A DNA stretch of 63,260 nucleotides, filler included, from Atractiella rhizophila (lineage: Eukaryota): assembly GCA_021432655.1 (NCBI GenBank). It is 5 parts of 5 records of this genome, joined end to end, with 100 filler letters (N's around TTAATTAATTAA, not from the genome) between each part and the next. Parts side by side here need not be neighbours in the genome. Positions count along the whole stretch, not along the records: positions 50,352 to 59,790 come from MU271841.1; 4 more parts are not named here. One strand, given 5' to 3'. The translations under genes and the position numbers were made by a program. The notes beneath the pieces were generated by a model that was not told the origin of the DNA, did no database searches, and saw nothing but the letters and a program-made list of their open reading frames with translations. This document shows positions 1-63,260 of the stretch, piece by piece. How positions within the stretch are numbered: position 1 is the first letter of the stretch; the number at the start of each line of letters is the position of its first letter.

Positions 1-139
1 CTCTCCACATAAACATTCCTTTCGGACCATATAGCTCTTCAAATGCCTCCACCTAGTTATCCAAATCAATGTCCAACTTTCAGTCACAACAAAGGTGTGA
101 AATACAGTTAATCCACGCCGAAGAAGCATCAGCCCGCGA

Positions 140-1918
140 TCAACCGACTCCTGTGTCATTTTCTCTGCTACTCGTCCAATAGCATTCAAATCGTCTCGAT
201 ACTCGTCCACACAGCCCCATAACTTCTTTGCCTCGTCGCAAATCCACTGAGCAGCAAAAACCAGAGCGATATTCTCCAATTCTTGCAGGATGAACATCCG
301 CGTATGGCTTGCTGCAGACCTTGGGGAGAGAGGAAGTGTGGTTTTCCTGAATATATATTCTCGATGAGCGAGAAACCATTTTGCGTGCTGAGCTTGTAGA
401 ACGAAGAGCGCTTGAACAAGTTGAAGGAGGGAGGAGAAGGTGAGGGAAGGAACAGAAAGGGTAGCCAAGAGGGTAGTACGTCGCAAAGCGTAGAGGGAAA
501 GTGGAAGGACTTTGTTTCGACATTTTGGACCGAAAGGAGAGGGAAGACCGTCCCGGAAATGTTGCTCGGGATCAGATTGGAGGAGGGCTTTGTAGCAGGA
601 TGAGTTCGGTGCCCAGACAGACGCCGGATGTAACGTACCTTGACACGACAGAAGGTATTCCGGTGGACAATCGCTTAGCGAGAAGATGCTCAAAATATCC
701 TCGTGTCCGCTTAAAGGAAAAACGAAACGAATCAGTTACATGCAGGTAGAATGTTGGAGAGGACTCACAGGAAAGGCTGTTTGTTCACTTGTAACGCCAA
801 ATCGATGTCGATGCACTGTTCAGCGACAAACGGTCAACTCTACGAACTTATGAATGGAGGCGAGAAATCTGACCCAAATTCTAGCTCCTAAGGAGTGCAC
901 GAGTCCTTCAGCGTCTCCCCTTTTCCACAGCTCTTTGAAGTTCTCAATTGCCGCAGACAGATAACCTCGTACGATCTGAGCCTCTGATTCGTTTTGTATC
1001 CAAGGACAGAGGGACATGACAGCCTCTGTCAACGCACTGTAAATTCAGGTCACTATGGTGCCAGGGAACAGGACGGGATGAGGGAGTACAAACATGATCC
1101 CGAACAGCCCTGAACGACCCAGGCTGAAAGCAGATGAGGAAGAGGCAGAATTCATGAGATGTTTGGATAATTGTTGACAGAACGGCTCTCGAGAGCTACC
1201 AAGTTTCCGACTGCAACCAAGCTTTCAAATTAGCTATACAGTTCGCATGGAGCACATCGGGCAAGCTCACAAGTCTGGGCGGTTCCTACGCTTCAAGGGG
1301 CAGTTCGACACATCAGTTCCCAGAATTGCCTATCCACCAGCACATTAATTTATGATAAAATGGAGCTTGAGAGGCTCACAGAATGAGGACTAGCACGAGC
1401 TCCCAGTACAACCAATGCCATGACTATGATCTCAAAACAATCCCGCTGAACATCTTCTTCTACATCTAGGATCTTTTGTCCTGTAGCTCCACACTCGCTT
1501 GTCACAGTTGGCGAGAGTACGCCACTAAATCCAATCTCTCTATAACTCTTCAAGAAGGAAGGATACACGAGGGAAGATATCGGGTTTGGGGAGACAGCGA
1601 AGTAATGTTCGAGGAGGGTTTCTTTGAGGGAAGATGCGAAAGAGGAGCGATTGAGTCGCTCAGAGGCGGAATGCTCGCTCAAATCAGCCAAATGGGTTAG
1701 CGAGGTGAGGTCCAAATATTCCAGAGGTTCGTAAACGTCCCCATTCTATTTCATCGTCCGTTGCTCAGCTAAGCCTCGTCGATGACGCTTCCCCGGCTTA
1801 CAGAAGTCACTGAAGGAAACAGCCCCAACGCCTCCGGATGCTTCAAGACCAGCTCGGTAAATCTTTCCATCTCTTTTTCGCTCAATGACGGTGAAGATTG
1901 CAATGATTCCACCGCCAT
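140..1918 (-). CDS. Multi-exon hypothetical protein, possibly fungal transcription-factor-like; 3' end uncertain
   Basis: ATG at 1918 (MAVESLQSS...) splices through a GT-AG intron into ORF 1350-1715 (LLEHYF...YPSFLKSY). Further exon-like ORFs at 820-1032 and below 600. No diagnostic motif recognised. Confidence 0.5.
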
Positions 1919-2141
1919 TTTGTAGCTGGCGAGTTGCTAAGACGCGTCGACTGCTCTGCTCGTCGTTTAAAACTCGGCGGTTGTCCATATTTGTGGGTCT
2001 TCCATTCGGATATATCGGTTACTAAGCCACAAACCAGAGTAACCGGAGGCTAGGGGGCTTTGTTTCTCATTTTCAAGTAGTGACGCGGGAAGAACTTTGG
2101 ACGACTTCTAGCCCTTTACAAGACTTAGAATTATCAGCACG

Positions 2142-3457
2142 ATGTCTCGCGCGGTCGCCAGTACACTTCCATCCATCTGGCGCAGCTCCCAAGGCACATC
2201 CATACGCGCCTTCTCGAGCTCTACTGCTCGACATGCAAAGACACTGTTGTACCTCGAGCACAGGTCTGGGAAGCTCAAACCCGCATCTTTGAACGCTTTA
2301 ACGGCTGCGAAGAAGCTGGGAGAGGTTGATGGAGTGTTATTGGGAAGCAAGGAGGAGTTAGAGAGCGTGAAAGGAGAAGCTAAGAAGTGAGTGGATTCGT
2401 CAAGTCAACTGATTTGTGGGACGGAATGAGTGAGCTCGAGCTAGATTGCCCTTGCAAAAACTCCTCGTTCAAACTTCTGAAAACTTGGCACACTCGTTAC
2501 CTGAACCGTCAGCTCCCGTGCTCGCCAAATTGATCGAGGAAGGAGGCTACACGCACTTTGTAGGCGGTCATACCGCAACGGGGAAGAACATCTTCCCTCG
2601 CGTCGCTGCCAAGCTGGATGTCGAGCAAGTGCGCTCCTTTCTCTCTTCTCAATTCATACTCGTGGTTGATGACCAAAGGAGATCTCGGATGTCTCTAAAG
2701 TCTTGGGAGAAGGAGAATTTGAACGGCCGATTTACGCTGGAAACGCACTTGCAACGGTCTCTACAGAAGATAAATACAAGGTTCTAACTATCCGTGCAAG
2801 CGCTTACGAGGCTACGAAGGACGGTAGCTCAGAGGCAGAGCTAGCAGAAGCGGAGGCAGCCAACATCGGCTCAGGTATGCCACCACCTTTCATTTCACGA
2901 AAAATTAAACTCACAGGTTTCTGACAGCTCTCTCGACCTGGATCTCCGACGAGCTCGTAACCTCCTCCCGTCCAGACCTCGGCTCTGCTTCACGGGTCGT
3001 TTCAGGCGGAAGAGCGTTGAAGAACAAAGAAAACTTTGACTCTCTCATCGTTCCCCTCGCCGACGCTTTTGGGGCTGCAGTCGGCGCCAGTCGGGCTGCC
3101 GTCGACAGTGGGTATGCCGACAACTCCTTGCAAGTCGGACAGACTGGAAAGGTCGTCGCTCCTGAGCTGTATGTGGCTGTGGGAATTTCGGGAGCCATTC
3201 AGCATTTGGCTGGCATGAAGGATTCGAAGGTCATCGTCGCGATTAACAAAGTATGCTCTTTTGCTGTTGTCTAATCAGGAATCGCTGATGCGTTGGGGAC
3301 GCAGGACCCAGAAGCACCCATCTTCCAGGTTGCGGATGTGGGATTGGTTGCGTGAGTCTGCTCATTGCTAGGTCATCCAGGTTTAATTGATCCGCCATGG
3401 AATAGTGATTTGTACGACGCCGTCCCAGAGCTGACAGAGAAGGTTAAACAGGCGTAG
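2142..3457 (+). CDS. ETFA: Electron transfer flavoprotein alpha subunit, mitochondrial (multi-exon)
   Basis: Presequence-like N-terminus. Motifs [69 protein letters not shown]. Stop TAG at 3455-3457. Confidence 0.96.
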
Positions 3458-3711
3458 ACACCTTTGTACAAATGTAAATTCAGTTTACCAGAGGTTCCTC
3501 TAGCTCAGGAGACCGCGAAATTGTCCTGCAGACTGAGAATCGCTTAAATATGGAGCATCTTGTTTCACCATGCGAGATGAATGCATAATTAATGCAAATC
3601 CATTTTACCCCAACAAACATGCGTGACACAACATTACCAGTCTAATACCATTAAACAAGCCGTTCATGAAGTTGGCATGACATGAGAATAGAAAGCCCGT
3701 GAAAAGAGGCC

Positions 3712-5758
3712 TCAGACAAGCATACCAGCAATAGCAGCGGTCTGGAGAGTCGCGATGAAACCGCAAATGAGGGCGGAGGGACCGACGCGAGAGATGACGA
3801 CCTTTTGATTGTCGGCCAAGGAGGACAGCACTCCGATTTGGATTCCGAGCGATGAGAGGTTGGCGAATCCACAGAGGGAGAAGACTGCGATTGTGAAAGC
3901 ACGCTGGCTGAGGGTGGGGATGAGGGGTTGGAGGTCGCTGTAAGCGACGAACTCGTTCTATTCACATCCGTTCAGCTTTTGTTCGCATCCAAAATAGTGC
4001 ACTTACGGCGACAAGCTTGACGCCAATGAGCCTGGAGACCGTGAGAAGTTCTCCTTGAGGTACTCCGATTAACCACGCAATTGGGTAGAAGATGTATTGG
4101 AAGATGAGTTCGAGAGTGAGGTGGTGGATTCCGAAAGATTTTCCGGTCCTTCGATGTGGATAAGCAAACAAATAGTGAGGTTGGCGTTATGATGAGACAC
4201 ATACCAGGTAAGGAAACCGTCAATGGCGGCAATGAGGGAGAGGAGGGTAGCGACGTTGGCAAGGATCATACCAGCGACGCGGAGACCAAACCAAGCACCG
4301 TTGGAGTAGGCGTGCAAGATGTTGACGGCATCGTCGTTATCTCGGGCGACGACAACGCGTCCCTTAGTGAGAGGCTCTCCCTCCTCTGGGTATCGAAGCT
4401 TAGAGATGGCAATGGAGGCAGGGATGGACATGACAGCGGAAGTGACGAGGTAACTGGCAGGCATTCCAAGAGAGACGTAAGCTCCCAAGACAGATCCTGC
4501 GATGGTCGCGAAACCAGAAGTCATGGTCTGGTGAATCTGCACCCAAATGTGTTCAACGTTTGCATCACAGGAAGTCGAAAAAACTAAACATACCTCTGAA
4601 GGCGTCATCATCGCGACATAAGGGCGGACCAAACAAGCAGACTCTCCCTGACCGATGAAAGGAGAGGAAGCAGCAACGACAGCTTCTGCACCAGAGATCC
4701 TGAGGGTCTTGAAGAAGAACCAGGCAAATTTCTCAATGATCCACTGCATAGCTCCAATGTAGTAAGCGGCCTGCACGAAGGCGATGAAGAAGATGATGGC
4801 AGCAAGGGTCGAGACGAAGAACAAGTGCTGGCTGGCAAGGGTCGCGCCGAAGAAGAAGGAAGCACCAGCTTGAGCGCAGCCAAGGAAATCCTGGGCGAGC
4901 TGAGCAATCCCTGAATACATCATTGACTCAGTTTCTCATACTACGGCAAATGTAAAGAACACTCACAGTTAAAGAAGTCGAAACCAGCACCAGTCTTGAA
5001 GACCAAAAGAGCAAGGATCTGCTGGAATCCAAGACCGACAATGACGGTATCTACCAACCGCCCATCAGCCCTAATCTTTCAAACCAACCAAAGAGCTGAC
5101 CCCATTGGACTTTACGAATGTTCGTCGAAGTAAGGGCGAAAGCAGCTTGGAAAACGGCCAATCCAAAGAGACATCTCGCCCTGTCACCGTAGTTCGAGCC
5201 GTCCCTGAGTTCGACACCGAAGGCGGTTCCAAGCACCAAAGCGAGCAGACTGACGACTCCCAGACCAAGCCTGGCGACGTAAGGCAAGGCCCAGAACGGT
5301 TTGCCGACGACAGTGTTCCAAGCAGCACCAATGGGCTTTCCCAGAGGCGAGAAGGGGATGTGCCGCGAGATGATGCAGAGGAGGAAGAACCAGGCAAGGA
5401 TGGTGGATTGGATCCAACGATGACGGGTCGCCTTGAGGACAATGCCAGAGATCCACCATCTACAATTCTTATTCGCTTTCTCCATTGAAATCAAAAAAGT
5501 TTAGGAACTGACGCAAGGATCAAAGCAAAAAGACCAATCTACAAATCCGTCAGCGACAGGGCGTCATGTCAAAGAGAAACCAACATGAATGGGAATCCTA
5601 AGCTTTTGGTATAATCCACTCTTTTTCTCGCTGTGGGCTGGCTCTACGTCATGAGTAGTCGTCTCTCCCTCCTTCAAATCAGCCTTCTCGTCAGTCGACA
5701 CGCCAGAGCTCGTCCTCCTCTGAGGCTCCGGCTTGTTGTACATGGGCAGGACGGTCAT
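3712..5758 (-). CDS. Concentrative nucleoside transporter (CNT/SLC28 family), multi-exon
   Basis: Motifs [31 protein letters not shown] and [13 protein letters not shown]-terminus ...AAIAGMLV*. Confidence 0.92.
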
Positions 5759-7031
5759 CTATGGCACGGCACGTCCATGAGACGGCATTAGCTCGAGATT
5801 GGGAAACGTACGTTAGACACGTCCTTCTTCTCCTCCACGACGGGGGCAGATTGACTAGGATCCATTTCTGCTTCTTGTCAAGGGAACTGCTGCTGAACGA
5901 ATGAGGAGCAGGCAAAAGCAGTGGTCAAGCCCAGGGAGCGATACGAAAAAAATTTCGATGGGTCACTCGACAGCGAGGTGGGGAGTTTTTATCGCAAGCT
6001 CACAACCTTATCAACCACTGAATAATGGCACTGCCGAGATCCACCACATGCTTTGCCATTGATAAGGTACGGTTCCGCTTTACCAAAAGCCCGATGTGAG
6101 CGAAAAACTGCGAAATATAAAGATGGGGAAAGCAGCGGATGTCAGGAGGCATAATGATACAATGCAACGATGTTAGCAGAGGCATATGTGGACTGCACAC
6201 TAGCCTGAAAGCCCTCCCAAAAACCAGAAAGGCCTTACAGCGCGGAGGTCGCGTGGATCTGGTGATGTGTGATGAACGAGATAGAACAACATCATCGCCA
6301 TTTCGAATGCGCAGGCATGTGCGTGTTGATACCGAAAAGTGAACCCAAATGAATGCAAGGATTGAAAGTCGGGAAGCCTTGACTGCGTGATCAACAAGCG
6401 AGCGCAAGGCGACTCGTTCATCTTCCTCTCTTGGAGTTCTCAATCAAAATCAGAAGACATGAAAATGACATGTCTGACATGTCAAGCCATCACAATCTTC
6501 GTCCCTCAAACACGGCCTCTTGAACTATGCATTTGCGCAGTTGAGTTCTTTCAGACTTGCAATGTCAAGACAATGTGAATCTGGCAATCTGATGGATGAT
6601 TCGCCAGGAGTTGTGGCGCTGAAAAGGCAAATCATTACAATGCTCACCAGCACCAATCGCGGCTGCCCAGATTCACTGTTTCAATCAAGTCCATCAAGCA
6701 GCTTCCGCGTCGCCAAACATTTCTAACACACATACGCGACGCCGCCCAGTGGTACGGTATGGCTCAAGTTGAGTGGCTGTTTGAAAGAGTTAGTTGCTTT
6801 TGGGAGAAAAGCTCACAGGAAGAGGAAAAGGGAACGTTATTTATTGTAATTACCGTTCGTCTGACTTGCCAATTGGTGCAAGCAGGTTCAAGCGCTTCGA
6901 ATTGGAGCTCGATTTCACGAGACCAATTGATGCCATTGATGCTATACAACTTGTCCATGTTCAACATAACGTTACATTGATGGGCTGAAATAAACGAGAT
7001 TACTTTGGGAGAAATAGGCGCTTGGAAGCCT

Positions 7032-8446
7032 TCAGAAATTTTGTGTATCCAAGACTTCCCTTCCACGTCCTATGGTGATTTGTAGGCCATGTCCCTTCCA
7101 ATTCGGCGCAATTTTCTTCTCTGAAGAATCCGTGATTTCCTTCGGTGCGCCATCACGGATTCCACCTTGAAAAAGCTCGTAACTAGGCATATATCTACAC
7201 GCACATCAGTCTCGAGTGCAGATGCTGACTTGAAATGCTCACCTAGATATAAAAGCTTTCACCTCCTCATCTGACATCCCCTTCCCCCCATTCTTAGCCT
7301 TCATGTTATGCTCTTGCTCCAGCCTCCACTCCCAGACATAATCTGTCTTCTCTGGATTAATCTGCACGAAACAATCTATCTCTTTCCACAACGCTTGATA
7401 AGCGATCAACCTCCGATTCGAGTCCAACAGCGTTTCGAGACTGTATCTCTTGATCCATTCTCCATCCTTCGCGTTCTCCCAACGCTCCACCAAATGTCGT
7501 TCCGCAAGGGGAGAGAAACCAACCATCCAGCCTTCAAAGATCACAATCTCCACTTCTTTTGCTAAACTAACATCTACCACCATTCCCCCACTCACCCGAT
7601 CGCCACGTCCGGCGTGTAAACTCTTGTCGTATGAAGGAAGCGTCAGCTCTTCTCTCCTTCTCAATTTCCCAAAAACCTCAAGAGCTAACGGCAAATCATG
7701 TGTGCCCGGTGGACCGCGGCCGGTTAGAAGATCGTTGGAAGGATGCTGGCGGGAAAGTGAAGATTGCTCTTGGAAGGGAAGATAGAGATCATCCAGTGAA
7801 AGGATGAGCGTTTTGTACGAATGTGGAGGGGACGGTAGCGAGATCTCGAGGAGACGAGAGAGATGGGATTTACCTGGATTGGACGTCAGTAAGATGAATG
7901 GGGTGGATCAGCCATACAACGTCACAAATGACAAGATGCAAGAATCAAGACATCCAAGCCACATTCACAGATTATTGCGAATGTAGGTTCAATTCTCTGC
8001 ACCAAAGATGATCACACTGGAAGGTCGTGTCTCGCAGAAGAAGAGCATACAATATTGGTCAATAGCAATAGATATGATCACACACACTTTCATCTTGCCA
8101 TTTCTCGAAAACAGATGGCAGTCGGCACAATGATATCGCGCAAACTTTTCACACAAGACTTTTGATTCCAAAAACAAGCATTGAGTTGCGCCCCAGTGGA
8201 AGTAGCAGAATACAAGAAACAGTCGCCCTCTTCAAAGTTTCGAAGGCATCCGAGACTAAACTCACCACTGCCTTGAGGTCCTTGTATGCCGACAAACAAA
8301 GGGTCTTTTCTGACCTCCTTGTGCCGCTTCAGCTGCTCAACGATGAAGTCTACCACGATCTGTGGTTTGCTTGACATCTTGCGAAACGGGATTGCTGAAA
8401 ACAGGCGTGAGTTATGGCTCGTCAATCTGCACAGGCGTCTGAGCAT
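7032..8446 (-). CDS. P-loop kinase of the TDA10 / D-glycerate 3-kinase family
   Basis: Walker A GIQGPQGSGKS is split by intron 7874-8265. Also RGPPGTHD, YDKSLHAGRGDR, IFEGWMVGF, WRLEQEH and RYMPSYE. Confidence 0.85.
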
Positions 8447-8608
8447 AAGCGAGGGTTTTAAGACCCTTTATGAAAAAGATTAAACAACAGATGGAGGGAC
8501 GGTTCAGCCAAGCTGACATCGTGCCGAAATATGGTTCATTAGGCGGGTAGTCAGCTTGAAACCGTAGTCTCACTCTAGTCTTTCACTGACACATCTTGGA
8601 CTTGGTGG

Positions 8609-10122
8609 ATGTTTTTGTCTCGGTTTCCTCGAAAGGTTGCACTTCGAATATCCCCTCAGATCCATCGCACATCTCTGTCTGTCATGAGCAACGAAAATAA
8701 AAAGTTGATCGGAACACATTCTGGCACTTTTCATGCTGATGAAGCTTTGGCTGTCTTTTTGGTTAAAACTCTGGATGAGTACAAGGATGCTAGTGCGTTG
8801 TCCCTCTTCAAGGGAACCAGGGGGAGCTTGGAAAGACATCTGCTCATTTTCTATACTCTGGTCAAAAGAGCTTGCTACAAGATCACGAAATCGTGCTCTG
8901 GCTTTTGCTTTGTTAGCTTCTTTCACAGCGAAGCACCTCTGAGTGCACAGGATGTTGGTGAAGAGTCTTCCTTTATCACAAGTTTTCAATCAATGTGTTG
9001 AGCTATCACTGCCTGTTTGGCGCAAATTAGAGGCAAAGCTGCTTGGTTCTGTGTGTCGGTACTGATTACGATGTTTTCATGTCTAGATCTAGTACGCACG
9101 CGAGATCCAGCAATCTTGTCGACTTGCGACATCGTAATGGATGTTGGTGGGGTGTACGATCCGTCCATCCATCGCTATGACCATCACCAGCGTTCTTTCG
9201 ACACAACATATTCTCCAGCATACCGCACCAAGCTGTCATCTGCAGGTTTGATTTACAAACATTTTGGAGAGCGCATCATCACCGAAAGACTCCAGCTTCA
9301 TGGTCAGGCGGAGAAAGTAAAAATCCTGCAGGAGAAGCTGTATGAAAGCTTTGTTGAGGGGTTGGATGGGAATGATAATGGTGTGGAGATGTATGGAATC
9401 GAATGGGTTGGGTCAAATCGTGAAAGTGATGGCGAGCCGCCAGAAAAGAGGGTCAAGGTTGACGGACCTCAACCAAAAATCAAAAGGAACTACAAGTCGT
9501 CAACGGATCTTCCTTCGAGGATCAGCAGAGTACGCACTTGGGTTTCTCCTCGCATCTTGTTTCTGAACCTTTTCACAAGCTGAATCCGGCTTGGAACGTC
9601 TCCAGTACTCCTGCAGATCAAGATGATCTATTCCTCAAAGCGTCCGTCCTCGCTGGTGGGGAGTTCTTCGAAGCTCTCCAAAGCCTGCACGATTCTTGGT
9701 TCCCAGCGCGGGAGATCGTCGAGAGAGCCTTCAAAGGACGAAAGAACGGCATTATTGAGCTGGAGAAGTTCGCACCTTGGAAGGTATGGATTATTCCGTC
9801 CTCTAAATCCTATGATTCAAGTTGGAGCTGTCCTTAGGATCATCTCTCAACACTTGAAGAGGAAGCAAAAGATTTCTCGATACTTTACATCCTTTATCCC
9901 GAAGATGGTCCAAATTGGAGAGTCCAAGCCGTGCCGAAAGAAGAAGGCAGCTTTGAGAGCCGGAAAGCGCTGCCAGAGCCTTGGAGAGGTGTAAGGGACG
10001 ATCAGTTGAGCAAGTTGACTGGGATTGATGGTTGTGTCTTCGTTCATGCCAGTGGTTTCATCGGAGGGAACAAAACAAAAGAGGGGGCTTTACAGATGGC
10101 TCAAAAAGCTGTCGACGCGTAG
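8609..10122 (+). CDS. MYG1: MYG1 family exonuclease/metal-dependent hydrolase (UPF0160)
   Basis: IGTHSGTFHADEALA, DVGGVYD, RYDHHQR, KLSSAGLIYKHFG, FVHASGFIGGN. Confidence 0.94.
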
Positions 10123-10493
10123 CGTCTGCAAATCCGCTGACAACGACATGTTGCGAGCGATGTAGTTGTAGTTGACATTGTCTTACTGTGCTGTTACACC
10201 TGATAAATTCGATAAAAATTCCGTTTCAGTAACCCAACCTGACGTACAGAGCATCTTTACAAGCGTCACTGCACACTCCATCTCCATCCCACGGGCTTGT
10301 TTTTCTCACAATGCCTGCCTTGTCCGTCCTTGTCTGACCATCGTAAAGCCATTTAATCCCTTTCGTCGCGAAAGGGACCTGATTGTTCTCTTCTCCAAAC
10401 ATTAACAGCTTCCTTTGAACCGAACTCGGACTTGTTTGACCACCTCCACCTCCACTCCATCTTTCGGAAAGCTGCTTAACTCACGACCTCCTC

Positions 10494-12807
10494 ATGATAA
10501 GCTCAGAGGAGGGTATACGAGGGATTAGTACACTGCATTACAGCACATTGTCTCAAGATGTTTGGACGCTTTTGGGGAAAGGTGAAGGTTACGGAACGCT
10601 TGAAGCCTATGTATCCTGTTTCTGCTCACATCTTCGGAATCAGCGGAGGAGGTATAAGGTATATATTGAACTGGAGACTTCATTCAATTAAGGTAATTAC
10701 TCAATTCTCTCTTCAGTATTCAAATATTCAAAGATGCACTTAGAACCTGGTTGTGAAGCCTGTCGAAGCTCAGCAGTGGATTGCTTTCGAACGGGCTCCT
10801 CTTTCACCTGCGACAACTGCGTCCAACATGCAAAAGAGTGCATCTTCTCATGTCACGTACCCCGACAGATCAGCACGCGTCCAGCTCAGCTTTCAGATAA
10901 AAGGTTTGTATTTGAATGTGAAACCTCGTTGCGGCCTAACCTTGTTCTCCAGATGGGATTTGGACCAGCTCTCTCACAAGTCAAATTATACATCCAGCAG
11001 ACAACTTGAAGCGGACGTTACTCGAATCAAGTCAAAACGAAAAAGGCATACAGAAAGTACCACTGCGGTTAAGCGATTGAAATCGTCCTCGCCCATAGAC
11101 GCAAGCCCGCCGCGAGGAAGTTTGATACCACACCTTCAATTGATTTTGAGCGACTTACCGGTTGGTCTCCCCCTAAATCATTGACTTTTCTAACCAATTT
11201 CATTTCTTCGCCAAGTCTTTAATCGTCTATCCATCAGCAGCAGACGGCTCGCAGGTCGTAAGTTTCTTCGTGATCGTTCCCTAGCCCCTAGTAAGGGAAA
11301 GTACAGGATCTATCCAGCTTAAACCCATCATCAGACGACTCTGCTTCATGTATACCAATTACTCTTCAAGAAAGAGCAGAAGTCGAGAAAAAATACAAAG
11401 AATGGAAAGTAACAGTCAGCAGTCTACTGGAAGAAGCACTGTTGCCACAATCACCTTTGCGTCGACCGTCGTTGGAAAGCTTGAGTGACCTCGTGCAGCT
11501 AGGACAAGCCTTGGTAGATGAATACCCAGTGCGTATTATTCTCTGATTCAGGCGCAGCTGAGACTCCTACAGGACCCACTGGTATGGGACATTCTCACAG
11601 AAATATCTCTCAAACATCTGTCTGTTCTATGGTGGACGTCAGGCGAGGAACGAAAGTCAATCTTAGAGGAGTGTTTCAGGATATTATGTGTAGGTCTTGC
11701 AGCGAACCACATCTTCGTCGCTGACTGTGATCGTGAAGAGGATTGACAATCACAAAGGCTTTCTTTATGCTTGCGAACCTAAGATGTAAGTTCCCCATTC
11801 GAATGTCGATATTGGCTCAAGGTACTTGAAGATCTGAGGAACACTGCATTCGTTACCTGCCACATTACCAACACTACCTTGATTTGGGCTTCGCCTTCGA
11901 ACTCCACCTGATGACTCCGTCATCGTCATCACTTCATGATTGCTTGTCATACCTCGAAAGAGTCACCAGGGCTCTGATCTATTCTGGTAGGCCTATAATT
12001 CACTCCGATCCATCTCATTCTTACCTCCCAATTATCAGAGCAGAACCTTGTCTTAGACGATGGTACAAAATACGTCGATGAGATCGTGCCCCTTGCGATG
12101 GCTGTGACATCTTTTCAAGAGCAGTGGCATATACACTTTCCGACAGCTTTACTAGACTTCCCTACGATAATTGGGACACCAAGCGACGACGCTAGCCTTT
12201 CAGTATCATTTGGGGACTCTCAATTCCCTATTCTTTTCGTGAACGAAGTGGTGGCATCTATGACCCGCCACGCATTGGCCCTCGCCATCCTTCTTTCTCA
12301 AGAGCAACATTTGCATGATTCAATCTCACAAGAACTTCGCGATATCACTCAACGGCGATTAGACGAGCAGCTCGTCTACTCTATTAGCTACCTGTCTGAA
12401 GCTTTCAAAACATCAGAAAGATGTGGTCTGGCGGATTCAGCAACTCCTTTTCTTTGGCAACGAAGCATAATGGCGGAGCTTCGTCTTATGGACGGTGGAT
12501 GGTTTGCAAGATGGATGCAAAGCCAGAATAACGCGCGACTCCGAGATGATGGGTTTCTGTGCGTGTCTCCTTCCAACAAAATGCTTTTACTGAAGGTGGT
12601 ATTAGCATGATGAAGAGATGCGAAAGGATCCTGTGGCCTAGCAGCAAAATGGCCCAATTCATGCAAGATTTTGAGGATGAAAACTCCCTAGTACAGCATC
12701 AACCCCTACAATGTTTGCTGTTGGATTCTTCATCTGACATTTCATATTATGATCGCAGTTCCTCGCCCATGTTGGATGATTTCCGAACTACTCTTCCTTA
12801 TTTTTAG
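10494..12807 (+). CDS. Zn(II)2Cys6 binuclear-cluster transcription factor, multi-exon; start uncertain
   Basis: CEAC-x6-C-x8-CDNC-x6-C at ~10752-10845 matches the Gal4-type spacing. Downstream exon-like ORFs run to 12807. Confidence 0.7.
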
Positions 12808-13185
12808 TCACACGTTTCAGCATCGCTACTTTCGTATTGTATTGATTGTCCTATAATCGCTCCATATAATCGAAAATTTCTCATGTTATAAACGTGTACT
12901 CGACTTGTATGAGCTTCCCTATCGTGTTGGAAGCTCGCTCCTCACGAGATTCCATCAACCAGACAGTGTCCGTCCTCTCAAACTAACTGATTCGGTTCAA
13001 ATCAGCACACCAACATGACTTTTTTGGTTTCTGATTCCCCTCTCAATGCTGAGTAAGCCGATATTAATCACAGCTTTATAGCAGCCCAGCCTGCATACCA
13101 CCAATTTGTAGCAAACATTCAATAGCATCAAATCCTAATAGCGCAGCGCCGTTGTTCTTGAATGAGAAAGAGTGCCGATTCTTAG

Positions 13186-15551
13186 ATGCCTCCCTATCGA
13201 CTCGAGTCAAGCCATGGTCGTTTACCCAGCTCATATAAACACTTAAAGGTTTCAGCCTATTCTTGCTTGATTCATCCTGTCCTGTATACATCGAAGACCC
13301 TTGCAACAGCTAGAGGAACTAAGAGCCCAAGCTCATTCTCCAGACCCTATGGCTTCCAATTCACACACTGATCACAACGACCCGGACCTACGAGTGACAT
13401 CTTTCGACGGACTCAATATTTCCAGCATTCAAGTTCCCGAGTGCGAACCGAATGTTCAAGTTAGGGGACGTCCTTCGGTGACCCCTGCTCTTGGTGCCAG
13501 CGAAAGCACACCTCTCCTTGCCACGTCCACGCATGATAGAGCCCTCGGATTGTTTGATCTACATTGGAACAACAGAAAGGAATCGTGGCTTCTCGCTTGT
13601 TACACGACTCCAATATTCGCCACTTATTGCTTTGAATATTCGCTATTGGCCGTTACCGTTTTCAGCGTGGGCCATTTGGGGACGACGGAATTGGCTGGTG
13701 AGTGCTCTGCTTCGATAAATCGAGGTATGCGCTTACACTTCAGTGTGTAGCTTCATCGCTGGCATCGATAACTGCGAACGTTGCTTGCTTCTCTCTGGTA
13801 TCAGGAGTGTGCTCTGCCATCGATTCTCTTTCTTCTCAAGCTTTCACCTCTTCCAATCCCAAATCCACGTCTCTGCACGCCTTGAGGACTTATCTCATAC
13901 TACTGTTGTTGGCAGTACCCCAAATCACATTATTCTGGTTAGCAGAGCCAATCTTCATTGTTCTTCGACAGGATGCCGAAGTCGCTCGACTTGCTTCGCT
14001 TTACCTTCGAGTACGTCGTTTGTCTACCTTCAGAAGCAAGCTCAAGACTGAACAGATAGTGAGCTGTGGTTTACCGGCTTATGCAGGCTTTGAGTGTGTT
14101 CGACGCTGGCTGCAAGCTCAGGTACCTCCTCTCAGCTTAAAGTGACGATGCTCAATGATCCAACAGGCATTGATGACCGTTCCGACTATAGCCACAGCCT
14201 TCAGTCTACCGATCAACATTGCAGGTAACCTGCTACTTGTCTGGGGACCAGATTCAGTACGGATTGGTTTTGCCGGTGCTCCTGTGGCGACGGTCTTGTC
14301 CATGTGGTCTATGTTCTTGTTCTCTTTGGTGTATAGTGTGTGGTGGGTGGATAAGAAAGGCTGGGGTGGATTTTCGATGGAGATTCTCAACGCTAGAGGT
14401 TTGTGCATCCTTGCTCACAAATCGCCTCACTGATCTACAGATAGGTTTGTGGATGAATCTCAAATTGGTGTGTGGTGGTTTTGGAGTAACATGTAGTTGA
14501 CTCTTCAACAGGGAATAGCAGGTATCCTTATGGTGGTCCGTTTTCACTGTTGATTTTCTGTAGAAACTGCTAAAAGTGTTTAGGGGAGCGAATGGTGGTC
14601 ATGGTTGGGCCAATTCCCTTATCGAATGAACGATCCGTGATCTTTTCATTCATCAGGGAAATCATCACGTTTGGAGCCTCATTGATGGGTCCGGCTCAAC
14701 TGGCGGCGCAGAGCATTCTTATCATCACAGCAGCGTTGAGTTACCAGCTCCCGGCTGCTTTGGGATCGTGCACCGTTTCTTCAACGAAAGTGTGAACAGC
14801 TCCACTGATTGACGACTTAGAGCTGCAGCTGTCAGGACTGGGAACTGCATTGGTGGCGGCTTTGGAATCATGGCTCAGAAGACAAGTGGGTTTTCCCGTT
14901 CATATGTGTCGTATCAACAGCTTAAACGATACAGGTCGAATCACGATCTTGTTAGCGGCTGGAATTTCTGTTATCAACTCACTGTGGTTGTTCCTCCTCA
15001 GGAACAAGTGGGGTTATCTCTTCATTGGTGAGACGCCGATAGTTGAATCTGTTGCTTCTGTTCTACCATTAGTAAGCTGCACGAGAGTCTGATCTGGAGG
15101 AGAGTCTGATATCTCATCTGCAGGTTGCATCCTTTCAGTTAGGTGATGGAGTCTCGGCAGCCTCGTCCGTTTCGCATCCGCCGCCGCTGCCAAACACTGA
15201 CTTGCCTCGTAGGACGGGGGTACTGAGAGGCATGGGAAGACAAAACGTTGGGGCAGCAATCAATTTGAGTGCGTTGTACCATCCTCCATATGGTTTTTCC
15301 ATTTGAAGTGCTTGCAATCAGCTGCATTTTATGTCGTCGGATTACCACTCGGTTTCTACCTTGCTTTCTCTAACTTTCAAATGGGTCTGTTTGGACTCTG
15401 GGTGGGCTGCACCGTCGCCGTCTATGGGACGATGATTGCCAGTGTCTTATTCATTGAGAGAGCAGAATGGACAAAGGAGGTGCAACGAGCACAGGACAAC
15501 TTGGGCGTTGGAAAGGTGAACTCTCATGATACCGCAGACGGTGTTCTTTGA
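13186..15551 (+). CDS. MATE family multidrug/toxin efflux transporter, multi-exon
   Basis: SVGHLGTTELA, SAIDSLSSQAF, RRWLQAQ, GFAGAPVA, EWWS, LAAQS, GVLRGMGRQ, FYVVGLPLG. Confidence 0.9.
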
Positions 15552-15866
15552 CAGCAAAAGAGAGAAGGGAGTGAAGGATTACATTGGAGAGCTACGAGTA
15601 GGCGGAGAATTCTCCCCACGTTCACACAAAAGCCAAAAGCCTGGAAGACTCAAATGCGAGCGTTAATTTGTTGAGTCCCTACCTCAAATCTGATCAATCC
15701 AATCTTCGAGATCTCGTGTCAAACAGATAAGGAAAGGGTCGGCCCTGATGAGGCTTTGATTGGTGAAATTCGAGCACATGAGATTGCTTTATGCGATTAG
15801 AAAGACGAATATAAGGACTATTGAAACTACTACATTCCGTATTTACTTCAAATAACCGAGCATTGT

Positions 15867-18800
15867 CTACTCCCGTAGAGTTAAAGCGGCGTTTAGATAC
15901 TGTGACCAACAGCACAATTAGTTATGACCAAACAGAAATGGAAGAAAAGGGCATACGGCTGCCATTTCAGCTTTGTGAGCTGCCTTGCTTCCAGTCGCCA
16001 CGCTCGAAGTGGGGTCACGACCTGCAAACCAGACCCTTTGTTCCTTATGGTGATCAGTTTCGCGCATGGCGGTTTCAATTCTCGACTGCAGGTACGACCA
16101 GGCACCACCGTTGAGCGGTTCCTCTTGAGCCCACATGACGTCCGAGTTGGGATACTTATTCAGAGCAGGAACGATGAGGTCGTATGGCACAGGAGAGATT
16201 TGTTCAAGGCGAGATATGGCAATGTTGTTGATACCGCGATTCTCCCGCTCTTGTAGAAGCTGGTAGTAAACTTGTCCAGAACAGATCTATGCACAAATGA
16301 GGAGGCAATCCCTGCGAGAAAAAAAGGACGAACGATGTGACGCTTGATCTCCTCGGGAGGGGCAAGAGATTCGGGATGAGGATCGGGGATGAAACGCTGG
16401 AAGGCCGTTCCAGCCCCCATTTCCTCGATTGTGCTTCTCGCCATCGGATGACGGAGCAAGTTTTTGGAGAAAAGAAGGATAAGTGGCTTTCGGAAGTCAC
16501 TGTTATGGTCGACTGAGCATTCCTTCCGTCTTGTATGGAAAAGGTTGATGAAAAGCATACCGATGAACCTGTCTCCTCAGCACGTGGAAGCAATTGGCGG
16601 GAGTGGTAGGATAAACGACCTGCATATTGCAATCCTGAAGCTGTCGTTTGAGTTTATCGCCCCTCGGGAAACGGAGGGGATGGTCATCGCAGAGCTGGAG
16701 GAACCTTTCTAGCCTGGCAGAGGAGTGTTCTGGTCCTTGACCGTCGTATCCATGAGGAAGGGACATGACCAGGCCGGAGCGTTGGAGCCATTTGCGCTCG
16801 CCAGAGGAGATGAATTGATCGACAATCACTGCGGCACCGTTTGCGAAGTCGCCAACTATCCATCATCGCAGTCAGTTCGGTCAATCCTGTTCGAGATAAA
16901 ACATAAATGAGAATAACGAACACTGTGCTTCCCAAATAGTCAAACTATGGGGATCGACCAACGAATAGCCCAATTCGAAACCGAGAACTCCGAATTCAGA
17001 AAGAGGAGAGTTACAAATGGTGAGTTTCGCCTGATCCTCACTCAAATGGTTGAGAGGGGTATAACGTTCGTCCGTCTCTTGATCATGGAGCACGGCGTGT
17101 CTCTGCGAGAAAGTTCCTCTCTCCACATCTTGACCCGAGAGACGAACATGGTTTCCCTCCAGCGCAAGCGTACCGAAAGCCAAAGCCTCCGCAGTGGAGT
17201 AATCGATGTTCACTCCCTCCTTCACCGTCTTTGCTCTCGTAGCCAAAATCCTCGCCAAATTCCTATGAACGCTGAACGTATCCGGGAAATTGCCCAACTG
17301 TTCTCCGATCGACTTGAGACGGTCGACCTCCACTCCCGTCTTCCTCGCCTCGAGAATATTCTCCTTCAGCTCTTTAGGACTCGGGAACCCCTCCCAACTG
17401 CTAGACAACCACTCCCTACTTGTCGTCTTATAATCTTTAGAAGCCTCTTGAGCCTTCTCCAACATTCCCCAAACCCACTGCTTATGTTTCTCAATCTCCT
17501 CCTTCGTGAACGTTTCCTCCTTCACCAACTTCTCCGCATACTGTTCCAACGCGCTCTTCTGCTTCCCAATCGCCTGATACATCTTCGGTTGGGTGAAAGA
17601 GGGTTGATCGGTTTCGTTATGTCCGTGCTTTCGATAACAAACGATATCGATGACCACGTCCTTCTTGAATTTGGCCCTCCAATCCGCCGCCAACTGACAG
17701 ACGAAATTCACCGCTTCCACATCGTCACCATTTACGTGGAAGATAGGAGCGTCGATAGCTTTGGCGATATCGGAGGGGTACGGGGTCGATCGTCCTTCTC
17801 TCGGGTCGGTGGTGAATCCAATCTGATTGTTGACGATGAGGTGGATCGTTCCCCCCGTTCCATAGTTTGGCAAATCGTACATCCCCATGGTCTCATAGAC
17901 CACTCCTTGACCTGCGAACGCTGCATCTCCATGCAACAACACGCCCATGGCGCTATTCGTATCCCCCATACCTTCAAAGTGTTGAATCCCCTTCGTCTTC
18001 CCAAGCACGACCGGGTCTTCGGCTTCCAAATGCGAAGGATTAGCAACGAGGGAAAGGTACACTCTCTTCCCTGACGGGGTCGGTCGCACGTAGTTGGCGC
18101 CCAAATGATACTTGACGTCTCCACCTCCCTCCTCATTCGGATCCTTCGAGCCAGCGAATTCGTTAAGGATAGCTTCCGTCGGTTTACGAATGACGTTCGA
18201 CAACACATTGAGCCTTCCTCGATGGGGCATGCCGATGACGATACTCTTCACTCCCTCATCCACGCTCCTATCGATCAAGGCCTTCATTCCCGGAATCAAG
18301 CTCTCGCAACCTTCGAGTCCGAAACGCTTTTCATTCGGGTATTTGGACGCGATGAACTTTTCGAAAGAGTCCGACCAAATCAGTCTATCCAATATCATCC
18401 TCTTCTCATCGATGGTATAGCTGTACGGGACAGGGGTTTCGAATTTAGCTCGGAGCCAATCGCATTGGAGACGGTCGGGGATATGGACGTATTGGACGCC
18501 GACTGATGAGCAATAGACCTTCTTGCAGGTCTCAATCACCTCCCGAAGGGTCATCTTCGTGATGCCGGATTCGAGGAATTGGGGAAGGATACCGGGACCT
18601 AGCGCGAATTCTTTGTCGAGATCCTTCTCTTCCCATCCGTAAGTCGAGATTTGAAGTTCGGAGGGGACGGATGAGTCGAGGTCGACGGCGTTGATGCCTA
18701 ATGGATCCAAGGTCGCGATGTGGTGACCCCGTACTTGGTATGCTCGAACGAGCAGTTGTACCTGTTACCGTCACCATAATGTGTCAACCAACGCACTTTG

Positions 18801-19507
18801 GCTGCCTCGCTGCAACATGAACTTCTGGGCTGCTCAATAACGAAAAGAATGCGAGAACGAGGGGGTTTAAATGAAGACCTTCAGTCTGAGTATTTGAACT
18901 GCCAATGGCAAGCTCGCTGCTGGTTCTCGTGACGCTAAGCGTAATTTTGCTACAGACCACCAGTAAAATTCGTTCGCTACAAAGGTGGAGCAATCCGGAC
19001 GAGAAATGGCCCATCCAAAAGGCTAAAGAGGAGCCCCACGTCGAACCACAAACATGCATTAATGGAGCAGGAGCTGCCTCCGCTGCAGCGCCGAACCCCG
19101 ACGTGTAAAAGAGGGCAACGAACCTTCATATGATCCTCCAAATCACCTCCACCACCCATACTCAATACAGGTGCTCCATCCGCAGCCACAGGCATAGCGC
19201 CCAGCCCAGCCATAAGTTGCGGAGGAGGGACAAAAGCATGTTCGCTCTTCAAGCCCTTGGTGTCCATCCCGCTAAAGTAGACCTTCCAACTGGGGTGAAC
19301 CGCGGAAGGGTCGCGCTGGTAGAGGCGGTACATTTCCTCGATGTAGTACGAGTTGGTGCCATTGGCGAAGGCGTCGACTGGCGACGGGGCCGACTTGAGG
19401 TTGGCGGGTGTGGGGGAGGCAGCGGTGGCCAGTGCGCGGAGGGGAGTCTGCCGCGGAGAGAGGGAGGTGCGGAGGAGATGCCGGGGGGGAAGACGACGTA
19501 GGAACAT
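15867..19507 (-). CDS. KGD1: 2-oxoglutarate dehydrogenase E1 component, mitochondrial
   Basis: [34 protein letters not shown]-binding [36 protein letters not shown]. Confidence 0.98.
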
Positions 19508-21011
19508 TGTGGGCGAAGGATGAGTGGCGAAATGAAGAATTCGTCGTTTTTGTGGTTACAGCACCTCAGGGGCTCGTTCTTCGTTCGTCCGGACGACAAC
19601 GACGGGGCTTGCTTTCGTCTCTTTACGAGGGTCACGGTCACTGCGTTAGGAACGGACGGACAGAGTAACGCAAGACGTGAGGTGTGCGAATGTTGAGCAA
19701 ACGGAGGCTGCTTCACTGTTTATGTTCAGACAACGTGGCAAAGAAAGTCCATTTGAGGAAGCCGAACGTCGGCACCTCGACTCAAGTTGACTTGCGGCGG
19801 ACCTCTGTCATCCTTTCAGCCCAAACAAGAATGAGTGGCTATCCCTTACTGGATCCCTCGGGGGACCTTTCCTTTTAGCGCGGAATCAGACGATGGGAGC
19901 TCAGTGTTCTGAAGGGCAACTACCTTACCATTCCGAGTCTCTCTCATTTCAAGTCCAAGTTAAAGCGTAGGCTGGACGTAGTGAGGTTAAGTCGAGGATA
20001 GATGAAATGTGTGATGTGATATTAGTTTTAGAGTTGGCTGCAAAGCTGCTGCTTCAAACGACGCCTATGCAGTTGGAGGAAGGTGTTGACCAGCATTTCA
20101 CCTATCTTTTGAACTAGCGTGCTCTCGTTTCTGTCTGCGCTATCTCTCTTATAAGTCATTGTAAATATTGATGGTAAACCTTCCATATTTTGTTCCTAAC
20201 TATTCTGTCAAAGGTGAAGAATCAGCCTTTCGTGCTGAATTCGACCGGGTTGATCCAACATCCTTACCCCCCGTCTCAACCAGATTCACCTCAACATCAC
20301 GTCGAAAAATTGCAATGGATCCGTTTGATTATCACCAAGCAGATAGTTTGGTGCTACTCCGTACAAGGTGCAAACGGGTCGTTTTGAGCCTCCAGTGCTA
20401 GTGATACACACTAAGACTGGCAGGTCTGGCAGATGAATTCAATCTCCGCTGCATGACACTAGGACATTATGTAACAATTAATAAAACCATCAATTCTGTC
20501 AAGGCTTCTTTTGCCCCAGTAGGAGGACTATGACTTCGCTTTGGCTTTGCATCAGCTGCCCACCTCTGGCACTGGCGGGAATACGGTGCGAAGAGGGTTC
20601 GGAGACCGCTATTTCTTGGATAACAAGCTTGTGGTTCATCTCTCTTCCCCATTTCTGAGCATCCACCAAGGTTCAAATAGAATCCAAGATATTGCCCTGC
20701 ACGTAGGATCACGTGAGGCTTCAGCTGTTTTAGATACTACGCTCTTTATAGCAGGTCTGTTTGAACATGACACCCTTCACTGTGTAGCCAGGTTATGTGA
20801 AAGCCTTTTATATTTCAGATCCAACGAATCCATGCAACCTTTGAGGTACATCCTGCCACCTCTGACTCAAATGCAGGCGCAGATGCTCGCTCGCTTACAG
20901 ATATCCTCAGACATTCATAAGGCGTCGAATGCATTCATCACTCTCGGATGTGGACGAAGTAATCACAGCTGAAATATCATTTACGTAGTCTTATGCTCTA
21001 TTCGTATCTCT

Positions 21012-21422
21012 TCAACACCAACCCAGCTGGAGAATGACAAGAAGCGACCCACCTTCAGCCCACCTGTCGAGCTCTCCAGCCTCCTTCTCCAGCCTGTCTA
21101 ATTTCCCAGCAACGACATCCAGCTCTTTTCCCAGATTCAACACTTCCTCCGTCAGTTGGAGGAAAGCGCGGGCAGCTGCAACGGAGTCTTCTTCCCGAGG
21201 AGTCTGGACAAAGGACTGCAGCTCTGAATCGCTTAATCGAGACTTTTCACCTCTTGACTTCAGCTTAGGGAATCGAGAGATGTCCCCCCAAACATCCTCC
21301 ATCGTTGGTGTCATTCTTTGGTCTTCTTTGATTCTGGCTTCAGGACTACCGTGAGCTTATTCTCCAACCTTTTGGGACAGGTTTCACATATTTCATATCG
21401 AGACTGCCCTGGAGATAACGCA
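21012..21422 (-). CDS. Small hypothetical coiled-coil protein; boundaries uncertain
   Basis: ORF 21012-21314 has natural composition and heptad-like LDVVAGKLDRLEKEAGEL. Confidence 0.45.
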
Positions 21423-21768
21423 CCATCAACGACAATGGTGCCCGTCGACTCATGAGTTCTTTTGAACATGGAGAGACAAGCACAACACCGCCGGTGTCAT
21501 TAGGGGCGAACAATTGAAGAAGCGAACATTCGAATTTTACGTAGTTGTACATGAGATGGAAGACGGCAAGGGTGCTGGGAACAAAAGGAGCTGTGCCATC
21601 GGAGCTGCTGGGGCTGTTTGAGATGTCAGCACACATCGTTGGGAACTACATAAGTTTCAGCTGCCATCTACAGCACTCGATTTCTCCTCCTCCATCCAAC
21701 AGTGACGATATCTGGTGGGTGGAATTTTTGAGGATGTCTGAGTGGACTTCTGATCATGTTTCCACAGA

Positions 21769-23722
21769 ATGGCCACCTACCGCTCAGTTCATACGAACGA
21801 ACTAGAAAACGAAGAGTATCGCCTCCAAGGACCCCGTCCCGACATAGTCAGAAACGCGAGCGATTCGACCTTATTGGGTAGGCCGAACGAGAGCTCGTAC
21901 TTCCAGCCAACATGGAACTCGAAGGAGACAGGATCGACTGCCTTCCATGTTGTCGACGCCGATTCTCGCCCACGACGCCGATTCATTGACCACTTCCTTT
22001 CGGGAACCTTTCTCATCTCCTCCTTTTGGCTCGTTGCTTCGCTGGCCATGGCATTGGCCCATCACTTCGTCTATAATAGTGTGGATACAAAAGCTATTGA
22101 TGATGTGGGACTCAGCCAGAATTGGTTACTGAGGATAGGGACTGGATTGGGATTCGCCTTTCAAGTCTTCGTCACTGAGGCTGTCAGCATTGCTTTCACG
22201 AAAACCGCATGGTACGTCTGTTTACATTCTCTATCTTCAATGACTGAGCTTGAGCACAGGAACCATGCTCGAACGACCTATCGCTCGCTCAAGGACATTT
22301 CTGCTTCATTTGCGCTGAACAATTCCATCTTTTCCTACCTTCACTTCGCACTTTGGAGGAATAGCAAATCTCTTGTCCTCATTTCTACCATCGCACGTCT
22401 ACTCGCCATTCCCGCCATCCTTACACCCGCAACTCTTACAGCTTCTTTCCGCACCTCGACGTCTACCATGCCTTGCACAGTTCCGACTTTCTCAATGGCG
22501 AATACACTGTTTCCGGAGGAGACGGAACTGGTAAATTATATCGTTTGGAAGGTCTGTCTATGATGTCACTTGACTGACGGAAGCTCGTTCTCATCGAAAG
22601 GATAGGGAGATCCGGCGGACGCAACGTACGATGGCCCATCCTTGCCGATGCAAGCGCTCGCAACCCGCGTCTTCCTTTCCTCTGCGCCTGTCACTGGTTG
22701 GAAAGCGGCATGCGAGAGTGTGAACTGCACATTCACGACGACGCTTCAAGCACCGGCTTACAAATGTGAGGATGCTCCTGACGATATTTCCATCGATCCT
22801 GGAACGGACTTTATCTATTGGAACGCGACAGACGTCAAGGGGACTGACAAGGATGTCCTCATCGTTCACTATGGATCAGACGTATCCAAACCTGCCATCC
22901 ACTGTACAGCTTACGTGTCCAACTACACCGTCTACATCAATCAAACCGCTGATGTGCTCACTCTCGAAGCTCCTGAGCCGGTGTACGGGGACCCTATTTG
23001 GTCAAAAGATGCACATTGGGAGTACCCTCTGGGTGGTCTGCGGCCAACTGGCCCAGGAAGGATGATTGCCATCAAAGTACGCCTGGTTTCTTGAACTCTT
23101 GGATGCAAATTGAGTGCACCGATTTTGGAACTTAGGATTCTCTGGCGAATCTGCTAGTTGGTGATATCTCCAGGAACATCGCAGGAGGACCAACGACTGG
23201 TGCCGGAAGGACACCAAACCTAACCAGTGTGGGTCTCAGCTCAGATGTCGACTTGTACAATTCGACAGGATACCCAACGAGGGATGGACTTTTGCGCGTC
23301 ATCCCGAAATTGATGAACCAGATTAGCTGTGCGCGCTCTCCTTCACTTGCTCAGTGATACTCAAAATCAGGTTCATAGTGAGTTTGCTCTCCCTCAATGT
23401 CCCCGAAAATCAGACTTCAACCTGCGTCTCCTCATTTCTTCTCCCTTCCTATCAGTACGATTCATTACAGCTGCTGGTGTCCTACCTATCGGGATTTGGG
23501 GTCGCTCTTCTGACTGTTCTGATTGGCACCAACTTCTATCAGAAAACGCATGAAGAAGATATCGCCATGATTGACTTCGTCCTCACAACAAGGAATCCGG
23601 CACTTGACAGACTAGTGTCGCCAAATGGAGGCTTGGCGGAAGGTGCAGAGCATGTTAAGCTCAGGCTGGGACACCTGAAGGGTGGAGGGTTCGCGTTTGG
23701 TACGAGGGACGATGTAGGGTGA
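21769..23722 (+). CDS. Uncharacterised fungal multi-pass membrane protein, multi-exon
   Basis: Consecutive + ORFs (264, 150, 122 aa) linked by GT-AG introns. Several hydrophobic helices and a Cys-containing putative luminal region. Confidence 0.75.
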
Positions 23723-24198
23723 GCCGTAAACGGTAAATGGTCAGATTGGCTTGTAAATATTCGGGAAGTGGACACATATGTATTGTGACATCGGAAGGAC
23801 AGAATCGATCTGGTTGGATTGATTGATCTTGAGGACACTTCCACTCATTATTGCCTGATTGAATTAAGCACGATAACATTCCATCTTCTTACCTCGACAA
23901 TATTGACTGGTCACGTGATCTTGTCGAAGGGCAGATCGGAGAAGTTTGAGTTCTCACTTGTCATGCAAAGGCAGACCAGGTTAGATTTAACCAGTGTGGT
24001 TTCTCTCTTTCACGCTCCGTCCTACGAGACATAGCTGAATATCATCCTCATGTTTTTTCTCTGTGGCATCAGCTCAGCCCCTTAGATCGACAGCCTAAGG
24101 GGCTGAAAGGTCCTCACCCAAAATTTCTGCAGAGGGCTGGTGAGGATCCAGCGGAACATATCATTTAAACGAACTACTAATCTTCCAAGAGCCCCAAA

Positions 24199-25157
24199 AT
24201 GCCTCCTCGTGCCCGCTGTAAGTATCTTTCTCATCATTCTCGAAGCGTGGAAAGATTTTGACCTGTCTGTTCTCCATAACAAGCGCGGTCTCGCGCGCCA
24301 GACTCTGGCAAAACACCTTTAGCCACGCTCGTTGATACTGCACCACCCACAAAAAGGACGCGCGCCTCGTCCGCTAAACCGGCGTCTAAAGCTGCAGCGA
24401 AGCCAGTTTCAACTGCCCGCGGACGTCGAGGCAAAACCGCTGACGTCGAGATGAAGGATCTGACCAACGGACATACGATCGTAGAAGAGAAGAAGGGGAA
24501 GAAGAGAGGAAGAACTAGCGATGGTGATGAATTGGAGACTAAAAAAAAGGCGAGGGTTGAGAAGCCTACACTTAATGGACCACCTAGACAAGAGTGGTTT
24601 TGGAGCGATGAGAGGAAGAAAATGTTCAAATTTGATTGGAATATGTGAGTTTCCTTCCTATTCATGTTCGCTCGGTCCTTGGAGAGAGAGAACGAATTTC
24701 CGCGATGCGATTTCGCAACGTACCCAACTGTTTGGAGCTGTTTTGCTGCCAAAGTCCCTAACAGTCTTCATCTCCCTTTTGCACTTTCACTCCTCATCAT
24801 GGTGTCTAATTCTGTTGTTTTATAGCCCTAAAGGTCGGCGTGGACTTTTTATTTTCGGTTCTGGAGACATGGGGCAATTTGGGCTCGGCACGACTGAACT
24901 GGACGAGATAACGCGTCCAAAGCTACATAGCTGGTTTGATTCGCGAATTCCTCCCAAGGCCCCTGAAGAAGATGCCCTCGGTCTTGCCAACGAAGCCCAT
25001 ACCTTACCTTCGCCTGGAATCAGTGATGTCGAATGTGGCGGCATGCACACCCTCGTCGTTACTTCCGATGGCAAACTTTTAACTTGGGGTATCAACGATC
25101 ATTCTGCTCTAGGTACGCTCCCTTGCGTCGACCGTGATATTTGATTCATTGATGGTT
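24199..25157 (+). CDS. RCC1-family protein (Ran GEF-like), 5' part only, cut by contig end
   Basis: Basic N-terminal tail, then FGSGDMGQFGLG and VECGGMHTLVVTSDGKLLTWGINDHSALG (RCC1 repeats). Confidence 0.88.
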
Positions 25158-25257
25158 NNNNNNNNNNNNNNNNNNNNNNNNNNNNNNNNNNNNNNNNNNN
25201 NTTAATTAATTAANNNNNNNNNNNNNNNNNNNNNNNNNNNNNNNNNNNNNNNNNNNN
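25158..25257. other. Artificial 100-nt contig linker
   Basis: N44-TTAATTAATTAA-N44 (stop codons in all six frames). The same linker occurs four times. Confidence 0.97.
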
Positions 25258-26490
25258 TTCCCAGCTAGGCATGGCTCACAAATAGGGTCTGGATCATCCT
25301 CCAGGTCCAAAATCATCCCATTCACAAGTTCCTTCCTCTTCAGACGCTTGATGTCCTCATAATTCAGGTGTCCAAGTCTCCTATGCCATAGAGAAGCATC
25401 CATGGGCAGTGTAGAAGCATTCCCAGCGAATTCTGGAGCAGGAAGGGTGTTCCCATCAAGTATCCCAGCCATGCTTCCATTCTTGTACTCCACAGTGGCA
25501 GTAAGGCAGAGTTTTTGATGCTGGAAGAAGAGAACCTTGTTGTGCTTGATGGAGACCCTCATTCCCTTGTAGATGGTAAGCTTGAAGACTGACAGGAGGT
25601 TGTTCCAGAGCTTGGGGACATGTAGGACGTCTGAAATGGTAATGGTGGTGGTCTTCTTCTCCCCCAACGTGGCTTCAAAGATTAAGCTGCCAATTCCAGC
25701 ACTCCAAATCACTTCTCCACTTGCTACCCTGATAGGAATGACCTTCTTGTGATAGGTTCTGAACCAATGACGATGGGGCCACATGTGGGAAGTTGCACCA
25801 GTGTCTGCTATCCACTCAAGGCTTGCTTGAGGCATAGTAACATCATTTGCTGCAGCAAGACTGTTCAGCCCAGCAAATTCCAACCCATTAAGAGCCATTT
25901 CCATCCCAAACATTCTCCTAGACCCTGTGGTTGAGTCCTGAGATCCCCTGATATGATGCAGAAAGAGTGATAGGGGCTGATGTGATGATGATGTGATGGT
26001 GGCAAATTTCGAAATTTTGACTGTTCTGATCAAGGTGATCTGTTGTAGGATAGTAGAATAGCCTATTGTGAATCCAATGGCGATAAAATTGTCCAGATCT
26101 GACCAGATCAGACTTCAAAAAGTCGAAAAATGTGTTTTGGGGGTATGAAGAAGGTGATGGAGTGGCTATCTCGAAATTTTCGCTTATTGTGACCAAGATG
26201 GTTCCTAGTAAAGTTGTAGCGCAGTGTTTCACGATCAAAATAAGCCCTATAACGTCCAAATTCGTCAAAGTTTGAGTCCAGGGTGGCAAAGTGCATTTTG
26301 AGGCAGGTGATGGGTGGTAAGGTGATAGATTTCGATATTTCTTGATTCCGGAGTAGGCAGAAACCTTGTAAGGTGGTAAAGGAACGTTTGAGGGTCACAA
26401 ATCTGTTCTGATCATTGAAATTGAGCGAAATTTGAGTGTGGGAGGGTGAAAATTGTGGTCTGGAGTAGGGGGAAGGTGATAGGTGTGATA
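25258..26490 (-). mobile_element. Ty1/Copia pol-only element, 5' part (leader, protease, pre-integrase HHCC), cut by the gap
   Basis: WIADTGATSHM and WHRRLGHLN...CEPCLAG. Near-identical to 47300-48450. Confidence 0.9.
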
Positions 26491-26654
26491 GTAATTTGTA
26501 TATATATATCTAAGAATAAGTATATATAAAGTTAAGTAATTTAGAAATATTAAAATAAAAATAAATCATAAATATGATTTAAATGAATATTTATATATAT
26601 AATTAAAAAAAAAAATTGCCTTGTTATCTTTTCTCACTTGTACTGCTCAGTATA

Positions 26655-27535
26655 TCTTATTTCCGAGTATTCCCTTTATTGCTTTCCTGATCTAGCTACC
26701 TTACATGTTTCAAGAAACTTATGTTACAGTTTATGGCAGTGCCTTGGCATATGTATATATACATTGAGATGTAGTGGTGGTGACCTCAGAGTATTCTCTT
26801 AGGTTTACCTCCACTACAGGTTAGTCTTCTCATGCTATACGATTCTCTTAGGTTTACCTCCACTACAGACGCATCGCCTATCGGCGACCGCACATAGTGT
26901 CAGCCCTAACACAACCACTCCTAGCCTTAGATCCTTACACTTTGTTGATGGTTGCTCTTGCTCTTCCATCTCCACATCCTGTGGCTCCTTGTCTTGAGTG
27001 TTTGATCTTGACTGTTAAGCAATGTCATAAACACTATTATGTATGTCGTGTCAAGGAACTTGTTTAAGTAAAAGATGAATGGCAGAGGCAGACAGCAACA
27101 AGCTTAACATGTTGTTGACACAGCACACTGGATTTGCCGTCCATTTCAAACAAACGTGTGCTCAAATGTCAGTCTGGTCAATTAATGACCTTGTTCCTCA
27201 CTTGATCTTTTGATATTCATAATTGTTTTGATTATAATACTCATGGTAGAGCAGCTCCTCAGACAATGACTCTGGTATTAGGGCTAACATTATGTATGGT
27301 CAAGGATGGGTGATACGTCTGCAGTGGAGATAAACCTAAGTGAATATCATGACATGAAGTGTCTAACCTGTGGTGGAGATAAACCTAAAGAGAATACTCC
27401 AAGGTCATTGCCACTACATCTTGGTTTATATAATGTGTAGGGTATTATTAGCATGAATTGTAAAGTATGTTTATGAAACATGTGTCATAGCTAAATCAGG
27501 AAGGTAATAAAGGAAATAGTTAGAAGTAAGTTATG
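26655..27535. repeat. Diverged ~255-bp inverted repeat (arms ~26655-26912 and ~27274-27535)
   Basis: e.g. CTTAGGTTTACCTCCACTACAG (twice) versus CTGCAGTGGAGATAAACCTAAG (twice). The left arm abuts an inverted LTR-A end at ~26912-26939. Confidence 0.75.
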
Positions 27536-28339
27536 GGAAGAGGAATAATATGAAAGGATGGTAAGATGAAACAATAGTAATGTAGACCAGCAAAATGAAC
27601 GGGAGTACTGAGTGGTGAACTGCATGTGAGACACAAAGCGGCAAAGAGTATGGGAAGGGGCAAAGTGGTGAGTGATAAAAGCACTGATTAGCGAATTAGG
27701 AAAGCAAGTCACGTGACCTGAACAAAAGCATTTTGGTAATGTATAGGAGCAAGCCTATCATCAGAATGGAACAAGATATAATAGGCCACTGAAATTGGAG
27801 AAGCAACTCAGTTGAATGCTCCTTTAAAAGATGGGCCATCCAGATATTGATGAGCAGGATGTGGAGGAGCTCTATCAATGGTACTATGGATCAGCTAGAG
27901 TAGATAAGGATGCAGGTGGTGAGATCAACTGTTTAGGTATGCATTTCCTCTGTATTGATATTTTTATTTCTGTTTCAAGGTGAGTGTTACCTCGCTTCAG
28001 CTGAGAAAGATTCCCTAAAAGCTTTCAATCTTTTCAAAAAAAGCTGGAATAACTTGTTAATGTTTTAATATATTGCAAGACGTATGACTAGATAGGCTGG
28101 AAATTGCAAGCCCGCCTAAGCTTGTACAAAAACTTGAGAAACTTGCTGACCTGCGAGCAGAGGGTTTGAAAGCTACATAAACTCACATGCCAATTTTAAC
28201 TGCCCTCTGTATGAGGGCTATCAGCCGTGCCCATACTGCAATAAGCCTCTTTATGACAGTGTTGGGGGGTTAACAAAGGACTGGAAATATTTCCACTTAT
28301 TCCACACCTTTGAGCTATTACAGGGAATACAGTCATAGG

Positions 28340-28638
28340 GAAACCATCAAGCCCTGTCATAAAGAAGAGCAATGGCTTGCTTTCTCATTCCAGGCCTAAA
28401 AGCTCTAAAGGATATTGATTAGTTCCTTCATGCTCTTTATGAGGAAGCAATTGAGATGGTATAAGGATTTCCCTCCAGTCCTCAGAGACAAAAACTGAAT
28501 TCATTCAGTGTACATACTTCATCTTTGTATTAGCCACAGACAAGCCACCAATAAATTGATGAACATGAAAGGCTTAAATGAAATTATGTGCTGCTGCACT
28601 TGTGAAGCTTGAGGGATCTACATGGCAGAACCTACTAC
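28340..28638 (+). pseudogene. Degenerate Tnp2/CACTA-type transposase relic (also at ~40478-40776)
   Basis: Translation with stops gives FLIPGLKALKDID*FLHALYEE...LMNMKGLNEIMCCCTCEA, resembling the IPGP..P.D..SFL.P and G..G...C..C motifs. Confidence 0.6.
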
Positions 28639-28773
28639 TGTAAGGATCTAAGGCTAGGAGCAGTTGGTGGTCAATAATAAGCACCAACACTCCTAGGCAA
28701 AACTAAACTACATAGTGATGACTTATATGAGTCATAAGAGGCAGATGACCAAAACAACACACTACAACTAACA
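28639..28773 (-). repeat. LTR-A (135 bp) acting as a Copia 3' LTR
   Basis: TGTTAG...CCTTACA on the minus strand, preceded by the purine-rich AGGTGGGAG and the RNase H end. Confidence 0.88.
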
Positions 28774-28976
28774 CTCCCACCTGGGCAGCTGTCTCTTGAT
28801 GCTCCCACCAAATCCAGAGAATCTCCCACCGAATTCATACAATGTATACTCAATATAAAGCAGAAAGCATATTAGTTTTGCAATGAAAAGAAGGGGAAAA
28901 GTCCTCATACCGCTTAAAGCGGCGTCTTATAACCCCACAGAGGAGGAAAGGAATTTTATTGCGCCCCATAACTGCC

Positions 28977-29511
28977 TCAGACACTTGGGTAGGGGCGCAA
29001 ACCCATCATAACTCGAAACTTGTCCACACTGGCGACTGGAAGTGCCTTGGTGAGGAGGCCTGCTGGCATATTGGCCCCCGGACAGAAGACTGGACTGATC
29101 TTGCCCATCTCAACAACATCTCTGAGCCAATAAAAGCGAAGATCCAGGTGTTTCATTCGACCATGGTGCTCAGGGTTCTTGGATACCTGGAGAGCACTGC
29201 TGCTGTCTGTGAAGAGGGGAGTAGGACCTTGAGGAGCGAAGCCAATCTCTTCTAAAAGATTCCTTAGCCAGACGACTTCTTGGCCAGCTGAGACTCGTGA
29301 GACATATTCTGCTTCGGTAGTAGAAAGGGCAACGAGGGTTTGCAGTTGGCTGCTCCAACTAACCGCTCCGTTGCCTATCTTGAGGAGATAGCCTCCCGTA
29401 GAACATCCAGTATCCTTGCACCCAGCAAAATCTGCATCGCAGGAGGCGTGAAAAGGTTGCTTGAGGTCAAAACCAGTTGCAGAATACTCAATTCCTAAGT
29501 TCTGAGTTCCT
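28977..29511 (-). pseudogene. Copia RNase H fragment
   Basis: CDADFAG, VALSTTEAEY, HHGRMKHLDLRFYWLRD, LLTKAL. Confidence 0.92.
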
Positions 29512-31606
29512 TTCTTGTCTCCACGTTGGAAGGCATGTCCTTTGAAATCAAGAGCAGTCAGCGGGGTGTGTAAGATAGTAGCGTTCACAAACCTCGTTTA
29601 ATGACTGGCTAGCACATAGCAGTGTGGACAGACCAGTGTATTTTCCTGTCCCAATCCAGTGGCTAAGTATCAAATCCCAAATAAATAAAGATTAAGCTAC
29701 CTGTCACAGGAAGCGAAGAGTTGTGATGGTCAGGACTTCCAATCTTACCTGGCCTTTCTAGATTTACAGTGTGGTCGATGGTGAGAGTAGGTGATAATCT
29801 ATAAGCAATTCGATAGATAAAAGCAAGAGACCACTCAAACAAATGAGCATACTGGTGTAGAGTGGCAGCAAGAGGATATCGGGGACTAAATGCATTTGAG
29901 CGTATTCAGCGTCAATGATATTGCAAAGGTAAATAAAGGCGTACTGTGTAGGGATTGTCGATTTGGAAAAGCGATTGGTTAGAGGAGTTTCGTGTTGCTC
30001 CTCATCTTTTGCCTCTTCTTTTACCGACTTCTTAATCTTCTTCGGCAAACCATCAGCTGCCCTCCATTTCTTCTTCTGCTCATTGAACGCCTCCTTAAGG
30101 AATGCATTCGCCTTGAAATGACCGTCATAGAGGCGCAGTGCAGGGAACTCACTTTCAAGGACTCCTGTCATGACATCAATAGCATTCTGTTCAGCCAATA
30201 GATGTCGCCATTTGCTGTTTCGGTATTGGGATGCGGAGATGATTTCGTCTAAGAGGTTACGTGAAAGGAGGCGGATCGACGCATCTTCATGAACTCGAAC
30301 GCCGTCCTCACCAACCAACCAATGACGGTGACCTTCGTTCTTTTGACTATGAACCCAAAATTCGATCGGGATCGTAGCTGGTCTGCTAGGCGGAATCGCC
30401 TGGAGAGTATATCGGTCCGCTTTCCATTTGGGTGGGATGGGAATGGTGCCATCAGGTTTGAATAAAAAAGGAGTGTGTTGAATGGGGGGTTCAATAACAG
30501 GTTTCGTGTCTGTTAAAATGCTTTGGAAAGCTCTGTCCCACACTTCCATTCTCAGTAAGGCTGACATAAAAGAGAGGGACACACTTCAACGTCTCGATTT
30601 CTCTCTGCAGGCTCCTCACTTCGGCCACCAAGCTGACCACAAACATGTTACCGGCTTTGAGCAAAGTTGCCAAGTTCGCCTTGCCAATGGCAGCAGTCTC
30701 TGTCAGAGTGAAGGTTTGTGTGTCCTCTGGCACACAGAACGAGGGAAAGATTGAGTTAAACGTGTTGGTGACGAGACTGGATAGCGTTGTAGTCTCAGCG
30801 TCAACAGAAGCAGCGGCTGGCCTGTTAGATGGGGATATTTTGAAAAGAGGAGAGTCCGAAGGGGTCAGCAGAGGTATTCTCTTTGGAATAATAATGCAGT
30901 CAGTGTGCCATCCATCTCTTAGAAAAAAGAAAAGGGTGATGAGCAAGACGTTCACACCTATTCCATGAAAGAATCTCCAGCTATCAGCAGACATCTTGTT
31001 CCTATTTGTACGATATTTGGCAATTAATATATATTAGATAGAGGTTAGAATTGAAATTGTGTCCAGTCAAATTTCGTCGTAAACAACTTCAAAAGGCGTC
31101 ACACCATCACATGACACGGGATCAGATATGAAGCCAGCTGAAACCAGTCAGATTCATAATGGCAAATGTGTCTGAAGAGGGAATTTGGTGTACTTGTGAA
31201 GAGTACTGTGGCGGAGTACCAAAACTGGTTTCACGTTCCACCGCTTTTCGCCATGAAAAGAAGAGGCTGCTTAGAGTACAAAGGAGAGGAGAAACAGCCA
31301 AACTAGGACGAGGAGATGAATATTCACAATCTCAAGAGGTGAGTATGTAAAATAGCCTGATGACAGTAAATTTACAGAAAATTGTAGCGTTCCGAAGAGA
31401 ATCAATTCGCTGCAGCATCAAACTCACCCTCAACCCATCAGAATCACGCATCCCCAAGACTATCATCGGATCATTCCATCTTTTATTCCGAAAATACCAG
31501 GGCACAGGCTACAGTCTGAGTAATAGTGGAGGATCCGGTGCATATGGAGTCGTTGGTATCTGGTCACAGGGATATGGACGAGGATGACGAGGAAGATGAA
31601 GTACTA
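29512..31606. repeat. 2095-bp copy of the internal part (33175-35269) of the CMC/CACTA element
   Basis: Identical ORF set at offset 3663. No TIRs. Confidence 0.95.
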
Positions 31607-31931
31607 GGTAAATAGGAAAAATAATGTTAATAAATAATTTTAATTTTAATTTTAATTTTAATTTTAATTTTAATTTTAGTTTTAATTTTAATCTTAATAG
31701 TATAAAGAATATAAATAAAAATATTTATTTATAATAAGAGTAATATAAATAAAAATATTTATTTATAATAAGAGTAATATAAATATAAATATAAATATAA
31801 ATATAAATATAAATATTATTTTTTTAATTATTATTTAAAGGAAAATCTTATAAGAAATTTAATTTTCTAAAGAAAATTTTTATATTATTAAATAATTATA
31901 TATTTTATCAAGAGGAATTAATTTAACCAAA
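31607..31931. repeat. Extremely AT-rich low-complexity tract
   Basis: (TTTTAA)n, (TATAAA)n and a short tandem duplication. Almost no G/C. Confidence 0.9.
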
Positions 31932-31948
31932 TGTAATCCTAGCCACAA

Positions 31949-31961
31949 GCTCTCGCTACCA
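31949..31961 (-). promoter_or_regulatory. Primer-binding site TGGTAGCGAGAGC, probably for initiator tRNA-Met
   Basis: Immediately follows the LTR end (CCTTACA) on the minus strand and is complementary to a tRNA 3' end ...UCUCGCUACCA. Repeated at 42161-42173; mutated at 50013-50025. Confidence 0.8.
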
Positions 31962-32254
31962 TGTAAGGATCTAAGCCCTGTCAACTTCGTTTTGGGAGTT
32001 TGGGATGTTTTGTGAGTTTTTGGAAGAGGTCCCAAATTTGCCCTAAAGGTACCAAAAAATGAGACTTATTGGGACGGTTTGGGAAAAGTTGGGAGGCGCT
32101 TAGTTACGGTTTTGGAAACTTTCAGGGCTTTTTGGGATAGTTTGGAAAGAGGTACATACAAAGCGACACTGTTTTGGAAATTTGAAAGAATGCATATTGT
32201 TTGATTATTGCAAAGTAAACATGATTGAGGTTAGATACACTTGAATAGTTCAGG

Positions 32255-34657
32255 TTAGGTAGGACCGATCCTCACAGCGGCTTTTGCTTTCGCCAACCAC
32301 TTCTGTGAAGCAACGTTAGAAGTGATTAACTAAGGAAATCAAACGCGAACTGACCTTCTTATCATTCGCAGAAAGCTTGCTATATTCAATGCTAAGATCC
32401 TTCCTAAAGCTAGGAGGAAGCGGCGCATTTGTGTTCCCTTTTCTCCACTCGTCCGTCTTGTGTTGGATGAACGCATTCCTACTCCGTAAGGAGCCTGATC
32501 AGTAACATAGGCAGTCATTGTGAGAAAGGAACAAACAAGCCGGGTTTCCCACCACGCTTTTCGGTCGTTGTAGCAGTAGAGGGAGTCATTGGGTTCTTGA
32601 GCAAAGAGTGCGCATCGGTGGGAATCTGCCGTTAAACATTAGCGGGAAGCAGAGATCAATAGGAAGCCTCACTGGAATATTTACCACGTTGATCTCGTGG
32701 CTAGGAGGCATAGCAAAAGCTGCAACGGGCGGGGCGGTAGTCGTATCAGTGTGCTGCGTGCGGTGGCCGCCAAACGACCGCATGGGGAGAGGTGATGCCA
32801 TGGGGAATGCTTGTGATGATAATGACGACTCTATTTGCGGAGTCAACTCATCAAGCTTAGTAGCATATCAAACCAGAAGTGCACATACCGACATGCACAA
32901 TTGATCTCGTTGGACGAAAGCCTGCAATAAGTCCCATTGTAAGGGAGACTGCCACAAAGCAATGAAAATGGACTGACATTCTTGAACTGACGGCTCACTC
33001 TGTGACCGCTCGGGCGCTTTCAAGTTGTCCGGATTTGGCACTGCAGTCTGATCCAGTGCGGGAAGGATATCTAGGGATGTTGATGACACTTGCAGTGCGA
33101 TTCGGAATCCATTGTGAACTGAGACTTAAGTGGACGTGTATGGTTTGTGTGTGTGGTAATCGGATTAGGCGCTGTTCTTGTCTCCACGTTGGAAGGCATG
33201 TCCTTTGAAATCAAGAGCAGTCAGCGGGGTGTGTAAGATAGTAGCGTTCACAAACCTCGTTTAATGACTGGCTAGCACATAGCAGTGTGGACAGACCAGT
33301 GTATTTTCCTGTCCCAATCCAGTGGCTAAGTATCAAATCCCAAATAAATAAAGATTAAGCTACCTGTCACAGGAAGCGAAGAGTTGTGATGGTCAGGACT
33401 TCCAATCTTACCTGGCCTTTCTAGATTTACAGTGTGGTCGATGGTGAGAGTAGGTGATAATCTATAAGCAATTCGATAGATAAAAGCAAGAGACCACTCA
33501 AACAAATGAGCATACTGGTGTAGAGTGGCAGCAAGAGGATATCGGGGACTAAATGCATTTGAGCGTATTCAGCGTCAATGATATTGCAAAGGTAAATAAA
33601 GGCGTACTGTGTAGGGATTGTCGATTTGGAAAAGCGATTGGTTAGAGGAGTTTCGTGTTGCTCCTCATCTTTTGCCTCTTCTTTTACCGACTTCTTAATC
33701 TTCTTCGGCAAACCATCAGCTGCCCTCCATTTCTTCTTCTGCTCATTGAACGCCTCCTTAAGGAATGCATTCGCCTTGAAATGACCGTCATAGAGGCGCA
33801 GTGCAGGGAACTCACTTTCAAGGACTCCTGTCATGACATCAATAGCATTCTGTTCAGCCAATAGATGTCGCCATTTGCTGTTTCGGTATTGGGATGCGGA
33901 GATGATTTCGTCTAAGAGGTTACGTGAAAGGAGGCGGATCGACGCATCTTCATGAACTCGAACGCCGTCCTCACCAACCAACCAATGACGGTGACCTTCG
34001 TTCTTTTGACTATGAACCCAAAATTCGATCGGGATCGTAGCTGGTCTGCTAGGCGGAATCGCCTGGAGAGTATATCGGTCCGCTTTCCATTTGGGTGGGA
34101 TGGGAATGGTGCCATCAGGTTTGAATAAAAAAGGAGTGTGTTGAATGGGGGGTTCAATAACAGGTTTCGTGTCTGTTAAAATGCTTTGGAAAGCTCTGTC
34201 CCACACTTCCATTCTCAGTAAGGCTGACATAAAAGAGAGGGACACACTTCAACGTCTCGATTTCTCTCTGCAGGCTCCTCACTTCGGCCACCAAGCTGAC
34301 CACAAACATGTTACCGGCTTTGAGCAAAGTTGCCAAGTTCGCCTTGCCAATGGCAGCAGTCTCTGTCAGAGTGAAGGTTTGTGTGTCCTCTGGCACACAG
34401 AACGAGGGAAAGATTGAGTTAAACGTGTTGGTGACGAGACTGGATAGCGTTGTAGTCTCAGCGTCAACAGAAGCAGCGGCTGGCCTGTTAGATGGGGATA
34501 TTTTGAAAAGAGGAGAGTCCGAAGGGGTCAGCAGAGGTATTCTCTTTGGAATAATAATGCAGTCAGTGTGCCATCCATCTCTTAGAAAAAAGAAAAGGGT
34601 GATGAGCAAGACGTTCACACCTATTCCATGAAAGAATCTCCAGCTATCAGCAGACAT
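32255..34657 (-). CDS. Spliced accessory gene(s) of the CMC element with a C-terminal HMG-box-like segment; may be one gene with a premature stop or two genes
   Basis: ORFs 34657-34154, 34245-33427, 33089-32868 and 32846-32586. The last exons splice to RSRNAFIQHKTDEWRKGNTNAPLPPSFRKDLSIEYSKLSANDKKKWLAKAKA. Confidence 0.6.
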
Positions 34658-34821
34658 CTTGTTCCTATTTGTACGATATTTGGCAATTAATATATATTAG
34701 ATAGAGGTTAGAATTGAAATTGTGTCCAGTCAAATTTCGTCGTAAACAACTTCAAAAGGCGTCACACCATCACATGACACGGGATCAGATATGAAGCCAG
34801 CTGAAACCAGTCAGATTCATA

Positions 34822-37800
34822 ATGGCAAATGTGTCTGAAGAGGGAATTTGGTGTACTTGTGAAGAGTACTGTGGCGGAGTACCAAAACTGGTTTCACGTT
34901 CCACCGCTTTTCGCCATGAAAAGAAGAGGCTGCTTAGAGTACAAAGGAGAGGAGAAACAGCCAAACTAGGACGAGGAGATGAATATTCACAATCTCAAGA
35001 GGTGAGTATGTAAAATAGCCTGATGACAGTAAATTTACAGAAAATTGTAGCGTTCCGAAGAGAATCAATTCGCTGCAGCATCAAACTCACCCTCAACCCA
35101 TCAGAATCACGCATCCCCAAGACTATCATCGGATCATTCCATCTTTTATTCCGAAAATACCAGGGCACAGGCTACAGTCTGAGTAATAGTGGAGGATCCG
35201 GTGCATATGGAGTCGTTGGTATCTGGTCACAGGGATATGGACGAGGATGACGAGGAAGATGAAGTACTACGTTGGTATCTGGTCACAGGGATATGGACGA
35301 GGATGACGAGGAAGATGAAGTACTATCTGAAAAAAGCTTCGGCGAGGATGGAGATGGCGAAAGGCAGGAGGACGGAAGGGGGCGAGATGCTGAGGACGAT
35401 GAAGATGTCGAATGTAGGTATTTTAAGTTTCGGTTTGATCTTGATTGAAGCTTTGTTGACTCTTAATTCCAAAATAGTGGCGAGAATGGTGCGGGAACTT
35501 GCAGTCCATGATGAATTCATACAGAAACAGATGCAGTCCTATCATCACCTTCAAATGCCATTTACAGTCGAAGAAATTTACGGATATGTACCTCTCAGTG
35601 AAGACGAGACCATCTCAGTTGAACTTTTCATGATTTGCGCAGGACGTGCTTCGGATGAGCTCTACAAAGTTTAAGTTGCTTTCTCAAAGCTCGCTCCAGT
35701 TATGACATCCTCAGTCTTCAAAAGATCAAAGACCTCATTCAACAACGTAGTCGCATCATTCCTGAATCTTACGACATGTGTCCAAATTCTCACATTGCTT
35801 ACACTGGAGTTTGGAGAGATCATTCAGCTTGCCCCAAATGCGGATTGTCCCGGAAATATTTTGTTGTCCCTTTCGAAGTTCCCCTGCAAACGCGTTGGTC
35901 TACAGGAGAAGGCGCAAAGCTGGCAAAACATCGTGCACGAAGGACACAGGAGCTGATGGCGAGATCAAGTCAACCTCCCTTCACGGTGGATGTCATGGAT
36001 GATATTTATTGTGGACGAGATTACCTTCAAGCCGTTTACGACCTCAGGATTCTTCCAACCAATTGTGTCCTTGGATTTTCTCTTGATGGAGCTCAAATTT
36101 ATGACAAAATCAAACCATCCGATTCAATCTTCATTATCATGATCGACTACAACCTCCCTCCGGAAATCCGCTACAAGCAACAATTCATCATTCCCATTGC
36201 CATCATTCCGGGTCCTCTCAAACCGTGGGACCAGAACTCTTTCCTGCTTCCTATTTTTGAACGAGTTAAACGTCTTCATGCTACTGGATTCCCATTGTAT
36301 GACGGAGAAGAGACTCACTGGATTCGATCGAGACCCTTTATTGCCTTGGGACTTTTTGATACACCCTGTCAAGCTGAAATGGGAGGAGAGGTCGGCCCAA
36401 CAGGGCGAGTTGGTTGCCACATCAATGGCTGCAAATGTGTTGGTGTCCATGTGCGTGGTGGTTCCATTTATTACTTCCCACTGCGAAGACCAACAAACTA
36501 CTCGGAATCTGAGGATGTTCGACCAAATTACGATCCTTGGAACCTTCCAACCGAGAGTGCAGCTGAGTTCCAGGCCCATGCAGAAGAGGTGGTGAGAGCA
36601 AGAGCTGCTGGGCGAGAAACTGAAGCGAAACGTCTTCAGAGAGAATATGGAATTGTAAAGGGTAGTCTATTCTCTCAAATTGAAACACTAGGCGGAGGTC
36701 CGCCATTTTGCTTTGTGATTGATGGCATGCATCACCCCAACTTCAATTTCTCAGAGCTCATGATGGGACTTTGGAGAGGCGAGATTCGGCTATCAGATAA
36801 AAAGTCAACTTCAGGCCTGGGAAAGCGTCAACGTGGTCAGGAAGCGGTGGGAGCCGAAGTTGTCGATGAGATTCCCCCTGATGACCGCCTGCCATGGGAG
36901 GTGCTAGTTGGCGAATGTTGGAGAAAGCACGGCATTGATGTTTCGAATACTCGCTGCTACATTCCTTCATCATGGGACAAATTCCTCCGAAATATCGATA
37001 TCAAATATTCTGCTTATCGAGCTAAGGAATGGGAGACCTATTTCTATGGTCTAGGACCCGGTCTGCTTCAAGGAATTCTGCCTGCGCCTTATTTCCAGCA
37101 TTACGTGAAAATTGTGCACTGTATGCGGGTCTTACGCAAGCGTCAAATAACCAAGGAGCAGTTGGATGAAGTGGAGAAGCTAATTGTAGAGTTTGTCGAA
37201 GAGTTTGAACGAGAATACTATCAGTATGATTCCAGACGACTTCATTTCTGCCGAATATCGCTCCACAAGCTGCTTCATCTATGTGACCAAACCAGACGTG
37301 TCGGCCCTTTCATTTATATCACTCAATGGACCCTAGAGCGAACAATCGGCCTGCTTGGTTCTCGCATATGCCAGCCATCGAATCCTTATCAGAATCTTTC
37401 TCAGCAGACCATCCGGCAAGCTCAATGTCAAGCCATCCGGTCCATTGACTCTAAACTCCTTCTGCCTAGAAGTCAACAGTCTCTCCCACGAGGTGCTTTG
37501 CAGCTTGGGAATTCGTTTCACTTCCTTCGTGCGAAGTTAGACTGCTTCCTTGAGGATCCAATCCAACGAAAGTCATTTGAAGCATACCTTTTACGCTGGG
37601 CTCCAAATGCTCAGTGGGACGGTAATTTTGTAAAGTGGGCTCGTTTGCAGCTACCTCATGGTGAGGTAGTACGAACCAAGTGGAAGGAGCTTGAACGACA
37701 CAACGAGGACGTGCGGATCAGCAGGAACATAAAATATCACTCCCTCATGTATCCATCTCCCGGTTCTGCTGGTCCACCGGTATTACAGATCACCTTCGCA

Positions 37801-38052
37801 GAGGTTCAATTCTTCCTTCAGCTCAAAGCAGGGGATCATTTTCACTACCTTGCACTCCTTTCTCCTTATCGACAAGTCCAACAGCACGATCCGTGGGGCA
37901 CCTTACTAACGTGTCAACAAGCTCTTCCAAACTGTTTCGAGGTCATAAACGTAAAGCAGATTGTAGAGGTAGTTGCGGTTGTCCCGAGAGAATGGTTTAA
38001 TGATTTCTTTATTGTGGAACGACTCGGCGGAATAGGAGTGGAGACAGATTGA
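34822..38052 (+). CDS. Tnp2-family (CACTA) transposase: intact 758-aa ORF 35776-38052, upstream exons carry frame disruptions
   Basis: DMCPNSH..YTG, CPKCG, FSLDGAQ, YNLPPEIRY, IIPGP, IDGMH, YRAKEW, LHKLLHL, QWTLERTIG. N-terminal CTCEEYC...RH motif. Confidence 0.9.
35214..35325 (+). repeat. Perfect 56-bp tandem duplication inside the transposase gene
   Basis: CGTTGGTATC...GAAGTACTA occurs twice (35214-35269, 35270-35325). Confidence 0.95.
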
Positions 38053-38175
38053 TGTATATTACCCTGCTGTACATTTACAAATTTCAACTTTTGTCTACGA
38101 GCGCAGTTTAGAACCGACAACCTGTATTACACTCCATTAAACGCACACAAACCGTCCAACACAGTGACCATAACG

Positions 38176-38826
38176 ATGCCAGTCCTTTCACCCTGCCACA
38201 ATGGTTGCTTCTTACGCCCAGACGAGGCGGAAGGACATGCCTCTGCATTCACTGTGCTGGCAAATTTGAACTATACTCTCGCTGTCAAGTGAGGACATAC
38301 CTATAAGCCTCTCCAACATACATATTCGCACCGTCAAACAGGCATTGCAATTAATTCCACCCTATGAGGCCTCTGAGCAATGTTCTGAGCGAATTGTTGG
38401 CAGAATAACATGTTGTTGGAGCAGATACAACCGTCCAATTCGCACGCTTTCCGCTGGTTCTTACGAAAGTCAATGTTACCTTGAAAGACAGACATTTCCT
38501 GCTCATGGGACTTTGTTCTCACGAAACCACATCAAATTCTGAGAGCGGACTACAAATATATACTAACGTAAGTAAAGTCAAAACAATAAGGATCCTCAAT
38601 CAATTACAAGGGACGTATGGCGACACAATACACACCCTCCGATTCTTACTCAAACAAGACGAAGTGGCATATATAACTTTCGATAGAAATCCATCTGTCC
38701 AAGCACAAGCACATATCCACGAAATATCTAACAATTTCATATATCATTAGACAATGGACTCACAACAGAATAATCAAGTTTGTAACAAGCGCCTGGTACA
38801 GAAACTCAAACTTGCTTCGCATAGCC
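38176..38826 (+). pseudogene. Possible third, spliced gene of the CMC element with in-frame TAA stops
   Basis: ATG CCA GTC..., GT-AG intron-like segments, and a continuing frame interrupted by two TAA codons. Confidence 0.3.
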
Positions 38827-39121
38827 TTACGGATCCCGTCTTCTGGTCTTTTGGGAGATTTTGGGACGTCGATGTTACTCTAACTTAATACTGACCGGAG
38901 GCTTTCCAAATTGCTGCCAAAATATGCCCAAAAGCCCCAAAACGTCCCAATCTCCCAAAACGAAGTTGACAGGGATCTAAGGCTAGGAGTAGTTGGTGGT
39001 CAATAATGAGCACCAACACTCCTAAGCAAAACTAAACTACATAGTGATGACTCATATGAGTCATAAGAGACAGATGACCAACACAACACTAACAAAACTG
39101 ATCTGTCAATCCCTAGCCACA

Positions 39122-41530
39122 GCTCCTTGTCTTGAGTGTTTGATCTTGACTGTTAAGCAATGTCATAAACACTATTATGTATGTCGTGTCAAGGAACTTG
39201 TTTAAGTAAAAGATGAATAGCAGAGGCAGACAGCAACAAGCTTAACATGTTGTTGACACAGCACACTGGATTTGCCGCCCATTTCAAACAAACGTGTGCT
39301 CAAATGTCAGTCTGGTCAATTAATGACCTTGTTCCTCACTTGATCTTTTGATATTCATAATTGTTTTGATTATAATACTCACGGTAGAGCAGCTCCTCAG
39401 ACGATGACTCTGGTATTAGGGCTAACATTATGTATGGTCAAGGATGGGTGATACGTCTGCAGTGGAGATAAACCTAAGTGAATATCATGACATGAAGTGT
39501 CTAACCTGTGGTGGAGATAAACCTAAAGAGAATACTCCAAGGTCATTGCCACTACATCTTGGTTTATATAATGTGTAGGGTATTATTAGCATGAATTGTA
39601 AAGTATGTTTATGAAACATGTGTCATAGCTAAATCAGCAAGGTAATAAAGGAAATAGTTAGAAATAAGTTATGGGAAGAGGAATAATATGAAAGGATGGT
39701 AAGATGAAACAATAGTAATGTAGACCAGCAAAATGAACGGGAGTACTGAGCGGTGAACTGCATGTGAGACACAAAGCGGCAAAGAGTATGGGAAGGGGCA
39801 AAGTGGTGAGTGATAAAAGCACTGATTAGCGAATTAGGAAAGCAAGTCACGTGACCTGAACAAAAGCATTTTGGTAATGTATAGGAGCAAGCCTATCATC
39901 AGAATGGAACAAGATATAATAGGCCACTGAAATTGGAGAAGCAACTCAGTTGAATGCTCCTTTAAAAGATGGGCCATCCAGATATTGATGAGCAGGATGT
40001 GGAGGAGCTCTATCAATGGTACTATGGATCAGCTAGAGTAGATAAGGATGCAGGTGGTGAGATCAACTGTTTAGGTATGCATTTCCTCTGTATTGATATT
40101 TTTATTTCTGTTTCAAGGTGAGTGTTACCTCGCTTCAGCTGAGAAAGATTCCCTAAAAGCTTTCAATCTTTTCAAAAAAAGCTGGAATAACTTGTTAATG
40201 TTTTAATATATTGCAAGACGTATGACTAGATAGGCTGGAAATTGCAAGCCCGCCTAAGCTTGTACAAAAACTTGAGAAACTTGCTGACCTGCGAGCAGAG
40301 GGTTTGAAAGCTACATAAACTCACATGCCAATTTTAACTGCCCTCTGTATGAGGGCTATCAGCCGTGCCCATACTGCAATAAGCCTCTTTATGACAGTGT
40401 TGGGGGGTTAACAAAGGACTGGAAATATTTCCACTTATTCCACACCTTTGAGCTATTACAGGGAATACAGTCATAGGGAAACCATCAAGCCCTGTCATAA
40501 AGAAGAGCAATGGCTTGCTTTCTCATTCCAGGCCTAAAAGCTCTAAAGGATATTGATTAGTTCCTTCATGCTCTTTATGAGGAAGCAATTGAGATGGTAT
40601 AAGGATTTCCCTCCAGTCCTCAGAGACAAAAACTGAATTCATTCAGTGTACATACTTCATCTTTGTATTAGCCACAGACAAGCCACCAATAAATTGATGA
40701 ACATGAAAGGCTTAAATGAAATTATGTGCTGCTGCACTTGTGAAGCTTGAGGGATCTACATGGCAGAACCTACTACTGTAAGGATCTAAGGCTAGGAGCA
40801 GTTGGTGGTCAATAATAAGCACCAACACTCCTAGGCAAAACTAAACTACATAGTGATGACTTATATGAGTCATAAGAGGCAGATGACCAAAACAACACAC
40901 TACAACTAACACTCCCACCTGGGCAGCTGTCTCTTGATGCTCCCACCAAATCCAGAGAATCACCCACCGAATTCATACAATGTATAATCGATATAAAGCA
41001 GAAAGCATATTAGTTTTGCAATGAAAAGAAGGGAAAAAGTCCTCGTACCGCTTAAAGCGGCGTCTTATAACCCCACAGAGGAGGAAAGGAATTTTATTGC
41101 GCCCCATAACTGCCTCAGACACTTGGGTAGGGGCGCAAACCCATCATAACACGAAACTTGTCCACACTGGCGACTGGAAGTGCCTTGGTGAGGAGGTCTG
41201 CTGGCATATTGACACCCGGACAGAAGACTGGACTGATCTTGCCCATCTCAACAACATCTCTGAGCCAATAAAAGCGAAGATCCAGGTGTTTCATTCGACC
41301 ATGGTGCTCAGGGTTCTTGGATACCTGGAGAGCACTGCTGCTATCTGTGAAGAGAGCTGTAGGACCTTGAGGAGCGAAGCCAATCTCTTCTAAACGATTC
41401 CTTAGCCAGACGACTTCTTGGCCAGCTGAGACTCCTAAGACATATTCTGCTTCGGTTGTGGAAAGGGCAACGAGGGATTGTAGTTTGCTGCTCCAACTGA
41501 CTGCTCCGTTGCCTATCTTGAGGAGATAGC
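39122..41530 (+). repeat. ~2.4 kb direct repeat, copy 2
   Basis: Matches 26984-29392 with scattered transitions. Confidence 0.95.
40777..40911 (-). repeat. LTR-A, 3' LTR copy
   Basis: Same sequence and flanks as 28639-28773. Confidence 0.88.
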
Positions 41531-42060
41531 TGTAAGGATCTAAGGCTAGGAGTGGTTGGTGGTCAATAATAAGCACATTAGAGAAGTATAGAGAGACATA
41601 CCTAGGAGTGGTTGGTGGTCAATAGTGAGCACCAACACTCCTAGGCAAAACTAAACTACATAGTGATGACTCATACGAGTCATAAGAGTTATAAGAGGCA
41701 GATGACCAAAACAACACACTACAACTAACAATAGCCTCCTGTAGAACGTCCAGTATCCTTGCACCCAGCAAAATCTACATTGCAGAAGGCGTGAATAGGT
41801 TGCTTGAGGTTGAAACCAGCTGCAGAATACTCAATTCCTAAGTTCTGAGTGCCTTTGAGGTATCGTAGAAGATGCTTGGCCGCTTCCCAGTGCTTCTTTC
41901 CAGGATTAGAAAGGTACTTTCCAAGGACAGAGACTGCGTGAGCAATATCCGGACGAGTGGAGATGCCTAAGTACATCATGGAGCCAACAACGTTGCTGTA
42001 AGGGATTGTGCGCATTTCGTCTTGTTCTTCCTTTGTCTGAGGGCAGTCCTGCTTGCTGAG
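41115..42060 (-). pseudogene. Copia RT C-terminus/RNase H fragment interrupted by a solo LTR
   Basis: PYSNVVGSMMY, TRPDI, RSTGGY | LLKIGNGAVSWSSK, ALSTTEAEY. Confidence 0.92.
41531..41730 (-). mobile_element. Solo LTR-A (200 bp) with 5-bp TSD ATAGC
   Basis: ATAGC|TGTAAGG...CTAACA|ATAGC; removing it restores the RNase H frame. Confidence 0.93.
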
Positions 42061-42173
42061 ACCAGCAAAACTAAACTACATAGTGATGACTCATATGAGT
42101 CATAAGAGACAGATGACCAACACAACACTAACAAAACTGATCTGTCAATCCCTAGCCACCGCTCTCGCTACCA

Positions 42174-42382
42174 TGAGAGAATCTGATGCTGGATGGAGCT
42201 AGGGGACAGAGATTGGTGGTCAAAGATGATGACATTGATAGGGAAACACATACCTAGGGGACAGAGATTGGTGGTCAAAGATGATGACCGCCTAAGCTGC
42301 CCCCTATGGGGCTAAAACTCCGAAATGAAGCAAACACAACAAAGGTGGCTGACCACACAACACAAGACCACAAAATATAACA
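42174..42382 (-). repeat. LTR-B (209 bp), 5' LTR with adjacent PBS
   Basis: TG...CA termini, PBS at 42161-42173, internal direct repeat CTAGGGGACAGAGATTGGTGGTCAAAGATGATGAC. Interrupts a Copia integrase-RT linker. Confidence 0.7.
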
Positions 42383-44720
42383 CCTAATCCAACAGGGATA
42401 GCGAGAGGAGGCATCATTTGGAGAGGATCAGGCGATTCTGTCTGTCTTCCCACCATCATTAGTCCAGTCCAAGGGTCTCTCTGAGGAACAAGACGTAGGG
42501 GGGGTGTTACTGGCCGCTCTGGAGCAGCCTGTGGCCTGTCTGGTGCTTCTTCCCTCTCTTGCTCCACTTCCTGATTTTCTCCTTCGTCCCTTAATCCTTC
42601 AAAACGATTTGGGGACTCCACCCTGAGTCTCTCCCGCTCTCCCTGATCTTCCAAAGCATCCTCCTCCTCTTCATCTTCACCAAAATCCAAAAGGACGGCA
42701 GGAGCATCTCTCTTTCCTTCTCCCACCTGATCCTGACGTTCTTTCCACTCGTCCAGTGGTCCCTGAGGCGGTTCCAACGCGTTCTCCTTCCTCCTGACTT
42801 TGCAAAGCATCTCCCTCTCATCAAATTTCGCAGTATCTCGAGTGTAGACCTTCTTAGTCACTGGATCCCAGAAATCCCAGCCTTTAGCGCTGGTAGAGTA
42901 ACCTATAAAGGCACATCTGCGTGTATGGGATGCCAGACTGTGCCGTCTTTCTTCCTTCTGAACTTGGACATAGGCAGTGGAGCCTAGGACTCTGAAACGT
43001 GAAATATCAACCAATTGTCCTGTTAATTTTGTGTAGGGAATGGAGTGATTGATGGAGGAAGAGGGGGATCTGTTCCTCATGTGAACAACAGCCGAAGCAA
43101 GGTGAGGCCAGAGGAATAGTGGCAAACCAGATTCCTCCAGTATCGCCACCATACCCTCCTGAATCGTCCTATTTGCTCTCTCTGCTCTCCCATTTTGATG
43201 AGGAGAGTTCCTAATCGTTTGCTCACGCTGGATGCCACAATTTCGAAGGTATTCATCGAAATCTGTTGAGGAGTAGGCACCTTCTTTGTCCTCCCTGAAT
43301 CTCTTGATTTTCCTGTAAGGATCTAAGGCTAGGAGTGGTTGGTGGTCAATAATGAGCACATTAGAGAAGTATAGAGAGACATACCTAGGAGTGGTTGGTG
43401 GTCAATAATGAGCACCACACTCCTAGACAGAACTAAACTACATAGTGATGACTCATACGAGTCATAAGAGTCATAAGAGGCAGATGACCAAAACAACACA
43501 CTACAACTAACAAGAACTAAACTACATAGTGATGACTCATAAGAGTCATAAGAGTCATAAGAGGCAGATGACCAAAACAACACACTACAACTAACATTTC
43601 CTTCCAGTCAAGGTCTCCATCATAGCTTTGTACTCCTTAAAGCGTTGAGGTGCTTCTGACTTGTTCCTGAGAAAAACAATCGTCCAGTGACTTGTTGCCT
43701 CGTCTATAAACGTCACCCAATAGCGAAATCCTTCTCTTGAAGCAACTGGGAGCAGTCCATGAAGATCTGAGCTGATCCTCCCTAAAATTTCCGTCTCCCT
43801 ATTCTCTGCAGCCTTGTTGTAGATCCTATGCTGCTTCCCAGCGATGCAGGGCTCACAGATGGGGTCAGGAGCGTCCTCTGAGTCCAGAATCATTCCTTTC
43901 ACGAGTCCTTTCTTCAGCATTCACTTTACATCTTCATGATTCAAGTGGGCAAGTCTCCTGTGCCACAGGGAAGCGTTTAGAGGGGTAGTGGAGGCATGTG
44001 CAACGAATTCTGAGGCCATGAGCGTTCGATGATGGCACTCATGCTTCCTCTCCTGTGGTTAATGGTTGCTAAGAAGCAGAGATTTCCAGCCTTGAGGAAG
44101 CGTACTCTGCTCCCAATGATGGTCACGGTTACACCTTCGAAGATTGTGAGCTTGAAAACAGATAGGAGATTGCTGCGCAATTTGGGGACGTGTAGGACAT
44201 TGTGAATAGTGACCTTCTTCGACTTTTTATCCTCCAATTTCGCCTCAATCACCACTTCTCCAGTAGACCAGATCACTTCTCCATTCGCAACTCTGATGGG
44301 TACAACGTGTTTTTGATAGGATTTGAAGAAGTGGGAATGTGGAGTCATTGATGAAGTTGCTCCTGTATCGATAATCCAGTCAGTCCCAGCTTTCTGGCGA
44401 CTAATGGTATCATCTACCGCTGCATAACTGGTCTCTCCAGCGAATTCTGGCTTTTCCCCTTCGACTTTGGCTTCCTTCACCGCTTCCAGCTTGCCATACT
44501 TCGATCTGTACTTCTCCAACTTGATCCTATTGCGTCAAGAAGCAGTTTCTGGGCAGTGGGAGACAAAGTGGCCCTTCCTGTGGCAGTAGTTGCACACAGA
44601 TTGCGAAAAATCTCGAGTTCCTCCTCTTCCACCACCTCTGCCACCTCTGTGGGATGCCATCCTCCTCGTCCTCTGTTGCTGCTGGATGCCTGATTTTGCT
44701 GGATTTAGCCAATTGCACTA
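42383..44720 (-). pseudogene. Copia gag-pol relic (zinc knuckle, protease, integrase) with stops, frameshift and a solo-LTR insertion
   Basis: CNYCHRKGHFVSHC, WIIDTGATSSM, CEPCIAGK, SDLHG, FIDEAT, QNGRAERANRT. Confidence 0.92.
43314..43596 (-). mobile_element. Solo LTR-A (283 bp, internal duplications) with 5-bp TSD TTTCC
   Basis: TTTCC|TGTAAGG...CTAACA|TTTCC; removing it restores TLTGRKIKRFRED. Confidence 0.94.
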
Positions 44721-44776
44721 AAATGACCAGTCATTCCCAACAGTGCAGATTAACCCTTTATACCCAAGGTTCAACA

Positions 44777-44897
44777 GGTTGGTGGTCAATAATGAGCACC
44801 AACACTCCTAGGCAAAACTAAACTACATAGTGATGACTCATACGAGTCATAAGAGTCATAAGAGGCAGATGACCAAAACAACACACTACAACTAACA
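44777..44897 (-). repeat. Partial LTR-A with the same right junction as 41730
   Basis: ...CTAACA|ATAGCCTCCTGTAGAACG at both sites. Confidence 0.85.
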
Positions 44898-47800
44898 ATA
44901 GCCTCCTGTAGAACGTCCAGTATCCTTGCACCAAGCAAAATCTACATTGCAGAAGGCATGAATAGGTTGCTTGAGGTCGAAACCAGCTGCAGAATACTCA
45001 ATTCCTAAGTTCTGAGTGCCTTTGAGGTATCGTAGAAGATGCTTGGCCGCTTCCCAGTGCTTCTTTCCAGGATTAGAAAGGTACTTTCCAAGGACAGAGA
45101 CTGCGTGAGCAATATCCGGACGAGTGGAGCTGCCCAAGTACATCATGGAGCCAACAACGTTGCTGTAAGGGATTGTGCGCATTTCGTCTTGTTCTTCCTT
45201 TGTCTGAGGGCAGTCCTGCTTGCTGAGACTGTGTCCAACATTGAGAGGAGTGAGACAGGGTTGCAGTCATCCATCTGTTGGCGTTCCAGAAGGTCCTTGA
45301 CATACTGTTCTTGATCCAACCACATCATTCTTCGCTTCCTATCCCTCCTAATACGAACCCCAAGTAGGAATTCCGTTGGTCCAAGGTCTCTGAGCTTGAA
45401 TCGCTTCCCCAACTCCCTCTTGAAGTCCTCCACAGCACCCTTGGATGTGCTAGCAATCGTAATATCATCCACAAAGACCGGGACAAGTACTTTGATGTCC
45501 CCCTTCGAGTAAATCCACAGACTAGAGTCGCTCTTGATCTTCTTAAATCCCATATCGACAAGTTCCTTATCGAGTTTCTTCTGCCATTGACGCCCTCCTT
45601 GCCTTGTGCCATAGATGGCCTTGATTAGCTTGAGAACATACTCTGGAGGACCCTGTGGATGACCTTCTGGTTGTTGTGCATAGATCTCTGCATCCATATC
45701 GCCGTTGAGGAATGCCGTAGAAATGTCCACTGACTCCAGCTCCACGTCAAGACACAAGCGAGCGAAAGAATCGTCCTAAGTGTCGCCCATTTGACCATAG
45801 ATGTGAAAGTATCAAAGTAGTCGAATCCAGGGCGTTGAGAGAACCCCTTGATGACGAACCTGGCCTTGAAGCGCTCAATAGAACCATCCGACTTCTTCTT
45901 AACTGCAAACACCCATCGAGAACCAACAATTTTTGCTCCTTTAGGTGGTTTGACCAGAATCCAACTCTTGTTGTCCAAGTGAGATTGAATCTCCTTCACT
46001 GTCGCTTCATGCCATTCCTTCGCATTAGGGCTTGCCATGGCTCTTGAATATGACTGAGGGACCTCTACTCCTGTTGCTGCACTCATGGCATGCTCTGTGA
46101 CAAGCATATCGCCGTATTCCATCGCCTCTGGCTCAGTGAGGATGTCACATTCCTTTACCAACATCCCAAGCTCATCTGTTGACCCTTCGTCGTTGTTTTG
46201 AGGCGCTTCTGGGGTCCTAAATCTGTCTACAGGTCGTCCTCTACTCATAGAATAAATTCTTGAAGGCCTGGTGATAGGGGGAGGTGTCGAAGCTGCTGGA
46301 GGAGGTCGATCTGGTTTTGTTGGGCGAATTTGGAGTGGGTCTGGAGACTCTGAGAATCTAGGCATGTGAACTCCTGTCCAAGGATCTCTCTGCATGGTGT
46401 ACTGATGAGGTGTTGTCCCAAGGCGTTCAGGCACAAGCTGTAGTGGGTCTGGAGACGCCTCTCTTTCTTCTTCTTCTTCCTCTTCGACCTGCAGGGGCTG
46501 AAATCGATTTGGAGACTGTATTCCAAGCGGTCTGGTTTGTTCCTGAGGTGTAGGCAGTGCTCCTGGCTGTCGAATCCATCCTTCTTCTTCTTCTTCATCG
46601 TCGTCTAGCGATATCCTGGCTGGAGGAGCGGCTGGAGCATTATTCTGTCCATCTCCCACCTGATCCTGGCGCTCCTTCCACTGATCAAGTGGTCCCTGTG
46701 CTTCTTCCAACATAATCTTCTCCTTTCTGACCTTGCAGAGCATCTCTCTCTCATCAAATCTGGCAACATCTCGAGTGTAGACCTTCTTCCCAACAGGATC
46801 CCAGAACTCCCACCCTTTCGCTGCAAGGGAATAGCCTATAAATGCGCATTTTCGAGTATGAGATCCTAGGCTGTGTGGCCTTTCATCCTTCTGAACTTGA
46901 ACGTAGGCAGTGCATCTAATGATTCTGAATCTTGAGATGGTTGGAGTAAGTCCAGTGAGTTCTGTGTGGGGAATAGCATGGTTGATCGAAGCTGAGGGAG
47001 ATCTGTTGCGAATGTGGACGACCGCTGAAGCGATAGACGGCCAGAGAAAGGGTGGAAGTCCAGATTCCTCAAACATGGCGACCATAGTCTCTTGAATCGT
47101 CCTATTGGCTCGCTCTGCTCTGCCGTTCTGATGAGGAGAGTTCCTGATAGTTTGTTCACGCTGGATACCACAGGCCTTGAGGTATTGATCGAATTCTTTG
47201 GAGGAATAAGCACCTTCCTTGTCCTCTCTAAACTTCTTGATCTTCTTCCCAGTGACATTCTCTACCCAATTCTTGAAGGTCTTGAAGAGTTCTGGGGCCA
47301 GACGCTTGATGTCCTCATGATTAAGATGTCCCAGTCTTCTGTGCCACAGAGAGGCATCCATAGGCAGTGTGGAAGCATTTCCAGCAAATTCTGGAGCAGG
47401 AAGGGTGTTCCCGTTGTGTATCCCAGCCATGCTTCCATTCTTGTAGTCCACAGTGGCAGTAAGGCAGAGTTTTTGACCCTGGAAGAAGAGAACCTTGTTG
47501 TGTTTGATGGAGACCCTCATTCCCTTGTAGATGGTGAGCCTGAAGACTGACAGGAGGTTGTTCCAGAGCTTGGGGACATGTAGGACGTCTGAAATGGTGA
47601 TGGTGGTGGTCTTCTTCTCCCCTAACTTGGCTTCAAAGATCAGGCTACCAATTCCAGCACTCCAAATCACTTCTCCACTTGCTACCCTGATAGGAATGAC
47701 CTTCTTGTGATAGGTTCTGAACCAATGGCGATGAGGAGACATGTGGGAAGTTGCACCAGTGTCTGCTATCCACTCAAGGCTTGCTTGAGGCATAGTGACA

Positions 47801-48614
47801 TCATTTGCTGCAGCAAGACTGTTCAGCCCAGCAAATTTCAACCCATTAAGAGCCATTTCCATCCCAAACATCCTCCTAGACCCTGTGGTTGAGTCCTAAG
47901 ATCCCCTGATGTGATGCAGAAAGAGTGATAGGGGCTGATGTGATGATGATGTGATGGTGGCAAATTTCGAAATTTTGACTGTTCTGATCAAGGTGATCTG
48001 TTGTAGGATAGTAGAATAGCCTATTGTGAATCCAATGGCGATAAAATTGTCCAGATCAGACCAGATCAGACTTCAAAAAGTCGAAAAATGCTTTTTTTGG
48101 GGTATGAAGGAGGTGATGCAGTGGCTATCTCGAAATTTTTGCTTATTGTGACCAAGATGGCTCCTAGTAAAGTTGTAGCGCAGTGTTTCGCGATCAAAAT
48201 AAGCCCTATAACGTCCAAATTTGTCAAAGTTTGAGTCCAGGGTGGCAAAGTGCATTTTGAGGCAGGAGATGGGTGGTAAGGAGATAGATTACAATTTTTC
48301 TTGATTTCTGAGTAGGCAGAAACCTTCTAAGGTGGTAAAGGAATGTCTGAGGATCACAAATCTGTCTTGATCATCGAAATTGAGCAAAATTTGAGTGTAG
48401 GAGGGGTGAAAATGTGGTCTGGAGGAGGGGGAAGGTGATGGGTGTGGCAAAGTGTAATCCTAGCCACCAGCTCTCGCTCTCACTACTATGTAAGGATCTA
48501 AGGCTAGGAGTAGTTGGTGGTCAATAATGAGCCCTAGGCAAAACTAAACTATATAATGATGACTCATAAGAGTCATAGGAGGCAGATGACCAACACAACG
48601 CACTACAACTAACA
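44898..48614 (-). mobile_element. Copia pol-only element: 5' LTR-A, degenerate PBS, non-coding leader, PR-INT-RT; frameshifted and 3'-truncated
   Basis: 748-aa ORF starts just before the protease, followed by RT motifs RFKARFVIKGFSQ, VDISTAFLNG, YGTRQGGRQW, VFVDDI. No gag motifs between LTR and protease. Confidence 0.9.
48489..48614 (-). repeat. LTR-A (126 bp), 5' LTR
   Basis: TGTAAGG...CTAACA on the + strand, adjacent to a degenerate PBS. Confidence 0.85.
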
Positions 48615-48800
48615 GGAGGGTGTTGAGAGCAGTGAAATGAGTGGAGGAGCCCTTCTCCAATGCAGCCCTTTTACAAAGCAGCCCTTGTAATCTCCCAGAA
48701 GGGAATCCACCTAGCCTCCCTGGTTAGTCTGGTGATGGACAAGCAAGAAATGATGTCTGGTCAAATGCCATAAATGTTGCATGTTGCATGTTGTATGTTG

Positions 48801-50189
48801 TGATGAAATTACAAGTTCATAGTATTATGATAAAGAATCTAGTGCTTTTATACCTTTACAGTAGGTGGCAAACATTGGTAAGCATGGAAGTCCAGAAGGT
48901 TCACAGCCACAGAACAGGTGGCAATGAATGACACTCAACGTGCCAAAATCCTGACAAACTCCACCTTGAGCAAATGAAATGCCACAAAAGAAATAAAAGA
49001 AACACATCTAAGAAAAGGAAGAAACACACTAAACTGGATCCTGAGAATGAAGCTCCCCCTCACTCTCCCTTATTCCAGTAATTCTCCAATCTCACTAATC
49101 TCCACAACCGTTGAAGGATCAGGCCACCTTCCAAGCTGCACGTCTGTGGTTGATTCCCGGCCGCCACACGCACAACTTCAATGGGTCCTTATTTTCTCAA
49201 AAGGCCGCAGAAATGGTGAATGAGGACATTGCCTCCCTTGGCGCAGCCTTCTCTGGACAATCGCGCGCTAAATGTCCAGAGTTTCCACAGACGTAGCAAT
49301 GAATTAATCGTGAAGAATTTGAGTTATCGCGGGGTTTGAACCTTCTGCTTGTTGTGATCAACACTTCCCCAGTTTCCTCCTTTACTCCTCTTCTCCCCTC
49401 CTAATTCCTGAGAGCTCCAATGACGTCTTGAATGGTCAACTCTTCTTTAGTTGCCATCAAAGTCCCGGCTAAGCCCCCCCAATCCTCCGTGAGGCTGAAA
49501 ATGAGAACGTCTGTTATATCGGTATCTTCTAGTTTAAGCCCGATCGATTTGAGATTAGAAGCACTGGAGGAAACTTCTTGAATGTAAGCTTCAACCGGTT
49601 TTGTGGAATCGTGCTTGGCGTTGTAGAACCGACGTTTCAGCATGATTCTGTTTGCTCAGCTGTTCTTCTCATATTTCTCCTTCAAAGCCTTCCATGCGGC
49701 CGCTCCAGCTGTGCAATCTCGGATGTAATTGTATTGGGATGGATCGACACTCAATCCGATGATGGTGAGTCCCAATTCATTACTTTCTTTCCAAGTCCTC
49801 AGTTTCTTATCCTCTGGCAAAGGCTCCTCCACCACTCCACTCACTTCATCCCAGCAACTCCCTCTCTTCAGGACCAAAGTAACAGCAAATTTCCAGTCAT
49901 TGTAGTTGCTCTCTGTAAGCTTGGGGACCGACTGAAATAGTGTGTTGAGATTTGAGGTGGACATTGTAAAGTGGGCTTGGCTGCAGGTGTGGGTGCTTAA
50001 AGATAGAACACTGCTCTTACTACCAATTGATGAAATTACAAGTTCATAGTATTACGATAAAAAATCTAGTGCTTTTATACCTTTACAGTAGGTGGCAAAC
50101 ATTGGTAAGCATGGAAGTCCAGAAGGTTCAAGAAAACAGCCACAGAACAGGTGGCAACAAATGACGCTCAACGCGCCAAAACCCTGACA
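48801..50189 (-). mobile_element. Gag-only LTR retroelement (1389 bp), LTR-C at 48801-48956 and 50028-50189, 5-bp TSD TGTTG
   Basis: Paired TG...CA direct repeats, TGTTG at 48796-48800 and 50190-50194, PBS-like site at 50013-50025, purine-rich GGTGGAG before the 3' LTR, no pol sequence. Confidence 0.9.
49207..49964 (-). pseudogene. Copia-type Gag (UBN2-like region plus CCHC knuckle) with two in-frame stops
   Basis: KLTESNYNDWK, AAWKALKEKYE, CYVCGNSGHLARDC in one frame across a TGA (49656-49658) and a TAG (49401-49403). Confidence 0.88.
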
Positions 50190-50251
50190 TGTTGTGCAGC
50201 CTTAGGTGGGATGAAAATCCTCAACAAGTGTCATTCGCTCACTGATGACTC

Positions 50252-50351
50252 NNNNNNNNNNNNNNNNNNNNNNNNNNNNNNNNNNNNNNNNNNNNTTAAT
50301 TAATTAANNNNNNNNNNNNNNNNNNNNNNNNNNNNNNNNNNNNNNNNNNNN
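50252..50351. other. Artificial 100-nt contig linker
   Basis: N44-TTAATTAATTAA-N44. Confidence 0.97.
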
Positions 50352-53300
50352 GACAAATCAGGCCGAGTCCAGTTCTCGCACACCCAGTCTACAATTTCGC
50401 GGATCTGCACCCACAAATCGTAGCTGACCGGCTCGCTAAATTTCTGTTGCAGATAAACTACCGAAGCGGTGAGGAATATTCAGGTGCAATAGATATGGAC
50501 TCACTGGCATCCATGAGTTCTCCATATATGTCTAGTTGCAAGTGGTCCTGTCATGTAGAGTTATTTCCTCATCACCTTGGTGAGCATGAACATACACAGG
50601 CACCATTGCCAATGCGGACCTGCGTGAAGGCATCAGCATGGCTAGGCATGGTGCGAACGAGTATATGCTCACTGGACGCTGACCACGATAACCCTCGAGG
50701 TGGTTCAACTCGAACTCTTGTAACTCTTTGGAACCATGAATTGTGAACATGATCTGCAAGGGGTTGTCGCTTCCTCTGTCTCGCTCTTGGATACGGTCAT
50801 GCATGAAGTCTTCGAAAATGGTCAGTGTTTTCGTTTACAGATTGGTTTCCAGCTTACGCATATATTGGCGGGCTTCTTCAGTGAACCCAAGCCTATTTCT
50901 CTGTGTCAGTCGCGAGCGATGGATTGGCAGCAAGGAGCCGCACCTGATGAAAGCGTAGATGGTAAAGGACGCATCTCGAACCCAACAATACCTGTAATCC
51001 CAAGTTCGACCATTTCCCTCCAGATCCTGGGAGATAACGATTCAGTAGAAAAAGATTGGTTAAAAAGAACTGTACCTCCGGTAGGGAAAATGTCGGGGCT
51101 GCGACGATACTTCCCTTGGGTTCAAAGGTGAGGAGCTGTTGATCTAGTGTGAGGAACTCTGCCGTTGAGCGTAAAATGAGTGCAGACTTTGAGAGTAATC
51201 CTAATTTGGCAGGTTAGTATAAGAGAAAAATGGAGAGCAAGGTAGGCTTACGCNNNNNNNNNNNNNNNNNNNNNNNNNCGGACGTAGAAGTCCAAGCTAC
51301 AGGCGAGGTGGACGACCTGGGACGCCTCAAAGGCTACCAAGTCGTAAACCCTGGAGACGAAGAAGAAGAAGACCCTCTAGCTTCGGGGTCGGTAGTAGCA
51401 GAGGAGGTCGAAGTTGTACTTCAAGTCGAAGACCATAACCCCATCCAAGACTACGGCCTTCGCCGCCGAGGAGGCCAACTCCGTGGTAAGACGGAAGCCC
51501 CTCACTCCTCACTGCGGTGATCTGAGATATGGGGTCCCTAGCAGAAGAAGGTACCTGTTCAGCCCTGGAAGAAGGAGAGATACGGGCAAGACCGGAAAGT
51601 GTACGCGACCGAGAGGTAAGACGTCATAACTGAGTCTGAGACCCCCTTTCGAGCTCTAAAGACGAAGATGAAGGTAACCAAGGGTCAGGTAGCTTTCGTG
51701 GTTGACCGCCGTAAGTAGTGTGTGAAGAGACAAGTGAAAGGAGCGGGTTACACAAGGGTTGTAACCTAAAGGTGAGAAACTATTCGGCTAACAGCAGCAG
51801 AACAAGCTCGTTCATTGGCTAAACCTGCTCTACCAGAAGTTTTCGGTGTCGCGAAACTTCCATCCGAAGTTTAAGTCGCTTACGAAGAAATCTCTTTCTT
51901 ACTCCGTCCCTACCCTCCTCTTCTAATCTATCCTAACTTCTAACTTACCTCCCTTGACATTCAAATCGCTTGTCCCAAGCTCACCCTAGTCTTTTCCACA
52001 GGCCTTTCTCCATGCGGCTGTCTTTTCATCGGTGAAGGCAATTCCAACGCTTCCCAAGCTCTCGACTTCGAAGGCGCCACTAAAACTACTGCACACAACT
52101 GCCGCACCCCCTACTATTCCACATCTCATCACTGCTTCTTCTGCTACCCCTGAGCTCTTCCCCGTCTTTTTCACTTGCATCCTAGCTAGGCCTGTTCAGG
52201 AACTATGCGTAAAGCTCTCGGCGACCCTTTTCGTGTCTTTTGCGGCAGTCATGCGACACCTCGCTTCGGAAGCTTAGACTACGGAAGCTCTGACTCTCGT
52301 CGGTACCTTTGTAGTCGGAAACGAGCTGGGGAGTTGTTTACTTCAGCATGGAACTTGGAGACAAAGTTAGAACTTAAGAAAAACAAGACAAGGAGGAAGC
52401 TTTCTCTTCCGAACTAAGGTTGTCGACTTCTCGCACGAGAGGTATTCATGGACGTCCAGAAAGGTGGAAGAGAGATTGCTAGAGGTCTGGACACGCGCAA
52501 CTTAAAGTTCACCAAATCCCAGACTTTTATAAAAGAACTCGAGAAGGTAGAACTGCCTACGTAGCAGGTCGGCAGGCACGAGCCTATACTCCAGTACTCG
52601 ATCTGAGTTTCAAAACCTCTGCAACTCGTTGCGGCTGTCTTCAACGAGAAACTTATTCAACATCAGTATTCAGCGAGACCTTCAGCACACCTATCAATAC
52701 TCGAGAAACTCGAACCTTTATACGGGTCAGATACGTGTTCGGAACTCCATCACTGCATCCACCTTCTTTATCTCCTGGGTGGACGAGTAGCACATTGACT
52801 AACAAGTCGACAGCAACGACCAGTAAGTTTGCCAAATCCAGCAGAGAGTCTCATTTTCGACTTAAACAAACTCTCCATTTCCGCCGGTTTAACGACCACT
52901 AAACAAATACCTCAAGTACGACGAGTTGCACAGTAAAGACGTTAAGAGCGTAACCGCAGATCGCCATGGAAGTGTCTTCTCTAAAGGAACAGGTCGCGGA
53001 GGTTTAATAAGGACATGAAGAAGGGTAGCAGCAAGGGCAACTCGAGGTTGACCTTTAGGTAGTGAATTGTTGAAATGTTCCCAAGACGTTCTCTCTTAAG
53101 TGCACTGACAGTGCCGTAGTGGCTGAGGGCGCCTTAACAATCCGCACAAACAACCGCGACACCCCTCGTTTCGTTGGTCGTATCGAAGTCGAAGCCAGAA
53201 GCGAAGTCAGTGAATTTTCCCAGAATCCCGTTGCACGTAAGTAGCTAGCGGGGTAAGTCGGTGGTAAGTCGCATATTTAAGTTCGATACCGGAGGAGTGG

Positions 53301-54613
53301 ACAGCGAAGTGCGAGGTTCTACAGTCGGTAGTGGTTTCCTCAACCTAGAGTCGTAGGCAAGTAGTCCTTAAGTTGGTGTCCTCTAGTACTACCTATGCAG
53401 CATACAGAAGACGTAACGTTTCACGACTTCACGACTTTACGACTTGAGGCGCAGCTGTCGGCTAGCTCTCAATACCTGACTAGCCACGCAGCTAGGTGGA
53501 GCTTAAGCTCGTCCTATATTTCTGTACTAGATCCCTTGTACGTATGACGGCGAGACCATAGCGAGCTACGCTCGTAGCTGTCGAAGACAACCGGTTTAAA
53601 GCTGAGTGGCTCCAAGCAAGCAGGAAAGGGATGGTCGCTAAGATTGTGACCGAGCTTGACGGATCACACAAGCGCTCTTAGCACCTGTTTTTGTTTCCAC
53701 CTGTGAAAGTCTAAGTGGGGTGAACCCTATTCAAGTGTCGAGCGCGAAGGATGAACGGGTTGTGACGTCACAACGTTTCATTCAAGTACGTGCTTCTCCC
53801 TCAACATTGGTAACACTCGGACAAGGAGAAAAGACGTGAGTTTATTTGATTACTTAGGTTTCTGGCTGAAGGAGGAGCGGATCCGGCAGTCATGTCTTTT
53901 TTGGCGAGATAGGGACGAACCAAGCTGCGCAACTTCAAGCACGAGGGGAGCACAGGTTTTACGAAAGACTAAGTCTGGATGTCCGACAAGCACCGTCCCA
54001 AGGCAACTTCGATCTTACAATGGGACGTAAGTTGATGCGCGCTCTACTCGTGTGGTGCTTGCACCGGCGTCTAGGGAGTCGGAATCTGTGTTGGGTCCCG
54101 GTGAGATTTCGGTGCAAGCGCAGGTTTCTAGAGTGCTACCTCGATGCCATGTAGAGCTCGGGACCTCTGTGCAGCTTCCGAGGCCGCCATAGAAAGCTCT
54201 TCCTGAGGCGGAGACAGCGGCACGATCCTGACTTTCCACGACCACAATGGCGGTTCAAACTCAACCTCCTCTGTGTTTGTCAGTGCAAGTAAAAAACCCT
54301 TGGGCTTTTCCTCTTCCCAGGGTCTTTGCTTCGGGAACAATCCGTTGAGGGTTAAACTTGTTTCGTTTTCTTCTAGGTCCTCTCTGCTGATGAGAAGGAC
54401 TGTTTTAACTACTTTTCACGCCTCAGCGTAAACAACAATACAGTACGACTGAAACACGGTTCCAAGACAAAAGCTGGACATATTACTATGGTTCGATCCA
54501 TTCTACCGCCAAATGAGCTGAGTTGGGGTGTAATTACTAAGCAGGTCATGACCTTTCCAACCCACTCGTTCAGGAGCATGTGGCCCGCGACCTCTCTTAA
54601 ACACTACGCAAGT
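50352..54613 (-). CDS. Glycoside hydrolase family 15 (glucoamylase/trehalase-like). Normal part 50352-51253; 5' exons hidden in the mirrored block (complement of 53287-54613 read left to right). 3' end cut by the gap
   Basis: [46 protein letters not shown] in the normal part. The mirrored part gives MASSPVASRSK...[34 protein letters not shown]. Confidence 0.88.
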
Positions 54614-54671
54614 CGCATTCGGATGGAACGAGAGGTAAAAAGAGAATATGATTGGACGGTTTAATCCTAAT
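51279..54671. other. Block written reversed without complementation (assembly artefact), preceded by a 25-N gap at 51254-51278
   Basis: 54614-54671 is the exact mirror image of 51196-51253. Right-to-left reading gives genes that join both flanks in frame. Confidence 0.96.
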
Positions 54672-56047
54672 TGGGGATTTGACGACGACACAGGGGACGC
54701 CTCTTCCTCTTCGTCTTCAGAACCTGAGGTGCCAGCCGAAGACCCAAACCTTGTCACCACTACCCGAGCCGCCTATCCACGTCAACCCAGGACCTCGACG
54801 TCTTCCCGTCCTCGCAGCTTTGTAGGAGTGTTAGGTACCCCGTCACCTTCACCTACCACCACGTCCTTCGGCCCATCGATACATGCGAGGCGCAAAGCAA
54901 GGGCGAGCGATAGATACGTCATCTCTGCAAAGAGTCGGAAGGTGTCAGAACTGGCGAATCGTATTCTCGATGAGGTGGAGGCAATCGAAGAATCCAGGTA
55001 CATTTAGATTTCTTTCACGGGAGATCACTACTGAAGGTAAAAGCAGCTTCACTCCTCGAGCACGGGCCAGACTTGTTCGATCATTCCTTGACGTTCTTGA
55101 CCTCTACAGGGCCACCATGCCCGTGCACCATATGAAGAAACTAGAAATCCCAGCTCTTGGAATGCAATTTTCAAACGACTGCCAATGGATCTCCCACGAT
55201 ATTGAACGACGCTTGAAGAAAGACAAGAATGGTCGACTGGAGAACGAAGAAGGCGTCAGCCTTGCCCTGGACCAATTGCGGAAGCTAGGGGAGCGGTGGA
55301 GGTCGAAACAAGAGGTTGGTTGTTTCAAGTTTGGTGAGGCGTATGGGAATGACGAAACGGCAGGAGCTGCAACGTTCGGTTATTTTGGATTGTCTCAGTG
55401 GAACGGATCATTTCAAAGATGTGGGGGATGACCTTCGTTATGCGAACTGTCAAAGGAGCATCAAGCAGATCATCATGAGTCTGTCGCAGCTCTCACAGGC
55501 ATGGCAGGTGTGTTTGTCCCTTCTTTGTATGACGGGAGTCTCAATGCTCTTTAGAATGTCGTCGCCCGGTCATACCTCTTGAAAGCATTGGGCAACATAG
55601 TCAACGAAGTTCTCACTGTCATCCTGAAAGACATCGAAGACATGGTGGACATATCTGCAGATGAAAGCGACCGACTGAACCTTCTATGCAAAAGTCTTCA
55701 CGAGCTAGAAAACCTTTTCTCCGATGGAACAAGAGTAATTTCATCTTCTTCTAACACAGTGATACGTACCGCTCACAGGTGATGCAGTCGGAGGTAGGAA
55801 TCCATGTACCCATCTGGTTCAAATTCGTGTTCCTCAGCGAGATCCTCTCAGCTTCCATGGTGCGTTTTCCTTTCTCTCGTAGTGGACCGAAGTTGAGCGC
55901 TGGTGTAAGGCGGACCTTATGTACCTTTGGAACGAGGGTCACCTTCACGAGTTCTCTGCTCAGGAGATAGTGAATCTCATTACGGCTCTATTCAGCGATT
56001 CGAGCGCTCGTCAAAAGAACATCAATGCGATTTTGGGGCATCATTGA
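51279..56047 (+). CDS. ZW10/Dsl1-like tethering/kinetochore protein. 5' half lies in the mirrored block (read ~53060 down to 51279), 3' half is 54672-56047
   Basis: Mirrored ...GWGFDLPEEEE...EPEDAG joins WGFDDDTG in frame. Also LDLYRATMP, MQFSNDC, WFKFVFLSEILSASM, EIVNLITALFSDS. Confidence 0.8.
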
Positions 56048-56114
56048 GCAAAGGAAGGAAGGAGCGAATCAAAAACATGGGTGGAAATTATGGTTTATCT
56101 TGCACAAGGATAAT

Positions 56115-57105
56115 CTAAATAGCTTTGCTCTTGACAAGGGCTGCATCACAACCAATGAGCGACGAGTACGACGATAGAAAGCGTTGAGAACGTACCCTCG
56201 ACCTCGGCAACGGCAGAGACCAAAATATCCCTCTGCAGTTTCTTGTCCTTCAATTGCTCAGCAACGGTGGCCTGAACGGTCTTGACAAGCTCCTTCTGTT
56301 GTGCCTCTCGCTGTTGACCCTCGTACCTGACCCACGAGTCCAACACTGACTTGATCTCGGCAGCGACCGCCGACTTTTGACGGAGGACGTAAGCTTCGTG
56401 CTCAAGCTTCGCGGTTTCCTGTACACCAGTTGAATCAGCGAAATGGAGGCAAAGTGTAAGGAGGAGAGAGCGAACCTCAGAGAGAGCGAAGAGGGCCTTG
56501 GTCACTTCCTCAACATCCTGGAGCTCCTTTACCGAGTCAATCCTCTCCCTAACGGCGGAGGTGTGTTCAGCCCTTGAGCTATTGAGGATGTCCTTGATTT
56601 TCTACACTCCCACATCACTTCTAGACCCATTCCACTGCCGTTGAGCAGAAAACGCACGTTGATATTGGCATCCGCCCACTCCCTGTAAGGAGTCCTAACC
56701 AAAGTGGAGAGATAGGCAATGAAAGCAACAAAGGATCCGAGAATGACAAATTCGCTGTTTAAGACGATGAGCTCTTGAGAAAGGGCAGCGGCGGTGACAC
56801 CGGTTCCAAGGGTGATCCATCCGGTCTTAGTGACGATTGAATTTCCAGGCAGGGAGTCAATAATCGACGCCGCCTTCACTTTGGGGTCTGGAACTGTTGA
56901 CTCCCGTCACTAAGGAGGGCCGAATGGGTAAAAGGAGGAAGTACCTGTGGATTGGCGCCTGGCACTGTTTTGGGGCTTGTGAGCGAGCAACGTGGCTTTG
57001 GGACGTAAAAACTCACAGAATGAGGGGCACGGCAGGCGAGACCCTGTTCAGAGTCGTAGGCCGCACGGCGGTGAGGTTACGCCCGGCTAGTCGAAGGGCA
57101 CTCAT
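56115..57105 (-). CDS. ATP4: Mitochondrial ATP synthase subunit b (subunit 4)
   Basis: KAASIIDSLPGNS, ETAKLEHEAY, KSVLDSWVRYEGQQRE; presequence-like N-terminus; ends ALVKSKAI*. Confidence 0.95.
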
Positions 57106-57506
57106 GTTTTTGGTGGTAGTCGAAGTTTGCTCAATACCTTGATGCGCGTTGATGAGACATTACACTTACAACACCCCATTGTTTGTGGAGTGTAAAAATT
57201 ATGGGATAGGACGTCGTCCATTCAGGCTTCCAAAAATCAACTAGTAAAACCAAAGTCGAATGGTGTTCGTAAATCAGGGCTCCTATTAACAAGAACGGCT
57301 GAACAAGTAATGCTGCCCATGACTGGGCTCCTGAGAGGGACAGTCTACCAGAAGACATATCTCTGTCCAAGTGAGCCTCACTTGGGAACTAAACTTCGCA
57401 AGGACGAATAGCAGTCCTATAGCAGTCCAGTTGTCATTGACCGAACTGCCGAGAAAGGGTTCCGAGTGGTGGAGGATGGCATCTCGCGATGATGTCCTGA
57501 TTCCTT

Positions 57507-58815
57507 CTAATCAACGTCCATTTCGTCATCCAAGAGTATCTCCTCCATCCTCTTCCTATGACTCTCCTCCTCTTTCTCCGCCGCATCGATCTTCCTATTC
57601 TTCTCAGCCGTTTTCCTCCTTGTCTTCTCAATCTCCACCAGGAGCCTCAACTCCTCCAACTTCCTTCTCTTGCGCTCCTTCTCTTGCGATAGCTCCTCAG
57701 ACGAAGACCTCAGTGCGGCTGCCTCAGATTTCAAGTTTTTAATAACATTTTCAGCCTCTTCCAATTGGGACTTCATGGCCGTTCGGTATTCAAGAATCTG
57801 ACGTCCAACGCCCAGAACCATCTCCTGCGTGACTACGTTTGGTGCGGCTTGTGATGGTGGGATAGACTTGGTCGACTTGTCCGCCAAAAGGGCAGATTTC
57901 CGCTTCCTCTTTTTCTTCGAGCTCGCATTGTCCACTCTGGGTAGGAGTAGCTGGGAATCGTCGAATGCCACACCTCCTTCTTCGGTGGAGACACTCTGTG
58001 AACGTTCTTCGCGGGATGTAACTTGAACGGCCTGATTGAGAGAGGAGGAGGAGCGTGGTAGTGGAGAACTGTGCTGGATCTTCACTTTAGAAGGGCTCGC
58101 AGGGAGGCGAGAAGGAGCAGGAGATGAGTCTGATGTGGGCCACATGTTGAAAGGCGAAATTGGAGTTGTGGACGCGCTGTTCCGTCTGTCAGTGTGGATA
58201 CTATCATGTATGCATTGAGTAGAACAAGGACCTGTCGTAATTGATGGTGAAGCCAACGTCTTCATGCCAGCTGTTGAGGTGCTTCCTCGCTTCTGCAAGC
58301 ATATGAGGGTCCACAATCTCCTTGTCGATTTCGAGCCAAAGACCAGATTCTGTGCTTTTCCCCCTCGTGGATCGCTCTGACCCTGGAGGACGCCACTGCA
58401 AGACGACGAACAATGACTGACCAGCCTGGAATCGCGCATTTGACGGAAACTGGATTACAATCAGCTTTGTGGAACTTTGAAAATTAAACATTTACGACTA
58501 CCGAAACGAGGTCAGACGCGTCAATCCTGGACGGTTTGATGCCCTCCGCTTGGGGATTGAAGGTGAAGGCATTGTTGGCAAGGTGGAGTTCAGCCTTGAC
58601 AAGGTGGACACTTGCATTGTCTGCATCTGACTGTGCGAATTTACTAATTGGTAGAAGGAGAGGCACGACATCCAACGCTGACGAGGTCTTTCGGAGGGCT
58701 GACATGGAAGCCTGAGTATGGACGTGTTGTGTTGATATGAGTATGATGAGGGTTGGTGCTGCTTGATGAAAACGTTGAATGCAAATAAATGACTAGCAAT
58801 GACTGTCTGAGTCAT
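57507..58815 (-). CDS. Hypothetical protein with Ser-rich middle, basic NLS-like KKKRKRK and C-terminal coiled coil; start uncertain
   Basis: 310-aa ORF plus upstream exon-like ORFs. Confidence 0.6.
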
Positions 58816-59578
58816 TGCAGTTTAGCTGCCACTGAGAAACGTTGTCAGTTCTGATGGCGACCGTCCGTTCTCTCTCTATTGAAATCTTGCTCAGATATCG
58901 AAATCATGGACGCTCATTGGGTCGACGAACAACGGCCGGATCATACGCGCTCGAGCTTTGACCCTCAGGATCTCTGGATATGCATTCTCTCCAAGACCCA
59001 CATTCAACCTTGCTCTCTAGTCTGCGACCGATAGAGCAAGCTTTCCCTGCCACTCGTTGATCTTACACCAGCACTTAGGCTTTCTGAAACAAACATGGAT
59101 CTCTTTTATACGCAATATTTTCTAATCGTCAAGAAGGCAAAAGAATATTAAACCTGTGCGCCTTGGGCCTTTGATGACGCTTAAGCTCGCTCGCTACCAG
59201 TTTCTTAGGAGGGCTTGTCGACTCTTTCCCACAATGGAGCTCGAGCCGTTCCATTGAGCCAAAGGGAATGGTTGACCTATGAACGTTTAATAGCGCGACT
59301 TGAAGCGGACGATACTAAGATCGATTTGAAGGGCTTGTTGTTCTTCGATGAAGAAACTGTATGCTGAATCAAATCAATGACTTTTGGCGGACATCGACGA
59401 AGATCTGGTTCGCTCCCGATATTCGTCAGTCACTCTGTTAACCTCAATCCTCCCGATATCTTCCAGTCGCGCGATCGGTTGAGACTTTGTGGCTTCACAG
59501 GGTCACGTGTCTTCTGCGAGATTGAGAGCGATTCATTCCATAATGAAATACAAAAGCATTTATACAATGAGGTATCGT

Positions 59579-59768
59579 TTAAAACTGCTCCAGTCGCAGA
59601 TTAGTACCCCGATGAAGTAAAAGTGGCAGCTCACCTGTCTCTGAAATCCAGGATAGCCGGTCTGTTGTGGCATCATCCCATTCTGGCCGAAAGCGCCCAT
59701 TTGAGGTTGAAATCCTGTAGGCTGAGGCTGGAATTGCTGCGGTGCACCAAATCCTGGTTGTACGAATC
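59579..59768 (-). CDS. 3' end of a Gln/Pro/Gly-rich protein with QxTG repeats (Sla1/Pan1/epsin-like endocytic adaptor); 5' part missing
   Basis: FVQPGFGAPQQFQPQPTGFQPQMG...PQQTGYPGFQRQ, then a GT-AG intron, then TTT TAA. Confidence 0.5.
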
Positions 59769-59790
59769 CTGGATCAAAGAACGATTAGAC

Positions 59791-59890
59791 NNNNNNNNNN
59801 NNNNNNNNNNNNNNNNNNNNNNNNNNNNNNNNNNTTAATTAATTAANNNNNNNNNNNNNNNNNNNNNNNNNNNNNNNNNNNNNNNNNNNN
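59791..59890. other. Artificial 100-nt contig linker
   Basis: N44-TTAATTAATTAA-N44. Confidence 0.97.
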
Positions 59891-61400
59891 CGGTTCCCGG
59901 CGAGGGATTGAGGTACCAGGGGAAGAGAAGGAAGATACAGGAAGAGGGACGTCCATCGATTTGAAGGAAGAAGTGAGATCCATTTCGAACGGCTTGAGCT
60001 GAGCTGCTTGAGGTTGAGGTTGGGATTGTGACTGTGAACGTGAGTGAGAGGACAAGGCGGAAGAGCCGGCGAAGGGATGATCCGTCCCTGTGTGCGAATG
60101 AGGGAACATCTCGAGCTCCATCTCCATCGCCTCACTTCCAATGCTTACGTTCGCTCCGCCAACTCCGACTCCGACTCCTTCTACTCCTCCACCAGGTGGT
60201 CGTTCGATCTGTCCACTGGCCGCCGCTTCCATCGCTTTGTTATAGAATCTCCTCGCTTCATCCAAGAACTCATCCAGGTCCTTGAATTTAAACGCATCGT
60301 CCAAGTTGAGGGAATTGAAGAGGTTACTCGTTGCCTTTGACGCATTGTGGTTGCGCGAGCGGGTTGGGGTGTTCCATTGTGGAAGCGGGAGAGAGGAGGA
60401 GTAGGCGAGGTCGAGAGGGTTGTGTGTCAGGTGGGTGAGGGAATGATGGTCCGTCGGGCCTAGGGTTCGCGTTTGTTGATGAGGATGGGAGTGTGTCGGG
60501 AGAGAGAGGTGGGGAAGTGGAAGAGAAGGTGGTGGGATATTGGGAAGACCCAAAGCAGCGGCAAGAGTGGACATCATTGCATCCTCTTGTGCTTCATTTT
60601 CCTTCGCTTCATCCCTCTTCAGGAAATCCAGCGGCTTGACGCCATTCGCTCCATTCAGTTCTGCACCGAGCGACTGGTTCCCGATTCCAACTCCAAAGTC
60701 CAAATCAAGTGAATCCAACAACGTAGCGGCCGCCAGATTCGGGGTTGCGGAGAACTCCAGTGAGAAGGTACGAGCGAGGTCGAGGGCGTTTTGCATTTGC
60801 GTTTGGTTCTGCAGCCCTTGGGACGACGTGGTATGGATGGTTTGATCGAAGGGAAAATTGAGGTTTGCGATGGGAGGGAAGGAGGTCGCCTTCGGAGTGA
60901 CCGGATCATGTTGCTGTACGCCAGGGACCAGTCATTCATGAACAAGTCCAGACGAACGAGGCAATTGAGGAGAAAATGACGCACCTCGTCCTGAAAATCC
61001 ATCAGTTCCACTCCTTCATCGATCCTCGACAGCTTTCGTTTCTTCACAGGGCTCTCTAAATCGAATTCCAACGAGAGAGTGTTCAGGTTGTATCCGTCCA
61101 AGTTGAGTGAGTCCAACAAACTTGAAGTAGAGGTCGCTGGCTGAAGCGTGAGTGATGGATTGATGGTGCTGCTGCTGTGTGCGAGATCGAGTGCATTCTG
61201 GTTCTGCGAGAGAATGGTGCTCGGTTCCAAATTGGAGTTGGAGAGCCAGGACAAGTCGAAATTGAACGTCTGTTTCCAACCAGATTACAAAGCGTCAGCT
61301 CAGCCAAAACAAATAGCAGGGACGCACTTGGTCCGTGAACTCCATCTTACATCCTCTGCCTGGTCACTATCACAAATCTCCTTTCTTTCTTGGTGTGCAT
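59891..61400 (-). CDS. Hypothetical low-complexity protein with internal repeats; 3' end cut by the gap
   Basis: ORFs of 199 and 317 aa sharing QNALDLA...LLDSL(N/D)LD units. Confidence 0.6.
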
Positions 61401-61700
61401 GCACCTTCTGAGGACTCGCGGTAATTATGGCTAACCTCAAAAGACGGTGCCTACGGAATGCACGTCCGGAAGGACGCTTCAAGGCGCTAAAGCAAGCGAA
61501 TAAGTCGAAGAAGACGTGGCTGGCTGGGGCTAATGCACACCTCGTGCAATCTGGTCAAAGCGGAAACGTCGCAGGGCAGAGATAACTAAAGTAAGATTAG
61601 CACATGACACCCTCTCGGAGGACGTAGTGTAGTTTCACTTAAACTTCCTCAACTGCAGGTGAAGTAGAGGTGGGCTTAGACGTGTTCGGAAGCAACAGAG

Positions 61701-62096
61701 ATGATTTCTGGATTCTTTATTCTCAACCTGAAAGGGGAAGTTCTCATATCTCGGCTTTTCCGACCAGAAATTCGGTTCGTCCCCTTTCAGGTATCGGGCT
61801 TAGTCCAGCAGCTAATTCCTAGATGTTCTCGTTTCCGAAACGCGTAGGCGTTCAGTGGCCGACATATTTCGCATACACGTAGTCTCCAATCCCTCCGTTC
61901 GCTCTCCCATCCTCACTGTCGGCTCAACCACTTTCTTCCATGTCCGGCACCAGAATGTCTTCCTCTGTTGCGTGACGAAGGCGAACGTGAATGCGGCCCT
62001 CGTTTTCGAATTTTGTTATCGCATTATACAGATTGGGAGGAGCTATTTCGGCAAGTTTGATGAGGAGAGCATCAAGAATAACTTTGTGCTCATTTA
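61701..62096 (+). CDS. AP2M1: AP-2 clathrin adaptor mu subunit, 5' fragment
   Basis: MISGFFILNLKGEVLISRLFR | RSVADIFRIHVVSN...NAALVFEF...EESIKNNFVLI. Confidence 0.93.
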
Positions 62097-62196
62097 NNNN
62101 NNNNNNNNNNNNNNNNNNNNNNNNNNNNNNNNNNNNNNNNTTAATTAATTAANNNNNNNNNNNNNNNNNNNNNNNNNNNNNNNNNNNNNNNNNNNN
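62097..62196. other. Artificial 100-nt contig linker
   Basis: N44-TTAATTAATTAA-N44. Confidence 0.97.
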
Positions 62197-62309
62197 TCCG
62201 CGCAAGGAGGAAGGTTTGCTCTGAGAAGGACTTCTTGGATGCCATCGACAAGGTCATTCGTCAAGGCAGCAAGTTCTCGTCTACGGGCTTGTATCAGGTG
62301 TACAATTAG
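62197..62309 (+). CDS. RPT1: 26S proteasome AAA-ATPase Rpt1 (subunit 7), C-terminal fragment
   Basis: [36 protein letters not shown]. Confidence 0.88.
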
Positions 62310-62473
62310 AGAAGAGAGCCTAATCTATTTGGTTTCCTTCATATGTCTGGACAATGTGGTGCATTGACAGGTTGAAGTTCGACGTTGAACGGAAGGGAGA
62401 TGAATATGCATACAGCAAGCGATAAGTTACATTGCACAAGCCAAACTTCACGATCGTTCTCTATGGGATTGCC

Positions 62474-63260
62474 TCACACTACGTTGTCATCTTCCTCGGC
62501 CTCCTCCTCCTCCTCCTGTTGTTGTTGTTCATCGTTAGCTTCCTCGTCCTCGTCGTCATCATCCTCGTCGTCATCATCCTCGTCGTCATCATCCTCGTCG
62601 TCATCAGAGGAATCCCTCGAACTCGGACGGAGGAGCACGTTAAGGTAGCGGACAAAGGGAGACATGACCTGCTCTTCCTTCAGTTCAAGGTACAAAATTT
62701 CAACCAATGGCTAAAGAGGGAACGTGCCTTGAATACCTCGAAAAGAATGTACTTAAACTCCGGTGACAAGACTTCTTCATCTTTGAACCTACACTCAGAC
62801 ATGAATCCATTGCTCATTGATGGGACGGCACATAGCGGCCGTGAAAGGATGGAACGCACGTCATGCTCACTCCCACCGTCTTCAATCTCAACAAATCAAT
62901 ATCCTTATGATCCTTCGTGACTCCCTGCATTTTAGGTGCCTTCTTCAAATAATCCTCGTGCCCAAAAACATTGCATCTCTTCCCTTTCCCCTTCCGTCCT
63001 GCTTTCGCCGGCCCGAAGAACTTGACAAATTTTTCTTCATTGATTATTCGACGGAACTTCTTGTTCTTAACGGGGTCGAGGAAGGAGTGACGTAGCGTGA
63101 CAAGCTCAGAAGAGGGTGGGGACCATCGACCACACGCAAGGAGAGAGCCGTCGCCAGGTTCTATTGGGTTGGGAAGCAAAATTAGAAGTCGGTGATGGCA
63201 GAAAAGGAACGCATACGGATGTGCAGGTAATATCTATGACAGGAAAGAGGATTAGTATTC
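62474..63260 (-). CDS. DUF2461-like conserved protein, 3' part with acidic tail
   Basis: EPGDGSLLACGRWSP, EDYLKKAPK, DHKDIDLLRLK; DDDED repeat at the C-terminus. Confidence 0.7.

Follow-up and report, generated by a model that had tools for sequence, protein, structure and literature searches.

A 3.4-kb block in an Atractiella rhizophila scaffold is almost certainly native DNA written in reversed letter order beside an assembly gap

The letter-comparison, homology, junction and composition data indicate that a 3.4-kb block in the A. rhizophila assembly GCA_021432655.1 is almost certainly native DNA that was written backwards without complementing, and that it is not a biological feature. Four observations carry this conclusion: (i) the distal end of the block is the letter-by-letter reversal of the sequence ahead of the neighbouring gap, (ii) reversing the block restores homology to the glycoside hydrolase family GH15, (iii) contigs from public sequencing runs agree with the reversed block at both of its junctions, and (iv) the composition of the block is that of reversed DNA. 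We are highly confident that the block is an artefact of assembly or gap closing. Positions are given along the window, by which we mean the whole 63,260-nucleotide stretch analysed here. A preliminary description of this DNA placed the block at 51254..54671; its end stands, but a start at 51254 takes in the gap, and the reversed DNA proper covers 51279-54671 (3393 nt) beside the only 25-N run in the window. The layout of the locus is as follows.

50252..50351, no strand: 100-nt linker, N44-TTAATTAATTAA-N44; the block-bearing 9.4-kb scaffold (50352-59790) begins directly after it
50352..51253, minus strand: left contig piece, correctly written, with middle exons of a GH15 gene (trehalase-like glucoamylase family); starts at the linker
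51196..51253, no strand: true copy of the 58-nt overlap, the final 58 nt ahead of the gap
51254..51278, no strand: 25-N gap, a leftover placeholder with zero sequence truly missing
51279..54671, no strand: mirror-written block, 3393 nt of native DNA in reversed letter order, uncomplemented
51279..53061, no strand: putative N-terminal half of a ZW10/Dsl1-like gene, readable only right to left and uncomplemented; 6 exons, 5 GT-AG introns
53062..53286, no strand: putative short intergenic (promoter) stretch from which the GH15 and ZW10-like genes diverge, with limits that hang on predicted start codons
53287..54671, no strand: GH15 N-terminal exons, covering TREH_N and the beginning of the catalytic domain; only the plain complement, taken left to right, can be read
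54614..54671, no strand: 51196-51253 in mirror order, where the extension reached its distal end; repeats left-flank sequence
54672..56051, plus strand: right contig with the C-terminal half of the ZW10/Dsl1-like gene, correctly written (Pfam ZW10_C and ZW10_C2, spliced contig of run X3)

By direct letter comparison, the reversal of 54614-54671 equals 51196-51253 at 58 of 58 letters, as the preliminary description had claimed, and the relation is one of letter reversal and not of reverse complementation. It spans exactly 58 letters, with the gap as its limit on one side and a break at the pair 51195/54672 on the other. A whole-window scan for 16-mer mirror matches gave 357 hits, of which 86 fall on the diagonal of this overlap, the largest one; the 14 next-largest diagonals all lie inside an AT-rich simple repeat at 31635-31801. 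When the reversed block was compared with the window by blastn, the 58-nt overlap was the sole match, with an E-value of 2.9e-24 that excludes chance. Because the reversed block overlaps the left flank by these 58 nt and abuts the right flank, un-reversing the block closes the gap, and the 25 Ns at 51254-51278 are a leftover placeholder. At the ends of the block, 51279 is the base that truly precedes 54672, and 54671 is the base equal to 51196.

Public sequencing runs were compared with the locus as Logan contigs rather than raw reads, with 30 letters visible per loose end. At the left junction, contigs of the DNA runs X1 and X2 continue past 51253 with 30 letters that are identical (30/30) to positions 59-88 of the reversed block, and spliced contigs of X3 and X4 pass from 51135 to a 13-nt mini-exon at 51188-51200, then to 51252-51253 and from there into reversed-block letters (30/30 in X3 and one letter different in X4, compared by eye). 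At the right junction, contigs of X1, X2 and X3 reach 54672 via 30 letters that match the end of the reversed block at 28 positions; just ahead of 54672 they carry T where the reversed block gives C (GGT versus GGC, both Gly). These mismatches indicate that the runs are not letter-identical to the source of the window. Both flanks thus continue in un-reversed order in independent sequencing contigs over the 30 letters of each loose end. Continuation as written across 54671/54672, the result that the preliminary description had named as contradicting it, is absent from these contigs, which enter reversed-block letters at 54672 and at 51253. Depth over 51470-54577 as written is zero in 4/4 runs, and missing contig cover was not counted as evidence.

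The overlap and junction data bear on the idea that the genome really contains a mirror repeat, or mirror DNA, of biological origin here. Short mirror repeats do occur in genomes: the H-DNA- or triplex-forming ones are short, adjacent homopurine-homopyrimidine tracts, and they share with the block the letter-reversal symmetry of two arms. The 58-nt arms of the block, in contrast, consist of mixed sequence and are separated by 3.4 kb, being the ends of one reversed segment, with the entire 3.4 kb between them also reversed, and the sequence continues un-reversed in three runs at the right junction and in two DNA and two spliced runs at the left junction. Moreover, we know of no polymerase or recombination reaction that copies DNA 3'->5' without complementing. 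We consider the probability of a biological mirror repeat to be vanishingly small.

The composition of the block leads to the same reading by an alignment-free route. The log-likelihood of the sequence as written was compared with that of its reversal under Markov models of order 1-4, a negative score indicating reversed DNA. With 1-kb windows the score is negative in 5/5 windows inside the block and in 0/116 outside; with 400-nt windows it is negative in 14/15 inside and 10/287 outside, the single non-negative window inside being weakly positive (+0.3). Over the GH15-coding part (53552-54552), 400-nt windows score only -2.4 to +0.3. The TA/AT ratio is 1.57 in the block versus 0.64 elsewhere. 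Within the window, the composition of the block is by both measures the mirror of that of the genome. Similarly, the longest open frame in the block as written has 139 aa, whereas the reversed block holds frames of 253, 204, 167, 164 and 161 aa; five control segments give the opposite pattern.

Homology was examined by tblastn with 10 GH15 homologues as queries, run on the block as written and on the reversed block. On both strands of the block as written these queries gave no GH15 match (best E 0.16), which bears out the claim that six-frame tools are blind to the exons. In the reversed block, residues 1-267 of P0005, a 651-aa GH15 family protein of A. rhizophila and the nearest named GH15 relative, match at E 7e-108, and 9/10 queries have at least one match at E<=1e-5. 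The locus as written yields only residues 250-432 of P0005, in the left flank at 51201->50351; in the corrected locus, the match runs collinearly from residue 1 to residue 431 on a single strand and crosses the junction. For these 10 queries, un-reversing therefore brings back homology that is missing from all six frames as written. Homology support inside the block covers mirror positions 62-1133, that is, 53539-54610 in the window. The interior of the block rests on homology and composition, the comparison with sequencing contigs being confined to the junctions.

An ordinary inversion, either real or as a reverse-complement misassembly of the 3.4-kb segment, is already refuted by these data, and we give it a negligible probability. 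Inversions and orientation errors beside gaps are generally known to be common, and the block resembles them as a wrongly oriented segment beside a scaffold gap with genes broken at its ends. An inverted segment, however, is readable on the other strand by aligners and six-frame tools, whereas this block is readable on neither strand and has its dinucleotide statistics swapped: tblastn with the 10 queries finds nothing on either strand as written, blastn finds no reverse-complement partner for the block in the window, the 58 nt shared with the left flank are related by letter reversal, and the TA/AT ratio, which reverse-complementing leaves unchanged, is inverted.

We conclude that the block is reversed and not reverse-complemented native DNA, as the preliminary description had proposed. 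That description also held that the plain complement hides the N-terminus of a GH15 gene, and this is borne out by the match to P0005 residues 1-267 and by the 24 residues read from 53539, which are identical to P0005 residues 1-24 (24/24), with Met1 of P0005 aligning at 53539. P0005 is the ortholog of the restored gene: besides the identical N-terminus, individual exons share 88-93% identity, and collinearity extends over residues 1-431. The family was assigned by Pfam Glyco_hydro_15 (PF00723) together with TREH_N (PF19291). The Glyco_hydro_15 profile matches 50835-51041 on the minus strand with 26.8 bits (cut-off 22), and P0005 itself carries TREH_N and Glyco_hydro_15, the latter with 255 bits. 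TREH_N is reached indirectly: it covers residues 3-119 of P0005, within the part that aligns to the reversed block, and this suggests that the domain is encoded upstream, in that block. The copy in the window differs from P0005 in being cut at about residue 432, where the scaffold ends at 50352, and the gene is thus incomplete, ortholog residues 433-651 being absent.

The start of the GH15 gene was originally placed at an ATG at 53287, with GT-AG introns. This ATG is in the same frame as 53539, but three in-frame stops lie between them, and a single unbroken frame from 53287 was rejected; it is retained as the start of a spliced model. Two GT-AG introns, 53401-53459 (59 nt) and 53485-53533 (49 nt), link it to the frame at 53539, and a start at 53287 by way of these introns is plausible, although unproven. 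In that case, the copy in the window apparently has an extra upstream exon pair from 53287 that is missing in the P0005 model. The TREH_N match of P0005 begins at profile position 26, which fits an upstream exon absent from the P0005 annotation. In the left contig piece (50352-51253), spliced contigs of X3 and X4 skip six CT..AC introns. For the GH15 gene we relied on the two 5' introns and on RNA-supported ones only. Two models of the complete restored part were set aside as not trustworthy: the model with the fewest introns (10 introns, 565 aa, 0 stops) has 52.7% identity to P0005 residues 1-431, and a greedy homology-guided model (14 introns, 69.4% identity) leaves 4 stops. Separately, a 106-aa frame at 50893-51213 on the minus strand gave 4 weak matches among representative sequences (best E 2.7e-7), none of which was used.

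In the right-to-left reading, an open frame of 80 codons (...EDAG) forms the end of the block and continues in frame into WGFDDD... at 54672, in agreement with the in-frame DAG-WGF junction with TGG GGA TTT described earlier. An X3 contig extends 204 letters upstream of this junction, and a spliced X3 contig covers the exons from 54672 to 56051. In the reversed block, 6 exons and 5 GT-AG introns can be chained without a stop from an ATG at 53061 to the junction. The block as written needs 11 introns for a stop-free path, and 40 shuffles need 9-16 or allow none. On the basis of the frame continuity and this exon chain we infer that the front half of the ZW10/Dsl1-like gene lies in the block, in line with the suggestion that the block hides half of a second gene, which resumes at 54672.

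The family of this gene is indicated by its right-flank exons, which are 97% identical to P0015, an ortholog fragment that passes the gathering thresholds for ZW10_C2 (81.9 versus 27 bits) and Dsl1_C (30.5 versus 30); the single open frames of the right flank score below gathering (ZW10_C 22.6 versus 25.8 bits; ZW10_C2 24.7 versus 27). Members of the ZW10/Dsl1 family are kinetochore and ER-Golgi tethering proteins. P0015 is a 143-aa A. rhizophila model only. In searches for longer ZW10 homologues, none was scored among 1291 candidates via 54835-55431, and 55555-55782 returned only the 143-aa fragment P0015. Three loci (L001-L003) from a metagenome scan with 54672-54992 (592 pattern matches) gave no blastn alignment to the corrected or the written locus and were taken as low-complexity chance matches.

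By combining the overlap, homology and junction data, we suggest a scheme for the origin of the block. The real genome order is almost certainly the left flank to 51253, the reversal of 54613..51279, and the right flank from 54672. The right-hand contig would have been extended leftwards over a gap of ~3.3 kb, and the letters of the extension would have been put in back to front, either (i) because the extension was grown outward base by base and never reversed or (ii) because it was assembled on the opposite strand and then given a plain complement where a reverse complement was needed; the resulting string is the same in both cases. In this scheme, position 51279, at the left edge of the block, would hold the base that truly touches 54672, while the distal end, reaching 58 nt into the left contig, would have come to lie against 54672. 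The program would then have failed to recognise the 58-nt overlap because the string was reversed, so that the gap was left unclosed with a minimal 25-N placeholder. At the proximal end there is no overlap and no base missing, and at the distal end an overlap of 58 nt, as expected for an extension begun from the right contig; we infer the direction of extension and the type of bug from this geometry. The gap-filling orientation bug that had been proposed fits the arrangement of block, overlap and 25-N gap.

A similar layout is known from other work. Passages of the PBJelly paper (English et al. 2012, PMC3504050) define a gap as 25 or more N and describe flank extension and 'overfilled' gaps without identifiable overlap between extensions. 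These passages show the layout to be one of a known kind, without implicating PBJelly as the program used. In both, a contig end grows into a gap with no overlap recognised with the contig opposite, a gap of the program's minimum size remains (25 N in PBJelly's definition), and the sequence placed exceeds what the gap could hold. The present case differs in that an overlap of 58 nt exists and was apparently missed only through the letter reversal, and those passages mention no such orientation fault. Full-text literature searching found no report of letter-reversed, non-complemented blocks in assemblies, which is not proof of their absence.

Alternatively, the same string could have been produced by hand, if someone pasted in a gap-spanning PCR/Sanger or long-read sequence after choosing 'reverse' in an editor where 'reverse-complement' was needed. 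Such an error would be a variant form of the artefact rather than a biological alternative, and none of the results identifies the agent. The abutment on the right flank with zero overlap or loss, together with the 58-nt overlap on the left, is typical of automatic one-end extension, and a 25-N placeholder is a program convention according to the passages of PMC3504050; we regard a manual finishing error as unlikely. Less probable still, and in our judgement very unlikely, is a test sequence that was altered or synthesised on purpose, or damage after download, for example during concatenation with TTAATTAATTAA linkers. The window has been processed by a pipeline, as artificial linkers connect the five or more pieces of which it consists, and the 12-mer TTAATTAATTAA is described in a passage of PMC4983044 as a six-frame stop linker. 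These linkers, however, are of another kind (100 nt) and located elsewhere, and a planted reversal would not yield a duplicated 58-nt overlap, a 25-N gap and an exact abutment on one side.

The block itself has no biological meaning, and the organism has an ordinary divergent gene pair of a GH15 trehalase-like hydrolase and a ZW10/Dsl1-like tethering protein. The value of the observation is that of a data-quality flag for a database error concealing the front halves of two ordinary genes. As deposited or handled, ~3.3 kb of real sequence is beyond the reach of BLAST, read mapping and gene prediction, two genes are deprived of their 5' halves, a gap is displayed that is in fact closed, and 58 nt occur a second time in concealed form. 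The mining of orphan or 'dark' DNA, or the training of sequence models on this assembly, would meet the block with its inverted dinucleotide statistics.

It is possible, though we hold it doubtful, that the fault is systematic and not a one-off, in the sense that some extension or gap-closing step writes leftward extensions un-reversed. In that case, kilobases of mirror-written DNA would adjoin many minimal (25-N) gaps, both in the present assembly and in further public ones produced by that pipeline; aligners and six-frame searches would miss this DNA, gene models would be truncated on both sides of it, and it could pass as lineage-specific 'novel' sequence. Should the misfire recur elsewhere, a simple automatic remedy would consist of un-reversing the block, cutting off the overlap and deleting the Ns. 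Such blocks could be found genome-wide by a mirror-overlap check at each gap combined with the Markov score of written versus reversed sequence, which gave 0/116 false positives at 1 kb in the window.

Four independent lines of evidence, i.e. open frames, composition, homology and public sequencing data, show that the whole 3393-nt block at 51279-54671 is written in reversed letter order without complementing. The locus is laid out as follows:

50352-51253, left flank, minus-strand GH15 exons (Pfam Glyco_hydro_15, 26.8 bits, cut-off 22)
51254-51278, the single 25-N run in the window
51279-54671, the block
from 54672, right flank, coding for the C-terminal half of a ZW10/Dsl1-like protein, with single open frames slightly under the Pfam gathering thresholds

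As written, the longest stop-to-stop frame in the block is 139 aa, and after reversal frames of 253, 204, 167, 164 and 161 aa are found; five block-sized control segments gave the opposite pattern (198-588 aa as written vs no more than 137 aa reversed). Strand-symmetrised Markov chains of order 1-4 were trained on the window minus the block and scored as log-likelihood written minus reversed. This score is negative in all five 1-kb segments within the block vs none of 116 outside, and in 14 of 15 segments of 400 nt within it vs 10 of 287 outside. The signal is weak at 53552-54552 (-2.4 to +0.3 in 400-nt segments), a stretch that is covered by homology. The TA/AT ratio is 1.57 in the block vs 0.64 outside, and the remaining reversal-sensitive dinucleotide pairs are flipped too.

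The 58 bases directly before the gap (51196-51253) equal 54614-54671 read backwards without complementing at 58 of 58 positions, exactly as the preliminary description had claimed; the match is limited by the gap at one side and by the pair 51195/54672 at the other. When the whole window was scanned for mirrored 16-mers (357 matches), this pair formed the top diagonal with 86 matches, and when the reversed block was compared with the window by blastn, the 58-nt overlap was the sole match (E 2.9e-24). Because of this identity, rank and E value, the mirror match is real and not a chance event. The 14 diagonals ranked next all lie inside an AT-rich simple repeat at 31635-31801. Its TTTTAA and ATATAA units are self-mirroring and account for all other sizeable mirror diagonals of the window; these repeats are ordinary low-complexity DNA.

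Ten full-length GH15 proteins, found by a search with the left-flank exon, served as tblastn queries, the closest being P0005, a 651-aa protein of Atractiella rhizophila. Against the block as written the best E value was only 0.16, vs 7e-108 for P0005 residues 1-267 against the reversed block, where single exons are 88-93% identical and nine of the ten queries match at E<=1e-5; the block is indeed hidden from six-frame tools, as had been predicted. In a corrected locus consisting of the left flank, the reversed block without the 58-nt overlap and the right flank, P0005 residues 1-431 align in order along a single strand, vs residues 250-432 only as written. The C-terminal third (ortholog residues 433-651) is absent from the window because the scaffold starts at 50352, after a linker. 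An ordinary inversion of the block is excluded: neither strand is readable by tblastn, blastn detects no reverse-complement partner in the window, and ratios that reverse complementing leaves unchanged are flipped.

The plain complement, proposed earlier to encode the GH15 N-terminus, does so: read left to right from 53539, its 24 residues are all identical to P0005 residues 1-24. The ATG proposed as the start, at 53287, is in the same frame with three stops in between, and so fails as the start of an uninterrupted frame; as a spliced start it is plausible from the sequence, given two introns at the GH15 5' end:

53401-53459, GT-AG intron, 59 nt (GTATGT...ACAG)
53485-53533, GT-AG intron, 49 nt (GTGCGT...CTAG)

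These link ATG 53287 to the canonical GH15 N-terminal motif (...HDGYV / PIESYGLIG / NMHTAALV). The P0005 model probably lacks the 5' exons found in the window, including the PIESYGLIG exon, since profile position 26 is the first that its TREH_N match covers.

The last 80 codons of the block in right-to-left reading form an open frame, ...EDAG, which runs in frame into WGFDDD at 54672, i.e. the DAG-WGF junction of the preliminary description. A stop-free chain from ATG 53061 to this junction takes five GT-AG introns in the reversed block vs 11 as written; of 40 shuffles, 20 took 9-16 introns and the other 20 gave no path. From frame continuity and this exon chain, not from homology, we infer that the ZW10/Dsl1-like N-terminal half lies within the block. 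P0015, a 97% identical 143-aa A. rhizophila fragment, clears the Pfam thresholds for ZW10_C2 (81.9 bits) and Dsl1_C (30.5 bits). P0005 and P0015 are recorded on the same 192,818-bp contig, as would be expected if the two genes lie side by side in that relative. Both gene models seem incomplete, the ZW10-like gene of the relative being present as this fragment only. Metagenome loci considered as ZW10-like homologues were rejected as spurious.

The flanks are present in contigs of four public runs (X1 and X2, DNA; X3 and X4, with spliced contigs), with 30 letters visible per loose contig end. X1 and X2 contigs continue to 51253 and then for 255 further letters, of which the visible 30 equal reversed-block positions 59-88 (30/30). 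Before the right junction, contigs of X1, X2 and X3 carry 120-204 loose letters, of which the visible 30 match the reversed-block end at 28 positions, with T for C right before 54672 (GGT vs GGC, both glycine). X3 and X4 contigs behave as transcripts because they skip GT-AG/CT-AC introns. By-eye comparison places their path from 51135 to a 13-nt mini-exon (51188-51200), to bases 51252-51253 and into reversed-block letters; therefore, the GH15 mRNA runs across the left junction in un-reversed order. In none of the four runs did a contig cover the block as written, an absence not counted as evidence by itself. A biological mirror repeat is excluded, both by these contigs and because no reaction is known to copy DNA without complementing.

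The block is almost certainly an assembly artefact rather than a real genomic feature, and its interpretation as such in the preliminary description is supported. Position 51279, at the block end remote from 54672, holds the base that truly precedes 54672, with zero overlap and zero loss, and the distal block end adjoins 54672, duplicating 58 nt of the left contig. Because of this exact fit and duplication, we suggest that the end of the right contig was extended leftwards until inside the left contig, and that the extension may have been written in growth order or, equivalently, made on the opposite strand and then complemented but left unreversed. Written backwards, the string would have masked the 58-nt overlap, so that the gap would have been kept at the minimal 25 N. 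If 'reverse' had been used by hand instead of 'reverse-complement', the string would be identical; this fits less well, being harder to match to exact abutment at one side only. Later damage or a planted test sequence is highly improbable, as the overlap and the placeholder gap speak for a genuine fault in a pipeline. In its passages on gaps, the PBJelly paper sets a gap at 25 N or more, has the adjoining contigs extended into gaps and applies 'overfilled' to gaps whose extensions have no identifiable overlap (PMC3504050); a 25-N default also appears in a passage of PMC6240028. The layout of block and gap is accordingly of a familiar kind, which does not name PBJelly as the program used. Orientation misassemblies and overfilled gaps are the closest known things; unlike them, the block is unreadable on either strand, and a full-text literature search found no description of letter-reversed, non-complemented assembly blocks. 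That the same fault is systematic across this assembly or pipeline is the boldest reading and less likely than not; if it were, a simple genome-wide screen would be worthwhile.

Four identical 100-nt linkers (N44-TTAATTAATTAA-N44) are present:

25158-25257, linker
50252-50351, linker
59791-59890, linker
62097-62196, linker

Their 12-mer has stops in all six frames, and a passage of PMC4983044 describes the same linker. Because of these linkers, the window must consist of five or more separate contigs or scaffolds joined end to end, and there is no physical linkage between neighbours on either side of a linker. At the end of the contig preceding the block's scaffold, right before the linker, 49401-50051 (minus strand) encodes the gag of a Copia-type LTR retrotransposon (Retrotran_gag_2, E 3e-11 and 6e-13), with a CCHC knuckle in the next frame. 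At 54886-55533, X1 and X2 have two contig variants at many sites with split depth (e.g. 234.6 of 359.1 at 54886), and the window agrees with either, changing from site to site; the pattern points to two haplotypes, two nuclei or a mixed sample. Immediately downstream of the ZW10-like gene lies a minus-strand gene (56010-56897) with far higher depth in X3 and X4, whose spliced contigs give three introns:

56141-56195, minus strand, CT..AC intron
56418-56474, minus strand, CT..AC intron
56602-56657, minus strand, CT..AC intron
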